DNA of 64,000 nucleotides from Bacillota bacterium. Its GTDB lineage: Bacteria > Bacillota > Sulfobacillia > JAJZIM01. The translations under genes and the position numbers were made by a program. Shown piece after piece: positions 1-64,000 of the stretch (positions within the stretch are counted from its first letter, which is position 1; each line of letters begins with the position of its first letter). Where the stretch lies: the NCBI GenBank assembly GCA_021810565.1, contig JAJZIM010000004.1, forward strand, positions 13,300 through 77,299. The letters run 5' to 3'. Below the pieces are notes generated by a model. The model saw only the letters and a list, made by a program, of their open reading frames with translations. It made no database searches and was not told the DNA's origin.

Positions 1-772
1 CGAGATGCGTCTTGGCCTCTGTGGTGTTTCTGAAACAAAACCGAAGAAGCCAGACAATGCACTCTCCCCCGCCACGCTGGCGTCCATCGTACTGGCAGGC
101 CCGACGTGCAACCTGGCCCTCGGGACCGGCCTCCTCGTTGCTGCTTTTCTCATTCTTTTTGCATCCCAACTGTTCACGGTTTCCCTCTTCTGCCTGGGCG
201 GTGCTTTTGCTGAAGCCATAGTTGCCTTTGCCAACCTTTGGCCCTTCTATGGCCTTGCCAGTTCTCAGCCGCGGCATGATGGGCAGCGGATAGTGTGCGC
301 CGTTTTCCGTCGGTGTTCCGAGGGGCCGCCCGAGGAGATCTACATACTTATCCGGCGCGTTGACTTGATAATGATTGTCGCTGCCCTCGAGTTGCTGCTC
401 GCCACCTGGATCCTTGGCCTTGTGTTTTTCTAACCCAAGAAACATCATCCCCCACGGGGCAGGTAGTCCCCCGCCCTGCACAATGAGGTAAAATTGACGC
501 TCCAACTTCGTCCACGCTTGGCCAAACAAGGCCGCGAACCAACCTGCCACCCCGAAACTCGCTCCCAGCACCCCGCCAACACTGACCAACACCAAGCCAA
601 TCACCCAACCACTGTGGTGGTGTTGAGCAACAATTGCCCCCCAAGCATGCTCCATCCCCACCATCACGGATAGGATAGCCACAACACCGGGCCAAAGAGG
701 ACTCCCACCTTCTACCCCACCCCAACTGCGATACAGCCTGCGCAAGATAAAATGGCTGACGAACTTGTTCAC
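1..772 (-). CDS. hypothetical membrane-anchored protein (3' end runs off the window)
   Basis: Frame is open from a GTG at about 770-772 (GGGGGGTG 5 nt upstream) to the window edge. It is absent from the ORF track because it has no stop in the window. N-terminal TM-like GWVIGLVLVSVGGVLGASFGVAGWFAALFG. Co-oriented with and 84 nt downstream of the T2SSF gene. An in-register antisense ORF (5..433 +) is the alternative. Confidence 0.45.
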   Translation of the reverse strand, partial: MNKFVSHFILRRLYRSWGGVEGGSPLWPGVVAILSVMVGMEHAWGAIVAQHHHSGWVIGLVLVSVGGVLGASFGVAGWFAALFGQAWTKLERQFYLIVQGGGLPAPWGMMFLGLEKHKAKDPGGEQQLEGSDNHYQVNAPDKYVDLLGRPLGTPTENGAHYPLPIMPRLRTGKAIEGPKVGKGNYGFSKSTAQAEEGNREQLGCKKNEKSSNEEAGPEGQVARRACQYDGRQRGGGECIVWLLRFCFRNTTEAKTHL

Positions 773-855
773 AGATTCACCCCCCGAATAAAACGAGCAA
801 AAACCCCCGGATATATGCCCAGAGGTTTTTGCTCGCGGGATCGGAACTCCACCCC

Positions 856-1767
856 CTACGTCCCCTTCAGGATGTACCCCCGAAGCACGAACACCACGAT
901 GATGATCAGCCCACCGTTGATCGCCAGCACCACCTGTCCCCCCACCGTGTCCCGCAACACGGTGAAGAACGACGGCACGAAGATGCGCTCCAGGAGGATC
1001 ACCACCAGCGGGAAGGGCAGAAGGAACATGAACCCGCCCTTCGACGCGGCGGTGGCGATGCGCTTCTGCCGCCGGGCGAAGTCGCGCATGCGCATGGTGT
1101 CCAGCACGGTGTCCACGGCGTCCAGGACCTTGCCGCCCGTCTCCATGTCCATCCGCAGGATGCGGGCGAAGGACCGCAGGTCCCGGTTGCCCGTGTCGCG
1201 GGCGATGTCGGCCACCTCCTGCCACAGGGAGCCCGCGCCGTGCTCATAGTTCGAAAGCGCCCGCTCCATGAACCCCCGCAGGGGATCCCTTGAGTGCTCC
1301 AACACGTACCTGAACGTGTGCACCGCGGAGTCACGGGACGCCCGGGCGGCCTTGTAGCGGCGCAGGAACCCCCGGATCTGGCGGTCCAGCATGGACCGCT
1401 GCACGGCCACCGCCCGCCCGGCGATGATCTCCGGCAGGATCCACATGCCTATCGCCCCCACCCCTCCCATCACCGGGCTGGCCGTTGCGGCCAGCATGAA
1501 CGTGAACCCCCCCAGGGCGAGGAGGACCGACAGCACCCGTGCCCGCAGGAGGGCGTCCTCGGCATTCGGAGCGAGGCCCAGGAGCGCCGCCCAACGGCGG
1601 GCGGGCGCGCTCACCGTGCGCCGCCTGCCGCGCCCCTTGGCGTCGGCGCTCAGGTCCGGATGCCGCGGCGGATGCAGCAGCATATCCTCCAGGCTCCGCC
1701 ACGGCAGCACCGCCATGGTGAAGGTGCCGAGCCCCAGGCCGATGAGCAGCAGACCAATGGCCAACAT
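856..1767 (-). CDS. type II secretion system F-family platform protein (TadB/TadC-like)
   Basis: 303 aa with N-terminal, central and C-terminal TM segments flanking a helical cytoplasmic domain, the typical T2SSF layout. Same operon as the CpaF-like ATPase. Confidence 0.7.
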   Translation of the reverse strand: MLAIGLLLIGLGLGTFTMAVLPWRSLEDMLLHPPRHPDLSADAKGRGRRRTVSAPARRWAALLGLAPNAEDALLRARVLSVLLALGGFTFMLAATASPVMGGVGAIGMWILPEIIAGRAVAVQRSMLDRQIRGFLRRYKAARASRDSAVHTFRYVLEHSRDPLRGFMERALSNYEHGAGSLWQEVADIARDTGNRDLRSFARILRMDMETGGKVLDAVDTVLDTMRMRDFARRQKRIATAASKGGFMFLLPFPLVVILLERIFVPSFFTVLRDTVGGQVVLAINGGLIIIVVFVLRGYILKGT

Positions 1768-1806
1768 TTTCTCGCGGCAGGAGTCCCCCGCCTATATCCG
1801 CCAAGA

Positions 1807-2847
1807 TCAGGCGGCGGGAGGAATGCCGCTTCCCTCCTTCCATGTAAAACCGCTAGCCCGGGCCAGGAGCCTGACATCGGACTGCCGCCATTTGCCCGCC
1901 CGTTTCCCGTTGGCGTCCGCTACGGCTACCAGCGGGGTTCTGTCCGTGGGCAGTCCGCAGACCCAGCCCCGGATTGCCCCCTTCCTGGTGGACACCTCCA
2001 CCCAGTCGCCCTTGCGGAAGAATGTCCCGTTCGTCGTGCCCCCGAAACGCGGACGCCTGCCGCCCTTCTGAAACTCCTGCCGGTGAAGGCTCCTGCGGGC
2101 GAACCGCAGGGCCGTCCACACGTGGAACGGCGGGCTCCCCAGGCCGCACCCCGTCGCCCCCATCAGCATCGCCGCGGCGTCCACCGCCTGCGCCCCGAAC
2201 ACCTGCGGGCGCTTGGGACCGCGGATCTTCTCCAGGCCGAACTCCTCCCGCCATGCCGCCGTCTCCCTGGCCGTCACCAGGGTCAGCGGAGCGAGTTTTC
2301 CCAGTTCCTCATAGGTGAGCTTCTTGCCCACCTCCGCCGTGCTGAAATGCCGGTCGCCCTTGCCGTTGACCGGCTTGTGCCGCACGTCCTCCACGTAGAT
2401 GGCCTGGATCGGGTATACCTTGCACAGTTCCCCTACAGCCTTCAACCGGGCGTTGACCTTGGACGCCTGCGTGGGCGCCAGCCAATACCGTTGGCCATGC
2501 CGCCGGTTGTTGAACCTCGCCGGCCTGCGGGGGCAGTTGCGGAACCGCCTGGCCCTCCGCAATCTGGCCCGCTCCTTGTTCTTCTTGGGAACTCCGATGG
2601 GCAAATTGACCTGACCCGTTACCTCAACCTTGAGGTTGGATGCCGCGGCCACGCCCTCGAACTTCCCACCCGGGTCGAGTGCCAGCGCCATCGGAGGGAC
2701 CTCCATCCGGGTGGGTATGAGTATCTGGATATAAAACAGCCCCAGCTTGTTGCGCCGTGGAACGGCCACCTTGTCCCGGATCATCACCCTGGCGTTGGCC
2801 GGGGTGGTGGGGCCAAGAGGCTTGCCGTCCATCGAAACCACGGGCAC
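1807..2847 (-). CDS. isrB: IsrB-like protein (IscB homologue lacking the HNH domain)
   Basis: PLMP-like N-terminus VPVVSMDGKPLGPTTPANARVMIRDKVA. RuvC-I ALDPGGKFEGVAA. Arg-rich bridge helix RLRRARRFR..RPARFNNRR. RuvC-II IQAIYVEDV. RuvC-III AQAVDAAAM. C-terminal FRKGDWVEV like the IscB copy. No CxxC..H..N..CxxC insert. Start set at GTG 2847 (ATG 2832 also possible). The first ~66 codons of track ORF 1807..3045 are taken as leader RNA. Confidence 0.7.
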   Translation of the reverse strand: MPVVSMDGKPLGPTTPANARVMIRDKVAVPRRNKLGLFYIQILIPTRMEVPPMALALDPGGKFEGVAAASNLKVEVTGQVNLPIGVPKKNKERARLRRARRFRNCPRRPARFNNRRHGQRYWLAPTQASKVNARLKAVGELCKVYPIQAIYVEDVRHKPVNGKGDRHFSTAEVGKKLTYEELGKLAPLTLVTARETAAWREEFGLEKIRGPKRPQVFGAQAVDAAAMLMGATGCGLGSPPFHVWTALRFARRSLHRQEFQKGGRRPRFGGTTNGTFFRKGDWVEVSTRKGAIRGWVCGLPTDRTPLVAVADANGKRAGKWRQSDVRLLARASGFTWKEGSGIPPAA

Positions 2848-3127
2848 TCTCGGTTGTTGCAAAATGGGACACTCCCTTCGCCTCCCCCCGAGCGGGAGGG
2901 TGATTGTCGCCTCGACGCTGCCCAACCGGCTTAGACCCCGAAGGATCATGGCATTCAGCGGTTCTGCCGCAGAGGTCAGGACTGGCGAAATATCCCGACG
3001 TGCTTGTAGCCGGTTGGGGCCGCTGCTCCCCTTGCGGGAAGCCATCTAGTCAGCCTGTTGCCCTTGCCCCCGCCGGGGCAAGCCCCCACCTAAGCTGATG
3101 GCTTCAGGTGGGGGTGGTTGACCAGCA
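2848..3127 (-). ncRNA. putative omega RNA region of the IsrB-like gene
   Basis: ~280 nt directly 5' of the IsrB start with several GC-rich hairpins (for example CTTGCCCC/GGGGCAAG near 3071-3090 and CCCCACCT/AGGTGGGG near 3091-3120). The position matches the known IscB/IsrB architecture. Ends not mapped. Confidence 0.4.
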
Positions 3128-4504
3128 TCACGCATCCACCTCCCGCCGCAGCAACCACTCCGGGATGTCGTACCCGCGCCGGCGCAGCTTGTCCACGATC
3201 CGTTCCGGCAGGACGCCCACCTGCCGGTGCTCGCCCAAAATCTTACCGTCAGGATCCCGCCCGGTACCCTCAAACCGGAACAGGGGCTGGAGCGCCCCCT
3301 CGATCTCCTGGGCGGAGTACACGTCCCTTGCGAGGCAGCTTATGCTCGCCACCTTGCGGCTGTTGTCGGGATAGTAGTAGGCGTGCACGATGACGTCCAC
3401 GGCGGATGTCACCAGGCCGACGGCCTGGTCGAAGGGAATGTTTGTCGCGCCCGTCACCATGATCGCCAGCCGCTTGAGCACCTCCACCGGCCCGTCAGCG
3501 TGCACGGACGTGAGGTTCCCGCCCTGGCCGGACAGCGACGTCTGGACGTAGTCCATCCCCTCCACGTTTTCCCGGGCCTCCCCCTGGATCACCCGGGAGT
3601 ACGATCCCCGCAGGCTGAACACGAAGAGGTCGTGCATCGTCACCGGCTGGGCGCCCTCTCCGAAGACGGCCACCGCCTCCATTTGGTCCAGCCGGTCCCG
3701 GGGGAAGTCTATCTCCAGGGTATCCTCGATGGTGGCCACCATCTCATCCTCGGGTATGCCCCGCCCGATGGCCCGGATCAGGGTCGTCTTGCCGGCGTTC
3801 ATCGGCCCGGTGATGACCACGTTGAGTTTCACCCGCCCGCAATACTCAAGCCAGAACGCCTCGGGCTCCGACATGGCCCCCCAAGCCAGAAGCTGATCCA
3901 CCGTGACGGCCCTCCGTGGATCAGGGGGTTTGCGGATAACCAGCATCGGATGCAGGACGGCTGGCGGTATGGCGGCGGCCACCCGGCTGCCGTCGTCCAG
4001 CTTGACCGTCCTGCAGGGCCGCTCCGTGGTGATGGAGCGGCCGCGATGCTGGAACAGATGGATGATGGTCTGCAGCAACTCCTCCTCATCCGCGAACCAT
4101 GTGTTCTCCGGCTCCTCCTCGTAGCCGCCCTTGCCGTAGCGGACCACAAGGAGCTTGCGTCCCTGGATCACCCGCAGTTCCGTCACCTCGGGGTCGTCCA
4201 GGTACGGTGCCAGGATGGGACCCACCCCCCGGGCGTTGGTCAGGATCTCCTGCCGCAGTTGCGCCTTCGTGTTGAAGGACAGGTCAACTTCCCTGGCCAG
4301 GGCATCGTTGACCACGTGCAGCAGCAGATCGGTGTTCACCTTGTTGCCCAGGTAGATCTCCCGGTGGCGGGCGGAAATGGCGGCGCGCACGCGCATCCGC
4401 GCATCCGCCAGGCTGCCTTCCTTCCCACCCCCGCCATCCTCGGTCATGGTGGTGGCCTTGAGCTGCTTGTCCTTCAGGTAATCGGCCAGGACGAAATCCG
4501 CCAT
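3128..4504 (-). CDS. CpaF/TadA/VirB11-family secretion ATPase
   Basis: Walker A VITGPMNAGKTTLIRAIG, Walker B/Asp box RVIQGEARENVEG, His box SGQGGNLTSVHA. Confidence 0.9.
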   Translation of the reverse strand: MADFVLADYLKDKQLKATTMTEDGGGGKEGSLADARMRVRAAISARHREIYLGNKVNTDLLLHVVNDALAREVDLSFNTKAQLRQEILTNARGVGPILAPYLDDPEVTELRVIQGRKLLVVRYGKGGYEEEPENTWFADEEELLQTIIHLFQHRGRSITTERPCRTVKLDDGSRVAAAIPPAVLHPMLVIRKPPDPRRAVTVDQLLAWGAMSEPEAFWLEYCGRVKLNVVITGPMNAGKTTLIRAIGRGIPEDEMVATIEDTLEIDFPRDRLDQMEAVAVFGEGAQPVTMHDLFVFSLRGSYSRVIQGEARENVEGMDYVQTSLSGQGGNLTSVHADGPVEVLKRLAIMVTGATNIPFDQAVGLVTSAVDVIVHAYYYPDNSRKVASISCLARDVYSAQEIEGALQPLFRFEGTGRDPDGKILGEHRQVGVLPERIVDKLRRRGYDIPEWLLRREVDA

Positions 4505-4510
4505 GCTGTA

Positions 4511-6280
4511 TTAACCCCCCAGCAATTTGTTAATCACCCCGCGCCGCCGCGGGCCGGGAGCATAGTCCTCTCCCGGCAACGCCCTGGGCTCCGGGGGGAG
4601 CGCGGCGGCGTACACGTCCGACAGTAGCTTGTGCCACGGCCCGCGTGGCGGGTCGGACAGGGACAGGGGCCGGCCACCTTGCGTGGCGGTGACGTAGGCC
4701 GTCCGGTCGTCGGGAAACACGGCGGACAGCGGCACTCCGACAACGCGGGACATGTTCATGGGGCTCAGTCCAACGCCGTCCCGGTATCGGGTCACGGCCA
4801 ACAGGCAGCGCTCACGCGGCACCCCGCCGTTCCCCAGGGCGGCCAGGGTACGCTCCAGGTCCCGCAGATCCTTGCTTTCGTTCCCGCACGCCACCACCAC
4901 GGCGTTTGCGTGCTCAAGCGCACCCCACGGCAGCGGGGCGTCCAGGAGGCTGCCGCAATCCGCCACCGTGAGCTGGAACAGGCTCGTCAGGATGCGCACC
5001 ACATGGGACGTGAGCGCCAGCCACGCCCTGTCGTGGGGGCAGCCCACATGCCCATGCTCCATCCCGGTGAGCAGGGCCACCCCCGCCTTGGTATTCACCA
5101 AGGTCTTTCGCACCAACTCCTGGGATGGCGGCTGGCGCAGCCGCAGTTCCAGGTCCTGATGGGCCAGGCACTCGCGCCCAAGGGCCGACAGCGCCCCGTC
5201 GCCCGGGGAGCCGAACTCCAGACTCAGGTCAGAATTCTCACTGTCCAGGTCGATGGCCGCGGTGGAGATGCGCATCCGTGCGCCAAGCGCTGCTAACCCC
5301 GCCGCGATGACCGTCTTCCCGACGCCCCCCTTGGCGCCCACCACGGCCACCAGGCGCGCCGACACCACGCTGCCCGGATCGGGCAGCTTGGTGGGGGGCG
5401 GGGCGAAGTCGGGCTTCCGTCGGCCGCCGCCCAGGATCCGCAGGAGGCCCCCGCGCTTCGGCGGAGGCGGGGGGGCGCCACCGGGACCTCCGACCATCGG
5501 CTCCTGCCCGGGGAACTGGGGGTAGTCCATTCCTCCACCCGGAAGGGGGGTCTCATAGGCCTCGGGCCCCCACGGGTATCCGCCGGGGGCCGGATTGCCG
5601 GTTGGGGGCGGTGGCTGCCGCTCCCACGGACCCGCTGCCGGCTGCGGCGGGACGGCTGTGGGCGCAGGCGCATGCTGCGGTGGACGGGCGGGGGCACCCT
5701 CCGGGGCCTTCGGTGCCGCACTCGGAAGGGGGATCGCCGGCCCGGGGGCGGGGGCATCCCAGGGATTGGGCGAAGTGGCATCGACTGCCGCGGCCATTGG
5801 CGGAATCGTGGGGGGCGGGACAGCATCCGCTCCCGTGTTGACCTTCGCACCCCCCCACTCCCCCCAGGGATCCGCCTCAACGGCCGTAGGAGAAGGCTCC
5901 GGGGGGAACAGTTTCAGCACCGCCTCCTCCACGGCTTCCGGGCGCAGCTGCCCGCCGGGCGGAGGCACGAGCACGTCCGTGATGCCCAGGCTCGCCGCCA
6001 CCTCCACCAGATCCCGCTGTTCGGCCGGGTCCCACACCAGGAGCAGTATCCGCGTCTCGGGAGACCAGTACCGGATGCCCCCGAGCCCAGTCTTCAGGTC
6101 CGGTACCCCGACACCCCGGTACTCGCCGGCGGCGAGGAGCAGATCCGGTTTCAGCACCTGCACGTCCGCCATGATTTCGGCGACGGCGACGCCGGATCCC
6201 TTGACCTCCAAGTCGCCAAACCGATGCCGGAACCATCCCTCCACCTTCGGGTCGTTTATCGCCAGGTATACCGTGCGCAC
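4511..6280 (-). CDS. CpaE/TadZ-like protein: receiver-like N-domain, long Pro-rich linker, MinD/ParA-type ATPase
   Basis: Deviant Walker A VAVVGAKGGVGKTVIAAGLA. About 190 aa of Pro/Gly/Ala-rich linker. Start set at a GTG (RTVYLAIN...) 7 nt after a G-run RBS. The Arg/Gly-rich N-extension of the track ORF was rejected. Confidence 0.7.
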   Translation of the reverse strand: MRTVYLAINDPKVEGWFRHRFGDLEVKGSGVAVAEIMADVQVLKPDLLLAAGEYRGVGVPDLKTGLGGIRYWSPETRILLLVWDPAEQRDLVEVAASLGITDVLVPPPGGQLRPEAVEEAVLKLFPPEPSPTAVEADPWGEWGGAKVNTGADAVPPPTIPPMAAAVDATSPNPWDAPAPGPAIPLPSAAPKAPEGAPARPPQHAPAPTAVPPQPAAGPWERQPPPPTGNPAPGGYPWGPEAYETPLPGGGMDYPQFPGQEPMVGGPGGAPPPPPKRGGLLRILGGGRRKPDFAPPPTKLPDPGSVVSARLVAVVGAKGGVGKTVIAAGLAALGARMRISTAAIDLDSENSDLSLEFGSPGDGALSALGRECLAHQDLELRLRQPPSQELVRKTLVNTKAGVALLTGMEHGHVGCPHDRAWLALTSHVVRILTSLFQLTVADCGSLLDAPLPWGALEHANAVVVACGNESKDLRDLERTLAALGNGGVPRERCLLAVTRYRDGVGLSPMNMSRVVGVPLSAVFPDDRTAYVTATQGGRPLSLSDPPRGPWHKLLSDVYAAALPPEPRALPGEDYAPGPRRRGVINKLLGG

Positions 6281-6282
6281 TT

Positions 6283-7923
6283 TCACATCCCCCCCAAAAT
6301 AGTGCTCAGGGCGACCCAAACCTGTTCCGACCGGGTGGCATAGGGCGTCCCGGTGTCCGCCGCCGCCCGATACCCCAGGGGATCGGCGGGCACCCGCAGC
6401 ACGCGCTCCACCCCCGGAGGAGGAGCAGGGGCGTGCCCCCCCACGTCCTCCCGCAGCAGCGCGATGGGCACGACAGCTGGACGGTGCCGGGCAAGCCACG
6501 TCAGCATTTTTGTGGCCGCCGCATCGGTCGAGGACAGCACCACGATGACCACGTGCGCCGTCAGCAGGCCCGCCACGGCCGCCGGCCCGCCAGGAGGCAG
6601 ATCCAACACCACCACACCGGAATCCCCCGGATCCAACCCGTTCAGGAACGCTTCCCAGACGGCCTGGTCAGCCTCCCCAGGCGGCAGGTCTAAACTCCCC
6701 ACCCGATGGTGGGCCGGACCGCCGACCACCCGGACGCCGTAGGCCTCGTCTCCCGCCTGCACCCCGGGGCGGATCCCCAGGAGCGCCGCCGCGTCGGACC
6801 CGGACAAGTCCAGCAGCAGTGGCCTGCTCTCCCTGATAGCCACGGCGAGGTTCACGGCTACGGTGGTCACACCGGCCCCCCGCACAGGCGCCCAGACGAC
6901 CACTCGGACCGCCGCCAAGGGTGCCCCCGCAGCCTCATCCCACGCTCGGGCCGCCGCCTGCACCTCTCGGGTGCGGTGCGCATCCAGAGCGGGCTGCACC
7001 GCCATGGTGCGCCGCCGGGCTTCCGGCTCGAATTGCCACAGGATCTCATCCCGGACGGCCTCCGAACCGAGCACCTCCACGGCGGCGGCCATGTAGGGCC
7101 CCAGTGCCGTTTGCACGATCCGCGCCGCATGGGCCAAATGAGCCGCCGCCGCCTCCGCCGTGACCACCCGCCGCGCACCCCGCCCGCGCAGCCGCGCCAG
7201 GGCGCTCTGCTGCTGCGCCTCCTCAGCCTTCACGAGCAGCCGAAACAGCAGCGCAGGGGCCATGCAGCGGTCGGACGCCGCCATGGCGGCGAAATGATCC
7301 CGCCGCTGCAGTGCCAGGCGGGCCAGGAGGTCCCGACCGGCGGCTTGGTGCATGGCGGCCATCCGCGTGAGCCGCTCCACCTCTTGGCGGATGTAATGGG
7401 GCCGCACGTCCAGAGTGTACTCCACCGTCACCCCCATGGCGGCGAGGTCCCCGATCACTTGCTCCAGGCGAGCCAGGAGCCGCACCCGCTCCGCCTCGGG
7501 AGCGGAGTGCCACGGCTTGGGGGTGGCGGTAAGCACCATCCCCCACACGTCCCGCTCGTACTCGATGAACGGCCCCCGCAGGGACCGCACCTCCGCCAGT
7601 GCGGAAAGCCCCTTGGCGGCGCGCGCCACGGCCAGGGGATCCGCCTTGACCTCATCGGCGGCTGTCCCGTACCGAAGGCGGCGCCACGTCGTGGCGGGGC
7701 CTCCGAAGGCCACGAACAGGCTCACCAGCACGGCCAGGAGGGCGGCCAGGATGCCATGGGCGTCCAGGCCGAACACCACCAAGGCCCCAAGGCCCAGGAG
7801 CAGCCCGGCGGCAACCCAGGTGACCTGGGTCAGGGTGAGCAGCCCATCGCCCACCGTGATGTCGCTGCGCACGTCCACCGGGAACTCCACCGGTGCCAAC
7901 AGGCTGTTCTCGCGATCTTTCAT
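6283..7923 (-). CDS. membrane protein with PrgI/VirB3-like N-terminus and a degenerate ParA/MinD-like C-domain
   Basis: N-terminal DGLLTLTQVTWVAAGLLLGL followed by 2 TM segments, as in PrgI-family proteins. C-terminal VVVWAPVRGAGVTTVAVNLAVA looks like a P-loop without the Lys. ATGA overlap with the upstream gene. Confidence 0.55.
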   Translation of the reverse strand: MKDRENSLLAPVEFPVDVRSDITVGDGLLTLTQVTWVAAGLLLGLGALVVFGLDAHGILAALLAVLVSLFVAFGGPATTWRRLRYGTAADEVKADPLAVARAAKGLSALAEVRSLRGPFIEYERDVWGMVLTATPKPWHSAPEAERVRLLARLEQVIGDLAAMGVTVEYTLDVRPHYIRQEVERLTRMAAMHQAAGRDLLARLALQRRDHFAAMAASDRCMAPALLFRLLVKAEEAQQQSALARLRGRGARRVVTAEAAAAHLAHAARIVQTALGPYMAAAVEVLGSEAVRDEILWQFEPEARRRTMAVQPALDAHRTREVQAAARAWDEAAGAPLAAVRVVVWAPVRGAGVTTVAVNLAVAIRESRPLLLDLSGSDAAALLGIRPGVQAGDEAYGVRVVGGPAHHRVGSLDLPPGEADQAVWEAFLNGLDPGDSGVVVLDLPPGGPAAVAGLLTAHVVIVVLSSTDAAATKMLTWLARHRPAVVPIALLREDVGGHAPAPPPGVERVLRVPADPLGYRAAADTGTPYATRSEQVWVALSTILGGM

Positions 7924-10151
7924 GGCTGCTCGGTGCCTCCACCACCGGTATCCGGCGGAAGGATGTCATCCCATGGGTGGCCGCTGGGCGGGGCGTCTTC
8001 GGCGGACGGGGCAGCTCCCGCCTCCCCGTTCGCGGCGGCATCCTGCGCCGGATCGGTCCCAGGCGCCTGTTCCCCGGCACCCCCGGCGAACCCCGAACCG
8101 GCCCCGGAGCCCGCGCCAGCCGCGTCGTCAAAACCCGCATCAGGTTCGGGTTCCTGTCCGTCGTCTGGCGCACCACTCCCGGCACCGCCCCACCGGCCCA
8201 TGAAGATGCCGTTGCGCGGCGGGGAGTTCACCTTCACAGGCTGGCCGGCCTGCATGGTGATGTAGCCATCATCCCCCTGCCAATAGGGGTTGTGGCGCTT
8301 GAACATGCCCCCGATGACCGCCTCCGCCCGTTGCTGGTCGGCCTTGGGCACCCAGAACGAGTCCCCGTGCTCCCGCACGTCGAACCCCGCGGTGCGCAGG
8401 TCCCGCACTGCCCGTTCCCGCACGCCGCCCGGAGCGCGCCAGCCGGCGTACTCCTGATCCGCACCGTCCGCATCCCGCATGCGCACCGTGCGCCCCGCGG
8501 GACGCACCACGCTGTTCTGCGCCGATTTCTTGGCCGCATCGTGGTGCTTCGAGGCATCCATGAGATCCCTTACGGCGCCAATCCCGCCGTCGTAGTCACG
8601 CTCCGCCCCGGCCTTCAGTCCGTCACCGAGGGATTTGGCCGTATGACCGAATGTCTTGACCGCGGCACCCGCCGCCATGATCTCCGGTTGGCCGGTGGCC
8701 ATGCCCACCACGCTCAACACGGTGCCCGCTATGCCACCAGCCTTCTCCAGGAAACTGCCGGCCTGATCCGCGCCCATCAACAGCGGGTTCAGGAACCACT
8801 TGAGCATGGGGATGGTCCAGAACATTATCAGAACCACCACCAGGACAGTCAGCACGGCGAAGTCCACGAATAGAGAGCCGAAACCAACCCCTATCTCGGT
8901 GCCGAGCACGGTGGCATGGGCCATGACCAGCCACGCGATGCCGATGAGCACCGGCACGAAGGCCGCACGCGCCAGGAGCAGCAAGTACCCCAGCGCGCGC
9001 ATGTAGTCCTTGGCCAGCGCCCCCCACGCGATCATCAGGGGAGAGATCACCCCGAACAACACGATAGTCAGAAACGCCCAGAGGGCGAAGTACGCCACCA
9101 CGAAGGCCAGCAGCACCAGACCGATGGAGATCAGGACAGGGCTGTTCAATCCGATGGTCATCCCGGCCAGGGTGAGCATTGCCGCCCCCGCAGAGGTGCC
9201 AGTGCCTGTCACCGAGGGGGCCCAGTGGGTGAACAGCGCATCCGTCACTCCATTGGAGAACCGTATGGCCATATCCGTGAGCCCCAGGCTGTAGTACATG
9301 GCGATGAAGGTGACGCCCATCGTCACGAGCCTGGGCACCAGGCCGGGGGGCTTGCCGCGGGTAACGGAAATCAGGTGGAGCACCAGCACGAACAGCCAGA
9401 ACAGCAGCCCCAGCACCAGGAACGCGCCCCAGAAGGAGTACACAGTACCCCCGAAGGCCGTGCCGAGGTAGGGCATGTGCAGGATCATGGCGATCATCCC
9501 GCTCAGGCCCTGAAGCAGCCCGCCCAACCAGCCGATGATGATGCCGTTCACTACGGCCACCAGCTCCTTCGCCAGGAGTGCAACCACCTGCTGCGGGATC
9601 GAGGTGATGTCGTTGACCAGCGCGTTGAAATAGCATGCCAGGTTCACCCCGCAGCCGCTGATCGTGTTCCCGCCGGTGGGCGACTGTACCGTCCGCACGG
9701 TGCCCTTGGGCACGTAGCCCTTGGACGTGTAGTCGCCCTGCAAAAAGGTCACCGTCTGAGCGGCCCCGCCAAAGGAGAACGTCACAGTATCTGTGCTGGG
9801 ATCGAGCGGCTGATAGGAATAGTTGGCCACGCCGCCCACCATGGGTACGTTTACGCGGAACGTCTTCGTCTTCGCGTCGGGGCCTGGCGGGGTGTGCTCA
9901 GACACCACCACCGTCACCGGGCCGCTCAGCAGGTTTTGCGGACCGGCGGCCACGATGCGGAACGATGCCGATCCGGCGGGATTCCGAAGGTGGCCGTTGA
10001 GCCCCGTGGAAAAGCCGTCACTGATGCTGAGGCTTACATTTCCCCCGAACGCGAAGTGGGCCATAAACATGCCTGCCGTGCCCATAACGGCAATGGTGGC
10101 CACGACGGCCTTCACGGCAAGCTGCAATGTGGACCAGGCGAACCTGCGCAC
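7920..10151 (-). CDS. large polytopic membrane protein (VirB6/TrbL-like candidate)
   Basis: Signal/TM segment, ~200 aa extracytoplasmic domain, about 8-10 TM helices, then a long hydrophilic Gly/Ala/Asp-rich tail. Start set at the GTG preceded by GGGGGGTGG. Confidence 0.6.
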   Translation of the reverse strand: MRRFAWSTLQLAVKAVVATIAVMGTAGMFMAHFAFGGNVSLSISDGFSTGLNGHLRNPAGSASFRIVAAGPQNLLSGPVTVVVSEHTPPGPDAKTKTFRVNVPMVGGVANYSYQPLDPSTDTVTFSFGGAAQTVTFLQGDYTSKGYVPKGTVRTVQSPTGGNTISGCGVNLACYFNALVNDITSIPQQVVALLAKELVAVVNGIIIGWLGGLLQGLSGMIAMILHMPYLGTAFGGTVYSFWGAFLVLGLLFWLFVLVLHLISVTRGKPPGLVPRLVTMGVTFIAMYYSLGLTDMAIRFSNGVTDALFTHWAPSVTGTGTSAGAAMLTLAGMTIGLNSPVLISIGLVLLAFVVAYFALWAFLTIVLFGVISPLMIAWGALAKDYMRALGYLLLLARAAFVPVLIGIAWLVMAHATVLGTEIGVGFGSLFVDFAVLTVLVVVLIMFWTIPMLKWFLNPLLMGADQAGSFLEKAGGIAGTVLSVVGMATGQPEIMAAGAAVKTFGHTAKSLGDGLKAGAERDYDGGIGAVRDLMDASKHHDAAKKSAQNSVVRPAGRTVRMRDADGADQEYAGWRAPGGVRERAVRDLRTAGFDVREHGDSFWVPKADQQRAEAVIGGMFKRHNPYWQGDDGYITMQAGQPVKVNSPPRNGIFMGRWGGAGSGAPDDGQEPEPDAGFDDAAGAGSGAGSGFAGGAGEQAPGTDPAQDAAANGEAGAAPSAEDAPPSGHPWDDILPPDTGGGGTEQP

Positions 10152-10217
10152 CCCGCACCACCCCCCATGAAAAGGCCCCGAGCCCAACGGCCCGGGGCCC
10201 CGTGACGCCCAGCAGGA

Positions 10218-10682
10218 TCAGGAACCGGATGCCCCGGAACTCGGATGCACCACGTTGCCGGCGTTGGTAAGCAGATGGAACAGCGATCCGTCGAAGATCA
10301 TCACCCCGATGACGATGGACGCCGCGAGCTCGATGAAGGAGATCAAATCCCCGCCCCGGAAGCTCGCCTTGCCGAGGGCCACGTTGATGCCGTGCCGCAG
10401 GAACCCGTACATGCCGAGCACGAACAGGACGATGGACAGGATCGCGAGCCCCGGCAACCCCAGCGGCACGATGATGAAGTTGAGGAAGAAGGTCACCAGC
10501 GGGTTGCTCATCGCCTGGGAAGGCGTGAAGTCCTGGGACGGAATGCCCGTGGTCGTTTGGGCCAGCGCCACGGCGGCGGTGATCAGGACGAGGCCTCCGC
10601 CCAGGCCCACCACCCGCGGCAGCATGTACATCCGCAGCAGCAGGCCCTCCAGGAAATCGTGGGTCTTGAGCATCATTGCCAC
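10218..10682 (-). CDS. pilin-like small membrane protein (TrbC/VirB2-like candidate)
   Basis: Long leader ending AVALA|QTT (AxA site), then two hydrophobic helices. Strong RBS GGAGGTGAG. Confidence 0.5.
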   Translation of the reverse strand: MAMMLKTHDFLEGLLLRMYMLPRVVGLGGGLVLITAAVALAQTTTGIPSQDFTPSQAMSNPLVTFFLNFIIVPLGLPGLAILSIVLFVLGMYGFLRHGINVALGKASFRGGDLISFIELAASIVIGVMIFDGSLFHLLTNAGNVVHPSSGASGS

Positions 10683-10747
10683 TCACCTCCTTCCGGTTAC
10701 AGATTAAGCATCCCACCCGGCCAAACTCTGCGCAATAGGTTGGTGCG

Positions 10748-11020
10748 CTACGACGCAACCTTGTTGCGCAGCGTGTTCAGTTGTCCCGGCAACAGCTTGA
10801 CCTCGCCATGCACCCATGGTGCGGATCTCGCCCACTCCTCCTTGATCCACCCCCAGGCCGCCAGGGCGGGAGCGTGGATGCCGGGCAGGAACCGCCATGC
10901 GAAGTAGGCCACAAGGCCCAGCACCAGCAGGGTGGCGGCGGTGTGTACCAGCCAGCGGACGAGCGACAGGATCAGTGCCACAGCCACCAGACCGACGACG
11001 ACGGTGATCACCCAGAACAT
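10748..11020 (-). CDS. small membrane protein
   Basis: 90 aa, two TM helices, RBS GGGGGAGG. Confidence 0.55.
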   Translation of the reverse strand: MFWVITVVVGLVAVALILSLVRWLVHTAATLLVLGLVAYFAWRFLPGIHAPALAAWGWIKEEWARSAPWVHGEVKLLPGQLNTLRNKVAS

Positions 11021-11544
11021 TTCTTGCTACCTCCCCCAGAAAGCCGCCGCGCCAGGGCACCCTCGCGCGCGCGCAGCATCCATCCGACACTACCAGCTAC
11101 GAGAGCTCCCGCCGGCTCGAACAGTTTGACCCCCCAGAGGAGCAGTTCAATCGTCAGGCCACCCCCCGCCGCCGCTCCGAACAGGAAGACGTCCATCGCG
11201 CCTACGGGCACTGGGGCGGCAAGGTGCCTCCAAAGCGGAGTGGTCACGCTGTACAGCCCCGGCGCCCATGTAAACATGGCTAGGCACGCGGCGACTACCA
11301 AGGCCGCCCGGCGTTCCAGGGTATACCGGAGCATGAAGCCCAACAGGAACAGGGGGGACAGGACGGCCACGAACCACGCTCCGGCCATGAAGCCGATCCC
11401 GAGTTCGCCCGTCGGCCCGGATACGGCAATGCCCACCAGCAGGACCGCCGCCAGCACCAGAATGATGCTGCGCCAAAGCATGGCCCGGGTCCATTCCGAG
11501 ATGTTGCATAGGGGCAACACTTGATCCTCGAAAAACCTCGTCAT
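11008..11544 (-). CDS. polytopic membrane protein
   Basis: The hydrophobic C-terminal 178 aa of track ORF 11008..12027. Start set at ATG 11544 after GAGGAGGTGA. The upstream part of the track ORF overlaps the RNA ligase gene and is Arg/Trp-rich junk. Confidence 0.6.
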   Translation of the reverse strand: MTRFFEDQVLPLCNISEWTRAMLWRSIILVLAAVLLVGIAVSGPTGELGIGFMAGAWFVAVLSPLFLLGFMLRYTLERRAALVVAACLAMFTWAPGLYSVTTPLWRHLAAPVPVGAMDVFLFGAAAGGGLTIELLLWGVKLFEPAGALVAGSVGWMLRAREGALARRLSGGGSKKCSG

Positions 11545-11557
11545 TGCGATCACCTCC

Positions 11558-12280
11558 TCAGACATAGCGTTCATGAAATTGGTTCCACACCGGCTCTCCG
11601 CCCGAAATCTCTGGCAGGTACTTGCCGTCCACCTTGTCCGGACGGACGTACTTCGCCAGAAAGTCCACCTTGCCGCGCCGCTCCACCCGCCACACGGCGC
11701 CCTCCACAGGATCGACGGCCCCGTGGCCACCGCCATCCGCCAGCCGGCGCAGCGCCTCCTCCACCGGGCACGGCGCCGCCGCGGCGTGGAGCACGTTCGG
11801 CGCCACGAACCGGCCACGTGTCCGTGCCCAGAACTCCTCCCGTGGCGCCCGCTCCATGCCGTTGCGCAGGATATCGAGCGCCACGAACGGCTCGTGCGGC
11901 AGGTTGTATCGCGTGCCGTGGGCCAGGGCCAGCCATTCACCCGCCAGCCGCTCCTCCTCCCGCAGCACGGCGTCGAAGCGGTCGATGTTCTCCCGCGCCC
12001 ATGCGGCGAACAGGCGCAGGTGTTCAAAGCGGGCGCTTTCGGCGGGATACCCGGCGCGGATCAGCGGGATCAGGGCGCCGCCCACCCGGGCCACGCAGAC
12101 GTTGGCACCGTCCAGCTTTTCCTCGACCACCAGGAAATCGTGGCGGTCCCGCACCTTCCCGCAGCAGATCCGCGCCTGGCCGTCGGTGATCCGGTGGTCT
12201 CCCGGCCCCAGGCGGCTCCCCGGCAGATGCCCGATGGAGCCGTAGGCCTTGCCCCCGAGGGGCTTGACCGCCTTGTCCAT
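11558..12280 (-). CDS. ATP-dependent RNA ligase-family nucleotidyltransferase
   Basis: Motif I EEKLDGANV, motif III LAGEWL, motif IV VEGAVWRV, motif V DFLAKYVRPD. RBS GGAGGTGA. Confidence 0.75.
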   Translation of the reverse strand: MDKAVKPLGGKAYGSIGHLPGSRLGPGDHRITDGQARICCGKVRDRHDFLVVEEKLDGANVCVARVGGALIPLIRAGYPAESARFEHLRLFAAWARENIDRFDAVLREEERLAGEWLALAHGTRYNLPHEPFVALDILRNGMERAPREEFWARTRGRFVAPNVLHAAAAPCPVEEALRRLADGGGHGAVDPVEGAVWRVERRGKVDFLAKYVRPDKVDGKYLPEISGGEPVWNQFHERYV

Positions 12281-12289
12281 GAAAAGTCG

Positions 12290-12853
12290 TCACCTCCGTT
12301 CCACCGCCAGCACCTGGGCCGCGTAGCCCCACCGCCACGCCGCCCGGTTCGGCCCGTCGTGGTAGCGCTCCAGGGCGGCCCGCCAGGAGCCGTACTGCCG
12401 ATGGTACTGCGCCAACTTCCGCGCCGCCCACATGATGCCGAACCGCGGGTGCCCGTAGCTCGGCCAGGCCCCCTTGGGATGCCATTTCGTGTCAATTTGG
12501 GATATGCCGACATCCCACATACCGGGCGCATTGACCCGGATATCCCTCGGATTCCACCGGGACTCCACCCAGCCCTGGGCGGCCAACAGCCTCCATGGAA
12601 CGCCATACCTGGCTCCCGCCACCTGGTAGATGGCCCGGTAGGGATCGCGCCCGGCACCGCCCCGGCTGGTCAGCCCCAGGGAATGGACCACAGGATGCCG
12701 TCGCGCCACGACCGCCACCAGGCGCGGCGCGGAATGCGCCTTGGGCGCCGGCGCGTGGACCGGAGCTGCCGCCCCCCACCACCCAATCTGCCCGGCCGCG
12801 AGAAGCGCCGCCACGGTCAGCAGCCCCCTCGCGCCGGGCCGGGGACGGTTCAC
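12290..12853 (-). CDS. lytic transglycosylase (SLT domain, VirB1-like)
   Basis: AQGWVESRWNP ... GMWDVGISQI ... Y motifs. Signal-like N-terminus. GTG start overlaps the upstream stop (GTGA). Confidence 0.8.
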   Translation of the reverse strand: MNRPRPGARGLLTVAALLAAGQIGWWGAAAPVHAPAPKAHSAPRLVAVVARRHPVVHSLGLTSRGGAGRDPYRAIYQVAGARYGVPWRLLAAQGWVESRWNPRDIRVNAPGMWDVGISQIDTKWHPKGAWPSYGHPRFGIMWAARKLAQYHRQYGSWRAALERYHDGPNRAAWRWGYAAQVLAVERR

Positions 12854-13176
12854 GATGGGGTCTCCCGTTCCGGCTTCCCAGCGTCGGTCTTCGAGGAACC
12901 GGCATTGGAGAACAGCGCCGCCACCAAGCCCAGGAGCACCACCGTCCCTCCCGTACCCGCCAGGAACGCCGTGCCGAACTGCCGAAACTGCCACAAATAC
13001 AGATAGCCCAGGTGGACCGCCTCGCGGCCTGCCATGCCGGCCACCAGCACAGTGGCCGCCGCGCCCAGGACGACGAGCAACGGGCCTCCGGGCTGCAGGG
13101 CGACCCCGGCCATCGCGCAGACGACCGCCGTGACCGTCAGGGCGCCCGCGATGACACCGGCTAGGATCAGCAACAT
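12850..13176 (-). CDS. small membrane protein
   Basis: 108 aa, 3 TM helices, ATG at 13176 after GGGAGATGG. Confidence 0.55.
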   Translation of the reverse strand: MLLILAGVIAGALTVTAVVCAMAGVALQPGGPLLVVLGAAATVLVAGMAGREAVHLGYLYLWQFRQFGTAFLAGTGGTVVLLGLVAALFSNAGSSKTDAGKPERETPS

Positions 13177-13366
13177 GATGCACCATCTCCCTTCATGAAT
13201 GGGACTCGTTCCGACGGTCTTCCCAACGGCGACGGAACGACCGGCGCCTCGACGCCGCGGCCTCACACCGCCGCAAGCCGGCGAAGAACAGCGTCGTGTT
13301 GGCCGCCGTCGCGGGCACCACCAGAAGCGCGTACTGCCACCGACGCCGCCATGTAGACCAGGCCGA

Positions 13367-13636
13367 TCATGGGATCGGCCTCGTTTCGGTAGTCTTGATC
13401 AACCTTGGCTCAACCCTGATCAGCCCCCCCACCGCCAGCACCGCCAGCACGGCGGCTGCGGAGACATACACCACCGTGCCCCGCGGCTCCTCGGAAATGA
13501 ACCGTCCTTGCACACCCGGAAGCACGTTTATGGGTTCCGTGAGATCCCGCCCGGGCACGACCACCAGCATTTCCGCCCGCGGCCCGTCCTCCTCGATGGC
13601 CCTACGGGCCTTGGCCGCCATTTCCTCCGGTGTCAT
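13367..13636 (-). CDS. hypothetical protein with C-terminal TM anchor
   Basis: ORF-track frame. Start moved to ATG 13636 (GGAGG upstream). No recognisable family. Confidence 0.4.
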   Translation of the reverse strand: MTPEEMAAKARRAIEEDGPRAEMLVVVPGRDLTEPINVLPGVQGRFISEEPRGTVVYVSAAAVLAVLAVGGLIRVEPRLIKTTETRPIP

Positions 13637-13704
13637 TTTATTTGGTCGCCTCCTTTTCAACGGGGGAGGGGCAGCTTTCGGACCGGCCGCCGCCATTCCG
13701 GCGG

Positions 13705-13971
13705 TCACAGCCTCCCGATCCGGGCGCTGCCGCGGACGCGGCAGCGGGGGCATACCCAGCCGTGTCGGCGGGTCAATGACCAGCCCTCGTTCCGCCACCT
13801 CCGAATGGCCGTCCGCTTGGCGGGTTTGGAGCTTGCACCCGAGATTGCCTCATAGCTACACAACGCACACGCGATTTGATAGGCCGTAAGAATCTTGCCT
13901 TGCCACGGATACCTCTCGATTTTGCCCACCTCCCCGAACGGACCGCGAGTACCCCGCAGCATCATCGGCAT
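13705..13971 (-). CDS. hypothetical small Cys-containing protein
   Basis: 88 aa with CALC ... CPRC, a possible zinc ribbon. Confidence 0.4.
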   Translation of the reverse strand: MPMMLRGTRGPFGEVGKIERYPWQGKILTAYQIACALCSYEAISGASSKPAKRTAIRRWRNEGWSLTRRHGWVCPRCRVRGSARIGRL

Positions 13972-13992
13972 CGCAATCCGCCGACGCCCGGC

Positions 13993-14523
13993 TCAGCCAT
14001 ACCACAGGAAGACCACCAGGCGGTCCGCGGTGCAAAATTGGCATACGGTGCGCCCATGGTAAATGTACGACGCGGACGGCGCACCCCTCTCCCCCCGCGG
14101 GAGCGTCGCCACTCCGACGGACACCTCCCGGGCCCGCAGCAGCGCCTTGTCCTTGCGACCGGTCAAACCGGTCAGCATGGCCAGGACCTTCATGGCGAAC
14201 TTCGCGGGCGGTGTACCGCTGAAGTTGGCCGAGGGAGGGCGCAGCATGATGACGTGCCACCCGGGGGGTGTGAACCCCGGACCCGCCGCGCTCAAGCCCG
14301 GCGACGTCGCGTACAGCGCGTAGTTGGCCGCCAGCCGCCGGGCGAGTTGCTGGGCTTGGCCGGGATTCTTGGCCGCCGGCCACCCGAATAACGCCCGCTG
14401 CCTCTGCAGTGCGGAGAACACCGCCGCCCGGTCGGCCGCGTCGGAGGGCCTGGGCCCCCCGCAACCCGCCAGCGCCGCCACCACGCCGACCACCACGAAA
14501 ATTCCCGCCAGCCGCGTCAGCAT
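13993..14523 (-). CDS. lipoprotein, function unknown
   Basis: Lipobox VAALAGC. RBS GGAGGTG 8 nt before ATG 14523. Confidence 0.6.
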   Translation of the reverse strand: MLTRLAGIFVVVGVVAALAGCGGPRPSDAADRAAVFSALQRQRALFGWPAAKNPGQAQQLARRLAANYALYATSPGLSAAGPGFTPPGWHVIMLRPPSANFSGTPPAKFAMKVLAMLTGLTGRKDKALLRAREVSVGVATLPRGERGAPSASYIYHGRTVCQFCTADRLVVFLWYG

Positions 14524-14816
14524 CTGCGAAACACCTCCACTCCACATCCCCGGCTTAAAATGCACCGCCCGCCGCAGTCCTGGCTGGCGCAGGTGATGTA
14601 ACTCGATCCGGGCAGCCGATGGACGAACATCGCCGCCACTCCCGCGGCCTCACCCAGCGCCAGCAGGGCGCCCAGGGCGTTTGGGTAGTGCCGGGGAGCT
14701 TGGCCGGGCAAAACGAGTTCCCAATGCGTCTCGTAGTCATCCCGACGCGAATAGGACACCGGCAAGTGGGACACCCGTCCTTCCGGGCCATCGTAAACAA
14801 CCACATCACGCACCAC
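14517..14816 (-). CDS. hypothetical protein
   Basis: GTG start after AAGGGAGG. Only the C-terminal 99 aa of the track ORF look protein-like. Confidence 0.45.
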   Translation of the reverse strand: MVRDVVVYDGPEGRVSHLPVSYSRRDDYETHWELVLPGQAPRHYPNALGALLALGEAAGVAAMFVHRLPGSSYITCASQDCGGRCILSRGCGVEVFRRC

Positions 14817-15081
14817 GCATGCCTCCCTTGCCCACCATAATTTCCCGTTTGTTTCGGGAGGCCTTGCGCAGACGTGAACGCGCCCCCCGCGCCCGCAACA
14901 GGGCTTCCGGCGTCTCGCCGACTGCCTCCAGAAGCTGGCGCACCAAGGGAGACTCCTGCAATTCGAGCTGGGCCGCACGCCGCACCGCGGCGGACGTGGA
15001 TGACAGGTCGCTCGCAAGGGACACGAGCAGCGCCCAGCCAAGCAGTTCCAGCCCCTGGTCATTCACGCGCACGCGCGGCAT
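14806..15081 (-). CDS. hypothetical protein
   Basis: 91 aa helical protein immediately downstream of the IscB element. Confidence 0.45.
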   Translation of the reverse strand: MPRVRVNDQGLELLGWALLVSLASDLSSTSAAVRRAAQLELQESPLVRQLLEAVGETPEALLRARGARSRLRKASRNKREIMVGKGGMRGA

Positions 15082-15153
15082 GTCTAGGTCCCGCCCCCTG
15101 TTTGCTCAAGTTCCACGCCTTCCGCTCTCCATGCCCCCGCGAAGCCTTGCGGT

Positions 15154-16605
15154 TCAAGGCTTCGCGGGACCTACCGCCGTTGTGCTGAAGTTCACGCCCC
15201 GCTCCCGCCGTCGACGGACCACCGCGCCGGGAGACGCCTCCGCGAATCCGCGACCCGGCAGAGCCACCTTCAGGACGCCGCGAGACCTGACCCCGACCAC
15301 CCGGCCCTCCGGGACGGCGCCCTGAACCCGCACGGCCACCCAGTCACCCTTGCGGAAGGCGTTCTGGGGAGCGAACTCCCCCGCCCGGTACACCCGCCCA
15401 TCCGTCCCAAGGGCCGCATTCGCCTCCACCCGCACCCGGACACCCGTGCCGATCCGCACCCGACGGTTGAAAGATGCCCACGGCGGAAACGGGCCCTTGG
15501 GAGACAGCACCTGCGCCTTGAAGGCCTGCCGGGTCCTGGCCGTACGGCACGTGATCCTGACCGCCGTACCCCGGTACAGCACGGGCGGCCGGTCCTTGGG
15601 ATCGCGGCCGCAGGCCGCCGCATCGTTCGCGTGGGTCTTGGAAAGACCCCAAGCATCCCTGACCGCCGCCGTGTCCTTCCCGTCCACCAGCCGCGCCGGA
15701 ACCCTCAGCGCCCGCTCCAGGGAGAGCCGCAGGTAGTTCTTCCCCGCCTGGAGCCGCGCCGCGTAGCGCATGGTCCTGACAAGCTTCTTCGCCCCGCGCA
15801 TGGGCACCCTGGCCTTCTCCAGGCAGTCGGGGCACAAGAGCGCCCGGTTCACCCAGGCGTCCGTGCCGCACTCCCGCCTGGGGGTGAGATGGGCCGCCAC
15901 CACGAAGCCTTCCGCGCCGCACCGTTGGCACTTCCCCCGCTGGATCTTGTTTAGGGCCTCACGTGTGTTGCGGCTGCCCCTCTTGGGACCGTTCCCGGGG
16001 GCGATCCCCTGCATGGCCTGGGTGTCGAAGCTCCCCGTCTCCACGGTGGCCGCCGTGACCGGCGTGATCTTCCGAAAAAAAGCAGCCGCCCTGACGATCC
16101 GGTCCTTGCGGGCCTTCTGGCTGGGCGGCAGCCACGGGACGAAGTTCCTGACCTCTGCCGGTTCACTTGCGTGGGATCGACACGTGTCCGCGCCTTTGCG
16201 GGCATTCCTGCCGCACACCCGGCACTTCGTCCGGGGGCGGTTGTCCCGCCGCTCCTCCCGGTGCCCCAGGCGATAACGCCTAGCCCGACGGTAGTTCCGG
16301 CGCTGGTCCAGCTTCCTCTTCGTGTCGTTGGAGAGGTTGATCTCCCCGGCGAACACCACTGCGTCCGGTTTGACGGTTCGGTGCTGGATCACAGCCACGC
16401 CGCCCGCCTTCGCCCCGTCGTCCGTCTTGAACTCCACCTCCTGCCCCGGCCAGGGGCCGCGCCCCGACGGCTCGAACAGAAGCCGGATGGTGAACGGGGT
16501 CCGCCGGACCACCTCCGCGCGCCCGGCCTTGAGCAGCCTCCGCGCCTTGGCCGGGTGCATGGGCATCAGGGGCTGGTCGTCAGGGGCCAGAACGAAAACA
16601 CGCAT
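15154..16605 (-). CDS. iscB: IscB RNA-guided endonuclease homologue
   Basis: PLMP domain MRVFVLAPDDQPLMPMHPAKARRLLKAGRA. RuvC-I KTDDGAKAGGVAV. Bridge helix RRNYRRARRYR. RuvC-II TAATVETGSFD. HNH CQRCG..AAHL..VNRALLCPDC. RuvC-III SKTHANDAAA. C-terminal TID-like FRKGDWVAV. Start at ATG 16605. Confidence 0.85.
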   Translation of the reverse strand: MRVFVLAPDDQPLMPMHPAKARRLLKAGRAEVVRRTPFTIRLLFEPSGRGPWPGQEVEFKTDDGAKAGGVAVIQHRTVKPDAVVFAGEINLSNDTKRKLDQRRNYRRARRYRLGHREERRDNRPRTKCRVCGRNARKGADTCRSHASEPAEVRNFVPWLPPSQKARKDRIVRAAAFFRKITPVTAATVETGSFDTQAMQGIAPGNGPKRGSRNTREALNKIQRGKCQRCGAEGFVVAAHLTPRRECGTDAWVNRALLCPDCLEKARVPMRGAKKLVRTMRYAARLQAGKNYLRLSLERALRVPARLVDGKDTAAVRDAWGLSKTHANDAAACGRDPKDRPPVLYRGTAVRITCRTARTRQAFKAQVLSPKGPFPPWASFNRRVRIGTGVRVRVEANAALGTDGRVYRAGEFAPQNAFRKGDWVAVRVQGAVPEGRVVGVRSRGVLKVALPGRGFAEASPGAVVRRRRERGVNFSTTAVGPAKP

Positions 16606-16965
16606 GATGCGGGTCACTCTACTTCCCGGTGAACCAAGAATGAGGTTGTCGTGTCCCTTGCCCAACATTGCCGGAGCCTGGACCCGGATCGGTCCTCCCG
16701 CCGTGCCGTTTTCCCGTGATCTCCACGGGCTTGCCTTCCCTTCCCCCGAAAGGGTGTCGGGCGAGTCGTCTTACCCAGCGGGTCCGGGCGGGTACTGGGA
16801 GTTGTGACTACGCTTCCCTGCCGGTCTTTGGCCTTCATCGGCAATGCTGGTTCATCCTTCGCTCCGGTCGTCCCGGAGTTTCGTCACCCGGGCTGGCCCA
16901 AGTTACCGCGGTTTGACCGTCTTCAGCACAACGGACGGGCCTGAAAACCCCGCCGTTGTGCTGTT
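16606..16965 (-). ncRNA. putative omega RNA region of IscB
   Basis: Non-coding, hairpin-rich leader 5' of iscB (CAGCACAACGG/CCGTTGTGCTG, CCGTG/CACGG, CCCTT/AAGGG stems). The position matches known IscB loci. The 5' guide and exact ends were not determined. Confidence 0.45.
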
Positions 16966-16966
16966 T

Positions 16967-17437
16967 CTAGTCGAAGCTGTGGAACTTGAGTGTTTGGGGA
17001 GCCAGCGCCAGCCACACGCCGCGGTTCCGGCGCACCGCCAGGACGTCCGGGGGGCGCTCCCCGCCCACGCGCAGCCACCGGCGCAGGGTCCCGAGGGAGC
17101 CCCGGCGCACCCTCACCATCCCGGACACCGGCGCGTGGGCGAAGCCCGCCGCCGCGTACCTGGCCAGGGTCGTCAGAAACAACGGCGGCCCGGCCCCGTC
17201 GTCCAGCATGAGCGCCCCGCCGCGGCCCGTGGCGTTGAGCGCGTTGTAGAGCGTGGCGAATCCGGCGGCGTGGTACTTCACCTCAGCGCGCATCGACTCA
17301 TTGGGGCCGAACACCACGTCATGCTCCGCATCCAGGGTGGCCCCCCGAATACCGGCAGCGCCGGAGAGGGGCACCCGCCGACCGCCCAGGATGCGGGCCA
17401 CCTCCAGTTCCCCCCTCCTGCCCTTCCGTTGCTGCAT
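16967..17437 (-). CDS. PD-(D/E)XK nuclease, Hjc-like Holliday-junction-resolvase candidate
   Basis: GRRGELEVARIL ... HDVV ... AEVKYH fits a G..E / D / E-x-K pattern. Start set at ATG 17437. The Arg-rich N-extension was rejected. Confidence 0.5.
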   Translation of the reverse strand: MQQRKGRRGELEVARILGGRRVPLSGAAGIRGATLDAEHDVVFGPNESMRAEVKYHAAGFATLYNALNATGRGGALMLDDGAGPPLFLTTLARYAAAGFAHAPVSGMVRVRRGSLGTLRRWLRVGGERPPDVLAVRRNRGVWLALAPQTLKFHSFD

Positions 17438-17579
17438 AACCCCCAAATGGAATCCACCTCCCTGACCATGCGACCCAAAAGGCCATCTGGGCCGTCCCCC
17501 GCGGCGGACTTTCCGAAGGGGGCGGCACAATTTTCCGATACCCTGATACCACCTCTGCGGGAGCGGGGTGCCAGCGGGC

Positions 17580-18101
17580 TTAAAAACGGCCTCTCCGGTG
17601 ATTCTGGCTGGGCGTCCGTCCCGCTCCGGCCCCCCGGGTTCCGCGCCTGGTCCTTTTTCCGCCTGGTAGAGTTTTGGTCGCCGGCGGCGCGGCCTTCGGC
17701 TTGGCGGCCTTCGCCGCCGCCCGCTCCTTGGCCGCCGCCGCCAGATCCGCCGCCCCCGTGATCGCCGGCAGTCGGCAGCCAAGCGCCCGCTCCAGGTCGC
17801 GGCGCACCACGCCGTCCATGCCCGTGGCGGGCCAGGGGCCGTCCATCAACGCCTCCAGGTAGGGCCGGGCGTACATGGCGGCTATCGAGAGCACGTTCAT
17901 GGCCTCGTCCCAAGAATAGCCGGGCCAGCGGCGGACCACGGCTTCCCGGAGAGCCGCGCCGAAGGCCTTTTGCTCCTCTTCCGGGGGGATCGGCGTGGGG
18001 GAGGGCGGGGCCCATCCATCCCACAGGGCAGTACCACCATGCGACAGAGACACTGGTGCGGCGGCCCTACCGGGCAAGACGGTCAGAGGATCCTTGATCA
18101 T
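17580..18101 (-). CDS. hypothetical protein
   Basis: ORF-track frame, start at the second Met. Lys/Ala-rich basic tail. Confidence 0.45.
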   Translation of the reverse strand: MIKDPLTVLPGRAAAPVSLSHGGTALWDGWAPPSPTPIPPEEEQKAFGAALREAVVRRWPGYSWDEAMNVLSIAAMYARPYLEALMDGPWPATGMDGVVRRDLERALGCRLPAITGAADLAAAAKERAAAKAAKPKAAPPATKTLPGGKRTRRGTRGAGAGRTPSQNHRRGRF

Positions 18102-18285
18102 CGGCGTCCTCCCCCTCAACATGCTCCAGACACCAATCGTCCTTGGAAGTTTCCGGCCATACGGCGAACCTCTGTGGATGCCCTCCCGTCCCCGGCGCGT
18201 GGCGGCGGCAGGAACCGAGGCTGGTCTGGATCTCGTACCGCCGCCATGCGGCGCACGTGCCGCACCGCTTCGGGCGCATCGGCAT
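18067..18285 (-). CDS. small Cys-rich protein
   Basis: MPMRPKRCGTCAAW...CRRH...WCLEH. TGATG overlap with the upstream ORF. Confidence 0.45.
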   Translation of the reverse strand: MPMRPKRCGTCAAWRRYEIQTSLGSCRRHAPGTGGHPQRFAVWPETSKDDWCLEHVEGEDADDQGSSDRLAR

Positions 18286-18518
18286 CACCCTTCCACCAAG
18301 ATCAACAGCCGCGCCTGTTCCTGTCGGAACCGAGCGCCGCAGGCGGCGCAGCGGAACGGCGCGCCCGAGCCGTCGGAAACGAAGTGCAGTAGACCGACAT
18401 GGCAAGCCGGGCACCGCCCCAGGAACAGGTTACCCGGACCCGCCGGATAATCGGGATGGGGCTCAACGCAGCCGCGGTAGCAGACCCGCCGGCCCAGTTC
18501 ATCGATGAACAGGCTCAC
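18285..18518 (-). CDS. small zinc-ribbon-like protein
   Basis: CYRGC ... CPAC ... CAAC. The GTG start overlaps the GH130 stop (GTGA). Confidence 0.45.
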   Translation of the reverse strand: MSLFIDELGRRVCYRGCVEPHPDYPAGPGNLFLGRCPACHVGLLHFVSDGSGAPFRCAACGARFRQEQARLLILVEG

Positions 18519-19432
18519 GCCGCGGCCACCCCGATCACCCGGTCGGCGCCGCCGTACCAGCACCACAGCCGCCCGTCCGGCATGGGCAGCGCGGCACAGG
18601 AGAACACCACGTTGCCCACCACCCCGTCACGCTCCCACGGAAGCTCCGGCTCCAGCAGTGGGCGGTCCCCCGGGGAACGCCATAGCACTTGGAGCGGATC
18701 GTCCAGGGCCAGGAGGGCGCCGCCCAGCCGGTACGTCCTCGTACGGTCCACGCCGTGGTACAGCAGGAACCAGCCCTCCGGCGTCCGGATCGGGGGCGCC
18801 CCCGCCCCCACCCAGGCGCAGTCCCACGCGTCCGGATCCTCCGCGCGGGGAGCCAGCACGACCCCCTCGTCCTCCCACGCCCCGGTGAGGCTGGGCGCCA
18901 TGGCGAGCACCACATTGGGATGCGGCCGGCGCAGCAGCATGTACCGGCCCCGCCGCCGGGCGGGAAACAGGGCGCCGTCCTTGTCCCACTCCAGGGTGGG
19001 GACATGCCCCAGCCGCAGGAAGAACGGAGGGGCGCAGGAGTACAGCCCGATGTGGGCGGTCCCGCCGTCGAACTCCGTGCAGGCCATGACCACCTCGGGA
19101 TGCCCCCCGCCCGAATCCATCCGGGTCAGGCGCGGATCCTCCAGCTGCCACGGGGCGGCGACCGTCCCCGGCCACCGGTCGGCGGGAAACGTGATCCCCG
19201 TGCGCTCCCAGCAGAAGCCGTCGTCGCTGACGGCGGCCCGCAGCCTGGATTGCCCCTCCGCGTCCACCGCCCTGTAGAGCATCAGCAGCCCATCCTTCTC
19301 CCGGACCACGCCTGGATTCAAAACGCCGCCGACCTCCTTGGCGTCCCCCGGAACGGGCACGAGGATCGGCTCCGTGGACAACCGCCGCAGGACGGCGCCG
19401 TCCATGATCCGCTGGAGCCATGCCGTGGCCAT
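18515..19432 (-). CDS. glycoside hydrolase family 130-like protein (beta-mannoside phosphorylase/glycosidase fold)
   Basis: 305 aa with GVLNPGVV, LMLYRAV, EDPRLT, WDKDGALFP, FLLYHGVD and WYGGADRVIG. Family assigned by recall, not by search. Confidence 0.75.
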   Translation of the reverse strand: MATAWLQRIMDGAVLRRLSTEPILVPVPGDAKEVGGVLNPGVVREKDGLLMLYRAVDAEGQSRLRAAVSDDGFCWERTGITFPADRWPGTVAAPWQLEDPRLTRMDSGGGHPEVVMACTEFDGGTAHIGLYSCAPPFFLRLGHVPTLEWDKDGALFPARRRGRYMLLRRPHPNVVLAMAPSLTGAWEDEGVVLAPRAEDPDAWDCAWVGAGAPPIRTPEGWFLLYHGVDRTRTYRLGGALLALDDPLQVLWRSPGDRPLLEPELPWERDGVVGNVVFSCAALPMPDGRLWCWYGGADRVIGVAAA

Positions 19433-19647
19433 CAGCTTTCGGCGGCGGGGGATCGCTCCAACCCCGAGCCGCCCTTCCCTCCCCTCTTCCCGGGCTTCCG
19501 AAAACGCTCACAGGTTTCCGTGGTAAACATCAGCACCATGGCCCGGGACGGGTGCAGACACGTCCCGGCGCAACTTTCCTTGATGACCGACGGCTTGAAC
19601 CATCGGCAGTCCAGACAGTGCCGATCATCTGGCCGCTCAGCGCCCAT
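19432..19647 (-). CDS. small Cys-rich protein
   Basis: MGAERPDDRHCLDCRWF...CAGTC...C. Coupled to the downstream gene. Confidence 0.4.
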   Translation of the reverse strand: MGAERPDDRHCLDCRWFKPSVIKESCAGTCLHPSRAMVLMFTTETCERFRKPGKRGGKGGSGLERSPAAES

Positions 19648-19810
19648 GGACGGCGCCCTCCCCGCCCCGGGGCGCCCGGGGAGCCTGCGGCAATGGGCAT
19701 ACCCCACTGCGCTTCAGGGCGGGACACTTGATCCCGCCCGCCTCGATGCAGCTGCCGCCGGCGGGCCGGAGGCAGGGATACTTCGGCTTGAACGGACGCT
19801 GCTTGGCCAT
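19637..19810 (-). CDS. small Cys-rich protein
   Basis: MAKQRPFKPKYPCLRPAGGSCIEAGGIKCP...C. RBS GGGAGGGG 6 nt upstream. Confidence 0.35.
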   Translation of the reverse strand: MAKQRPFKPKYPCLRPAGGSCIEAGGIKCPALKRSGVCPLPQAPRAPRGGEGAVHGR

Positions 19811-19894
19811 AACCATCCCCTCCCGCAAATAGGAAAAGGCCCCGAGCCTTACGCCCGGGGTCTTCCCAAGTGGCGGATCAGTTCACCGATGCGG

Positions 19895-22381
19895 CTAGTG
19901 CACCCACACGTCGGGCAGCGCGCCCACCGCCCGCACCCTGGCCCACGATGGGAGGTCCTGCAGCACATGCTCCGTGATCCTGGCCGTCTCCACGTCGCAC
20001 GGCACCCCCCAGGTGCCGAGCACCTCCTCCCCGGCCCACATCATGGCCTCCTCCAGCGCCACCACCGCCTCATCGGCCCGCTCCTCCGGCACCACCAGCA
20101 CGAACTCGTCGTGCACGAAGTTGGCCACGCAACGGGCCACGTCGGGCCTGTCTTCCCACAGCCGCCGCAGGGCCAGCATGGCTATGTCCGCCCCGCTCCC
20201 CTGGTCTTGGTAGTTCAGGGCGTCCGTCGGGTTGACCACGGTGAACCGCCGGCCCGAAAGGGCCGCCACGCGCCACACCGGCTTCTTCCTGACCCCCGTG
20301 CCGCCGTCCTTGGGTTCGGCCAGCCAGACCTCTTCCTCCGGGCGCAGCAGAGTCCACAACTGCCACAACCGAACTTCAGGGTACAGGTTGAACCACTGCT
20401 CCCGAACCTGCGCCGCCTCTTCCGGGGTCATGTCCACCCCATGCTCCACCTTGGCACGGATGCGGAAGGTCTCCGACTGGGCGCCGTACAACAAGGAAAA
20501 ATTGGCCGGCTTCGCCCCCCGCCGCGCCGCCGCCACGGCGGGGTCCTGGCGCAGGCTCTGCGCCATGGCCGAGTCCAGGGCGGCATCTGGATCGCGCCCC
20601 AGAAGACCCAGCGCGGTGCGCAGGTGCGGGTCACCGCCGGCCGCGAACACGTCCCGCATGGCCGACCACTCGGTCGCCCCAGCGGCCTGCGCCCTGCTCC
20701 GCACCGCATGCCACCGCAGGGCGGCCTCCACCTCCATGCATCTGCGCTCCGCCGCCCTGCGGGCATCCCACGCCCGGGCCTTGGCCTCCTTCCCAAAGGC
20801 GTCCCGCGTCGCGGCCACCGCCGCGTCCAGGCTACGCCGGGCATGGGCATAGGCGTCCGCTTCCGGTGGCCGCCCCGTTCGCAGTTGAACTGCCAGGGGA
20901 TGACTTGACGTCGCGATTTCCCGCTGCGCCCTGACGGCCAGCGCGGCGGCGACGCGCAGCTCAATCTGCGCGTAATCCGTGGCCACCACCCGCCATCCGG
21001 GGGGCGCCTGGACCAAGGCCCGGAAAGCCGGGTCCGCCGGGAGGTTCTGGATGTTTGGCTCCTGGGATGAGGTTCTCCCGGTCGACGTCCCGTGGGACAG
21101 CAGAGGATGCAACCGGCCATCGGGGGACCGCCTGGCGAAAGCCGCGTACTGGCGCGCCATGACGGCCCGCTTCTTGTGCTCCTTGGCCTCCTCCACCGCC
21201 TGGAGAAGCGGGCCTGCGCCGCCGTCGTAGTACCCCCTGGCCCGCAGTTGATCCGTCCGTGTGCAGATGAGGCCCTTGTCGGTGTCGGGCAGCGGCCGGC
21301 CATCGAGTCGTTCCACCGCGGCCGACAGGGCGGCCTTGAACAGCGCATCGCCCGAGTTCTCCGGATTGGCCAGGGTATCCACATGAGGGCCAATCTCCGG
21401 GGCAAGGGCCGCCGCCTCCTCAGCCCGCCTGCGGGCGGCCCGCTCCTCCTCGGCCGCATACGCCTCGGAGGCCTCCAGCGACACCGGTAGGCCGGTTTCA
21501 CGCAGCAACACCAGGTGCTCCACCTGCCCAGCCAACATCCTGTCCCAATCCGGGTGCGCCCTGCGCCATGCGGCAAAGGCCTCAGCCAGATCCGCGTCCT
21601 CCGCCCCCAGGAGCTTCAACGTGAGCCGCCAAGTAGCCACCACGTCTCCGGTGGCATAGTGATGGTGCGTTTCCCCAAGGGGTGCGGGCAAGGTCCAATG
21701 CTCCGGCCCCTGGAGCCCCTTCGCCAAGACCTCCTGGAACAGCGTCAGCATGAGCACGTCCAGTGACCACGCCTTGCGGTGTGACACCAACTCCCGGGCC
21801 GCCCTGGTGCTTTGACCATCCGTCCGGCTCGCCGCCATGCGAGCCAGGGCCAGAGGCACCCCCGGAGCCGCGTACCGGGCCAGGAGCATGGAGTCCAGCA
21901 CGTGCAGTCCCTTGGGGAACGGTGTCCCCGCCAGGCGCACGGCGCGCCGCAGCCAGAACAGGTCAAACCCGATGTTGTGCCCCACGAGCACGGTCTCCGC
22001 CGAACCGGAAACGGCGAGACACGCACGCGCCACCAGCACCCGCGCCTCCTCGGAAAGCGCATCCATGTCCCACGCACCAAGCAGCATGGTACCCGGCTCC
22101 CCCGGCGCTCCCCATTTGGCCGTCACCACGCGCAGCCGGGGCGTTCTGTCAACCGCCGCGGCTTCCCGTCTGCCCGCCGGCAGACCGCAAGAGCGCAGCG
22201 CCGCCTGCACCTGGCCCTCGGACACCGGCTCGCTGAAGGGGGTCAGGGCGGTGGTCTCAACGTCCACCACCCGCCAGGAGGCCTCCGCAAGGGAGCGCAA
22301 CAGGGCCGCGTCGGCGGGCGCCCACAGACCCGACGTGTCTTGCCGCATTTGCTGGCCGAAGCCGAATGTGGATTGGTCCAC
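19895..22381 (-). CDS. family A DNA polymerase with 3'-5' exonuclease domain
   Basis: Exo I VVDVETTAL, Exo II LVGHNIGFDL, Exo III YATGDVV. Pol motif A VATDYAQIELRVAA, motif B RRGAKPANFSLLYGA, motif C VANFVHDEFVL. Also QEPNIQNLP. Confidence 0.9.
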   Translation of the reverse strand: MDQSTFGFGQQMRQDTSGLWAPADAALLRSLAEASWRVVDVETTALTPFSEPVSEGQVQAALRSCGLPAGRREAAAVDRTPRLRVVTAKWGAPGEPGTMLLGAWDMDALSEEARVLVARACLAVSGSAETVLVGHNIGFDLFWLRRAVRLAGTPFPKGLHVLDSMLLARYAAPGVPLALARMAASRTDGQSTRAARELVSHRKAWSLDVLMLTLFQEVLAKGLQGPEHWTLPAPLGETHHHYATGDVVATWRLTLKLLGAEDADLAEAFAAWRRAHPDWDRMLAGQVEHLVLLRETGLPVSLEASEAYAAEEERAARRRAEEAAALAPEIGPHVDTLANPENSGDALFKAALSAAVERLDGRPLPDTDKGLICTRTDQLRARGYYDGGAGPLLQAVEEAKEHKKRAVMARQYAAFARRSPDGRLHPLLSHGTSTGRTSSQEPNIQNLPADPAFRALVQAPPGWRVVATDYAQIELRVAAALAVRAQREIATSSHPLAVQLRTGRPPEADAYAHARRSLDAAVAATRDAFGKEAKARAWDARRAAERRCMEVEAALRWHAVRSRAQAAGATEWSAMRDVFAAGGDPHLRTALGLLGRDPDAALDSAMAQSLRQDPAVAAARRGAKPANFSLLYGAQSETFRIRAKVEHGVDMTPEEAAQVREQWFNLYPEVRLWQLWTLLRPEEEVWLAEPKDGGTGVRKKPVWRVAALSGRRFTVVNPTDALNYQDQGSGADIAMLALRRLWEDRPDVARCVANFVHDEFVLVVPEERADEAVVALEEAMMWAGEEVLGTWGVPCDVETARITEHVLQDLPSWARVRAVGALPDVWVH

Positions 22382-22393
22382 CTATATCCCCCC

Positions 22394-23668
22394 CTATCCC
22401 GCCCGCAGCCGCTGCACCAGCGCCGAATGGCGCTCCTCCGCTCCGGGGGTCATGATCGCCGCCTCCAGGGCCCCCGCCTCGGTGATCATGACCACCGTCT
22501 CCCGCGCCCGCGTGAGCCCAGTATAAACCAGGTTCCGGCGCAAGAGCAGGTAGGCGTCCCAACCCAGGGCCATGACCACGGCCGGGAACTGGCCTCCTTG
22601 ACCCTTGTGAACGGTGGAAGCGTAGGCCAGTTGCAGGTCGCCCGCGGCCTCCCCGGCGCTGTAGGCCACCTCACGCTTCCCGGTTCCCTCGTCGTAAGCC
22701 ACGAACATGGCCGGCGCCGCCCTGCGGCGACCGGTGACGGGATCCTTGATCTCGGTCTCCCCGAACCGAACCACCTTGCCGATCTCCCCGTTGAAGATGC
22801 CCTTTTCGTAGTCATTGCGTACCTGCATCACCCGGTCCCCGATGCAGAACGTCGAACCCCCGGCCTGGAATTCGCCTTTCCCGCCTGGATTCAAAACATC
22901 CCGGAGCGCCTGGTTCAGCGCCACGGTGCCCAGAGGCCCCTTGCGCAATGGCACGAGCACCTGGACGTCATCGGGAACGTAGCCCGCGGTCAGGAGTCTG
23001 CGCACCGCGGCCAACACGTCTTGGGCCATCCGCTCCCGCTCCCCACGAGGGTAAACCGCATGGGTGTAGGCCGGATTCCCCTCTTCGGCTATCGGGAGTT
23101 CCCCCGCGTTGATCCTGGCGGCGTTCCGGGGGATGATGCTCCCCGCCCCCTGGCGGTAGATGTGCGCAAGACGTGTCACCGGAACGGCGCCCGAGCGGAT
23201 GAGGTCCTGGAACGGCGCGCCCGGTCCCACCGGCGGCAACTGGTCGGCGTCCCCCACGAGCACCAGACGCATCTCCTCCGGCACCGCCTCCAAAAGCGCG
23301 GCCATGAGGGGCAAGTCCACCATGGAGGATTCGTCCACGCACAACAGTTTCCCATCGAGGGGTACGTCCCCGTTCCGGCGGAAGCCCTCTTGGGGGTGAT
23401 ACTCCAGCAGCCGGTGGATGGTGCAGGCCTGGGCGCCGGTGGCCTCCGCCATTTGCCGGGCGGCCCGGCCGGTGGGAGCCGTGAGCAGCACCTCGGTCGC
23501 CGGGTAGGCGCCCGTGGCCTCGGCTCGGGCGATCACTTCCCGTAGAATGGTGGTCTTGCCGGTACCCGGCGGGCCGGTTATCACGGAGACGGGCTCCCGC
23601 AGGACCATTTCGACGGCGTGCAACTGTTCGTCGTCCAGGGCAACTTGCGGCTCATTGAGTGTTGGCAT
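22394..23668 (-). CDS. RecD/TraA-family SF1 helicase, C-terminal (motor) half
   Basis: LDDEQLHAVEMV, ITGPPGTGKTT, LVGDADQLPPVGPG, TVHKGQGGQFPAVV, YTGLTRARE. Confidence 0.85.
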   Translation of the reverse strand: MPTLNEPQVALDDEQLHAVEMVLREPVSVITGPPGTGKTTILREVIARAEATGAYPATEVLLTAPTGRAARQMAEATGAQACTIHRLLEYHPQEGFRRNGDVPLDGKLLCVDESSMVDLPLMAALLEAVPEEMRLVLVGDADQLPPVGPGAPFQDLIRSGAVPVTRLAHIYRQGAGSIIPRNAARINAGELPIAEEGNPAYTHAVYPRGERERMAQDVLAAVRRLLTAGYVPDDVQVLVPLRKGPLGTVALNQALRDVLNPGGKGEFQAGGSTFCIGDRVMQVRNDYEKGIFNGEIGKVVRFGETEIKDPVTGRRRAAPAMFVAYDEGTGKREVAYSAGEAAGDLQLAYASTVHKGQGGQFPAVVMALGWDAYLLLRRNLVYTGLTRARETVVMITEAGALEAAIMTPGAEERHSALVQRLRAG

Positions 23669-24005
23669 CTTGGCCCCTCCACTCCAGCATCAGTCGATCC
23701 GCCACGGCCTCGCACACCCGCGCCACGGCTTTCTTGAGGGTCTCCCGATCCGTGCCGCCGTTGGCCCAGAACAACCCAACCGGGTCCTCGTAGGCTCCTG
23801 TTTCGAGCTTCACGTCCACGTCTTTGCGCAGCGTGGGGAACAGCGGCTTACTGACCACCAGGGCGTGGCCGTCCTTTTCCGCCACGTAGGCGTCCACCAG
23901 GCCCGCCTGGGTCTGCACCACGATCTGGACCCACCTCTTTCCCATGGGCCGCGCGGGCACCGATCCCCATGACAGCCACTTAAAAATCGTCTTTTGGTCA
24001 ATCAA
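23652..24005 (-). CDS. hypothetical protein
   Basis: 117 aa ORF-track frame inside the cassette that separates the two RecD halves. Confidence 0.45.
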   Translation of the reverse strand: MIDQKTIFKWLSWGSVPARPMGKRWVQIVVQTQAGLVDAYVAEKDGHALVVSKPLFPTLRKDVDVKLETGAYEDPVGLFWANGGTDRETLKKAVARVCEAVADRLMLEWRGQDANTQ

Positions 24006-24288
24006 AGTTGGTTATGCCTCCTCCTCCTCCTCCGGCTCGGACCGTACAAGGAGTTGCCTTTCGGTGGCCGTCTGCAACTCCTCCAGGGTCCCCCCGTTGC
24101 ACTTTGGCCACGTTAATGGCCAGGCTGCACGGGGCAGCAGCCAGCAGGGGCAGTTCCGCGCCCGTGTCGGCGAAGAGAAGGTCGAAATCCTCCCCGCGCT
24201 CATGGGCCAGGAGCGCCATGGCGATGCTGTCGCACCCGCCGGACACGGCGATAAGGCGCTTGGACGGCGGTTCTTTTTCCCTGGGCAT
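23998..24288 (-). pseudogene. remnant of a PP-loop (PAPS reductase-like) gene
   Basis: The first ~50 aa carry RLIAVSGGCDSIAMAL and LFADTGAELP. After that the frame turns into Gly-rich nonsense, and the expected ~200 further residues are missing. Confidence 0.4.
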
Positions 24289-24291
24289 GAT

Positions 24292-25791
24292 TTACCCTCC
24301 CCTACTGCCTGCCGGCAACCCCGGTGCCACCCAGATGCCCTCCCCCGATAGGGCGCATGCCCCCCGCAGGTTGGCCAGCAGGCTGCGCAGGATGGTGGCG
24401 CCCCACTCCCGCGCCGCCGGCGGCGGTATGGCGTTGCCGATCCTGCCACGCCACCTGGAGTCCGCATTCCCCACCAGGTGGAGGGGCTGGCCGCCCACGA
24501 AGGCCGGGAACCCCTGGAGCACCGCCAGCTCCAGGGTCGTAAGCGGGCGATGCCAGGTGCCATCCTCCGCCACGATCAGAGGCGGCGGGTTCGGCCGTGC
24601 GGTCCAGTCCGGAACACGCGGGTCGGCTACGGCGGCACTTCCCGAGTGCACGTCCCCCACCCCCAACACCGTCTTGGCCGGAGCATCCCAGGCGATCACC
24701 CCATAGGAGCCGTTGCGGGGAGCGCACCCGAGGCGCGGGTCCGCGATGGCCGCCGCCCCGTTGGAGCCGCGAACCGCCGCCGAGCCGATCACCGTCGTGC
24801 TGGGCTCGTCCCAGCGCACGATGCGGTAGGCCCCCCTTCGCGGCCGGTAGCCCAACCTGGGGTCGGCCACCGACAGGCCGCCGCAACTGGGACCGCCACC
24901 GGTGGTCACCGTACCCGCCGACGCATCCCAGGGCACGATCTTGTACGCACCGTCGAACCACTCACGTTTACGCTCCAGGGCGCGCCAGTCCTCGCCGGCA
25001 GGGATCAGAGCCAAGCGCACCCAGGTGCGCCACTGTAATCGCGGGAGGCGGTGCATCGGACCGCCGGCAGGGTCGTCGGGCAGGGGAAGCGGCCCGAGCA
25101 CCTCCCCGCAAGCCCGAACGCGGCGGCGCGGCGGGAAGTGGATAAATCCGGGCAGCTTCTTGGCGTGGCGCGCGATGAGGAGGTACCTGCGCCGGTGCTG
25201 GGCAAGCCCACCCACCTCGCCGCAGTCGTAGAACCCTTCCTGCACGAGGTAGCCGTAGGACCGCAGGAGCGACCTGACCGCGGCGAGCAACTGAGCCCCG
25301 CGGCTCGCGATCCGTGGCACGTTCTCCATCAGGATGACCGCCGGCGGATCGGCGGCGAAGGCCTCCATGGTCAGGATCGTGCCGCGCAGCACCAGCCCAT
25401 TGAGCGCCTGGTACCTGGCGGTCTGCGCCCGCTGCCCGGGCAGCAGGCCGCTGAACCCCTTGCACGGGTAGCTGGCCACCAGGACGTCCGGGTACTCGCC
25501 GCCGGCGGAGCGGCGGAGGTCTTCCGGCGTGGCCTCCCGCCAGTCGGCAGGCGGCGGCTTGCCGTGGAAGTCCTCGTACTGGCGCCGGTCGAACAGGTCC
25601 AGGCACGTCTCCTCCACGCCGGTAAGCACGCGAAAGTCCTCGCAGGCCTCCGGGTCCGAGTCGCACCCGCCCAGGAGGTGGAACCGCCCGGCCGTGCCCG
25701 ACCACGCCTCTCGGGCTTGCTGGAAACCTAGCGCGCCTCCGCCCATGCCGCCGCACAGGTGGTAGACGGTCCATTCGTAATCACCGGACAT
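24292..25791 (-). CDS. DNA (cytosine-5) methyltransferase
   Basis: Motif I HLCGGMGGGALGF, IV SYPCKGFSG, VI LMENVP, VIII QHRRRYLLIA, X GNAIPPP. Start at ATG 25791 after a G-rich RBS. Confidence 0.85.
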   Translation of the reverse strand: MSGDYEWTVYHLCGGMGGGALGFQQAREAWSGTAGRFHLLGGCDSDPEACEDFRVLTGVEETCLDLFDRRQYEDFHGKPPPADWREATPEDLRRSAGGEYPDVLVASYPCKGFSGLLPGQRAQTARYQALNGLVLRGTILTMEAFAADPPAVILMENVPRIASRGAQLLAAVRSLLRSYGYLVQEGFYDCGEVGGLAQHRRRYLLIARHAKKLPGFIHFPPRRRVRACGEVLGPLPLPDDPAGGPMHRLPRLQWRTWVRLALIPAGEDWRALERKREWFDGAYKIVPWDASAGTVTTGGGPSCGGLSVADPRLGYRPRRGAYRIVRWDEPSTTVIGSAAVRGSNGAAAIADPRLGCAPRNGSYGVIAWDAPAKTVLGVGDVHSGSAAVADPRVPDWTARPNPPPLIVAEDGTWHRPLTTLELAVLQGFPAFVGGQPLHLVGNADSRWRGRIGNAIPPPAAREWGATILRSLLANLRGACALSGEGIWVAPGLPAGSRGG

Positions 25792-25801
25792 AGGCACCCC
25801 C

Positions 25802-26245
25802 CTATCCCGCCAGCACACGGGCCATATGCTCCTCGTAACCGGCCCGCGCTCCCCCGCGATCCCGCATGGCCTCGGACCAAAGCCTGCGCCCCTCCTCGCA
25901 CAGGGCCACGTCATCTCCACGGATCACGCACCCGCAAACCCTGGCCCCGGGGGGACACGGGGAAACAGGCTCTTCGTCCCCCCGGAACTGTGCCCCCAGC
26001 AGCTCGAACTCCAGCGCCTCGCGCCATGAACCCCGCCCCTTGGCCTGGACCTCCACCAGCGCGAAGTCCCCGTACACCCCAAGAACCCGGATCCGCCGCA
26101 GGCACTGCCTCCGGCTGGAGATGCGGCCTCCGGTGTCGTTGAGGACCGACAACTGCATTTCAACCCATACCCCCATGTGCGTCTGTGCCCACTGACGCCC
26201 CCGCTCGATCAACTGGGCGCGGTCAACCTTCGGCCGCTTCCCCAT
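25802..26245 (-). CDS. hypothetical protein
   Basis: ORF-track frame, start at Met15. No recognised family. Confidence 0.45.
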   Translation of the reverse strand: MGKRPKVDRAQLIERGRQWAQTHMGVWVEMQLSVLNDTGGRISSRRQCLRRIRVLGVYGDFALVEVQAKGRGSWREALEFELLGAQFRGDEEPVSPCPPGARVCGCVIRGDDVALCEEGRRLWSEAMRDRGGARAGYEEHMARVLAG

Positions 26246-27254
26246 GAATCTCACCACCTTTGCTTTTGGCCTTGAACCACTCGGCAACCGTGATTTCGGC
26301 CAGCATCAACCCTGGCAGGTACACAAGGCCCATCGGGTTGCGGGGGGATACCCCCCGATCCACCAGGACCTTACCGCCGGCCGCCAGGAAGTCCACCGCG
26401 GCGGCCACGTCCCTGCCCTGGGGCACCGCGTCCGCCGGGCCGATCTTTTTCAGTAGGCGAAGCACGCGCATCGTAAGCACCTGCGCCGGCAGGCAGGCGT
26501 GACCCTCCCCCGCCGCCTCGGAGAGTCCGTGCAGCACCGCGGCCCGGATCCGCGCCGGTGCACCGGGAGCCACCCCCAACGCCTGGGCGAACCCGTCCGC
26601 CGTGGGAAACCCGCAACCGTCCACTTCCGCCAGGCGCCACGGATCGGAAGCCAACAGCACCTGCGCCCGGCCCTTGAACCGCTTGGCCGCCCTTTGGGCC
26701 AGGGCCGGCCCGACGCCGTGCTCCACCAGCCAAGCCGCATCCCGCTCGGTGCGCCCAGCCCGGCGCCACTTCGCCGCGGCGTTCAGGAGCGCCTTGCGCT
26801 GCGCCTGGGTGAGCCCGGGGATCCTGTCCACCGCACTCGGATCGGCAGTCAAGGCATCAAGGCACCCAGCCCCCAGAACCTCCACCACCCGCCTGGCGGT
26901 TGCGGGGCCCACCCCTTCAAACCGGGCGAGGTGCTTGGCGAGCCCCTCCGCCGTGCGGGGAGCCTCGGGCACCAAGGCGGCGATCTCCACCTGCCGGCCG
27001 TACTTGGGGTGGTCCACCCACCGGCCATGGACGCGAAAGGCCCGCCCCTCCGCATCCGGCCCCAGGACGTCCGCGTCGACCTCCCCGCTCGCCTTCAGGG
27101 TGGCGCCTCCCTCCCCCTCCAGCGCCAGGACGACGAACACCGCCCCCGCGTCGCGGCGGCTGGGAGCGGAGAACACCACCCGGATCAGGGTGGCAGTCAA
27201 AGACACCATGGTGTTTTCAGCGACTGCCGCAGGGGGCAATTGAGGCACCTCCAT
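26223..27254 (-). CDS. RecD/TraA-family helicase, N-terminal half (OB-like plus helix-hairpin-helix domains)
   Basis: HGRWVDHPKYGRQVE, FEGVGPATARRVVEVLG, IPGLTQAQRKAL, DPWRLAEVDGCGFPTADGFA, VYLPGLMLAE. It ends exactly where the helicase motor normally begins. Start uncertain (27254 or 27209). Confidence 0.75.
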   Translation of the reverse strand: MEVPQLPPAAVAENTMVSLTATLIRVVFSAPSRRDAGAVFVVLALEGEGGATLKASGEVDADVLGPDAEGRAFRVHGRWVDHPKYGRQVEIAALVPEAPRTAEGLAKHLARFEGVGPATARRVVEVLGAGCLDALTADPSAVDRIPGLTQAQRKALLNAAAKWRRAGRTERDAAWLVEHGVGPALAQRAAKRFKGRAQVLLASDPWRLAEVDGCGFPTADGFAQALGVAPGAPARIRAAVLHGLSEAAGEGHACLPAQVLTMRVLRLLKKIGPADAVPQGRDVAAAVDFLAAGGKVLVDRGVSPRNPMGLVYLPGLMLAEITVAEWFKAKSKGGEIHGEAAEG

Positions 27255-27259
27255 TGTGT

Positions 27260-27786
27260 ATGATCTGTGGACAACCTGTGGATAACTTGGCTGGGCTTTT
27301 GGGCCGACCGGTAACAAAGGACGAAAAATCGTCTTAGTGAACTATATGTAGTAGGTCTAGAAACAGTGGCACAGGTTTGGCACAGGTTCTGAAAAAAACC
27401 TGTGCCAGTTATCCACAGGCCAAGAATCCGCACGGCTCTAAGGCGCGTTGGTTATTTGTCGGAATTGAGTGTATGTTCAAAATAGTTTTATCCACAACCG
27501 AAGGAAGCCTTGCGGCGTGGGTTTTACAAAGTATAGGCTTTCTTTTTGGCACAGGATGCACAGGTTTTTTCCTACCTATCGCGCGCGCGCGCGCGCGAAT
27601 CAGGGCCGGAGAAAAAAAGTGGTTTGGCTAGAAAAGTAGTTGTGGCGAAAAACCCGTGCATCCTGTGCCAGCGCCCTTTTTGAGCCAACGAAGCTTAGAG
27701 CCATGCGGGTTTGTCTGGCACAGGTTCTTCATCCGAACCTGTGCCAAACCTGTGCCACCCGTGCCGAACCTGTGCCAGGGGGCTTG
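27260..27786. promoter_or_regulatory. putative replication origin of the element (DnaA boxes, iterons, AT-rich stretches)
   Basis: Perfect TTATCCACA at 27277-27285 (minus), 27409-27417 (plus) and 27488-27496 (plus), plus TTGTCCACA at 27266-27274 (minus). At least 9 copies of TGGCACAGG(TT)/(AA)CCTGTGCCA in two clusters (27366-27407, 27547-27566, 27655-27670, 27716-27778). AT-rich segments lie between them. Non-coding, and sits between helicase and primase genes. Confidence 0.6.
27580..27597. repeat. (CG)9 alternating purine-pyrimidine tract
   Basis: Read directly: cgcgcgcgcgcgcgcgcg, in the centre of the origin-like region. Confidence 0.9.
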
Positions 27787-29565
27787 TCATAGCGGGAGGT
27801 CGGTTCGTGAAACAGGGCCAGTTCCCAATCGAACTCCCGCCAAGCACCGCACCCGCTGGCCTTCTATCCGCGGTTGGACCTCCACCACGCCCGCCATCTT
27901 GGGCAGCGCCAGCAAGCGACGGAAGAACGAGTTCCGCCCGACCTTCCCAACGTTGGAGGCTTCCGCCCAAGCGACGTAGGCGGCATAGATGTCATCCTTG
28001 TTCTCCTGATTGCCCGGGTCTGACTCTAGATACTCCTCCGCCCAGGCGAACACCGAGTCCTGCGACAGCCGGTAGCGGGCCAGCTCCTCCTTGGCCGCCG
28101 CCGACATTGGCACCGCCCAGTTGTCCGCGCGGCAGTCGCGCAGCGCCTGCACCATCATGCGCAGCATGACCGACAGCACGGCCGGCCGGGCCAGCTTCTC
28201 GTCCAGGGTCCTGTCCGCCCGGTCTTCGGCGAAGTTCTGGCTGAACACGATCACGTGCACCCGCCGGAAGAAGCCCTCGGAGTGATCGTTCGCGGGCGGC
28301 AGCGTGTTGGCGGAGAAGATCGGCGTGGCATAGTTCCAGAACGTGAACTGCGCCTGGTACTTGCGCTCACCCCGGATCAGGTCGCGGCCCACCAGGGCCT
28401 TCAGCGTGCCGGTATCCTGCAGCTTGGCGGTAGGTATGTCGGGGCACACGTTCGCCAGCCGCCCCTCCAGGCTTGCCGCCGCGAAGCGGTTCTCCGCCAG
28501 GCTCTGCAGGGTCTCCCCCGCCACGTTCCACGCCCCCAGGACGTTGACCAACAGCCGCAGGGCCGTGCTCTTGCCATTCGCCCCGCCGCCCAGCAGCACG
28601 AAGAACTTCTCCGTGGGGATTTCCCGCAGGAGGCACAGGCCGCAGGCCCGCAGGAAGGCCTCCCGGTCGTCGGGGTCCGGCAGGGTGCTGATCAGGAACT
28701 GGTCCAGCAGGTCCCCTGCCGCGTTCACCTCCTCCGGTGAGTAGCCATCCAGGCTCCACGGAGCCGCGATCCGGACGGTGTTCAGGTGGTCGGGCGAATG
28801 CGGCCGGATTTCCTGAGTCTCCAGATCGAGGACTCCCTCCGGTACCACCACCGTGTCCCTGGGCGGCAGCCGGCGGTCCAGGGTGGTGGGCTCCATGGCG
28901 GCCAGCCCGGAGATGGTGGTCACGGCAACCCCGACAGCCGTATCGCTGACCGCCTGTTTCCAGGGCGCGGCCGCGCGGGCCATGAGCACCCGCACGGCGT
29001 GCTCCCCGCGCATGTAACGCTCCTCGTGGGGGTGATAGATCCAAAGCCCCCGGTCCAGGGGCGCCGCCCAGCGGAACGGCGATTCCTTGCTCCCAAGCCA
29101 AACCGCCAAGGCGGCGAGGTCCACGCCCTCCACACCTTTACCGTCGGTCACCCTCAGGACCTCCGCCGGCAGCCGCAACGGATGATCAGCCGCCCAGTAG
29201 TCGGCCGTGTCGGTCGCAGGCACGTCCCAGGGCTCCTGGGGCGTTTGCCGGGGCCCGGCGTTCTCCCGCAGCACCCGGGAGGCGGCCTTTACTCCGGCAC
29301 TCAGATCCTTGACGCTCATTCCAAAATGCTTGGCGGCCATCTTTATGTACCGCAGCCGCAGGAGTTCCGGCTGCAGGGTGATCTGCACGATCAAGTCCCC
29401 GAGGTCTTTTTCCGCCGGGGGCAGACCGGCCGGCAATGCGGCTATCCGCGCCTCCAACTCTTCCGGGGTGAGCACCGCCAGGGTCTGTCGGTCTGGCGAA
29501 GGACCAGCTTCGGCGCCCGGAAGCGGCTCCAGATTTTGTGGTTCAAGTTTCCCCTCTTCCGCCAA
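27787..29565 (-). CDS. D5/P4-family primase-helicase (phage/plasmid primase C-terminal NTPase)
   Basis: Walker A VLLGGGANGKSTALRLL, plus the typical VPEGVLDLETQEIRPHSPDHLNT segment upstream of the NTPase domain. Confidence 0.85.
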   Translation of the reverse strand: MAEEGKLEPQNLEPLPGAEAGPSPDRQTLAVLTPEELEARIAALPAGLPPAEKDLGDLIVQITLQPELLRLRYIKMAAKHFGMSVKDLSAGVKAASRVLRENAGPRQTPQEPWDVPATDTADYWAADHPLRLPAEVLRVTDGKGVEGVDLAALAVWLGSKESPFRWAAPLDRGLWIYHPHEERYMRGEHAVRVLMARAAAPWKQAVSDTAVGVAVTTISGLAAMEPTTLDRRLPPRDTVVVPEGVLDLETQEIRPHSPDHLNTVRIAAPWSLDGYSPEEVNAAGDLLDQFLISTLPDPDDREAFLRACGLCLLREIPTEKFFVLLGGGANGKSTALRLLVNVLGAWNVAGETLQSLAENRFAAASLEGRLANVCPDIPTAKLQDTGTLKALVGRDLIRGERKYQAQFTFWNYATPIFSANTLPPANDHSEGFFRRVHVIVFSQNFAEDRADRTLDEKLARPAVLSVMLRMMVQALRDCRADNWAVPMSAAAKEELARYRLSQDSVFAWAEEYLESDPGNQENKDDIYAAYVAWAEASNVGKVGRNSFFRRLLALPKMAGVVEVQPRIEGQRVRCLAGVRLGTGPVSRTDLPL

Positions 29566-29687
29566 ATCGTGCCGCCTCCCCTGCCACCCCGCGCTGGATC
29601 CCTATGGTGGTTCCAAGCTGGTTCCAAGACTGGTTCCAGGGTGGTTCTAACCAAAATTCCGTGACTGGTTCCAAGGTGGTTCCAACG

Positions 29688-29836
29688 CCGGAAAAAGGGC
29701 TTTTTCTTCAGCATCCACCGCCGTCGTGCCGAAGTTCACCCCCCGCTCCCGCCTCCGGCGGACCACCGCATAACGGAGGGGGCTGGAAACCCCATCATTG
29801 TGCTGTTTCTGGCCAAATCTATGGAACCTGAGTTTC
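29688..29836 (-). mobile_element. miniature, internally deleted derivative of the IscB element
   Basis: 29712-29768 is about 83% identical to 15168-15226 (IscB 3' end). It is followed directly by 29769-29836, about 79% identical to 16927-16993 (left-end hairpin / omega RNA 5' part). The ~1.7 kb in between is absent. Confidence 0.55.
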
Positions 29837-29844
29837 AGCCCGCT

Positions 29845-30684
29845 CTATCCGCCGTTTCCGAGCGCCGCGGCCCGCATGCGCGCGGCGACCGCCGGCTCGA
29901 TGGCCCCGACCGGGCTGAGAACCGTCCTAAGGACGCCGTTCATCCGCCAGCGCGCCTCATCCAGCGCCAACTGGCGCAGGTCCTCCGGGGAGTGTCCCTG
30001 GAGCACCAGGTAATCGTCCACGCCGGTCTTCGGCTGGCCACCCTGGGCCTCTCCCCACCTGGCGCCAGGGAGGCACAGCGTCGTTACCCATGCCGCCCCC
30101 GCTCTGCGCAGGGCCCCCGCCAACGTTCTCAGTGCCCAACCTGCCCCGTCTCCCTGCGGCCGGCCGGCGAGGTCCGAGTCGCCGACCAGGACGATTTTTC
30201 GTCCTTTCACACCCACCCGATGCCAGTCGGGCAGCAGTTCGATCACCAAGTCGGTGGTCGACGGGCGCCGACCCCAGTTCCACACGCCCCCGATCCCGAC
30301 GCAGGGGATGCCGTGCAGCGCTGCGCAAAGGGCCTTCTTCTCCCCCTCGGTGACCCAGAGCTCGGTCCCAGGGGTGGCCAGGGCCCTCTCCACCACAGGC
30401 AGGGCGGGGATGAACAGCCGCGGGGTGGTCCCGCGGGGCTGCAGGTACTTGGCCGGGTGACCATCGGCGCGAGTCGGCAGCGGCTGGTCCAGGCGCAGCC
30501 GGAAAAAGCCGTCGGCACACCCCGGGTAGGCCATGAGGATCCCGCCCGAGGCTACGTCCGGCCGGTCCAAGAGGCGCCGCGCCTGGGCCTCGGTGACGCT
30601 CCGCCACCCGTGTGCCTGGGCCACCCCCCGGGGGATACCCGACTCGGACATCAGTTGGTGGGCATGGGTGTCTGACAGACTCAT
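29845..30684 (-). CDS. Toprim-domain protein (DUF3854-like primase partner)
   Basis: LWVTEGEKKALCA (Toprim Glu) and IVLVGDSDLAG (DxD). Start at Met15. Confidence 0.7.
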   Translation of the reverse strand: MSLSDTHAHQLMSESGIPRGVAQAHGWRSVTEAQARRLLDRPDVASGGILMAYPGCADGFFRLRLDQPLPTRADGHPAKYLQPRGTTPRLFIPALPVVERALATPGTELWVTEGEKKALCAALHGIPCVGIGGVWNWGRRPSTTDLVIELLPDWHRVGVKGRKIVLVGDSDLAGRPQGDGAGWALRTLAGALRRAGAAWVTTLCLPGARWGEAQGGQPKTGVDDYLVLQGHSPEDLRQLALDEARWRMNGVLRTVLSPVGAIEPAVAARMRAAALGNGG

Positions 30685-30998
30685 GGCCGGCGCGCACCTG
30701 TGTAGGTCTTGGCGGCATCGCACCACTTCAGCGAGGCTGGAGCCGCCCCGTGCTCACGAAGCCACGTCAATATGTCGGCTCCTGCCAGCGTCCACTTGTC
30801 GGCCGGGAACCGGCAGACGAACGTGAACTTGAAGTCCTGGTGCAGGCGATGCGCCAAGTCCTCGTCTCTGGTGAAGTCCAGAAGGATGGACAGCGCCAAG
30901 TCGGCCGGTCCCGACCCAGCGTACCCCCATTCAAAGCCCGTGGGACTGTGGCGCACGACATGCCGCAGGGGCGCCCCGTCAACGGTCACGGCGCACAT
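30681..30998 (-). CDS. hypothetical protein
   Basis: The C-terminal 105 aa of the track ORF look globular. ATGA coupling to the Toprim gene. Confidence 0.45.
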   Translation of the reverse strand: MCAVTVDGAPLRHVVRHSPTGFEWGYAGSGPADLALSILLDFTRDEDLAHRLHQDFKFTFVCRFPADKWTLAGADILTWLREHGAAPASLKWCDAAKTYTGARRP

Positions 30999-31041
30999 GA
31001 GTTGTGCCCCCCAAACAGAGGGTTTTTCACCCCGTTGAGTT

Positions 31042-31335
31042 TCACGTTGATGAACCTCCCAACAGCCCGCTGTCCCGCAGATAATGGTCCGACCACCGCT
31101 GGGCCATCTGACCATCGGGCATTTGCTCCAGGTGCATGGCGGCGTTGACGGCGGCCCGTTGCCCCCGCTCGAACACCGCCTTCCCGTGCCGTTCCAGAGT
31201 CGCGGCATAGCCCCGCTTTCCCAGGATCCGCATGTACTCCCTGCCGCGGTGCTGGGCCACGGCGTGGCCGCCGAGCGGTGCCCCTAGCTGTCTGCCTCGG
31301 GCCAATTCTTCTTCCGTCAAGGTGTGCTTGGGCAT
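31042..31335 (-). CDS. hypothetical protein
   Basis: Start at ATG 31335 after GGGAGGTGG. 97 aa. Confidence 0.45.
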   Translation of the reverse strand: MPKHTLTEEELARGRQLGAPLGGHAVAQHRGREYMRILGKRGYAATLERHGKAVFERGQRAAVNAAMHLEQMPDGQMAQRWSDHYLRDSGLLGGSST

Positions 31336-31487
31336 TTCGCCACCTCCCACAAAAAAGACCCCCGGCATTTCCACCGGGGGGCAAGGAAGGAGGGGATGGC
31401 ATCGGGGGCCGGTCCCGCATGGCGGTGGTACGGCCCCCCTCGGAAGGCGCGAGGAACTCCCCGTGCGCTCCGAGCGGGGCCGCAGGC

Positions 31488-31655
31488 TCACTGCTTCAGT
31501 ATTGTTGGTACAGTACCCAAGGCATGAACGAAAACGAATATCAAGAATCCAGCCACGATAAGAGCACTGTACAATAGCAATACCAGTGTTATCGAGCCGT
31601 CGAATATGTCACTACAATGCGAAAGCCGATCTCGGATACTGCGTAGCATGGGCAT
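31488..31655 (-). CDS. small hydrophobic peptide (55 aa)
   Basis: Not in the ORF track (<60 aa). MPMLRSIRDRLSHCSDIFDGSITLVLLLYSALIVAGFLIFVFVHALGTVPTILKQ. RBS GGGGAGGGG. Lower-GC patch directly after a terminator. Confidence 0.3.
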   Translation of the reverse strand: MPMLRSIRDRLSHCSDIFDGSITLVLLLYSALIVAGFLIFVFVHALGTVPTILKQ

Positions 31656-31684
31656 GTCCCCTCCCCAAAAAACACCTCCACACC

Positions 31685-31724
31685 AATAAAAAGGCCAGGC
31701 CGGGCGTGCCCGGTACCTGGCCTT
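31685..31724 (-). terminator. rho-independent terminator
   Basis: AAGGCCAGG/CCTGGCCTT stem followed on the minus strand by TTTTATT, 14 nt after the stop of 31738..32502. Confidence 0.6.
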
Positions 31725-31737
31725 CGGCGGCTATTGG

Positions 31738-32502
31738 CTAAAGCGGCAGGCCGCTGGCCTGCTGCCCCGCCTCCACCGTCCCGATATCGTCCTGATCCAC
31801 GTCCACCAGGGAGGCTTGCAGCCACCCGTGGATCATGCCCCGCCCGGCCTGTATGCGGGCCACGAGCTCCGCCTGCTGGGCGGGCGGCACCGGGGCATCC
31901 CCGTGGATTTGGAGTACCCCGTAGGCCTTCTCCTCGCCGGTCTCCCGCTTCACCTTGAGCGTCACCCGCACGGTGGGATACTTGATGCCCTTGGTGATCA
32001 GCTTGTTCTTCCAGTCCTCCACGATGCGCACACTGGTCGGCGGGGCCGCCACGATCACGGGCAGCGCGTCCCCGTCCCGCAGCACCATCAGGAGGCGCTT
32101 CTCACGGCAGGCCTTGCCCTTGGTCCGGACTCCGGCGTCGTTGGTGGCACTGCCCCAGTTGTTCTGGGGGCAGGTGGCGCAGGCAACGTAGTCCCTGGTG
32201 TCCAGGTTGATCCCGAAGTCGGGGTTCACCCGGTTCGACAGGACGCACACCGGAACCCGGCGGCCCGTGTCGGGGTCAGGCACCGAGTAGCGGCGGGCCT
32301 TGCGGATGGCGATGATGTGGCCCTCCATCTGCAGCAGGGGCTGCTCCTCGGCCTCGGACACGAACCCGAACTCCTTCACGGCGAACCACATGGGCCGCCA
32401 GGTCGTGTCGTCGTAGCCGGACAGCACGTTGTCGATGGTCTCGTCGATGTTGGCCGGAGAGTTGTTGTCCACCTGAGCCAGGGCAGTCGCGGTCTTGGAC
32501 AT
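31738..32502 (-). CDS. hypothetical protein of the replication module (possible ssDNA-binding role)
   Basis: 254 aa with an acidic C-terminal region, inside the replication gene block. No family recognised with confidence. Confidence 0.55.
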   Translation of the reverse strand: MSKTATALAQVDNNSPANIDETIDNVLSGYDDTTWRPMWFAVKEFGFVSEAEEQPLLQMEGHIIAIRKARRYSVPDPDTGRRVPVCVLSNRVNPDFGINLDTRDYVACATCPQNNWGSATNDAGVRTKGKACREKRLLMVLRDGDALPVIVAAPPTSVRIVEDWKNKLITKGIKYPTVRVTLKVKRETGEEKAYGVLQIHGDAPVPPAQQAELVARIQAGRGMIHGWLQASLVDVDQDDIGTVEAGQQASGLPL

Positions 32503-32606
32503 GTTGGAATCCTCCTTGTTGGGCTTGACATTGTGGTAGGGGGGCGATTGGTGGTTGTGCCGCCTGGGTCACCTCCTCGCTCCGGATTTGCCGCCCCGCG
32601 TCCCGA

Positions 32607-32639
32607 ATCAAAAACCCCGCGCTTGGGGGCGCGGGGTTT
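32607..32639 (-). terminator. rho-independent terminator
   Basis: AAACCCCGCGC/GCGCGGGGTTT stem followed on the minus strand by TTTTT. Confidence 0.6.
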
Positions 32640-32676
32640 CGCTGTCTAGCAGTATGTCGATAGATTGAATCGGCGC

Positions 32677-33459
32677 TCAGGGAGGGAGGACAACCCCACG
32701 GTTTTTTTCCGCGTCAGTGCGAATGCTACGGCTAAAGGAAGTAGCCACCCTGGTTTTGCCCCTGATTACATTAGCCGATTCCACTGGTTGATTCCGCATA
32801 ATATTTGCCTTGCCAACGATTTTCGCGGGGGCAAAAATAGCATCGCGGATTCTGGCCACATCTCCTTTGGAGAGCCCCCGCCAGCCGACACCGGTCGTAA
32901 CTCTTAGAATACTGTCCCAGATGGCGGGGTCCAGGGTCTTTTGATCCAGATGGTCGATCTCCAAGTATGTGCGTAGACGATTGCGGAAAGATCGAATTTC
33001 GGCGAGACTCAGATCCGGATCTTCATTGCAGATGAGCCTAGTTCCGATGTTCAGGAGGTAATCAGCGAGTCGTGCCCGTCGCACCTGATGCTCAAACATT
33101 CTGCGGCTGTCCTCAATTGTTTCGGCCCCGTCTAAGATTAGGAACCGTTTGATGCAATCTCCGCCTACCCAAGCTTCCCCTCCATTTATCACATTGCGAA
33201 TCCGATAGACATGTTTAAGATTGGCCTCATTGCAAAGCTCGCAGCGTTCCGGGAACTCAACCACTCCATCGTCCAGATACTCTCCGGTGTACTTCCATTC
33301 CCGCTGAGCTGCTTCCCATGTGTTGCCGGCACTCAGATCAATGAGGATGTTTTTGGCGCGGGGAGGCCGGGCAGGGATGTCGTGGGCAACTTCAGCAGCA
33401 AGTTGTCTCAAGTAAAATCCCTCCTTCCGGTGGTGTTCTTGACTGGTACCAACAAGCAC
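32677..33459 (-). CDS. hypothetical protein (lower-GC accessory gene)
   Basis: 260 aa. CELC...GGDC possible metal site. GC clearly lower than its neighbours. Own terminator. Alternative TTG start at 33411 after GGAAGGAGGG. Confidence 0.55.
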   Translation of the reverse strand: MLVGTSQEHHRKEGFYLRQLAAEVAHDIPARPPRAKNILIDLSAGNTWEAAQREWKYTGEYLDDGVVEFPERCELCNEANLKHVYRIRNVINGGEAWVGGDCIKRFLILDGAETIEDSRRMFEHQVRRARLADYLLNIGTRLICNEDPDLSLAEIRSFRNRLRTYLEIDHLDQKTLDPAIWDSILRVTTGVGWRGLSKGDVARIRDAIFAPAKIVGKANIMRNQPVESANVIRGKTRVATSFSRSIRTDAEKNRGVVLPP

Positions 33460-33532
33460 ACCTCCTCTCAGGACCTGGCTAACTCAACCCAGTCTTCTCC
33501 ATCTACCTTGAGATTTCCTGTCTCCCAACGGC

Positions 33533-34564
33533 CTACACGAAGATCTCGTTGCACCTTTCCCGAAAGGCACATCCCCTGCACCCGAACTTGTTCACCGGGT
33601 TGGGGTAGAAATTTCCCCTGGCGGCGGCCTGCATCACCCCCTCCACGATGCGCTTGAACCGGTCGTAGTCGGTACCATTGCGGGCCGTGGTCAGTTCCAG
33701 GTACTCCGGGGGCCTGGGACCGTGCCGGTCCGGTCCACGCCGGATCAGGTAGTCGAAGGCGATCCCCCGCTCCGGCTCCCCCAAGAGCTCCCGGTAGGCC
33801 ATGGACAGCGCCGTGGCCTGAAGGTTGGAGTCCAGGTCACCGGCGGACGGCTTGCGCTTCGTGGTCTTGGTGTCCCGCACCATGCCGTCGGCGCCGATCA
33901 CGTCCACCACCACCGTCATCGTGGCGTCCCCCGCCCGGACCTCCACCCGCTGCTCCACGGCCACGGGGTTCACCCGGGCGGCCACCTCGCGGGCGTACAG
34001 GGCCAACATTGCCCGCCCCTCCTCCGCCAGGGCCTCCGGGTCGGGCGGTTCCTCGTCTCCATTGAGCGGAGGCCGCGCCCCCTCCAGTTCGGCGGCCAGG
34101 TCCAGGGGGATCTGCTGGGCGGCCTGCGCCAAAGGCGCCCCCTGGTACAGGACCTCGATGGCCCGGTGAACGGCGTGACCCAACGCCGCCTCCGGCGAGG
34201 CAGGCTCCTTTTCCGACGGGGCCACGTGGCGGAACCAGTAGAGCGCGGGGCAGCGCAGGTAGTCCTGGATTCTGCTGGTTGACCAGTTGGGTTCGGTGTC
34301 GTGGGACGCCTCCTGGGCAAACTCGCTCAGCAGGGCGTCGGGAGTGCCCATCAGGACATGCGGGTCCATCCTCAGGGCATCAGTCAGCGCAATCAGGTGC
34401 CGGCCCCTTGGCTCCGTCCCGCGCATGTAGCGGCGGATCGAGGCCGCGGATATGCCGGTGGCAGCAGCCAGTTGGCGCACGGACAGGTGCTCCTGGGCCA
34501 TGGTGCCGCGCAGTCGGGCGGCGAAATCGGCGGTCGGCGCGTTGGTGAGAGCGGAAATGGACAT
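33533..34564 (-). CDS. HTH domain fused to a Cas4/RecB-like PD-(D/E)XK nuclease with Fe-S cysteines
   Basis: N-terminal HTH LSVRQLAAATGISAASIRRYMRG. Nuclease part: YLRCP, VVDVIGADGMVRDTKTTK, QATALSMAY, CRGCAFRERC. Start at ATG 34564 after GGAGGTGAT. Confidence 0.75.
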   Translation of the reverse strand: MSISALTNAPTADFAARLRGTMAQEHLSVRQLAAATGISAASIRRYMRGTEPRGRHLIALTDALRMDPHVLMGTPDALLSEFAQEASHDTEPNWSTSRIQDYLRCPALYWFRHVAPSEKEPASPEAALGHAVHRAIEVLYQGAPLAQAAQQIPLDLAAELEGARPPLNGDEEPPDPEALAEEGRAMLALYAREVAARVNPVAVEQRVEVRAGDATMTVVVDVIGADGMVRDTKTTKRKPSAGDLDSNLQATALSMAYRELLGEPERGIAFDYLIRRGPDRHGPRPPEYLELTTARNGTDYDRFKRIVEGVMQAAARGNFYPNPVNKFGCRGCAFRERCNEIFV

Positions 34565-34588
34565 GCGGATCACCTCCCATTTTTTGCG

Positions 34589-34665
34589 TGGTCGGGACGG
34601 CCGGATTTGAACCGGCGACCTCCTGCTCCCAGGGCAGGCGCGCTGGCAAACTGCGCCACGCCCCG
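34589..34665 (-). tRNA. tRNA-Pro-like gene (anticodon UGG) with non-canonical conserved positions
   Basis: Cloverleaf folded by hand: acceptor CGGGGCG/CGTCCCG (one G:U pair), D stem GCGC/GCGC, anticodon stem CCTGC/GCAGG with loop CCTGGGA, T arm GCCGG-TTCAAAT-CCGGC, encoded CCA. Has C instead of U at position 33, and the D loop AGTTTGCCA lacks the GG. Confidence 0.6.
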
Positions 34666-34744
34666 CGCAAGAACCAACAAAAACGCCCCCTCCCCCGGAC
34701 TGGAGAGGAGGCGGGGGCAAGGGAACCGAGTGGGCGGGCCATGC

Positions 34745-34909
34745 TTAATACTTGCCGCAGCCCCCCAGCCACCCATATGGGGCGTCCCGCATGTCGGCGG
34801 CGAGATCGTCGATCCGGTGAGACTTGTTTGTCTTGACCACCTTCGCCGGCTTCTTGGCGACCCTACGGGCGGCGGAGGGTTTGCCCCTTGTTGTTTTTTT
34901 GACTGGCAT
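34745..34909 (-). CDS. small basic protein (54 aa)
   Basis: Not in the ORF track. MPVKKTTRGKPSAARRVAKKPAKVVKTNKSHRIDDLAADMRDAPYGWLGGCGKY. RBS AGGAAAGGAGG upstream. Confidence 0.3.
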   Translation of the reverse strand: MPVKKTTRGKPSAARRVAKKPAKVVKTNKSHRIDDLAADMRDAPYGWLGGCGKY

Positions 34910-34941
34910 GTTTGTCTCCTGGGCCTCCTTTCCTTATGCTT

Positions 34942-34974
34942 CAAAAAAGAGGGCGGTGCTTTGACGCACCGCCC
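34942..34974 (-). terminator. rho-independent terminator
   Basis: GGGCGGTGC/GCACCGCCC stem followed on the minus strand by CTCTTTTTTG. Confidence 0.55.
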
Positions 34975-35016
34975 AGAGTAAGGGGTGGTGGAGTGGACCC
35001 GGATAGGCCTCTCCCC

Positions 35017-35051
35017 AAAAAAAGAATTGCACAGCCCGGAAGGCTGTGCAA
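35017..35051 (-). terminator. rho-independent terminator
   Basis: TTGCACAGCC/GGCTGTGCAA stem followed on the minus strand by TTCTTTTTTT, 9 nt after the stop at 35060. Confidence 0.6.
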
Positions 35052-35059
35052 GTGTTCTT

Positions 35060-36220
35060 CTATTGTCCCGCCGCCGCCCCCCATGCCCGCTGGTCGGCGG
35101 CTGACTGCCGGCCATGCCGGCGGGCCACGTCGGTGTCGCTCCCCATCAGCTCTCCCCAATTCTCCTCCTCGTCTCGGGCGGCGGCTACCTCGCGCTCCAC
35201 GCGCAGCGCCTCGGGGGGTTTGCCCTGCTCCATGCGCAGTGCCCGAGCGTACACCGTCCTGGCCCGCTCGCTGCCCGGGAGTCCGGTCACGTAGGGCAGC
35301 GTCAAGGCCTCGAATACGCGGTCCTGCAGGTAGGGTGGGGTGGACCTTATCATCGCTGCCACTTGGCGCCGTGTAACGGGAGTCAGGGCGGGATCCGTAT
35401 TGGCCCGTTCCAGGAGTTTCACCAGAGCGGTTCGGGCGGCGGCAACCTCATCCGCCACGGCGTCGTCGACCAGTTCCCGGACGGCGGCCAGCTCCCGGCG
35501 GACCTGTACCCACGCCCGCCAGGTGCTGTGTCGTGCCCACACCATCGCCTCGTCCCAGTCCTGCCAGGGGTAGTGCTGCGGCCGGTAGGGGGATTTTTCC
35601 CATACCCCGAAGCACTCCGCCTGGTCCCGGAGATCCCGGATTTCGTCCTTCAGCGGCTTACGGGCCTCTGCCCGCGCCTTGCGATAGGCATCTGCGATGG
35701 CCTCGCACTCCGCGCCATAGGCTCTGGCTAATTTCCGTTGCTCCAGGACTGCCGTACCGGCGGGGCTGCGATGCAGCGCCTTGCGTAGAGCGTTGTACTT
35801 GTCCTCCGGGAGCGGGGCGTCGTCTGCCAGCCCCAGGACCGCCCGGAAGGCATCGATCAGTGGGTCGAACACGTTGCTCGCAATGCGGGCGATCAGATGG
35901 CCCATGCAGCCTTGCCGATCATCCCGCTTGGCGGTGCGCTCCTCCAGTGCCGCAGGGGGCAGATAGCGGTACACATTGCGCACCACGATCCCCAGCACCT
36001 TGGCGATCTCGGTTGGGCCGCAACCCATCTGCCACATGGCAGCCGCCACCTCCCGCCTTTCGGCGGGTGCCAGGGCGGGAGCCTGCGCCCCTTCCATTTT
36101 TTGTGTGAGAACTTGTCCGGTTTTTGCTGGGTTTGACCCCCTGGGCACACCCATGCCCGGGATCTGCCCCTTGGGGGGCTGCTCCTGGGCTGCGCGGATC
36201 GGGCTGCCTCCTGCGGCCAC
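35060..36220 (-). CDS. hypothetical protein with an N-terminal HTH
   Basis: MGCGPTEIAKVLGIVVRNVYRYL is a resolvase-type HTH. The rest is helical with no recognised family. Start uncertain (GTG 36220 after AAGGAG, or ATG 36097). Confidence 0.5.
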   Translation of the reverse strand: MAAGGSPIRAAQEQPPKGQIPGMGVPRGSNPAKTGQVLTQKMEGAQAPALAPAERREVAAAMWQMGCGPTEIAKVLGIVVRNVYRYLPPAALEERTAKRDDRQGCMGHLIARIASNVFDPLIDAFRAVLGLADDAPLPEDKYNALRKALHRSPAGTAVLEQRKLARAYGAECEAIADAYRKARAEARKPLKDEIRDLRDQAECFGVWEKSPYRPQHYPWQDWDEAMVWARHSTWRAWVQVRRELAAVRELVDDAVADEVAAARTALVKLLERANTDPALTPVTRRQVAAMIRSTPPYLQDRVFEALTLPYVTGLPGSERARTVYARALRMEQGKPPEALRVEREVAAARDEEENWGELMGSDTDVARRHGRQSAADQRAWGAAAGQ

Positions 36221-36285
36221 GTCCACCACTCCTTATGCGGATCTCTTTTGCCGGCTTCTTGCGGCCGGTCTGTCTCTATCGGGGG

Positions 36286-36618
36286 TCAGCCTTCCTGGGC
36301 CAAGGACGTGGCCGACAGCCACTCCGCCAACTGCCTGCGGGAGATCCGCACCCCCCGCAGTCCCTCCACCCGGTGCGCCGGCAGCATCCCGCGGTTGATT
36401 AGCTGGTAGATGGTCTCCCGGGACCGGCCGACAATTTCCGCAGCCTCGTTCACCGTCAGGAGGCGGTCCTCCCCGTCGGCGAAGTTCTGCGCGGCCAGCC
36501 GGTCGGTGAGCAGTTCCATTGCCGCCGCCAGCCGCTCCAGGGCCCCGGCCTGGCGCTCCATCAGGCGTAGGACGGCGGGGTCGGTGTGGGTTGGCATTGG
36601 GATCGGTGAACGGTTCAC
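36286..36618 (-). CDS. excisionase-family (MerR-like HTH) DNA-binding protein
   Basis: LLTVNEAAEIVGRSRETIYQLINRGMLPAHRV. Confidence 0.7.
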   Translation of the reverse strand: MNRSPIPMPTHTDPAVLRLMERQAGALERLAAAMELLTDRLAAQNFADGEDRLLTVNEAAEIVGRSRETIYQLINRGMLPAHRVEGLRGVRISRRQLAEWLSATSLAQEG

Positions 36619-36851
36619 GGCGGGGGGCCTCCTTTCTCGCCCAGGAACAGTTCCTCGATGGTTCCGCCAAAGATCCGCGCTATGGTCGCCGCAGTCTTGA
36701 AATTCGGCTCACGCCTGCCACCTTCCCAGTCGGCATAGGTGGCTTTGGGGACGCCCAGCAACTGCGCCACTTGGTCCTGAGACCAGTTCCTAGCAAGCCG
36801 CGCTCGGGCCAGGGGCGTGTTCTTGCGGCTGTAGGGGTGGAGCCGTGCCAT
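36615..36851 (-). CDS. XRE-family HTH protein (Cro-like)
   Basis: RARLARNWSQDQVAQLLGVPKATYADWEGGRREP. Divergent from the cI-like gene. Confidence 0.8.
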   Translation of the reverse strand: MARLHPYSRKNTPLARARLARNWSQDQVAQLLGVPKATYADWEGGRREPNFKTAATIARIFGGTIEELFLGEKGGPPP

Positions 36852-36981
36852 GGCCGACCCTCCTTGATCTTGGTTTCAGTATAGTAGGTGTATCGCCTAC
36901 TGTCAATAGGTCTGTTGGGAATTCTCCTTGCTTGTTGTTTAATCGGCAAACTGCCGATATAATAGGCCCGAGGTGATCAGG
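36852..36981. promoter_or_regulatory. divergent promoter/operator region of the genetic switch
   Basis: AT-richer intergenic region with palindromes AGTAGG-N7-CCTACT (36883-36901) and ATCGGCA-N3-TGCCGAT (36942-36958), and a TATAAT about 20 nt before ATG 36982. Confidence 0.5.
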
Positions 36982-37638
36982 ATGAATTTGGGGGCGAGGC
37001 TGCGCCAGTTGAGAACTGGCCAGGGTCTCACGCTTCGCCAAGTGGGTGAGGCGCTTAAATTACATTACACAACGATTGCTGGTTATGAAGATAATTCCAA
37101 TAAACCCGCTCCAGAAATCCTTTGTAGCCTCGCAGACCTATACCAAGTCTCCGTGGACTACCTCCTCGGCCGTACAGAGATCCCCCAGCCCTACCTGAAG
37201 GAGAACCCCATGGAGCAGATGTCCAAGCTCATCGAGGAGGGCACACGGCGCGCCATGACCGCAGCGGAGGAGACCGCCTCCAAGGCCGTCCAGGAGACGA
37301 TCCGCCGGGCCTTCACGTCGGCCCTGGGGGGGTTCGGAGCGCCGTCCGAAGGCAAAGAAGACCAGCCACCGGTGGCCGCGGGTCCGTCAGCCCCCTCCGA
37401 CACCCCGGAGACCTCGCCACCCGGCCTGGTCGCCGAAGCGCCCCCGGCCGCCGCCCCCCTAGACGTGGACGAGTTGGGCATCGACCGGCTGGCGGCGAGC
37501 ATGGAGGCGGAGTACGGTCGCCAGCCGTCCCCCGAACTGGTGGACTTCATCCGCAAGACGGTGGTGGAGGTGCGGGAGAAACACGACGAGGCCGTCAGGA
37601 AGGGCTTGTGGCCCCCGAAGACGGCTCCTGATAACTGA
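36982..37638 (+). CDS. XRE-family repressor (cI/ImmR-like)
   Basis: LRQLRTGQGLTLRQVGEALKLHYTTIAGYEDNSNKP. ATG 36982 after GAGGTGAT. Confidence 0.8.
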   Translation: MNLGARLRQLRTGQGLTLRQVGEALKLHYTTIAGYEDNSNKPAPEILCSLADLYQVSVDYLLGRTEIPQPYLKENPMEQMSKLIEEGTRRAMTAAEETASKAVQETIRRAFTSALGGFGAPSEGKEDQPPVAAGPSAPSDTPETSPPGLVAEAPPAAAPLDVDELGIDRLAASMEAEYGRQPSPELVDFIRKTVVEVREKHDEAVRKGLWPPKTAPDN

Positions 37639-37669
37639 GCAGCAAGAAGAGAGGACCCAGGGAGGGGCG

Positions 37670-38146
37670 ATGGTGACGATGGACCAATGGGCCCGGCTCA
37701 TGCGTGTCGTGGACAGGGAAGGGATTTGGCTGGAGGAACGATGTCTCCCCCCGACGCGGGAGGGGATACGAGGGTGCTACTACCACGACTGGCGGTGGGG
37801 CCTGGATGTTGTGGTGCTGGACAAGACCCTGCGGGGTCCGGAGCGCAACTGCGTCCTGGCGGAGGAGCTCGGCCACCACTTCACGGCGCCCCGGGCCCAG
37901 TTCACCGGCCCCCGGTTCTGCACCGGGGTTGTGCTGGGGGCGGAGGGCTACCACTGGCACAATGTTTCCAAGGACGAGGCCCGCGCGTTCCGCTGGGCGG
38001 CCAACTTCCTGACCCCCGCCGGGCTGGTCCTGGATAGGATGCGTCACCTTCGCTGGGACTGGCAGTTGGCCGAAGAGTTCGACGTTCCGTTGCCGTTCAT
38101 GCGGCGGCGGATGATGGTCTTGCGGGGGATGTGCGGGTATTGTTAG
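37670..38146 (+). CDS. ImmA/IrrE-family metallopeptidase-like protein
   Basis: Lies directly downstream of the XRE repressor. Motif region NCVLAEELGHHF reads EELGH where HExxH is expected. Confidence 0.65.
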   Translation: MVTMDQWARLMRVVDREGIWLEERCLPPTREGIRGCYYHDWRWGLDVVVLDKTLRGPERNCVLAEELGHHFTAPRAQFTGPRFCTGVVLGAEGYHWHNVSKDEARAFRWAANFLTPAGLVLDRMRHLRWDWQLAEEFDVPLPFMRRRMMVLRGMCGYC

Positions 38147-38318
38147 GGAAACCAAGTGAAATAACTGGGAGGGATGAACATCATGTACCGCATACGGATT
38201 ACATGTGACAGCATCGGTCTTCGCGGCCCGTATTGGGAACAGACCCTCATCAATCAGTTGTAAACCACCATTCATAGTACTCCTAATATTAGTCTTGGAC
38301 AGCCTTCTGTTTCCATGA

Positions 38319-39182
38319 GCCAAATCGCTCAGGGGTCCTTTTTCTCCTTGCGGTCGCACCTTTTTGGTTGATGAGCCTCATGTGTTTCTGCATCCAGCAG
38401 CGGAGCGGCAATTAAGTAGCTTTATTAGGGAGCACTCCGAGCATTCATATATAATCGCCACACACTCCCCGTTGCTTATTAACACCTTAGATCCCGTGTG
38501 GTTATGGCTTGTGTCCAGGGATGAGCGCGGCACATTAATTCGCCCGATTTATCAATCTATACAGGGTCGGCAATTATTGTTCTCTGAACTCGGCATAAAG
38601 TCCGGAGAGGTCGCAATAGCAGACAGGATACTATTTGTGGAGGATGATAGTGACTGTGATATTTACAAAATATTGTTGGGTAAACTCGGTTATGACGAAA
38701 ATAGGTATAATTATCATGCAATAGGCCTCACGGGGGCTGGCGTAACAAAACCATTTCGTCAAATAGTGAGCGCTCTTAATACGGTTTTCAATATAAAGCA
38801 TTTATTTTTCCTAGATGGAGATCAACGCGGCAATTTTCTTCAAGATCCCTGTATCCGGTTCCTTCCGGAACCTGAAATTGAAGACCTTCTGCTGCGTGAC
38901 ATGGATGCGGTTTGCCCCATATTTAAGGATGCCATAATGGCTCAGGCCCCCGATAATGGTAATGACACAATTGCTGACTGGACACCCGAGAAAATTAAGC
39001 AGTTTGTCGAACAGCGCAGAAAAGAAAAACCGCAGGACAAAGGGTCAAAAATACTCATTGATCTTACCCATGCTATTGGTATTCAGTATCACAAGGGCCG
39101 CTTCAACAAAGATATTGCGCAACTTCTGGGGGTAGAATTTATCGCGGATTTGGCGGCTGAATTTAAGGATTTTTGTCGATAA
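38319..39182 (+). pseudogene. 5'-truncated ABC-type ATPase/Toprim nuclease (OLD-family or fused PARIS-like) remnant
   Basis: Walker B LVDEPHVFLHP, signature IIATHSPLLI, Toprim/DUF4435-like RILFVEDDSDCDIYKILL. There is no Walker A: only ~220 nt separate it from the preceding gene, and the frame opens right after a stop at about 38316. Low GC. Confidence 0.6.
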
Positions 39183-39211
39183 GTAATCAATACTGTGGAG
39201 GTGGGGGTAGT

Positions 39212-40930
39212 ATGCCAAGTGATGCCGAGTGGAAAAACAAATTATTCTTTGGGGACAACCTTGACATCCTTCGGGACCGGGAGAAGTTCCCGGACGGAAG
39301 CGTAGATCTCGTTTACCTTGACCCACCGTTCAATTCCAATGCAACCTATAATGTGCTCTTCCGAGAACACGGTGGTGAGCCTTCCGCCGCCCAGATTGCT
39401 GTTTTCGAGGATACCTGGCACTGGTGCGAGGAATCCGCTCGACTTTATCACGAGATGGTTACTGATGGCCCTCCGCATTTGTCCCGGATGTTGGATGGGC
39501 TGTACCGAGTGCTTGGCACTAGCGACATGATGGCCTATCTGGCCATGATGTCTCCAAGGTTACTGGAATTGCACCGGGTACTCAAGTCAACCGGTAGTTT
39601 ATATTTGCATTGCGATCCTGTAGCCAGTCATTACTTAAAGTTAGTTTTAGATGCCATATTTGGGCCCACGCATTTTAGGAATGAAATTATTTGGCAACGT
39701 ACTGGTTCGCATAATTCAGCAAATAGGTGCGGTCCCATTCATGACGTTCTTTTGTTTTACACAAAAGGTGCTGATAACACATGGAATCCTCAGTACCAGG
39801 CGTATGATCCTCTGTATATTGAGCAACACTTCAGGTTGGCGGATTCTAACGGGCGTCGTTGGCGCGATGTGCTTCTTACCGGGCCGGGTATTACTCCTCA
39901 GGGAGATTCCGGAAAGCCATGGAGAGGAGTAAACCCCACCGAAAAAGGAAGGCATTGGGCAATACCCCATAGATTATTGCCGCCAGGCCGAGATTTTGCT
40001 TCGATACAAGGCGCACTGGATTTTCTAGATGATGCCGGCCGCATCTATTGGTCTAGTGGGGGCCAACCTTATTACAAGCAATATCTTGACGAAATGCCCG
40101 GCCAACCGCTGCAGGATATCTGGACCGATATTCCGCCGTTAAATTCCCAGGCACAGGAACGCCTTGGTTACCCGACTCAGAAGCCCGAGGCACTTCTGGA
40201 TCGGATCATCCTCTCCAGCAGCAACGAGGGGGATGTGGTGCTGGATCCGTTCTGCGGTTGCGGAACCACAATCGCCGTAGCCGAGCGCAGACATCGACGT
40301 TGGATAGGCATAGACATCACCTACCTGGCCATCACCCTTATCCGGCAGCGGATGGAGACCGCGTTCGGAACGGAGTTGACGCCCTACGAAATCAAGGGGA
40401 GGCCTACGACACCCAGCGAGGCGAGGGACCTGGCTGCGCTGAACCGGCACCAGTTCGAGTGGTGGGCCTTGGATCTCGTGGATGCCCATCCTGCACATGA
40501 TCGCCGTCGGGGAGCGGATCGCGGGATTGATGGGGAAATTCGCTATGTGGAAGACCTGAATACCAATCGGATAGGGAGGGTGCTGGTCCAGGTCAAGAGT
40601 GGGCATGTCTCAGACAGTATGGTCCGCGATCTTTTGGGAACGGTCCAGCGGGAAAGTGCACAGATCGGAGTGTTCATCACTTTGGAGCCACCCACCCGGC
40701 CCATGATACGAACTGCCGCCGAAGCCGGATTTTATGAGGTAGGTATAGGCACCAGCCGGGTCAAGCGATACCCCCGCATTCAGATCCGCACCATAGAAGA
40801 GCTGATGGCCGGCCAGAGAATTGAGTACCCGCGTGAAACGGTCGTGACTTTCCAGCGCGCCCCGCGCCGCACCCGCGCCCAAAGGCCGTCTCAAACTACT
40901 TTGGGATTTACCGATCGGGGGGATCAATAA
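39212..40930 (+). CDS. N6A/N4C DNA methyltransferase fused to a C-terminal Mrr-like restriction endonuclease domain
   Basis: DLVYLDPPFNSNATYN (DPPF), VVLDPFCGCGTTIAVAE (FxGxG), C-terminal RGIDGEIRY...VLVQVKSGH (D...QxK). ATG 39212 after GGAGGTGGGGG. Low GC. Confidence 0.85.
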   Translation: MPSDAEWKNKLFFGDNLDILRDREKFPDGSVDLVYLDPPFNSNATYNVLFREHGGEPSAAQIAVFEDTWHWCEESARLYHEMVTDGPPHLSRMLDGLYRVLGTSDMMAYLAMMSPRLLELHRVLKSTGSLYLHCDPVASHYLKLVLDAIFGPTHFRNEIIWQRTGSHNSANRCGPIHDVLLFYTKGADNTWNPQYQAYDPLYIEQHFRLADSNGRRWRDVLLTGPGITPQGDSGKPWRGVNPTEKGRHWAIPHRLLPPGRDFASIQGALDFLDDAGRIYWSSGGQPYYKQYLDEMPGQPLQDIWTDIPPLNSQAQERLGYPTQKPEALLDRIILSSSNEGDVVLDPFCGCGTTIAVAERRHRRWIGIDITYLAITLIRQRMETAFGTELTPYEIKGRPTTPSEARDLAALNRHQFEWWALDLVDAHPAHDRRRGADRGIDGEIRYVEDLNTNRIGRVLVQVKSGHVSDSMVRDLLGTVQRESAQIGVFITLEPPTRPMIRTAAEAGFYEVGIGTSRVKRYPRIQIRTIEELMAGQRIEYPRETVVTFQRAPRRTRAQRPSQTTLGFTDRGDQ

Positions 40931-42129
40931 TGCCCAAGCGCCGCGGCCACGGCGAGGGGTCCATCTACGAGCGCAAGGACGGGCGCTGGTGCGCCGCCGT
41001 GACGGTTGGGCGGAATGCCGGCGGGCGGCTGAAGCGGCGGTACCTGTACGGCGCCACGCGGCGGGAGGTCCAGCAGGCGCTGACCAAGCTTCTTGGGGAG
41101 CGGCAACGCGGCGCCCTCGTTGATCCGTCCCGTGAGACGGTGGAAGCCTTCCTGGAGCGGTGGTTACGGGATTACGCCGCCCACAACGTGCGGCCCGCGA
41201 CATTCCAATGTTACCGGTATGCAGCCAAACGCATAGTCAGGATCCTGGGCCACGTGAGGCTGTCCGCCTTGCGGCCCGCCATGATCCAGGCATTCTACAG
41301 CCAGGAGCTGGCGGAGGTGTCTTCGCAGACGGTGCGCCATTCCCACACCGTGCTGCACGAGGCCCTGGGCCATGCGGTGCGCTGGGGGCTCTTGATGGCC
41401 AACCCGGCGGACGCCGTGGCAGCCCCCAGGGTGCAGCGGGGGCCGGTGACGGCGTGGACAGCCGAGCAGGCAGCCAGGTTCCTGGAAGCCGCCAAGGAGG
41501 ATCGTTTCCACGTGGCATATGTGCTCTCGATGTACCTGGGGCTCGGTCGGGGAGAGGTGCTGGGCCTGAAGTGGTCCGACCTGGATCTGGAGCGGGGCGC
41601 CATGGCGGTGCGGCGCCAGGTGTGCATGGTGGGTGGCAAGGTTTCCGTGGAACCCACCAAGACGAAGGGGCGGCAGCGGCCCCTGGAGCTGGACGCGGAG
41701 CTTGTCGCCGCGCTAAAAAGACATCGGGCGGCCCAGAACGAGGAGCGGTTGCGGTTGGGAGCGGCATGGCAAGATGAGGACTGGGTCTTCCCCAGCCAGT
41801 TGGGGGGGGCAATGGATCCGCAGCGGTTTTACCGCCTGCACTTCAAAGCGGCGGTGGAACGTGCCGGCTTGACGCTGCCGGGTCGACTGGGCTACCATGC
41901 GGCCATGCGGCACACCTTCGCCTCCCTGTCGCTGCAGGCCGGTGTTCCGGTGAACACGGTCAGCGCGGGGCTGGGGCACACCACGTCCCGCATGACCCTG
42001 GACACGTACTCGCACCTGATGCCCGGGATGCAACGCGAGGCCACGCGGAGGATCCGGGAGGCCCTGGCCGGCGCCGATCGGAAACCGAAACCCGGTTCCC
42101 AAGCCCGCGAGAAAATCCCCCGGCAATGA
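40930..42129 (+). CDS. int: tyrosine site-specific integrase
   Basis: SAM-like N-domain. Catalytic region MRHTFASLSL and LGHTTSRMTLDTYSHL. Confidence 0.9.
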   Translation: MPKRRGHGEGSIYERKDGRWCAAVTVGRNAGGRLKRRYLYGATRREVQQALTKLLGERQRGALVDPSRETVEAFLERWLRDYAAHNVRPATFQCYRYAAKRIVRILGHVRLSALRPAMIQAFYSQELAEVSSQTVRHSHTVLHEALGHAVRWGLLMANPADAVAAPRVQRGPVTAWTAEQAARFLEAAKEDRFHVAYVLSMYLGLGRGEVLGLKWSDLDLERGAMAVRRQVCMVGGKVSVEPTKTKGRQRPLELDAELVAALKRHRAAQNEERLRLGAAWQDEDWVFPSQLGGAMDPQRFYRLHFKAAVERAGLTLPGRLGYHAAMRHTFASLSLQAGVPVNTVSAGLGHTTSRMTLDTYSHLMPGMQREATRRIREALAGADRKPKPGSQAREKIPRQ

Positions 42130-42189
42130 GCCGGGGGATTTCTGATTGCTGTCGTTTTGCTGTCAAGGGCGTTAACGCCGGACAATTAT

Positions 42190-42221
42190 CAGAAAATAGA
42201 AAGCCGCAAACCCTTGCGGCT
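42190..42221. terminator. hairpin terminator between the integrase and tRNA-Val
   Basis: AGCCGCAA/TTGCGGCT stem. The minus strand follows it with TTCTATTTTCTG. It could serve the tRNA, and weakly the integrase. Confidence 0.45.
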
Positions 42222-42233
42222 CTAAGCTTTCCT

Positions 42234-42308
42234 TGGTGGGCGAAGCAGGTGTCGAACCTGCCACCTCTCGCTTGTAAGGCGAGCGCTCTCCCGCTGAGCT
42301 ATTCGCCC
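42234..42308 (-). tRNA. tRNA-Val (anticodon TAC)
   Basis: GGGCGAATAGCTCAGCGGGAGAGCGCTCGCCTTACAAGCGAGAGGTGGCAGGTTCGACACCTGCTTCGCCCACCA. Perfect acceptor stem, loop CTTACAA, encoded CCA. Confidence 0.9.
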
Positions 42309-42537
42309 GTGCCTGCCTTTGCAGTATACCATGCCTCGCCGACGGGGGGCAACGGGCGGCGACTGCCCTCACGGTGCCCCCGCCCGCAGGACCAGCGCCG
42401 GATGATGCAGCAGTTCCAACAGCAAGAACAAGCACAGCAGATACACGGTGAGCCGCTTCACGGGAGGGCACCTCCCCTCCCCACCCTATGCGCCGGACCG
42501 CCACGGCATGCCCAGCCGCTGGGGCCTCTCTTCTTCC

Positions 42538-43212
42538 CTACGCGGGACGCGGGGCCTCCGCCGGTCGCCGGTTGGCCCGCACGCCGCCGTACAGGAGCAG
42601 CACCCCCACCACCTGGGCCAGGAAGAAGAGGACCGGGAGGTTGTAGGCGGCCATGGTGTCACCCATGCTGTAGACCACGCCGCCCAAAAGGATCAGCAGG
42701 GGCTGAATATGGCGCGTGCGGATGGCGGAGACCAGCGCTCCCAGCACCATGGCGCCGGCTCCCAGGGTCCCCAGCACGGCGAAGCCGATGAGCACGATGG
42801 GGGAAGGCGTCACCTTCTGCACAGTGGTCGCCGCCTGGAGTACGTGCTGCAACGCGCCGGCGGATAGCGCGGCGGAAGCCGCCCCGTAGATGGTGAGCAG
42901 GGTCAAAAGGCCGATGATGACGGTATAGACGTTGGCCCAGCGACGGGAGGCCAGCAGGTACATGGTTCCCACGCCCATGAAGGCGGGCACCACGCTGGCC
43001 AGGATCAGATAGAGGCGATACAGCCCGGCAGGCCACATCCCCTGGGCGAAGGCGACGAACTGGCTCAGGGCGGCCACCGCCGTCACCAGGAAGGCGATGG
43101 TCCACCACAGGCTGTAGATCCGTCGCTTGCGGCTGTACTGCCCTCCCAGGACCACCATGACCGTCGCCGCCACCAAGGCGGTTACCAGTGCGAACCAGGC
43201 ATTGGGATTCAA
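42538..43212 (-). CDS. polytopic membrane protein (7 predicted TM)
   Basis: 224 aa, uniformly hydrophobic. No family recognised. Confidence 0.65.
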   Translation of the reverse strand: MNPNAWFALVTALVAATVMVVLGGQYSRKRRIYSLWWTIAFLVTAVAALSQFVAFAQGMWPAGLYRLYLILASVVPAFMGVGTMYLLASRRWANVYTVIIGLLTLLTIYGAASAALSAGALQHVLQAATTVQKVTPSPIVLIGFAVLGTLGAGAMVLGALVSAIRTRHIQPLLILLGGVVYSMGDTMAAYNLPVLFFLAQVVGVLLLYGGVRANRRPAEAPRPA

Positions 43213-43271
43213 TCAGTCCAGCTCCTTCCCGCTAGGAATCGACAGGGCTCGCCGCAGCGAGCCCCTCCGTT

Positions 43272-43436
43272 TCAGGCCGACAGGACGATCAGTACCGAAC
43301 TCACGGCCAAGGCCGCGATGGCCACCACCGCGATGCCGAAGGAGAGGGGCCCCAGGATGCTCAGGATCCAACCCACCAGCATCAGGCCGATGGCCACCGG
43401 GAAAGCCTTGGGGATGTGCGGCAACATCAATCTCAT
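43272..43436 (-). CDS. small membrane peptide (54 aa)
   Basis: Not in the ORF track. MRLMLPHIPKAFPVAIGLMLVGWILSILGPLSFGIAVVAIAALAVSSVLIVLSA. Confidence 0.35.
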   Translation of the reverse strand: MRLMLPHIPKAFPVAIGLMLVGWILSILGPLSFGIAVVAIAALAVSSVLIVLSA

Positions 43437-43615
43437 CCTCCTCTTCGCTTTCCTGCCCCCATCATATGAGCCCGTCCCAGAAATGTCAAGCCGCCCCGTC
43501 GCTCGAGGGCATCCGCTGGGCGCGGCGGTCGTCGTCTCCCATAGATCACCTCCTTGGCCGGCAGGATTTCGCCCTTTTTGTGCAGAACAAACTTGCTAAA
43601 GTTCGGAAGGGAGCG

Positions 43616-43903
43616 ATGAACTTGAACTCCGTGGTGTACGACGTGATGATGGTGGTTCCGGAGCTACTCATAGGCGTCATCTTCGCCCTGGTGGCCGCCA
43701 AACTCCTGGACGTGCGCTTCCCCGGCGGGCTCGGCGGCGGCATGGTCCTGGGGATTGCCGGGGCCTTCGCCGGCGAACTCCTGCTGTTCGCCATCCCCCA
43801 GGTGGCCGCCAGCGTCAACCTGCAGCACGCCCTCTTCGGAATCTCCGCCGGGGTCTTCGCCATCGCCTTCCTGGCGGTGGGCGCCCGCTTCGCCCGCCGC
43901 TAA
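43616..43903 (+). CDS. GlsB/YeaQ/YmgE-family small membrane protein
   Basis: 95 aa with Gly-rich TM helices (GGLGGGMVLGIAGAFAGELL). ATG after GGAAGGGAG. Confidence 0.6.
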   Translation: MNLNSVVYDVMMVVPELLIGVIFALVAAKLLDVRFPGGLGGGMVLGIAGAFAGELLLFAIPQVAASVNLQHALFGISAGVFAIAFLAVGARFARR

Positions 43904-44394
43904 GGACTCCGGGCCAGGGAAGACAAAAGATCCGCCTCGCGGGGACGCACCAGGAAGACCTCCCGCCCACCCTGCAGCGCCGCGTAGTAGCCGTCCCCGG
44001 AGGGGGCGGGCCCTCCCAGGAGCAGCGTGCGGTGTGCGCCTCCCACCGAGGTCAGGGTCAGCACGAGTTGCGGTCTGGTGAGGCCGAAGGCCTGCTTTTG
44101 GCCACCCAGCGAGGTGACCGACCGGCGCGGAATTCCCGCCAGGGCGCTCAGGAAGGGATCCACCCGGGCCGTGGCGTTACCCTGGCTTCCCCCCCGCACC
44201 CATTCCCCACCGCGACGCAGGAAGCTTACTTGGACCGCTCCGAACCGTTCATAGACCGCCTGCACCCGGCGGGGCGACACGGCCAAGAGGGAGTCCGTGG
44301 CGGGATGCGGCTTGGCCGCCAACTGCCGGCCCACCACCAGGGCGCCCAACACTAGGGCGCCGGTTAGCAAGAGCCAGATGCGCCGGGTGTCCAT
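43900..44394 (-). CDS. DUF4340-like protein (GldG partner)
   Basis: N-terminal TM segment, then an extracytoplasmic domain. Lies directly downstream of the GldG-like gene. Confidence 0.55.
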   Translation of the reverse strand: MDTRRIWLLLTGALVLGALVVGRQLAAKPHPATDSLLAVSPRRVQAVYERFGAVQVSFLRRGGEWVRGGSQGNATARVDPFLSALAGIPRRSVTSLGGQKQAFGLTRPQLVLTLTSVGGAHRTLLLGGPAPSGDGYYAALQGGREVFLVRPREADLLSSLARSP

Positions 44395-44396
44395 CC

Positions 44397-45866
44397 CTAT
44401 CGCCTCCCCCACCAGACCATCCCCGCCGCCAAGAGCAGTCCCAGGGGCAGGAAAACCACTGTCACGTAGAAGATCAGACGCTGGTGGGCCGGGGACAGGA
44501 TCAGGTGCGCCGAGCCACCCCCCGCCGCGGCGGCCGCGGCGGCCGCCTGGGGCCGGGCCAGCCAACCCACCGCCCGCAGGAACAGCTGACGGTTGCCCAA
44601 GGAGTTGTTCTGGTTGTCGGCAAAATCCGCGTCCCCGGCGAGCACCAGTTGCCCCCCCTTCCCATCCACCGCCGTGAGGAGGCTCACCCGGCCCAGCGGC
44701 GGCGTCCCCGGTCGCGGGCGGTTCTGTCCCGCCGGCAAGAGCCAGGTTTGCGGACTGGTTAGGACCAGCGGATGCACGCTGACCCCCTTTACCGCCCTCT
44801 CCTGCCGCACCGCCGCCGCGGTGGGAAAGTAGGTGGCCGGCAAACCCAGGGTCAGGGGGCTGAAGCCATAGCCGGTCACCAACGGGGTCAGCGGGTCTTG
44901 CCCTCCCAGGTTGTCCTGGGAGTCGTAGACCGTGCGACGGGAGAAGTCCATGCCGAAAGGGGCGACCAGCGGCGCGAACACGGACGCGTCGGAGGGTTCC
45001 GCCAAGAAGAAGGCCTTGCCGCCGCGCTGGAGGTAGGCGGCCACCTCCCTCACCTCCCCCGCAAGGAAGGGCACCCGGGGATCGGCCACCACCAACACCG
45101 CGCAATCCCGGGGGACGCGCTGCCGCGCCGCCAGATCCACCGTGCGCACCCGGTACCCCTGGTCAACCAAGGCCTTGGCCGTGCCGGCGTACCCCGGGCC
45201 GGTGATGTCCGCCGCTTGGCGCTCCCCGTGACCGCCCAGCAGGCAAGCCGTGGCCGGCTTGGCCGTCACGTCCACCAGGGCCGCCGTGAAGGCGGCCTGC
45301 CCGACGGCCAGATCCGGCACCTGTTGGCGGGTGGAGCCGCCGGCAAAGACGATGGCGCCGGGATTGCGCACCCCGTAGCGCTGGGCCAGGGCCGGCTGAC
45401 GGTTGGGATCGACGAAGCGCAGCCGGATCTCGGAGGAGTGTCGGGCATACTGTTCCAGGAGCAATTTGGCCGTGGCACCCTGCCCCGGCCCGTAGAAGGC
45501 CAGTATCTTTACCGGCTGACGCATAGCGGCCAGAACCTGACGCGTCTGGGGCGTCAGGGTGTAGCGGGAGGCGCGAGTCAGATCCCAGTGCACGTCCGCT
45601 CCCGCCGCCAGAACGTTCAGGAGCACCAGGCACACCACGAAGATCAACGCCGTGAGGGCGGTCTGTCCGCCCAGGCGCGCTCCGCGCCGGGCCGTGCCCC
45701 CCACCCGCCGCCCCCCGGCCGCCAGATAGGCACCCAGCAGGACCAAGGCGCCCAGGGCCAGCCAGATCCAAGCCGGCCCCAGAAGGCTCCCCGCCGACGC
45801 GCTGACCAAGGCGGCCAAGGCCAAAACGAGTCCGGTGGCCCCCAGCCAGGCTACCCGTTCCGGCAT
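44397..45866 (-). CDS. GldG-family ABC-transporter auxiliary protein
   Basis: TM segments at both ends. YTLTPQTRQVLAAMRQPVKILAFY...FVDPNRQPALAQRYGV pattern. ATG after GGAGGTGAG. Confidence 0.7.
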   Translation of the reverse strand: MPERVAWLGATGLVLALAALVSASAGSLLGPAWIWLALGALVLLGAYLAAGGRRVGGTARRGARLGGQTALTALIFVVCLVLLNVLAAGADVHWDLTRASRYTLTPQTRQVLAAMRQPVKILAFYGPGQGATAKLLLEQYARHSSEIRLRFVDPNRQPALAQRYGVRNPGAIVFAGGSTRQQVPDLAVGQAAFTAALVDVTAKPATACLLGGHGERQAADITGPGYAGTAKALVDQGYRVRTVDLAARQRVPRDCAVLVVADPRVPFLAGEVREVAAYLQRGGKAFFLAEPSDASVFAPLVAPFGMDFSRRTVYDSQDNLGGQDPLTPLVTGYGFSPLTLGLPATYFPTAAAVRQERAVKGVSVHPLVLTSPQTWLLPAGQNRPRPGTPPLGRVSLLTAVDGKGGQLVLAGDADFADNQNNSLGNRQLFLRAVGWLARPQAAAAAAAAGGGSAHLILSPAHQRLIFYVTVVFLPLGLLLAAGMVWWGRR

Positions 45867-45870
45867 CGGC

Positions 45871-46572
45871 TCACCTCCATCGCCGGCTCTCCAGGGACAG
45901 GACCGCAAAGAACAGGAAGGCCGCCGCCATGCTCAGGAAAAACGCCGTGTCCGACAAAGTCCAAAGGCCCTGGGACAGGGCCGTCAGGTGGGTGGACAAG
46001 CCCAAGGCGGCCAGGAAAGCCCCCACCGGCGGTCCCACCGCCAGGCTGATGGGCTGCAGGAACCACAACAACAGCAGCACCACGAAGGAGAAGACCCCCG
46101 CCACCACCTGGCTGTCGGTGAGGGAAGAGACGAATACCCCCACCGCCACCGACACCGTGGCCAGGAGAAACAAACCCAAGTAGCCTCCCAGCACCTGCCC
46201 CGGGTCCACCCCCCCGAAGACCAGGAGGATCAGCGGGTAGAGGACGGTAAGGGCCAACAGGCCCCCCACCAAGGCCAGGCAGGCCAAGAATTTCCCCAGC
46301 ACCACGCCAATCTCCGAGACCGGGGTGGTTAGGAGCAGCTCCACGGTGCCCCGCGCACCCTCCTCCGCCAACAGGCGCATGGTCAGGAGGGGGGTCACCA
46401 GGAGCGAAAGCACCGCGATGTCCTGAAAGGTGAGACCCAGGATGCCGGGCTGGCCGCTCAAGACCGCCACGGAGAACAGGTAGCCGTTGCCCAGGAGGAA
46501 AGCCGCCGCCAGGATGTAGGCCAAGGGGGTGGAGAAATAAATGTAGAGTTCCTTGCGCAGCACGGCGCTCAT
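45871..46572 (-). CDS. ABC-2 type transporter permease
   Basis: MSAVLRKELYIYFSTPLAYI, 6 TM segments. ATGA overlap with the ATPase gene. Confidence 0.8.
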   Translation of the reverse strand: MSAVLRKELYIYFSTPLAYILAAAFLLGNGYLFSVAVLSGQPGILGLTFQDIAVLSLLVTPLLTMRLLAEEGARGTVELLLTTPVSEIGVVLGKFLACLALVGGLLALTVLYPLILLVFGGVDPGQVLGGYLGLFLLATVSVAVGVFVSSLTDSQVVAGVFSFVVLLLLWFLQPISLAVGPPVGAFLAALGLSTHLTALSQGLWTLSDTAFFLSMAAAFLFFAVLSLESRRWR

Positions 46573-47519
46573 GCCGCACCATCCCCCGTGAGGCGCAGGA
46601 AGGCCTGCTCCAGGTCCGGCACCACGGCCGCCAGGGAACGCACCTCCCAACCGGCCTCCACCACCCGACGCACCACCTGCTCCCGCACCAGGCTATCCTG
46701 CCGCCCCTCCACCACCAGCAGGCAGCGGACCACCCCCGGCTCTTCCCCGGTCTCCTGGCGCACCTCGGCCACGCCGGTCTGACCCTCCAATAGGGAACGC
46801 ACCTCAGCCGCGGGACCGCGCACCTCCAGCCGCACCAAGGTTTGATCCGGACGGGCCGACAGCCCCAGGTGCTCCAGGGAGTCCTCGGCCACGATGCGCC
46901 CCTCCTGAATGATGATGGCCCGCCGGCAGATCAGGCTGACCTCCGCCAGGATGTGACTGGCCACCAACACCGTGTGGTCGCGCCCCAGCTCCCGGATGAG
47001 TTCCCGGGCCTCTACGATCTGGCGGGGATCCAGCCCGTCGGTGGGCTCGTCCAACAAAAGCACCGCCGGCCGATGCACCAAGGCCTGGGCCAGCCCGACC
47101 CGCCGGCGGTACCCCTTGGACAGCTTGCCGATGAAGGTCCCGGCAACCTCCGCCAAGCAGCAACGCTCCATGGCCTCCTCCACCCGACGGCGCCGGTCGC
47201 CGCGGGGCACGCCCTCCAGGGCCGCCATGTGGTCCAGGTACCACCGCACCGGCAGTTCCGGGTACAGGGGGGTATGCTCCGGCACGTAGCCGGTGAGGCG
47301 CCGGGCCGCCCTGGCTTCCCGAAACAGGTCCACCCCGCCCAGCCGCACCTCCCCCGCCGTGGGCGGCAGGAAGCCGGCCAGGATCCGCAGGGCGGTGCTC
47401 TTACCCGCGCCGTTGGGGCCCAGAAAGCCCACCACCTCCCCCTGAGCCACGGTGAAGCTGACGTCGTCCAAGGCCCGCCGCTCCCCGTAGGTCTTGCTCA
47501 GGTGGCTTACCGCGATCAA
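46569..47519 (-). CDS. ABC transporter ATP-binding protein
   Basis: GPNGAGKST, LSKGYRRRVGLAQAL, LLLDEPTDGLD. Confidence 0.9.
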   Translation of the reverse strand: MIAVSHLSKTYGERRALDDVSFTVAQGEVVGFLGPNGAGKSTALRILAGFLPPTAGEVRLGGVDLFREARAARRLTGYVPEHTPLYPELPVRWYLDHMAALEGVPRGDRRRRVEEAMERCCLAEVAGTFIGKLSKGYRRRVGLAQALVHRPAVLLLDEPTDGLDPRQIVEARELIRELGRDHTVLVASHILAEVSLICRRAIIIQEGRIVAEDSLEHLGLSARPDQTLVRLEVRGPAAEVRSLLEGQTGVAEVRQETGEEPGVVRCLLVVEGRQDSLVREQVVRRVVEAGWEVRSLAAVVPDLEQAFLRLTGDGAA

Positions 47520-47887
47520 GACGGTCTCCCCCGCAGGCTGAAAAGGTAGTCGGCCAGGTCGGCCGCCTGGCTGTAGTGCAGGTCCGGACGGTCCAGGGGC
47601 ATGTTCAGCTTGATGTAGGCCGCCACCTCCCGGCGGTCGCGGTAGGTTCGGCGGAACAGATCGGTGTCCAGGGCCGGGGCGGTTCCCCCCTCACCCCGCA
47701 CGCCGTGGCAGCTGGCACAACGCGCCGCGAACAGCCGCGCGCCGCGGCTGACCTGCGCGGACCCTGCGGGCACCGGTCCCGTGGGCAACGGATTTCCGAA
47801 GCCGCCCGACAAGGCCGCGACCAGGAAGGCCAGACCCAAGGCGACCACCAGACCGCCGACCACGGTGAACCATCCTCTCCGGTCCAT
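47516..47887 (-). CDS. membrane-anchored c-type cytochrome
   Basis: N-terminal TM segment and CASCHG heme motif. Confidence 0.8.
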   Translation of the reverse strand: MDRRGWFTVVGGLVVALGLAFLVAALSGGFGNPLPTGPVPAGSAQVSRGARLFAARCASCHGVRGEGGTAPALDTDLFRRTYRDRREVAAYIKLNMPLDRPDLHYSQAADLADYLFSLRGRPS

Positions 47888-47902
47888 TTGGCTACACCTC
47901 GC

Positions 47903-48022
47903 TCATGGTTCCAAGGGGTGACGGGGCAGGGTGGTACCCCAGGTGGCCAGATCGCCGCTCAATACCCCGTAGAGCAGGCCGAAAAGCGCCAGCACGGCCA
48001 GCACGAAGATCAAACGGCCCAT
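47903..48022 (-). CDS. tiny membrane peptide (39 aa)
   Basis: MGRLIFVLAVLALFGLLYGVLSG. The start overlaps the upstream stop (TGATG). Low confidence. Confidence 0.3.
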   Translation of the reverse strand: MGRLIFVLAVLALFGLLYGVLSGDLATWGTTLPRHPLEP

Positions 48023-48555
48023 CACGCCGTTGCCGCCAGCCGCCGCAGGGCCGGCAACACGTTGTCCAGCCCCCACGCCCCGACGTACTCGTAGGTGATC
48101 ACCCCTCGGGCATCGATGAGGAACACGGCGTGATCCTGGGGCACGTGCCAAGGGCGGACGAAAGCCGCATCCCGGAAAGGATCCACATAGATGAAGGCGA
48201 TTTGCCGCCCGAACTGGGCCTTGAGCTGCCGGAAGAGCATGATCTCGCGCCCACCCTCGGTGCCGTCGGCCGCGGCGTCAATGAGCAGCGCCACCGGCTT
48301 CCCCTGGTCCAGGGCTTGGGCCACCGTCTGCCGCTGCAGATTGGCCGCCACCGAGGCGTGCAGGCTGGTGAGTTCCAGCGGGGTCAGGCGCCGAGGCCGA
48401 CCGTGGATCTTCACGACCTCCCCAACGACCCAATTGTTGGTCATGGCCGGCATGACCCGGCTGCCCACGGGCGGCGGGCCGGCCACCGCTCGCACCGCGC
48501 ATCCCGTCATCCCCAGGGTCACCGCCAACAACAAAAAAGTTTCTATCCACCGCAT
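48022..48555 (-). CDS. lipoprotein, possibly thioredoxin-fold, without CXXC
   Basis: Lipobox LGMTGC. No redox cysteine pair visible. Confidence 0.5.
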   Translation of the reverse strand: MRWIETFLLLAVTLGMTGCAVRAVAGPPPVGSRVMPAMTNNWVVGEVVKIHGRPRRLTPLELTSLHASVAANLQRQTVAQALDQGKPVALLIDAAADGTEGGREIMLFRQLKAQFGRQIAFIYVDPFRDAAFVRPWHVPQDHAVFLIDARGVITYEYVGAWGLDNVLPALRRLAATA

Positions 48556-48567
48556 GGGGCCACCTCC

Positions 48568-48798
48568 TCAGCGCAACAGGAAGCCGTACCAGAAGAGGAA
48601 GGCGGCAAAGATGAAGACTACGGTAGTGGACAGCGGCGCCAGAGGGCAGACGGCGTGGTAGCCCACCAGGCATTTCTTTTCCCAGTTGCGGCGCATGGGC
48701 CAGTACCGGGCCGGCAAGGCCGTGAAGATCCCCAGCGCCACCACGCTGATCAACCCGAACCCCATGCAGACCTCGGCGATCAGATTCACCAGCCCCAC
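48568..48798 (-). CDS. small membrane protein
   Basis: 76 aa, 2 TM helices. Confidence 0.45.
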   Translation of the reverse strand: MGLVNLIAEVCMGFGLISVVALGIFTALPARYWPMRRNWEKKCLVGYHAVCPLAPLSTTVVFIFAAFLFWYGFLLR

Positions 48799-48801
48799 CG
48801 C

Positions 48802-49287
48802 CTAGCCACCCCCCAAGTGGCGGGAATGCTCCTCGATGGCGGCCACGGCCTGACGGCCCAAATCGGCCCAGAAGAAGCCCTCCCGCACCGTGCCTCCCGC
48901 TGGATCGGAGCCCTCCACCACCAGGCCACGGTAGAAGGTGTGCCAAAAGGAATCCTGACGTCGCACCTTGGCCACCCGGGCGATGCTCAGACGCACCTTA
49001 CCGTCCCGGCGCAACACCCGGATGGCGCGTCGGCGCAGTTCCACCGCGGCCGAGGCCGAAGGCACCAGGCGCAGGTAGGAAAGGACCGAAGCTCCGTTGA
49101 TCAGCGCGAACAGCAGCAGCACGGGCACCGCCCAGGCCCGATCGGGCGGGCTCCAGATGATCAGCGGCACGGTGTAGCTGGCCCACCCCAGGAGGATGGC
49201 CACCAGCCCCCCCGCCATCAGGTAGTTGCGCCGAAAGGGGAAGACGCGCACGGCTTCCCCTTCCTCCCGCTTGCTCCGCTTCTTCAA
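48802..49287 (-). CDS. membrane protein
   Basis: 161 aa, 2 TM helices plus a soluble domain. ATGA coupling with the upstream gene. Confidence 0.45.
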   Translation of the reverse strand: MKKRSKREEGEAVRVFPFRRNYLMAGGLVAILLGWASYTVPLIIWSPPDRAWAVPVLLLFALINGASVLSYLRLVPSASAAVELRRRAIRVLRRDGKVRLSIARVAKVRRQDSFWHTFYRGLVVEGSDPAGGTVREGFFWADLGRQAVAAIEEHSRHLGGG

Positions 49288-49832
49288 CGCACCTCACGCT
49301 CCGCCGAAACGGCCGCAGCGCGCTGGTTGGCACGACGCCCCCACACCGTCAGGAACACGTTGCCGATGAAGCTCCAGTAACCGATGCCCATGCCGATGGC
49401 CCCAAAGATGACCCCGACGTTCAGCCACGAGTAGCGCGCCATGGCCGCCAGGTAGGTGTGTCCAGCCTGCATGTAGAACCCCTCGGTCAGCCCCAAGGCC
49501 ATCAGGAAGGCATAGAACAGGTAGGCGCCGGTGAAGGAGAACCAGAAGCTGCCGTCCGCCAGGCGCATGCTGTAGATGGGACGACGGGCCGCCCGGGGCA
49601 GCAGGTAGTAAAAGGTTCCCATGAGGGCGGTGGTCACTCCCCCCACCAGGGTGATGTGGGTGTGGGCCAAAGGATCGATCCAGGCCCCCGCCAGCCCCGT
49701 GGCCAGGATCCAGGCATGGACGGGGGGCAGGATCTGGATCACCCCTTGGACCGTGCCGATGAGCAGGCTGAACGCAGCCAGCAGGAAGTACTTCACCGTC
49801 GAGGCGTCGTAGGCGCGGATCTCCTCTTCCAA
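49284..49832 (-). CDS. short heme-copper-oxidase subunit I-like membrane protein
   Basis: 182 aa with about 5 TM helices. PLAHTHITLVGGVTTALMGTFYYLLP resembles helices I-II of oxidase subunit I. Far shorter than a catalytic subunit. Confidence 0.55.
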   Translation of the reverse strand: MEEEIRAYDASTVKYFLLAAFSLLIGTVQGVIQILPPVHAWILATGLAGAWIDPLAHTHITLVGGVTTALMGTFYYLLPRAARRPIYSMRLADGSFWFSFTGAYLFYAFLMALGLTEGFYMQAGHTYLAAMARYSWLNVGVIFGAIGMGIGYWSFIGNVFLTVWGRRANQRAAAVSAEREVR

Positions 49833-49850
49833 AGGACTATCCCCTTTTCC

Positions 49851-50066
49851 TCATTGATACCGACGCGGCTGGGCCGGCAGCAATAGCCCGATGATCGCCC
49901 CCACCACCAACCCCAGGACGGTCCCCACCAGGGTGTCCAGCCAGCCGAAGGTGGAGTTGTGCATGTCGGTGGCGATGGCCCCCACCGTGAAGCCGCAGAA
50001 CATACCCACCGCCGTAACCGTCAGGAGGATCACCACGAACTGCTCCCCTTTGTTCACTTTCTGCAC
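49851..50066 (-). CDS. small membrane protein
   Basis: GTG start after AAAGGAG. 71 aa, 2 TM helices. Confidence 0.4.
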   Translation of the reverse strand: MQKVNKGEQFVVILLTVTAVGMFCGFTVGAIATDMHNSTFGWLDTLVGTVLGLVVGAIIGLLLPAQPRRYQ

Positions 50067-50097
50067 CGTTTTTCGCTCCTTTCCCGACTCTCCCGCC

Positions 50098-50577
50098 TCA
50101 GGCGGCAGGAGGTTTGTAGAAGATGTACAGGAAGGCGTAGGCCAGGTAGGCCGTGGCGGCCGATCCAACGAAGAACCACAGGGTGAGCTTCCCCACCCGC
50201 CGGTGCCGTCGGCCTTCCTCCCCGAGCAGCACCCGGCGTCCGCCGCGGCGGCCGCTGAACTTGAAGCCCAGCGCCACCGACACGGCGCACAGGAACAGGG
50301 CCAGGGTGGACACCAGGGAATGGACCAGGATCAAGGGTATGAACAGGAAGTGATAGACCACGGGAGGACCGCCGAACCGCACGTAGCCGTAGGTCAGGGC
50401 CATCACCATGTAGGAGCCGATCCACCCGAACACCACGGCCGTGGCCAGGAGCATCATCCAGTGGTGCGCGTCCGCGCGATGGCGGCGGACCGCCGCGTAC
50501 CCGATCCCCCCCGCCGCCAGCAGGGCCGCCTCCGTCAGCAGGATCAGATGCCACCAGAAGGCCCCTACCTCGGCCAC
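50098..50577 (-). CDS. DUF420-like membrane protein (oxidase-associated)
   Basis: 159 aa, 4 TM helices. Family assigned by recall only. Confidence 0.55.
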   Translation of the reverse strand: MAEVGAFWWHLILLTEAALLAAGGIGYAAVRRHRADAHHWMMLLATAVVFGWIGSYMVMALTYGYVRFGGPPVVYHFLFIPLILVHSLVSTLALFLCAVSVALGFKFSGRRGGRRVLLGEEGRRHRRVGKLTLWFFVGSAATAYLAYAFLYIFYKPPAA

Positions 50578-50673
50578 CTCCCCCCTAGCTGCGGAAGATG
50601 CCCAGCACCGCCCAGGCGAACACCCCCAGCACGCCCAGCACCACCAGGGCCGCCACCAACTGGGTGCTCATCT

Positions 50674-50823
50674 TCAGAAGTCGAAGAAGTCCGGCAGGCC
50701 CGGCACCGCCGCGCCGCCCGGCTCCAGGTGGAAGTAGGTGAGCAGGAACACCACCAGGGCGAAGCCGCCCAGGGCTCCCAGCACCCACTTCAGCACATCC
50801 CACGAGAACACGCCTTGGTACAC
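50674..50823 (-). CDS. tiny membrane peptide (49 aa)
   Basis: Not in the ORF track. VYQGVFSWDVLKWVLGALGGFALVVFLLTYFHLEPGGAAVPGLPDFFDF. RBS GGAGGAAGGGAG. Confidence 0.3.
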   Translation of the reverse strand: MYQGVFSWDVLKWVLGALGGFALVVFLLTYFHLEPGGAAVPGLPDFFDF

Positions 50824-50837
50824 GCTCCCTTCCTCCT

Positions 50838-51275
50838 TTAGGTGTTGGGCATCTGGAACTGATCGTGGCTATTGGCCGGGGCCTTGAGGGTGGTCAGGAA
50901 GACGGCCAGGGCCTTGATCTGCACCGGCGTCAGGTGCCGCAGCGGGTAGCCCATGCCGGGGATTTGCCGCCCGGTTCCCTGCAGGTAGGCGTAGATCCAC
51001 GCTTGGGAATGGCGGCCCCCGATCCCGCCCAAATTCGGCCCGCCGCCCAGGGCCTGATCGATATCGCCCAGGGTGTTGTACACCATGTGGCACTCGTCGC
51101 ACTTCATGGATAGGAAGACCTGCTGCCCCTCCATGGCCTGAGGAGTCAGGCGGGTGGGATAGCGGGTGGTGGGCCCGGGCAGAAACTGCTCGTAGGCGTA
51201 GATGCCCGCCGCCACCAGGAAGATCGCCACCGCCGCGACCACGAACAGCTTCTCCCCCAAACGCCAGGTTTTCAA
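50838..51275 (-). CDS. membrane-anchored monoheme cytochrome c
   Basis: N-terminal TM segment and CDECHM heme motif. Confidence 0.75.
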   Translation of the reverse strand: MKTWRLGEKLFVVAAVAIFLVAAGIYAYEQFLPGPTTRYPTRLTPQAMEGQQVFLSMKCDECHMVYNTLGDIDQALGGGPNLGGIGGRHSQAWIYAYLQGTGRQIPGMGYPLRHLTPVQIKALAVFLTTLKAPANSHDQFQMPNT

Positions 51276-51484
51276 CCTCGTTCCCCCCGCGGCGGACCGG
51301 CGGGAGGCTGGCGCTGGAATATCTTGTCATCCTCCTCGGTGAAGATCTGGTACTTGATCGCCTCGTCGAACTGCCCCTCGCGCTTCGCCCACCGCACGCC
51401 GATGACGGTGCCCACCAGGGCCAACATGGCGAAGACGATCCAGATGAAGATCACCAGGTTGCCGGGAACGTTGATCTCGAGCAC
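51272..51484 (-). CDS. ccoS: CcoS/FixS-like cbb3 oxidase maturation protein
   Basis: Single TM segment followed by RWAKREGQFDEAIKYQIFTEEDD, the characteristic CcoS signature. Confidence 0.7.
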   Translation of the reverse strand: MLEINVPGNLVIFIWIVFAMLALVGTVIGVRWAKREGQFDEAIKYQIFTEEDDKIFQRQPPAGPPRGERG

Positions 51485-51496
51485 GGATCCACCTCC

Positions 51497-51946
51497 TCAC
51501 TGTCCGGGGGGCGCCGGATAGGTGTCGGCCCCCGGCAGGCTCCTCAGCCCCTCCAAGAAGGCCACCATCTCGCGTTTCTCCTGCGGCGTGTACCGGCGGA
51601 AGGCGGTGGCGTACTTCCCATTGTGCAGAGTGCGGGCCACCACCGCTCCCGGGTCGTTGAAGAAGGCGGTGAGCCAGCGCGCGCTGCGTCGGGTCCCCTC
51701 CCCGTCCAGCACCGGACCGGCCGTGGTCGTGCCCTGACCCATGATCATATGGCACTGCCGGCAGCCCTGGGCCACCATGAAGGCGTAGCCCCGCTGGGCC
51801 TGGGGCGTCAGGTGGTAGTACTTCAGGGTGAGACCCGCCCCCGGAAAACGGTGGGTGACCCCCAGCAGGAACAGCACCGCGAACACCGCCAAGAGCCCGC
51901 CGCTCAGGGCCAAGACGAAGGATTCCCCGGGCTTGAGCTTGCCCAC
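51497..51946 (-). CDS. membrane-anchored monoheme cytochrome c
   Basis: N-terminal TM segment and CRQCHM heme motif. Confidence 0.75.
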   Translation of the reverse strand: MGKLKPGESFVLALSGGLLAVFAVLFLLGVTHRFPGAGLTLKYYHLTPQAQRGYAFMVAQGCRQCHMIMGQGTTTAGPVLDGEGTRRSARWLTAFFNDPGAVVARTLHNGKYATAFRRYTPQEKREMVAFLEGLRSLPGADTYPAPPGQ

Positions 51947-51947
51947 C

Positions 51948-52169
51948 TCAGATCAGCTTCCCCATCAAGAGTTGCAGCACGGCGTCGGTGAAGAAGATCA
52001 AGAGACCCACGCCTCCGAAGATCAGGATCAGCCGCTCGCCGCTCTTGAGCGGTTCCGCCTGTCCCCTCAGGATGTACCAGGCGAAGGCCACGAAGAGGAG
52101 CACGGCGGTGGTCAGACCCCAGAAGATGTCCCGGGACATCACCATGCTCAGGTTGCTCACGCGCCGCAC
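51948..52169 (-). CDS. small membrane protein
   Basis: 73 aa, 2 TM helices. Confidence 0.45.
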   Translation of the reverse strand: MRRVSNLSMVMSRDIFWGLTTAVLLFVAFAWYILRGQAEPLKSGERLILIFGGVGLLIFFTDAVLQLLMGKLI

Positions 52170-52226
52170 CTCCTTCCGGATGCCCCCGACCGGGGGAGGG
52201 TTCGTACCCTCCCCCCTCCCAGTCTC

Positions 52227-52523
52227 CTAACGGTACCCTTTCTTGATCAGCCAGATGATCCAACTCATGACCGCCCCGATGTAGATGATGATCATGGTGT
52301 AGCCGATGTCCCACCAGGGCCGGGAGTCGGAACCGTTGTAGAAGTTGGTCACCGGCGCGAAGGGGTCGCCGGCGGGCCGCGCGCCCCACAGCGGGAAGGT
52401 GAAGATGATGCCCGCCAGGATCACCACCACGAAGGAGGCGATCAGAGCCGTGGGGACGATGCCGCCCTCCTCGTCGATGCCGTCGTACAGCTCATGCTCC
52501 TCGTTGTTGTTGTCGCCTGCCAT
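52227..52523 (-). CDS. CcoP N-terminal-domain-like membrane protein (no heme site)
   Basis: HELYDGIDEEGGIVPTAL followed by a TM helix resembles the FixP/CcoP N-terminal segment. No CxxCH. Confidence 0.5.
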   Translation of the reverse strand: MAGDNNNEEHELYDGIDEEGGIVPTALIASFVVVILAGIIFTFPLWGARPAGDPFAPVTNFYNGSDSRPWWDIGYTMIIIYIGAVMSWIIWLIKKGYR

Positions 52524-52537
52524 GCTCCCTCACCTCC

Positions 52538-53086
52538 TCATTTCTGCGCCCGCAGGAAGTCCGCCAGAGCGTTCAGGTCGGTGTTGGACAGCCAGTAGAA
52601 GTCGGGCATGACGGAGGGGGCGTGGGTGGTGACCCCGTCCGGCTCCACCGCCAGCCGCGGGTAGCGCTCGTGCTGGATCATGTACATCTTGCTGGGCAGC
52701 CGGGTGCCCACGTGCTGCAGGTCGGGGCCGGTGCGCTCGTTGGCGTTTACCGTGGGCCGCTGGGCCCACCACCAGCCGGCGGGCTCCGGCTTGCCGTAGT
52801 CGGTGTAGTCCATGGTCTGCTCCACCATCATGGTGTGGCAGAAGTAGCAGCCCTCCCGCAGGAACACCACCCGGCCCCGCCCGACCATGCTGGGGGCGTT
52901 GGCCCCCGTGTTCAGGGGATCAGCGATGGTCCAGCCGGATTCCGGACGGTACAGTTTGGCCAGCTTGGCCGCCTGGGGCGTGGGCTTTACCTGGCTCAGC
53001 ATCTGGGCGTCGGGCAGCACCACCGTCACCACGATGGCCGTGGCGAAGATGAACACCACCATCAGCATGCCCCACATATAGCGCAT
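52538..53086 (-). CDS. ccoO: cbb3-type cytochrome c oxidase subunit II (CcoO)
   Basis: N-terminal TM segment, CYFCHT heme motif, directly downstream of ccoN. Confidence 0.85.
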   Translation of the reverse strand: MRYMWGMLMVVFIFATAIVVTVVLPDAQMLSQVKPTPQAAKLAKLYRPESGWTIADPLNTGANAPSMVGRGRVVFLREGCYFCHTMMVEQTMDYTDYGKPEPAGWWWAQRPTVNANERTGPDLQHVGTRLPSKMYMIQHERYPRLAVEPDGVTTHAPSVMPDFYWLSNTDLNALADFLRAQK

Positions 53087-53099
53087 CGCTCGTCCCCCC

Positions 53100-54491
53100 T
53101 TAACCGGTCGCCTGCACGGCCGCAGGCTCCCGCTCCGCCACCGGCACCGGCGCCGTGGCGGTCTTGACCATGTTGTAGAGGAACATCCAGGTGGCCAGGA
53201 TGATCATCCAGCCGAAGAAGATGGCCGCCACGTTGTAGGGATGCTCCTGGGCCAGCACCGTGTCGAAGGGCGTGTTGTAGGCCTTGCCGGCCGCCTGCAC
53301 GAGTCCCGCGGTGGTCAGGCTGGTCCAAAAGCCCATGAAGCCCAGGGCAGTCAGCCAGAAGTGCCAGCGGGCCATGGCCACGCTGTACAGCGGCTTGCCG
53401 AGCAGCCGGGGCAAGGCGTAGTAGACCGCCCCCACCTCGATGAAGGTGGAGAAGCCCAAGAGCGCCATGTGGGCGTGGGCCACGATCCAGTCGGTGCCGT
53501 GGATATACCAATTGATGGCGCGGGTCTGCTGGAAGGCCCCCTGCACGTTAAGCGGCAGGGCGAAGAGCACCCCCGTGAGGCTCCACTGCACCACCGGGTT
53601 GTCCACGAACATGTGCCACTTGCCCTCCATGGTCAGGAGGATGTTGGTGATGAAGGCCAGGGCCGGGATCAGGATCAGCACCCCGGACACCGAGGCGAAG
53701 GACTTGATCCACTCGGGGATGGGCGCCGCCATCAGGTGGTGCGCTCCCGGGGTGGAGTAGAAGCCGACAATGGCCCAGAAGTGGATGTGGCCGATGCGGT
53801 GGCTGTACAACGCGTTGCCCGTGACCTTGGGGATCACGTAGTAGGCGATGGCCGCCGACACCGGCGTGATCCAAAGCCCCAGCACGTTGTGGGCGTACCA
53901 CCAGGTCATGTAGGCGGAGGCGATGCCCGTCCAACCCATGGCGTCGGACCCCAGGAGGAAGGTCACCGCGATCATCAGCAGGCAGGCGGCGAAGAACCAG
54001 AGGCTGACGTAGATCCCCTTGGTCTTGCGGTGCAGGATGGTCATCCACACGTTCACCGCCAAGGGGACCATGACGAAGAAGATGATGTAGATGTCGATGG
54101 GCCAGATCCACTCGTGATACTTGATGCCGGTCATGATGCCGTTTAGGAAAGTGGCGATTATGACCACCATGCCCACGTTCCACAGCCAGATGTTCACCAC
54201 GCCCAGGCGTTCGCTCCACAGTTTGGTGTTGCAAAGCGCCGGGGTCATGTAGTACATCGCGCCGGCGAAGGCCATGGAGATCCAGCCCAGGATCAGCACG
54301 TCCACGTGGGTAGGTCGGATCACCCCGAAGGTCAGCCAGGGCACCCCGGACAGGAAGTCGGGGTAGGCCATCTTGATACGGGTGATGCCGCCGAAGGTGA
54401 CGCCCACCGCGAACCACAAGACGGCGGAGAAAAGGGCCAGCTTCGCCGCGGTTCCCGGCGCCAGCTCTCGTTTGGCAGCAGTTGCCGTCAC
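53100..54491 (-). CDS. ccoN: cbb3-type cytochrome c oxidase subunit I (CcoN)
   Basis: WWYAHNVLGLW, YYVIPK, HIHFWAIVGF, VAHAHMALLGF. 12+ TM helices. Confidence 0.9.
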   Translation of the reverse strand: MTATAAKRELAPGTAAKLALFSAVLWFAVGVTFGGITRIKMAYPDFLSGVPWLTFGVIRPTHVDVLILGWISMAFAGAMYYMTPALCNTKLWSERLGVVNIWLWNVGMVVIIATFLNGIMTGIKYHEWIWPIDIYIIFFVMVPLAVNVWMTILHRKTKGIYVSLWFFAACLLMIAVTFLLGSDAMGWTGIASAYMTWWYAHNVLGLWITPVSAAIAYYVIPKVTGNALYSHRIGHIHFWAIVGFYSTPGAHHLMAAPIPEWIKSFASVSGVLILIPALAFITNILLTMEGKWHMFVDNPVVQWSLTGVLFALPLNVQGAFQQTRAINWYIHGTDWIVAHAHMALLGFSTFIEVGAVYYALPRLLGKPLYSVAMARWHFWLTALGFMGFWTSLTTAGLVQAAGKAYNTPFDTVLAQEHPYNVAAIFFGWMIILATWMFLYNMVKTATAPVPVAEREPAAVQATG

Positions 54492-54519
54492 TCGCTTTTC
54501 CCCCTCTCTAGCGCGTTTT

Positions 54520-54723
54520 TCATCCCTTGCGACTCTTGGCCTCGATCATGTTGCGGAAGAGCACCATGATGAGGGCAAACAGGATCCCCATCACGGCCAT
54601 GACGATGAACATGAGCTGGTAGCCCTCCGAGCCGGAGATCAGGTTGATGATGGCTCCCAGCACCGTCCCCAGGCCGATACCCATGAAGAGTCCGTTGTAG
54701 AAGTAGGTCCAGAAGGAACCCAC
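54520..54723 (-). CDS. small membrane protein
   Basis: 67 aa, 2 TM helices, upstream of ccoN. Confidence 0.45.
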   Translation of the reverse strand: MGSFWTYFYNGLFMGIGLGTVLGAIINLISGSEGYQLMFIVMAVMGILFALIMVLFRNMIEAKSRKG

Positions 54724-54751
54724 GGCTTGCCGCCTCCTTTCCCCGCCGGCG

Positions 54752-55900
54752 TCAACTGGTGGCCATGCCGGGCCGCATCAGGTGGCCCGCGCTGGTCCAG
54801 CTCTTGCCGCCATCGGTGGACTTGAGGATGGTGACGACCCCCGTCTGGTACCCGCCGGGTCCGGAGGTGCTGGGCGTGCCCACCACCCACACGGCCCCGC
54901 CCGGAGCCACCGTGACCGACTCCAGCCAGTAGTCGGTGCCCTTGGCCTGGGTGAACACCGTCTTCCAGTTCTTGCCGCCATCGGCGGTATAGAACACCTG
55001 GCCGCCGGTCCCCACGGCATAGCCGGTCTTGGGTCCGGTGAAGTACAGGGAGGTCAGCCAGCCGAATTGCATCGCGCCGCTGGATTCCTGGGTCCAAGTC
55101 CGACCGCCGTTCTTGGTCACGAAGACCGGCACGGGATGGGCCGACTGGGGCGAGCCGTTGACGAAGGGGTTGGTCCCGGAGGCGTAGCCGACGCCGGTTC
55201 CCGGCACCATGAAGACGGTGCGTAGCCAAGCCTCCACCGGAGTGAAGGAAACGCTCCAACTGGTCCCCCCGTCCCGGGTCACGGCAATCACGCCGTGGTC
55301 GCCTACCGCCACCCCGTCCGCCGGGCTGGCGAAGGATACCGCGCGCAGGTCAATGGAGGTGCCGGAGGGCTCGGCGGTCCAGCTGGCGCCACCGTCGCCA
55401 CTCTTCAGGATGGTGCCGTTGTCGCCCACGGCCACGGCCGTGGCTTTACCGGTGAAGGTAACCGCCTCCAGATCGTTCTGGGTGCCGGAGGACGCTTGCT
55501 GCCAGGTGGTCCCCTTGTCGGTGCTGTACCAGATGGTGCCGCTGTTGCCCACGATGATGCCGTCGGTTCCCGCCTGGTTGAACGCCACGGAACGCAGTCC
55601 TTCATTCAAACCGCCCTGGGCGTGCAGCACCCGGCGCCGCCAGTGCCGGCCGCCGTTCCCGGTGGCCAGGAGGGTGCCGCTGTCACCTACCGCGAAGCCC
55701 CGTGCGGCGCTCGTAAAGCGCACGGAGTAGAGCCAAGTGGTGGGTTGGTTGGAGACCTGATATTTGCTCAACACCTGCTCGTGCCCGGTCTCCCAGGATG
55801 GGTGCAAGGCAGCCGGGTATGCGCCGCAGCCGCCCAGCAGGCCGACCGTGGCGATCCCCGCTATCCCCAGCACCCCCCATCTGCTCCATCCAATTCTCAT
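54752..55900 (-). CDS. BNR/Asp-box beta-propeller lipoprotein (Ycf48-like)
   Basis: Lipobox LLGGC. Six S/T-x-D-G-G-x-(T/S/N)-W repeats (STDKGTTW, SGDGGASW, TRDGGTSW, TKNGGRTW, TADGGKNW, STDGGKSW). Confidence 0.8.
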   Translation of the reverse strand: MRIGWSRWGVLGIAGIATVGLLGGCGAYPAALHPSWETGHEQVLSKYQVSNQPTTWLYSVRFTSAARGFAVGDSGTLLATGNGGRHWRRRVLHAQGGLNEGLRSVAFNQAGTDGIIVGNSGTIWYSTDKGTTWQQASSGTQNDLEAVTFTGKATAVAVGDNGTILKSGDGGASWTAEPSGTSIDLRAVSFASPADGVAVGDHGVIAVTRDGGTSWSVSFTPVEAWLRTVFMVPGTGVGYASGTNPFVNGSPQSAHPVPVFVTKNGGRTWTQESSGAMQFGWLTSLYFTGPKTGYAVGTGGQVFYTADGGKNWKTVFTQAKGTDYWLESVTVAPGGAVWVVGTPSTSGPGGYQTGVVTILKSTDGGKSWTSAGHLMRPGMATS

Positions 55901-56309
55901 CCGCTTTCCCCCGCTCTTCGCATAGTCTGGCGCGCAAGCCCTGCCTCACCCGTGCCACGGGGTGAGACCCATGGTGGTTCCGAGAGTATGCAGGTGCCCC
56001 GTCAGGAGCAGCACCCACAGCAGCGTCACCACCACCAGGATCGCCGCCCCCAGCACGTGCGCCGAGGCCTGTCCCCCCTCCCCCTTCTCAGCCAATCCAA
56101 TCCCCCCTTTCCGCTGCGGCTGTCCGCCCCGCCGTCTCTCCTCCTTCCGAAGGTTTAGAAAGTCGAGGCTATAACAAAGCTTATTCTACCCCGCCCGGCG
56201 GAATCCTGCCCATTAAGAAATTTTCTTGTTTATTTTTTATCCCCCTCCGGTGGCGCGGCAGGAGCCCTCCCGCTCCGGGGAGAATGATTGCCCCTGGGAG
56301 GTGACCACG

Positions 56310-56504
56310 ATGCACAAATCGCGGCGCGACTTCGTCTGGGGAGGCCTCTTGCTCCTGGCCGGAGTGTTGGTGGACGTGCCCTTCTTCCCCTACGGCCTGG
56401 ATAGCCTCTTCCGGCCGGGAGGCGCGCTTTGGATCCTGCCCCTCATGATCCTCAGCCCCCTGGCCCTCATCGGCGGCGGCCTCTACCTGCTGCTGCGCCC
56501 ATGA
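56310..56504 (+). CDS. small membrane protein
   Basis: ATG after GGGAGGTGA. 64 aa, 2 TM helices. Confidence 0.4.
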   Translation: MHKSRRDFVWGGLLLLAGVLVDVPFFPYGLDSLFRPGGALWILPLMILSPLALIGGGLYLLLRP

Positions 56505-56755
56505 CCCGCGCCGGCTGCTGGAGCGCCCTGGCCCGGCGCGCCGCGCGTCACCCGGTAATCACGGCGCTTTTCTGCACCGCGGCGGTGGGCCAGTTCTCCA
56601 TGGTGCTGCAGTTCAACAGCCACCTTTGGCTGGAGATCGGCTCCAGCTTTCGGGGTGCGGTGGAAGGCCTGCTGCTCTTGGCCGGCTACAGCCTGCTGTT
56701 CGCCGGGGTCATCCCCTTCGGCCTGTGGCTCCTGGTATGTTGGGCCTTCGACTAG
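56501..56755 (+). CDS. small membrane protein
   Basis: ATGA overlap with the preceding ORF. 84 aa. Confidence 0.4.
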   Translation: MTRAGCWSALARRAARHPVITALFCTAAVGQFSMVLQFNSHLWLEIGSSFRGAVEGLLLLAGYSLLFAGVIPFGLWLLVCWAFD

Positions 56756-57458
56756 GAGGGGCGCCGGCTGCGGCGCCGACCGCCCAAAAGCCACAGCAGC
56801 ACGAAGGGACCCCAAAGCAGCACCGCGATGCCCGCAAACCCCAGCAGGGTCAGGGACAGCGGCAGGTGCAGCACGGTGAAGCCGTGCCCCATAGGCTGAA
56901 AACTCCAGTTGTGGTGCAACCCGCATCCTCCCCTCCCGAAAGACAAAAGCCCCCGGACCACGCCGGGGACTTTCGTCTCATCGGGTCAGCAAAGGAAAAC
57001 TGGTCCACGGGCCGAAGGCCAAAAACAAAGCCAGAACCCAGATCAACAGGAAACAGACCACCGCCAAGCCGCTCCAGAAGCCGGCCCCCCCCTTGGCGCC
57101 CTCGTCCAAAGTCCTCTCCCCCTCTTTTGGATTCCCTTAGACGGCTCAAATATAGCACGGGGAGACCCCTTTGTAAAGTAGCTCATTAATAAATTGATCT
57201 TTCACTTTTTATTTGACTTCCTCATCTTCCCCGGAGTCCGCCGGCTGGGCGAACCTCCGCCAGGGGGCAGGACGCCGACCCGGCGAATCCGGCCCCGTTA
57301 GTGCCCCCGGGAACCACTCCCCGCCGGCATCGCCTCCGGCGCCGCTGCCCGCCGAGGTCGGGAGGCGGTTACCGAGGCTTCAGCCGTGCACGCCTTGCCG
57401 CAACCGGTCCTTTTTGTTAGATTGTTTTCATAGAAATATCTTTGGAAAGGGAACGGCC

Positions 57459-57818
57459 ATGACCAAACGATGCTCCGGCTGCGGCTACTTCCAGCGCGCC
57501 CAGGATCCTAAGCTCGCTCACGACTACGGCAAGTGCACCCTCGAGGCCGAGGGAGCATGGTTCTCCCCCGACCACCCGGCTTGTCCCAAGCAGGTCGCCC
57601 AAACGCCGCAGCAGCGCAGGCTGGCCAACTGGATCGTCATCGTGGTGGCTGCCGACATCGCCCTTTTGCCCCTGCTCCTGTGGCTGTTGCTCATCGCCTG
57701 GCGGCCGGCGATCTTCTCCTTTCCCGTCTGGGCGGTCTACGCCTTGGTGGCCTTCGCCTACCTGATCCTGCCCTTCGGCGTGCTCTATCTAACCATCGCC
57801 CGGCTGCGGCGCCGTTAG
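57459..57818 (+). CDS. membrane protein with an N-terminal Cys-rich domain
   Basis: MTKRCSGCGYF...KC...ACP, then 2-3 TM helices. Confidence 0.5.
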   Translation: MTKRCSGCGYFQRAQDPKLAHDYGKCTLEAEGAWFSPDHPACPKQVAQTPQQRRLANWIVIVVAADIALLPLLLWLLLIAWRPAIFSFPVWAVYALVAFAYLILPFGVLYLTIARLRRR

Positions 57819-57882
57819 CCCCCGCTCAGGCTCGGGAAAAACCGCCGGTCCGGGACCTGCCCGGACCGGTGTTTCGTCGGCC

Positions 57883-59121
57883 CTACGACGCCATCTTGCC
57901 GGGGCCCATCAGGGCGAGCACCGCGCCGGTGCTGGTGCCCACAAAGGCCATGCCGCGCGCCGCGGCAGGCGCCGTCAGCACGGCGCTGGTGCGGTAGACC
58001 CAAAGCAACCTGCCCGTCGCGATGCGCACCGCCGCCACGGCATGGTCTCCCACCCGCTGGTAGACCACCCCTCCGGACGGCACCGGCGCCGAAGTGGGGG
58101 TGCCCCCGAGGTCCCTGCGCCACGCCCGCTGCCCGTCGGCAGCTCGGAAGGCGTATAGGTGGCCATCCTGGGAGGCCGCCAGGACGAGGCTGCCGCTGGG
58201 CACCGGGGCATAGGGGGAGGCATCGGCCATCGCCGCCGACCAGCGCTTTTTCCCGGAGACCGCGTCCACCGCATACACCTGCCGGTCGGCGCTGCTGACG
58301 AAGACCGTGCCGGGGCGGACCGCCACCGGCGCCGTGATGGCCCCGCCGGTGGCGAAGCTCCAGACCGGGTGGCCGTCGGCAGCCCAGTAGGCATGCACCG
58401 TGCCGCCCCGATTGCCCAAGACCACCAGGCCTCGGTACACCCTCGGCGCCGCGTCGAAGGCGTAGCCGGTGGTCTGGATCCAGCGCACCTCCCCCGTCGC
58501 CGCGTCCAATCCGTACACTCGGTGGTCCTGGGAGCCGAAGACCACCATGCCTGCCACCACCACCGGCGCCGTGAGCTTGGCCCTGTCCCCGGGGAACCGC
58601 CACACCCGCTTTCCTTTTTGCGGCTCGAAGGCGTACAGGCTGTGCCCGTCGGTAAGCGCGAAGACGAGTCCGCCGCCCACCTGGGAGGGATGGCTGCACA
58701 TGCACTGGGGGGCCTTATTCCGGGTGTAGGCCCAAAGCAGCCGCCCCGTGCGCCGATCGAAGGCCCGCAGGTAGTGCACGCTTCCCACGTCGGAGGCGAT
58801 GAAGAGGAAATTCCCATTCACGGTGGGCGGGATTCCGATGGCTCCCCCCGTGGCGGCTTTCCAGGCCGTGGTGCCGCGCATCAGGTCCAGGGCGTACACA
58901 TTGTCTCCTTTGCCCTGAGTGGTGGTGACGTACAATTTGCCCCCCTGCACTTGGGGAACCGCGTACACGGGGCCGCCCACCGGCGCCGTCCACATGGGAG
59001 CTGCCGCGGCGGTCTTCTCCATCCCGCCGGTGGCCGGGGCCGCCGGGCCGCAGGAGGCCAGGGCCAAAACCAAGCCGCAGCCCGCGACCCAAGGAAACAT
59101 CCGTTGTCCGAGCAAAGTCAT
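57883..59121 (-). CDS. PQQ-like (BamB-like) eight-bladed beta-propeller lipoprotein
   Basis: Lipobox LALASC. Eight repeats of the type VYALD..G...W (for example LYAFEPQKGKRVW, VYAVDAVSGKKRW). Confidence 0.7.
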   Translation of the reverse strand: MTLLGQRMFPWVAGCGLVLALASCGPAAPATGGMEKTAAAAPMWTAPVGGPVYAVPQVQGGKLYVTTTQGKGDNVYALDLMRGTTAWKAATGGAIGIPPTVNGNFLFIASDVGSVHYLRAFDRRTGRLLWAYTRNKAPQCMCSHPSQVGGGLVFALTDGHSLYAFEPQKGKRVWRFPGDRAKLTAPVVVAGMVVFGSQDHRVYGLDAATGEVRWIQTTGYAFDAAPRVYRGLVVLGNRGGTVHAYWAADGHPVWSFATGGAITAPVAVRPGTVFVSSADRQVYAVDAVSGKKRWSAAMADASPYAPVPSGSLVLAASQDGHLYAFRAADGQRAWRRDLGGTPTSAPVPSGGVVYQRVGDHAVAAVRIATGRLLWVYRTSAVLTAPAAARGMAFVGTSTGAVLALMGPGKMAS

Positions 59122-59173
59122 CCCTCCCGAAATTATGCCGCGCGGTGCGGCGCGTATCCCCGTCATCACCTCC

Positions 59174-60520
59174 CTACATGCGCATGGGCAGGCGCGGGAG
59201 CCCGGCCAGGCCATGGGCCAGAAGAACCAAGACCAACGTGCCCGCCATATGGGGCACCGCCGTACGGACGGAGCTGCCTGGCCCCCTTTGACGGGCGATG
59301 AGCAGGAGGGCAGCCCAACTGGCCAGGAGCCCCGCCACGGCCAGGGGGCCGGCCAAGACCTGGGCGGCGTCTTTCCAGATCGGACCCGGCAGGAAAAGGG
59401 CCGCCGGCAGGTTCGGGCGTAGCCCCGCCAGGACCCGCAGGGAGTCCTCCACCGTGCCTCCTTGGCCCAAGACGTTGTGGAGCAGGTTGTGGGCGAGGCT
59501 GCCTGGGACCACCAAGAAGACGTAGGCGGGACCGAAGCGGGCCAGGTTGCGCCGCCAGGAGGTGCCCTCCACCCGGGCGCCGGCCAGCGCGGCCAAGCCC
59601 GCGATCCCGGCCGCCGCCCCCAGGCCGACCGCCAGGCACAGCAGGTAGGCCCACCGCCCTGCGGACAGGGCCGGCAAGGCCGCCGCCAAGGCCCGGGCGG
59701 CGGAACCGGTGAGGATGTTGCGGGTCATGTCCAGCCACATCCACAGCTGCCAGATACCGACGATGGCTGCCCCCATGAGGGCGGCCGACAGTTCCGGGCG
59801 GGCCCGCAGTAGCTCCCGGCCCGGCCAGCGGCCGCGCAGGGCGAGGGCCCCGGAAGGACAGGCCGGCACGCACGCCAGGCACAGGGTGCAGTGGCGGCTG
59901 GAGGCCGCCCGGCCCGGAAATTCCCCCGTGGGGCAGGCACTCTGGCAAGGCTTCTCCCGACAGCCGCGGCAACGGACCGCATCCGCATGCAGCGCCAGGG
60001 GGGCCGCCGCTGCAAGGACGCCGCTCGCCAGTCCGATGGGGCAAAGGGCGCGGCACCAGGCCCCCTCTCCCCAGCGGAAGCCCACCCCCGCCGCCAAGAC
60101 CAGCCAGGCCGACAGATAGCTGGCGGTGGCCGGAGGGGAGGACAGGAAGGGCCGCAGAACCCAGAAGCCCAGCAGGAAGGAGGCCAGGGCGGTGACGCCG
60201 CCTGCGCGGCGGACCCAGGCCGGAACCCCCGGACCACGGTCCATCAGCCGGGCCACCATCCGCAGGGGACATACGGTGCACCAAAGGCGGTTCAGGAAGA
60301 GGAGGCTCAGGACAATGAGGGTGGGCCAGAAGACGATCCACATGGCCGCCAGGGCGAAGTTCCAGCGGCCGGGGGGAAGGAGGAACCCCGCCCCCACCGC
60401 CAGGGACAGGGCCACCAGTACCGCCCCCCGCAGGGCCCCCCAGGCGAGGCTGTTGTGCCGCCGTCGCCGGGTAACGTCCCGCCCTCCCCCGACCGATTCC
60501 ACCCGCCGGGCCATGGCCAC
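59174..60520 (-). CDS. membrane-bound 4Fe-4S polyferredoxin (NapH/CcoG-like)
   Basis: CTVCP, CPIG, CRGCREKPCQSACP, CTLCLACVPACP, plus many TM helices. Confidence 0.75.
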   Translation of the reverse strand: MAMARRVESVGGGRDVTRRRRHNSLAWGALRGAVLVALSLAVGAGFLLPPGRWNFALAAMWIVFWPTLIVLSLLFLNRLWCTVCPLRMVARLMDRGPGVPAWVRRAGGVTALASFLLGFWVLRPFLSSPPATASYLSAWLVLAAGVGFRWGEGAWCRALCPIGLASGVLAAAAPLALHADAVRCRGCREKPCQSACPTGEFPGRAASSRHCTLCLACVPACPSGALALRGRWPGRELLRARPELSAALMGAAIVGIWQLWMWLDMTRNILTGSAARALAAALPALSAGRWAYLLCLAVGLGAAAGIAGLAALAGARVEGTSWRRNLARFGPAYVFLVVPGSLAHNLLHNVLGQGGTVEDSLRVLAGLRPNLPAALFLPGPIWKDAAQVLAGPLAVAGLLASWAALLLIARQRGPGSSVRTAVPHMAGTLVLVLLAHGLAGLPRLPMRM

Positions 60521-60703
60521 CGCTCCCCCCTACCCGTTCTCCGGGCCTCAATGTTACATCATGTTATAACCTGTCGTTCTTCGTCCAAGCACTTCGTCGT
60601 CGCAAACCCGTTTCCTGCAGGTTTCAGAACTTTTTTCTTTCGATTATTTCAGGCCAAAGAGAAGGCACCGGCTACCTGCCGGGGCCTCCCCCACCCCCGC
60701 CGC

Positions 60704-61108
60704 CTACTGCACGTCGAGCAGGAACCGCGCCCGATCCTGCGTCTTGCCACCTTCCTTCACCTGCACCGTCACCTGCCAGGAGCCGTTCATGCTGAACACC
60801 CCCTGACCCTGCCAGCGCCCCGGCCCCGCCGGCTCCATCCGCGGGGCGGTTTTGCCCATCTCCATGGCGGGCATGGACAGGTCCAAGGATACCGCGGCCC
60901 TCCGCACCGCCCGCCTATCCGGCCCCATGATCCGCACCTCAAAGGTGCTGGTGGTGAGGCTGCGGGCTGGCCAAGGCCGCACCGTGAGCCACACCGTGTT
61001 CTGCCCCGCCTGCTGGCGAAAAGTGGTCTGCCCTCCGAAGGAGGGGGGCACCCCGCCGCAGCTAGCCGCCAGCCAGAGTACCGCCACCGCCAGCCACCAC
61101 CGCCTCAT
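60704..61108 (-). CDS. FixH/YtkA-like lipoprotein
   Basis: Lipobox LAASC. SMPAMEMG...GRWQGQGVFSMNGSWQVTVQV pattern. RBS AAGGAG. Confidence 0.6.
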   Translation of the reverse strand: MRRWWLAVAVLWLAASCGGVPPSFGGQTTFRQQAGQNTVWLTVRPWPARSLTTSTFEVRIMGPDRRAVRRAAVSLDLSMPAMEMGKTAPRMEPAGPGRWQGQGVFSMNGSWQVTVQVKEGGKTQDRARFLLDVQ

Positions 61109-61623
61109 GCTCCTTGGCTCCTTTCCCGGCGATGTCGCACCGCCCAGCCGGCCAACATCGCCGCCGTCAGTCCTGCCACCGTTCCCACGGCCCACGGCGG
61201 AAGGTCCCAGCCCTCCTGAGGAAAGCTCCCCCGCACCCGCACCGGACCGCCCGCGGCCGGAAAAAGCTCCAGGCTCACCCCCGCCGTTCCCGGCCGGCCT
61301 TGCGCCAGATACTGCCCCTGGTACTCCCCGGGCGCCACCCGCTGCAGGGGCACCGGCCGCGGCCCCACCTCCGGCTGGCGCAGGATCAGCTCCATGCCAC
61401 CCCGGAAGGGCCGCCCGCTGCTGGCATGCTCCACACCCACTAGCAGCACGGCGATCCGTCCTACGCGCGGCGTCTGGGGATAAACCGAGAGGGTGATCAG
61501 GTATCTTCCGGGCGCCGGCAGGGCCAGCACCCGCGGCACCCCCACGCCGGGGGTACCGTCGGCCAAAGCCGGGCGGGCGCTCAAGCAGGCCAGGACCAGC
61601 GCCGCCGCCAACCAGCGCCTCAT
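61105..61623 (-). CDS. secreted FixH-like protein with a C-terminal TM anchor
   Basis: Signal peptide MRRWLAAALVLACLSARPALA. ATGA coupling on both sides. Confidence 0.5.
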   Translation of the reverse strand: MRRWLAAALVLACLSARPALADGTPGVGVPRVLALPAPGRYLITLSVYPQTPRVGRIAVLLVGVEHASSGRPFRGGMELILRQPEVGPRPVPLQRVAPGEYQGQYLAQGRPGTAGVSLELFPAAGGPVRVRGSFPQEGWDLPPWAVGTVAGLTAAMLAGWAVRHRRERSQGA

Positions 61624-63080
61624 AGCAGCATCCGCATGGCCATGGGCAGCGAGAACAGCCACCAGCCGAAAGCCAGGTAGCCGCCCAGGACCACCAGCAT
61701 GGGTGCCGCGGCCCGCACCGCCTGCGCCGGGGGATACAGGCGGCGGCTGCACACCGCCAGCACGCCGGCCGAGGCGGCGATACCGAGCCCTAAGAGAAGC
61801 TCCTGGAGGCCATGCACCGTGCTCAAGGGCAGCAGGGAGGCCGGGGGGATCCAGCCGGCCGTACCGAAAAGGTTCCAACCCATTCCCAAAGGATCCGAGA
61901 GCACCGGCACCACCTTGGCGAACTCCATGGCTAGGTGCATGGTGTTGTGGGCCAGGTGAAAAAACAGGGCCAAGGGGATCATGGCGTAGGCATAGGTGAC
62001 AAACAGCCGGCGCCGCGGCACGCCCCGCTCCCTAGCCAGCCGCCATCCGATGCCGGTGGCCAGCCGGTGCGCCAGCAGGGGCACCGCCAGCATGACGGCC
62101 ATCAGGAGGGAGAAGGCTCCCGTATAGCCCCAGCCCGTGACGAACTCCAACAGGTCCACCAACTGGAACCAGGGTGGCACCATGGTCACCGCGTGGAAGA
62201 TGACCAGGCTCAAAAGGACCAAAGCCAGGTAGGCCTCGTCGCCCCGCGCTCGGAAAGCCTTCACCAAGTCGGCCCCAAAGGGGCGCAGGTTCAAGGCGAG
62301 GTTGTCCCGGGGGCACGTCTTGACGCACTCCAGGCACAGGATGCAGTAGGTGTTGCGATCCATGGTGCCAGGGTACTGGCCGGTGGGACAGCCGTAGCCC
62401 CGTTGGTTTCCGGTGAGGCAATCCTTGCTCCGGCATCGCCGGCACACGCGCCGGTCCCGCGCCCTGAGTTCCACCGGAGCGAAGAGGGCGTAAAGACCGC
62501 TGATGCGCCCCACGGGGCAAGCATAGCGGCAAAAGGGGGCCCGCCGGTACACCAGGGCGCTCACCACGGTGAGGGTCAAGAGCAACACCGCCGCCACCGC
62601 CGTGAACAGCGGGTCCATGGTCAGCCCGACCCCCAACTCCAACCACACGAACAGCAGAAAAAAAGCGATGGCCGGGCCAAGGTTGCGCCAGCGCCGCGGC
62701 CAGGCGGCCTCCCCCGGCGCATCGAGCCGCACGCCCCAAAGCGCGCCGTGCTTGGTCCACTCCGCCAAGGCGTTCCAAGGACACACGTAGCACCAGACCT
62801 TGCCGAAGCACAGGATCAGGAAGATCACCCCGATCCACCAGATCATCCAGGTGCCCACGGTGGCGAAGCTCTTCGCGGCGATGCTCGTCCCGACGAGTCC
62901 CGCCACGATGACCAGACCGAACAGCAGCACGAAAATCATCTGGGCACCGAAACGCACCCCCCGGCTCGCCGCCAGACGACGCACCGGGCTCAGGGACAAA
63001 AGATCATAGCGCCAAGGTTTCGGATGCGCTCTGGGACGCGGGTTTGCAGCATCCTCCCGCCGGTGCAAGACCGCCGCCAC
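61620..63080 (-). CDS. membrane-bound 4Fe-4S polyferredoxin (CcoG/FixG-like)
   Basis: CYVCPW, CPVGRISG, CRRCRSKDC, CILCLECVKTCP, plus TM helices. Confidence 0.75.
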   Translation of the reverse strand: MAAVLHRREDAANPRPRAHPKPWRYDLLSLSPVRRLAASRGVRFGAQMIFVLLFGLVIVAGLVGTSIAAKSFATVGTWMIWWIGVIFLILCFGKVWCYVCPWNALAEWTKHGALWGVRLDAPGEAAWPRRWRNLGPAIAFFLLFVWLELGVGLTMDPLFTAVAAVLLLTLTVVSALVYRRAPFCRYACPVGRISGLYALFAPVELRARDRRVCRRCRSKDCLTGNQRGYGCPTGQYPGTMDRNTYCILCLECVKTCPRDNLALNLRPFGADLVKAFRARGDEAYLALVLLSLVIFHAVTMVPPWFQLVDLLEFVTGWGYTGAFSLLMAVMLAVPLLAHRLATGIGWRLARERGVPRRRLFVTYAYAMIPLALFFHLAHNTMHLAMEFAKVVPVLSDPLGMGWNLFGTAGWIPPASLLPLSTVHGLQELLLGLGIAASAGVLAVCSRRLYPPAQAVRAAAPMLVVLGGYLAFGWWLFSLPMAMRMLL

Positions 63081-63957
63081 CTCCCCCCCGGCGCCGTCCC
63101 AGGTCCCGCACGTCCCGACTGATCAGGTTGCCGGCCGGACAAGCCGCCAGGCAGTTGCCGCATCCGGTGCACCCGCCGTCTTGCACCCGCCCGGTGGCCG
63201 CCAGGGCCGCCGCCGGGCGGCAACTGGCCTCGCAGACGGCGCTGCAGACCCGGGTGCGGCATTCCCGGCAGATCTGCGGCCGCAGCGCCTCCAGGCGGAA
63301 GAACCCCCACCGGCTGATGCCGCCCAGGAGCATCCCCACCGGGCAGAGGAATCGGCTGCAGGCGCGGGTGCCCAGCCAGGGCATCGCCAACCAGGAGAGG
63401 TACATCAGCAGCATCCAGACCAAGCCGTAGGCCAAGACCGCCGGGTCTTGGCCGAGGAAGCTCCAGGCACCCCAATGCAGGGCGCTGAGGACCGACAAGA
63501 CGGCCGCCACCACCACCGCCGCGGCCACCCCGCCGCCGATCCACCGCCCGATCAAGGCGGGGCGCCCCGCCAAGTTGTAGGGGATGAACCGCTCCCCCAC
63601 CGCGCCGTAGAAGAGGGCGGAGGTGCAAAGCACGCCACACACGCTGCGCCGCCCGAAAAGCCAGGCGAACAGCGCGAGCGCGGCCAGCGACGCCCCGAGG
63701 GATAGGCTCCAGACCGAGCCTGCCGCCCCCGGCGCGCCTTGCAGCGGCCATCCGCCGCCCCACAGCCAAGGGCCGGCCACTCCCAGAAGAAAGTAGGCGG
63801 CCAGGGCGGCTCCCAGACGGCGCCGCCGGTAGGTATCCGCCAGGCCCGGCAACCGGGCCAAGACCAGGAGCGCCAAGACCAGTCCCACGCCCAAGACCGA
63901 CCACGGCATGCCCAGCAGCGTGGTCACCCCGCCGCCCCACACCGCAGCCGTGGCCAA
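63004..63957 (-). CDS. membrane-bound 4Fe-4S ferredoxin (NapH-like)
   Basis: CPVGMLLG, CRECRTRVCSAVC, CTGCGNCLAACP. The 77-nt overlap with the next gene makes one boundary uncertain. Confidence 0.7.
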   Translation of the reverse strand: MATAAVWGGGVTTLLGMPWSVLGVGLVLALLVLARLPGLADTYRRRRLGAALAAYFLLGVAGPWLWGGGWPLQGAPGAAGSVWSLSLGASLAALALFAWLFGRRSVCGVLCTSALFYGAVGERFIPYNLAGRPALIGRWIGGGVAAAVVVAAVLSVLSALHWGAWSFLGQDPAVLAYGLVWMLLMYLSWLAMPWLGTRACSRFLCPVGMLLGGISRWGFFRLEALRPQICRECRTRVCSAVCEASCRPAAALAATGRVQDGGCTGCGNCLAACPAGNLISRDVRDLGRRRGGGGGGLAPAGGCCKPASQSASETLAL

Positions 63958-64000
63958 CCCCTCAAGCAGCGGTCCGCCTTGCGGCGGCGCGGCGAAGAGG

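Follow-up and report, generated by a model that had tools for sequence, protein, structure and literature searches.

IscB, from which Cas9 descends, has generally been linked in its biology to the 'peel-and-paste' transposition of IS200/IS605 elements. The ISC and IS605 elements have no terminal inverted repeats and no target duplications, and autonomy is unusual among ISC elements (Kapitonov et al. 2016, PMC4810608). Vacant donor joints are cleaved by IscB, and in IS605 elements the TAM has almost the same sequence as the transposon-end motif (PMC10055086). TbaIscB has been presented as the IscB that founded the Cas9 lineage (PMC13180657).

We analysed a 64,000-nt stretch of DNA (the window) in which a 1886-bp element, on the minus strand at 15105-16990, carries an IscB gene and an upstream RNA leader (Table 1). 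A preliminary description had recognised a mobile unit with an IscB gene of OMEGA type, and this held, the unit itself lying inside a larger integrated mobile element. Its left boundary at 16990 was kept, and its right boundary was moved from 15138 to 15105 (15099 with the direct repeat). The ends form the sole pair of inverted and direct repeats of this kind in the window. The left terminal inverted repeat supplies new last codons to the upstream gene (LKFHSFD*), and the right CAAACA is followed by GGGGGCGGGACCTAG, which is the gene's original last codons and stop; after these come AC and the next gene's ATG (15081). In-silico excision of the element gave an upstream-gene C-terminus of ...LALAPQTGGGT*. 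Occupied and empty alleles thus coexist in public data, because database protein P0218 ends in precisely this predicted C-terminus. Empty alleles, known only as protein sequence, have one copy of the hexamer (P0218, ...APQTGGGT); two other empty alleles end ...QTGGRD (P0216) and ...QTGSGA (P0214), and the occupied-type end ...QTLKFHSFD was found in P0215 and P0217. The locus is almost certainly a real IscB-carrying insertion with the boundaries given here. The insertion is recent, and the element is non-autonomous and has as its target the last codons of a resolvase-like gene in an integrated mobile element. Two further proposals found no support: that the tail of P0213, which with P0219 and P0220 represents a third upstream-gene allele, is a translated homologous leader, which scored 18-23 against a background of 20.9 +/- 4, and that TGGAAC serves the host element as a general regulatory motif, for which no enrichment was seen.

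Table 1 Features of the IscB element and its degenerate copy, in window coordinates.
Feature	Position	Strand	Remarks
Left direct repeat CAAACA (target-site duplication)	16991..16996	-	Q-T codons of the upstream gene; identical hexamer at 15099-15104
Right direct repeat CAAACA	15099..15104	-	same hexamer as 16991-16996, 6/6
Left terminal inverted repeat CTCAAGTTCCAC	16979..16990	-	12/12 complementary to 15105-15116
Right terminal inverted repeat GTGGAACTTGAG	15105..15116	-	pairs with the left terminal inverted repeat
Left-end hairpin, arms CAGCACAACGGCGGGG / CCCGUCCGUUGUGCUG	16924..16963	-	11 bp + bulge + 4 bp
Left subterminal inverted repeat (left-end hairpin 3' arm plus AAG)	16934-16921	-	
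Right subterminal inverted repeat CTTCAGCACAACGG	15177..15190	-	14/14 complementary to 16934-16921
Right-end hairpin	15136..15168	-	14-bp perfect stem; overlaps the IscB stop codon
Predicted guide-encoding flank, ~16 nt	16997..17012	-	GCUGGCUCCC + CAAACA, including the repeat; directly 5' of the scaffold
Candidate omega-RNA scaffold, ~350 nt	16640..16990	-	
Proposed helix P1	16990-16983/16904-16897	-	
Proposed pseudoknot GCCCG / UGGGC	16893-16889 / 16664-16660	-	
Proposed long-range helix	16847-16839/16673-16665	-	
IscB ORF, 483 aa (P0001)	15154..16605	-	uninterrupted
PLMP motif, residues 12-15	16561..16572	-	P12/L13/P15 kept in alignments A2, A3 and A7
RuvC-I Asp D62	16420..16422	-	OgeuIscB D61; D in 42/45 relatives
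Zn-finger insert C128-x2-C131...C142-x2-H145	16171..16224	-	between bridge helix and RuvC-II; also in TbaIscB
RuvC-II Glu E189	16039..16041	-	OgeuIscB E193; E in 44/45 relatives
HNH insert (C226, C229, A238, H239, N253, C258, C261, L262)	15820..15930	-	residues 226-262
RuvC-III H325...D328 (KTHANDAA)	15622..15633	-	OgeuIscB H340/D343
C-terminal beta-strand domain, TID-like, residues ~395-477	15175..15423	-	AF2 prediction
Degenerate mini copy	29717..29833	-	left end fused directly to an IscB ORF remnant

The mini copy lies 12.7 kb from the element, between unrelated genes. Its left end consists of a sequence resembling the terminal inverted repeat, CTCAGGTTCCAT, and a hairpin, ~80% identical to the element, and its right part is what remains of an IscB ORF, the final ~53 nt, 89% identical. 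We considered whether this stretch is an unoccupied paralogous IscB target and rejected that reading: the flanking genes are unrelated, homology to the element begins exactly at the terminal repeat, and most substitutions in the 53-nt ORF remnant are third-position changes. A second copy that has suffered an internal deletion is the better reading. The 6 nt outside its terminal repeat differ from those at the element, and CAAACA is therefore target-derived rather than element-encoded.

The preliminary description had regarded the ends as those expected for IS200/IS605, and the corresponding explanation is a canonical ISC or IS200/IS605-type element moved in trans by a host Y1 TnpA, in which the repeated CAAACA would be a TAM plus an identical transposon-end motif, TnpA would bind at the two hairpins, and the terminal inverted repeat would be either incidental or a matter of RNA structure (P1). 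Subterminal hairpins are indeed present at both ends, as first described. The absence of TnpA from the unit was also borne out: none lies within or beside the element, and 3-4 Y1 TnpA genes occur elsewhere in a genome that also holds at least 14 HEARO RNAs. The near-identity of TAM and transposon-end motif in IS605 (PMC10055086) and the usual non-autonomy of ISC elements (PMC4810608) would fit as well. We nevertheless judge this explanation unlikely, since the two hairpins have unrelated sequences, the termini coincide exactly with a 12/12 inverted repeat (chance ~6e-8), the mini copy has not kept the hexamer, and the occupied site would be a self-target if its transposon-end motif matched the TAM exactly. 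In place of IS200/IS605-type ends we found perfect terminal inverted repeats of 12 bp and a target duplication of 6 bp, at odds with the description of those elements (PMC4810608). Such ends resemble those of cut-and-paste transposons. The 115-contig assembly yielded neither a transposase with matching ends nor any other copy of the terminal repeat; the end sequences had no match in viral contigs, and the upstream gene had none in phage and viral collections. The right subterminal inverted repeat falls within the last 12 codons of IscB.

The 483-aa ORF first described was confirmed as uninterrupted. Gene callers offered alternative starts giving 487 and 504 aa, and the 483-aa frame begins where TbaIscB and other IscBs begin, M1 being aligned with M1. 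The protein scored 190.6 bits against NCBIfam NF040563 guided_IscB (cut-off 175) over residues 3-332 and gave an RRXRR match at 3e-37. The PLMP motif, the Arg-rich bridge helix (R102, R106, R109/110, R116, R119 and R123 invariant) and the RuvC I/II/III acidic residues reported earlier were all recovered, D62/E189/H325/D328 aligning with OgeuIscB D61/E193/H340/D343. The ORF is an IscB, and its RuvC site is intact. In the Zn-finger insert, C128, C131, G132, N134 and C142 are invariant in alignment A3. The C-terminus, earlier called TID-like, was predicted as beta strands by AF2 (strands at residues 422-477, pLDDT 74-88; residues 358-395 disordered), and a GD.V motif could be aligned in it. Fold matches to IscBs cover the whole protein undivided, and the length of the C-terminal domain is common only to P0003/P0069.

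We then compared the HNH domain with that of relatives. The CxxC..H..N..CxxC pattern noted previously is present, with four zinc cysteines, H239 and N253, and the region was modelled at pLDDT 81-90. The accompanying claim of an intact locus with all catalytic motifs was overstated, because the HNH site lacks both usual metal ligands: alignment with relatives bore out the RuvC residues but not these two positions. Ala (A238) precedes the catalytic His, at a position taken by D, E or H in 40/45 relatives, and Leu (L262) follows the second CxxC, where 42/45 have N or H; a complete active site (metal ligand plus His, Asn, metal ligand) is thus absent, and the Pfam HNH score of 18.8 is under the cut-off of 21.4. 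All four population variants retain A238/L262, and their only three amino-acid differences (K225E, V236A, C246R) lie within the HNH domain. Since A238 and L262 are both non-polar, the enzyme most likely cuts the non-target strand alone, through RuvC, suggesting a likely RuvC-only nickase that has retained a folded HNH domain and in which HNH activity would have been lost.

The alternative is a fully active double-strand RNA-guided nuclease whose HNH domain cleaves the target strand through H239 and other ligands, for example E263 or D260. Retention of the general base H239, the structural N253 and the four zinc cysteines would be consistent with this, as would the pLDDT of the region; E263, adjoining L262, might act as a substitute ligand, and the deposited HfmIscB (PDB 9k2z), a chain that is possibly an engineered mutant, likewise has Ala as the residue preceding the catalytic His. 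However, neither canonical ligand position holds a polar residue, and the 'KGNRTP' segment after the motif is missing. In SpCas9 the equivalent mutations D839A and N863A each produce a nickase. Double-strand cleavage thus appears improbable, and the RuvC-only reading makes this IscB a candidate natural compact nickase, with RuvC kept and both HNH metal ligands absent, and a case study for HNH loss or silencing.

The leader was described earlier as non-coding and hairpin-rich. It is non-coding and can fold, but its folding was only modestly better than that of shuffled sequences (z = -1.97). The preliminary description had named a scan with omega-RNA covariance models as one means of refutation, and this was negative: Rfam HEARO (RF02033; membership threshold 83 bits) did not match the 471 nt searched even at E<=10, nor did a custom covariance model built from 12 HEARO matches and run with filters off, and an nhmmer profile of the same 12 found nothing in the leader. 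On other IscB loci the HEARO model found 11/14 RNAs, at 96-134 bits. The leader was then compared with the HEARO-like RNA (42.7 bits, E 2e-7) upstream of IscB P0066 (525 aa) at L022, a locus from an Armatimonadia MAG. Local alignment scored 73.5 against 38.9 +/- 7.0 for shuffles, nhmmer gave E = 3.5, and RNAalifold retained the long-range helix with 2 compensatory pairs. Weak collinear homology, which takes in the long-range helix and the pseudoknot, together with fitting position and strand, suggests that the leader may be a highly divergent HEARO-type omega-RNA gene. The left terminal inverted repeat doubles as the 5' strand of the proposed helix P1. Scanning viral contigs for ACTCGCCCG...AGGGAAGG gave 46 matches, which we regard as chance because none adjoins an IscB. 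The predicted guide flank, unique in the genome, was assigned from the rule for IscBs, by which the flank next to the element's omega-RNA end provides the guide. A guide from the hairpin 3' arm (16934-16918), with the scaffold starting at an inner GUCAA (16917), was set aside because 16990 is the empty-allele boundary and also a point from which P1 can form. The leader RNA was missed by the standard HEARO model, and covariance-model screens may therefore undercount omega RNAs in the TbaIscB-like clade.

That the locus is a decaying relic, with HNH lost, omega RNA degenerate, no RNA-guided activity and an ORF open merely through young insertion, would accommodate the leader's lack of a covariance-model match, the missing HNH ligands, the deleted mini copy, the nuclease-deficient relatives P0083, P0085 and P0088 and the frameshift after ~residue 177 in P0064 (a protein record, and the only 80%-identical relative), but is the least probable explanation given that the four RuvC residues, PLMP, bridge helix and zinc ligands are all intact, the 483-aa frame is open in four population variants on >10 contigs, amino-acid variation is limited to HNH rather than spread along the protein, and the element ends are perfect.

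We therefore lean, by a modest preference, towards a composite: a mobile element with a TbaIscB-like nickase, a divergent omega RNA and inverted-repeat ends, transposed in trans. In this composite, a transposase acting in trans would recognise the inverted-repeat ends and make staggered cuts, and the Y1 TnpA route described for ISC/IS605 would not be used. The leader would be transcribed together with the ~16 nt of upstream flank, which would serve as guide. The resulting RNP would recognise the empty allele (GCTGGCTCCCCAAACA then GGGGGC) and spare the occupied one (GCTGGCTCCCCAAACA then CTCAAG), and because only the former is recognised, retention or homing of the element would be favoured. 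The enzyme would act as a natural nickase, cutting the non-target strand through RuvC with the HNH domain still folded. A stronger version, in which the module has left the Y1 route for a transposon with terminal inverted repeats and target duplication and, with its HNH domain kept but catalytically silent, works as a RuvC-only, RNA-guided nicking homing system against empty alleles, is doubtful and is offered tentatively. If the composite is true, a module for RNA-guided retention or homing can be joined to another transposition chemistry, as the IscB unit, the inverted-repeat ends and the occupied/empty polymorphism would together indicate.

Compared with known systems, the element resembles the non-autonomous ISC and IS200/IS605 transposons (Kapitonov et al. 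2016, PMC4810608) in its single IscB gene, size class (~1.3-1.9 kb), lack of a transposase, subterminal hairpins and RNA gene at the 5' end. It differs from them in its 12-bp terminal inverted repeat (12/12), 14-bp subterminal inverted repeat and 6-bp duplication (6/6). The leader has the same place and strand relative to the ORF as HEARO RNA, and HEARO-like parts can be drawn in it by hand (a P1 enclosing a hairpin, CAG then a pseudoknot strand, the long-range helix and a 3' UGGGC.AGG), but the invariant CUACGUU and the GGAUG...CCAGUCC hairpin are unrecognisable. L022, at 40-43% identity, is the closest locus that could be retrieved; viral, metagenome, genome, order and phylum searches yielded none closer with DNA. 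Its RNA and the leader both contain CAGCCC, the long-range helix, GACRACUCGCCCG, AGGGAAGG and CCGGCAA...UGGGCRAGG. The L022 HNH motif is intact, unlike that of the window protein, and no terminal inverted repeat was found at the L022 ends.

TbaIscB (PDB 9k30; P0065, 531 aa) was both the top sequence match (43% identity over residues 1-371, E 2.5e-63) and the best fold match (E 3.6e-30, TM 0.60). The two proteins have in common PLMP, the bridge helix, the CxxC...CxxH insert (here C128, C131, C142 and H145), the RuvC D/E/H/D and the HNH insertion point, and the window protein belongs to a small TbaIscB-like clade next to the Cas9 lineage. They differ within HNH, where TbaIscB has E-H and C..CN and the window protein A-H and C..CL; the latter also lacks the KGNRTP segment and ~20 residues past HNH, has a different and longer C-terminal domain common only to P0003/P0069, and has an RNA that the HEARO model does not recognise. 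In predicted outcome, RuvC-only cutting, the closest parallel is the OMEGA nickase IsrB (PDB 8dmb; fold match rank 4). IsrB has no HNH domain, whereas the window protein keeps one with its zinc site and general base. If the nicking homing system is real, it would be intermediate in activity between IscB and IsrB, in a clade beside the Cas9 lineage.

P0001, the 483-aa protein encoded by the window's insertion, proved to be an IscB when aligned to characterised IscB proteins as the preliminary description had proposed, and, among solved structures, was closest to TbaIscB in both sequence and fold. It scored 190.6 bits against the NCBIfam model NF040563 'RNA-guided endonuclease IscB' (cut-off 175) and matched Pfam RRXRR at 3e-37. 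Among solved structures the top sequence match was TbaIscB (9k30; E 2.5e-63, residues 1-371), with HfmIscB and OgeuIscB next; the 9k30 chain carries D->A (RuvC-I) and H->A (HNH) changes, the wild-type sequence being P0065. A fold search with an AlphaFold2 model (mean pLDDT 79.7) also ranked TbaIscB first (E 3.6e-30, TM 0.60), above other IscBs, IsrB and type II-D Cas9s. Both proteins have a CxxC...CxxH insert between bridge helix and RuvC-II (C128, C131, C142 and H145 in P0001), and PMC13180657 describes TbaIscB as the IscB that founded the Cas9 lineage. An open frame extends 21 codons 5' of M1 (16606-16668, minus strand; MLGKGHDNLILGSPGSRVTRI), P0064, a frameshifted relative at 80% identity, carries a similar extension, and gene callers give 487- and 504-aa versions; this stretch is more likely a conserved RNA 3' region or 5' UTR than coding sequence.

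Features of the IscB-carrying insertion (window coordinates)
Feature	Position	Strand	Detail
IscB ORF	15154-16605	-	483 aa, P0001
Left terminal inverted repeat	16990-16979	-	CTCAAGTTCCAC; perfect 12-bp pair with right repeat
Right terminal inverted repeat	15116-15105	-	GTGGAACTTGAG
Direct repeat	16996-16991 and 15104-15099		CAAACA; identical hexamers directly outside the unit
Subterminal inverted repeat	16934-16921 and 15190-15177		14/14; ~60-80 nt inside each end
Left-end hairpin	16963-16924
Right-end hairpin	15168-15136

The RuvC residues of P0001 (D62, E189, H325, D328) aligned with OgeuIscB D61, E193, H340 and D343, named as RuvC residues in PMC9640706, and were conserved in 41-44 of 45 aligned relatives. 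The HNH domain keeps its zinc cysteines (C226, C229, C258, C261), N253 and the general base H239, equivalent to OgeuIscB H247. Preceding H239 is A238, where 40/45 relatives have H, D or E, and after the second CxxC comes L262, where 42/45 have N or H; in ββα-Me nucleases these two positions hold the metal ligands (D839 and N863 in SpCas9). A 'KGNRTP' segment that follows the HNH motif in close relatives is also absent. Neither substitution is an error, since all four population variants, from >10 contigs, have both. The claim that all catalytic motifs are present thus stood for RuvC and for the HNH cysteines, H239 and N253, and failed at A238 and L262. With RuvC conserved and the HNH ligand positions substituted, the alignment points to a RuvC-competent and probably HNH-inactive enzyme, although E263 might take over as a metal ligand. 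Ala-His also occurs at the HNH of HfmIscB as deposited. The population variants (>=90% identical; P0002, P0223) differ by three amino acids only (K225E, V236A, C246R), all within 22 residues of HNH (225-246; window 15868-15933), a clustering that would fit relaxed or altered selection on this domain. Substituted RuvC and/or HNH positions were seen in the IscB relatives P0083, P0085, P0088 and P0104 (e.g. RuvC TQYD, KEQR, KELD; HNH V..L), and nuclease deficiency may recur among IscB-like proteins.

The element measures 1886 bp plus a 6-bp duplication. In-silico removal of 16990-15099 joined ...GCT CCC CAA ACA to GGG GGC GGG ACC TAG AC ATG. The excision re-creates a close stop-to-start spacing to the following gene, and the product of the upstream, resolvase-like gene (16970-17437, minus strand) is then predicted to end ...LALAPQTGGGT. 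Relatives of that protein were found at 83-92% identity: P0218 ends exactly as predicted, P0216 ends ...QTGGRD and P0214 ...QTGSGA, while P0215 and P0217 carry the same ...QTLKFHSFD as the window, the final seven codons being element-derived. Judged from these C-termini, occupied and empty alleles coexist in public assemblies, the empty ones known as protein sequences. A third allele (P0213, P0219, P0220) diverges after ...LALAP, two codons before the insertion point, and ends ...LALAPAAVAQPVLRVSYCSGRGRVGDA; insertions or rearrangements may therefore favour this site. Homology to a degenerate mini copy (29717-29833) likewise starts at the terminal repeat, and because the adjoining 6 nt differ, CAAACA is target-derived, not an element-encoded end motif. 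Five close TGGAACC(A) repeats (29600-29700, minus strand) lie between the mini copy, which they directly follow, and a downstream D5/DUF5906 primase-helicase gene; they could be iterons or what is left of the right terminal repeat.

On sequence grounds, the ends bear the hallmarks of an inverted-repeat-binding transposase making staggered cuts; neither a transposase of this type nor a further copy of the terminal repeat was found in this assembly. Movement by Y1 TnpA, which binds subterminal hairpins of ISC and IS605 elements (PMC4810608), seems unlikely. The unit has a hairpin at each end, as these elements do, and the genome holds 3-4 Y1 TnpA genes as well as 14 or more HEARO RNAs, many of them lying at contig ends; however, its two hairpins are unrelated in sequence, and it has terminal inverted repeats and a target duplication, both of which ISC and IS605 elements reportedly lack (PMC4810608). 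Of the earlier view that the ends are as expected for IS200/IS605, only the hairpins fit.

The leader 5' of the ORF was scanned with omega-RNA covariance models. Rfam HEARO (RF02033) detected omega RNA 5' of 11/14 other IscB loci (96-134 bits) and at both other RRXRR genes on the contig, yet gave no match to 16540-17010 even at E<=10, nor did a model built from 12 HEARO matches match the leader with filters off, an outcome that by the terms of the preliminary description formally counts against an omega RNA. The leader's minimum-free-energy fold was only modestly better than shuffles (z = -1.97). At the closest retrievable IscB locus, L022 from an Armatimonadia MAG (P0066, 40-43% identical to P0001), HEARO gave a sub-threshold match 70 nt 5' of the ORF (42.7 bits, E 2e-7). 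The leader aligned collinearly with this RNA at a local score of 73.5 (200 shuffles, 38.9 +/- 7.0, maximum 65; control regions, 29-46), with common blocks CAGCCC, GACRACUCGCCCG, AGGGAAGG and CCGGCAA...UGGGCRAGG. In the RNAalifold fold of the pair a long-range helix of 11 bp persisted; it includes two compensatory pairs and matches HEARO's own long-range helix. The HEARO layout would also accommodate a proposed pseudoknot (GCCCG 16893-16889 with UGGGC 16664-16660) and, around the left hairpin, a proposed P1 helix (16990-16983 with 16904-16897). Because the likeness to L022 was weak by nhmmer (sole match among 147 IscB loci, E = 3.5) and no covariance model matched, an omega RNA is a plausible reading of the leader, not an established one.

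The neighbourhood encodes DNA polymerase A, RecD-like helicase parts, a D5/DUF5906 primase-helicase, RNA ligase, SLT lytic transglycosylase and C5 methylase, with the chromosomal genes COX1 and ABC auxiliary protein further along, which indicates that the surroundings are an integrated phage- or ICE-like element. Viral contigs commonly carry IscB genes (58 loci). A second RRXRR locus (1807-3122, minus strand) has a 412-aa, IsrB-like frame without HNH by Pfam and, 5' of the gene, a HEARO match (~2900-3122; 64.3 bits, E 1e-12) that falls short of the gathering score. A third OMEGA locus lies on this contig (G000:C58:78093-79126), just past the window (G000:C58:13300-77299): a HEARO match (83.4 bits) precedes an IscB fragment that the contig end truncates. 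Contigs C46, C30, C114 and C69 have similar copies at their ends, which suggests that a multi-copy IscB family breaks the assembly.

We infer a mechanism of guide, TAM and nicking from this arrangement. Assuming that the scaffold begins where the element does, which is the case in other IscB elements, the guide would be the upstream flank ...GCUGGCUCCCCAAACA, which is unique in the genome and is followed by GGGGGC in the predicted empty allele and by CTCAAG in the occupied one. With the TAM taken from the downstream flank, action would be limited to empty alleles, and with HNH silent the enzyme would nick the non-target strand. Such empty-allele-only action would match the retention/homing behaviour demonstrated for the IscB and TnpB of IS605 elements (PMC10055086).
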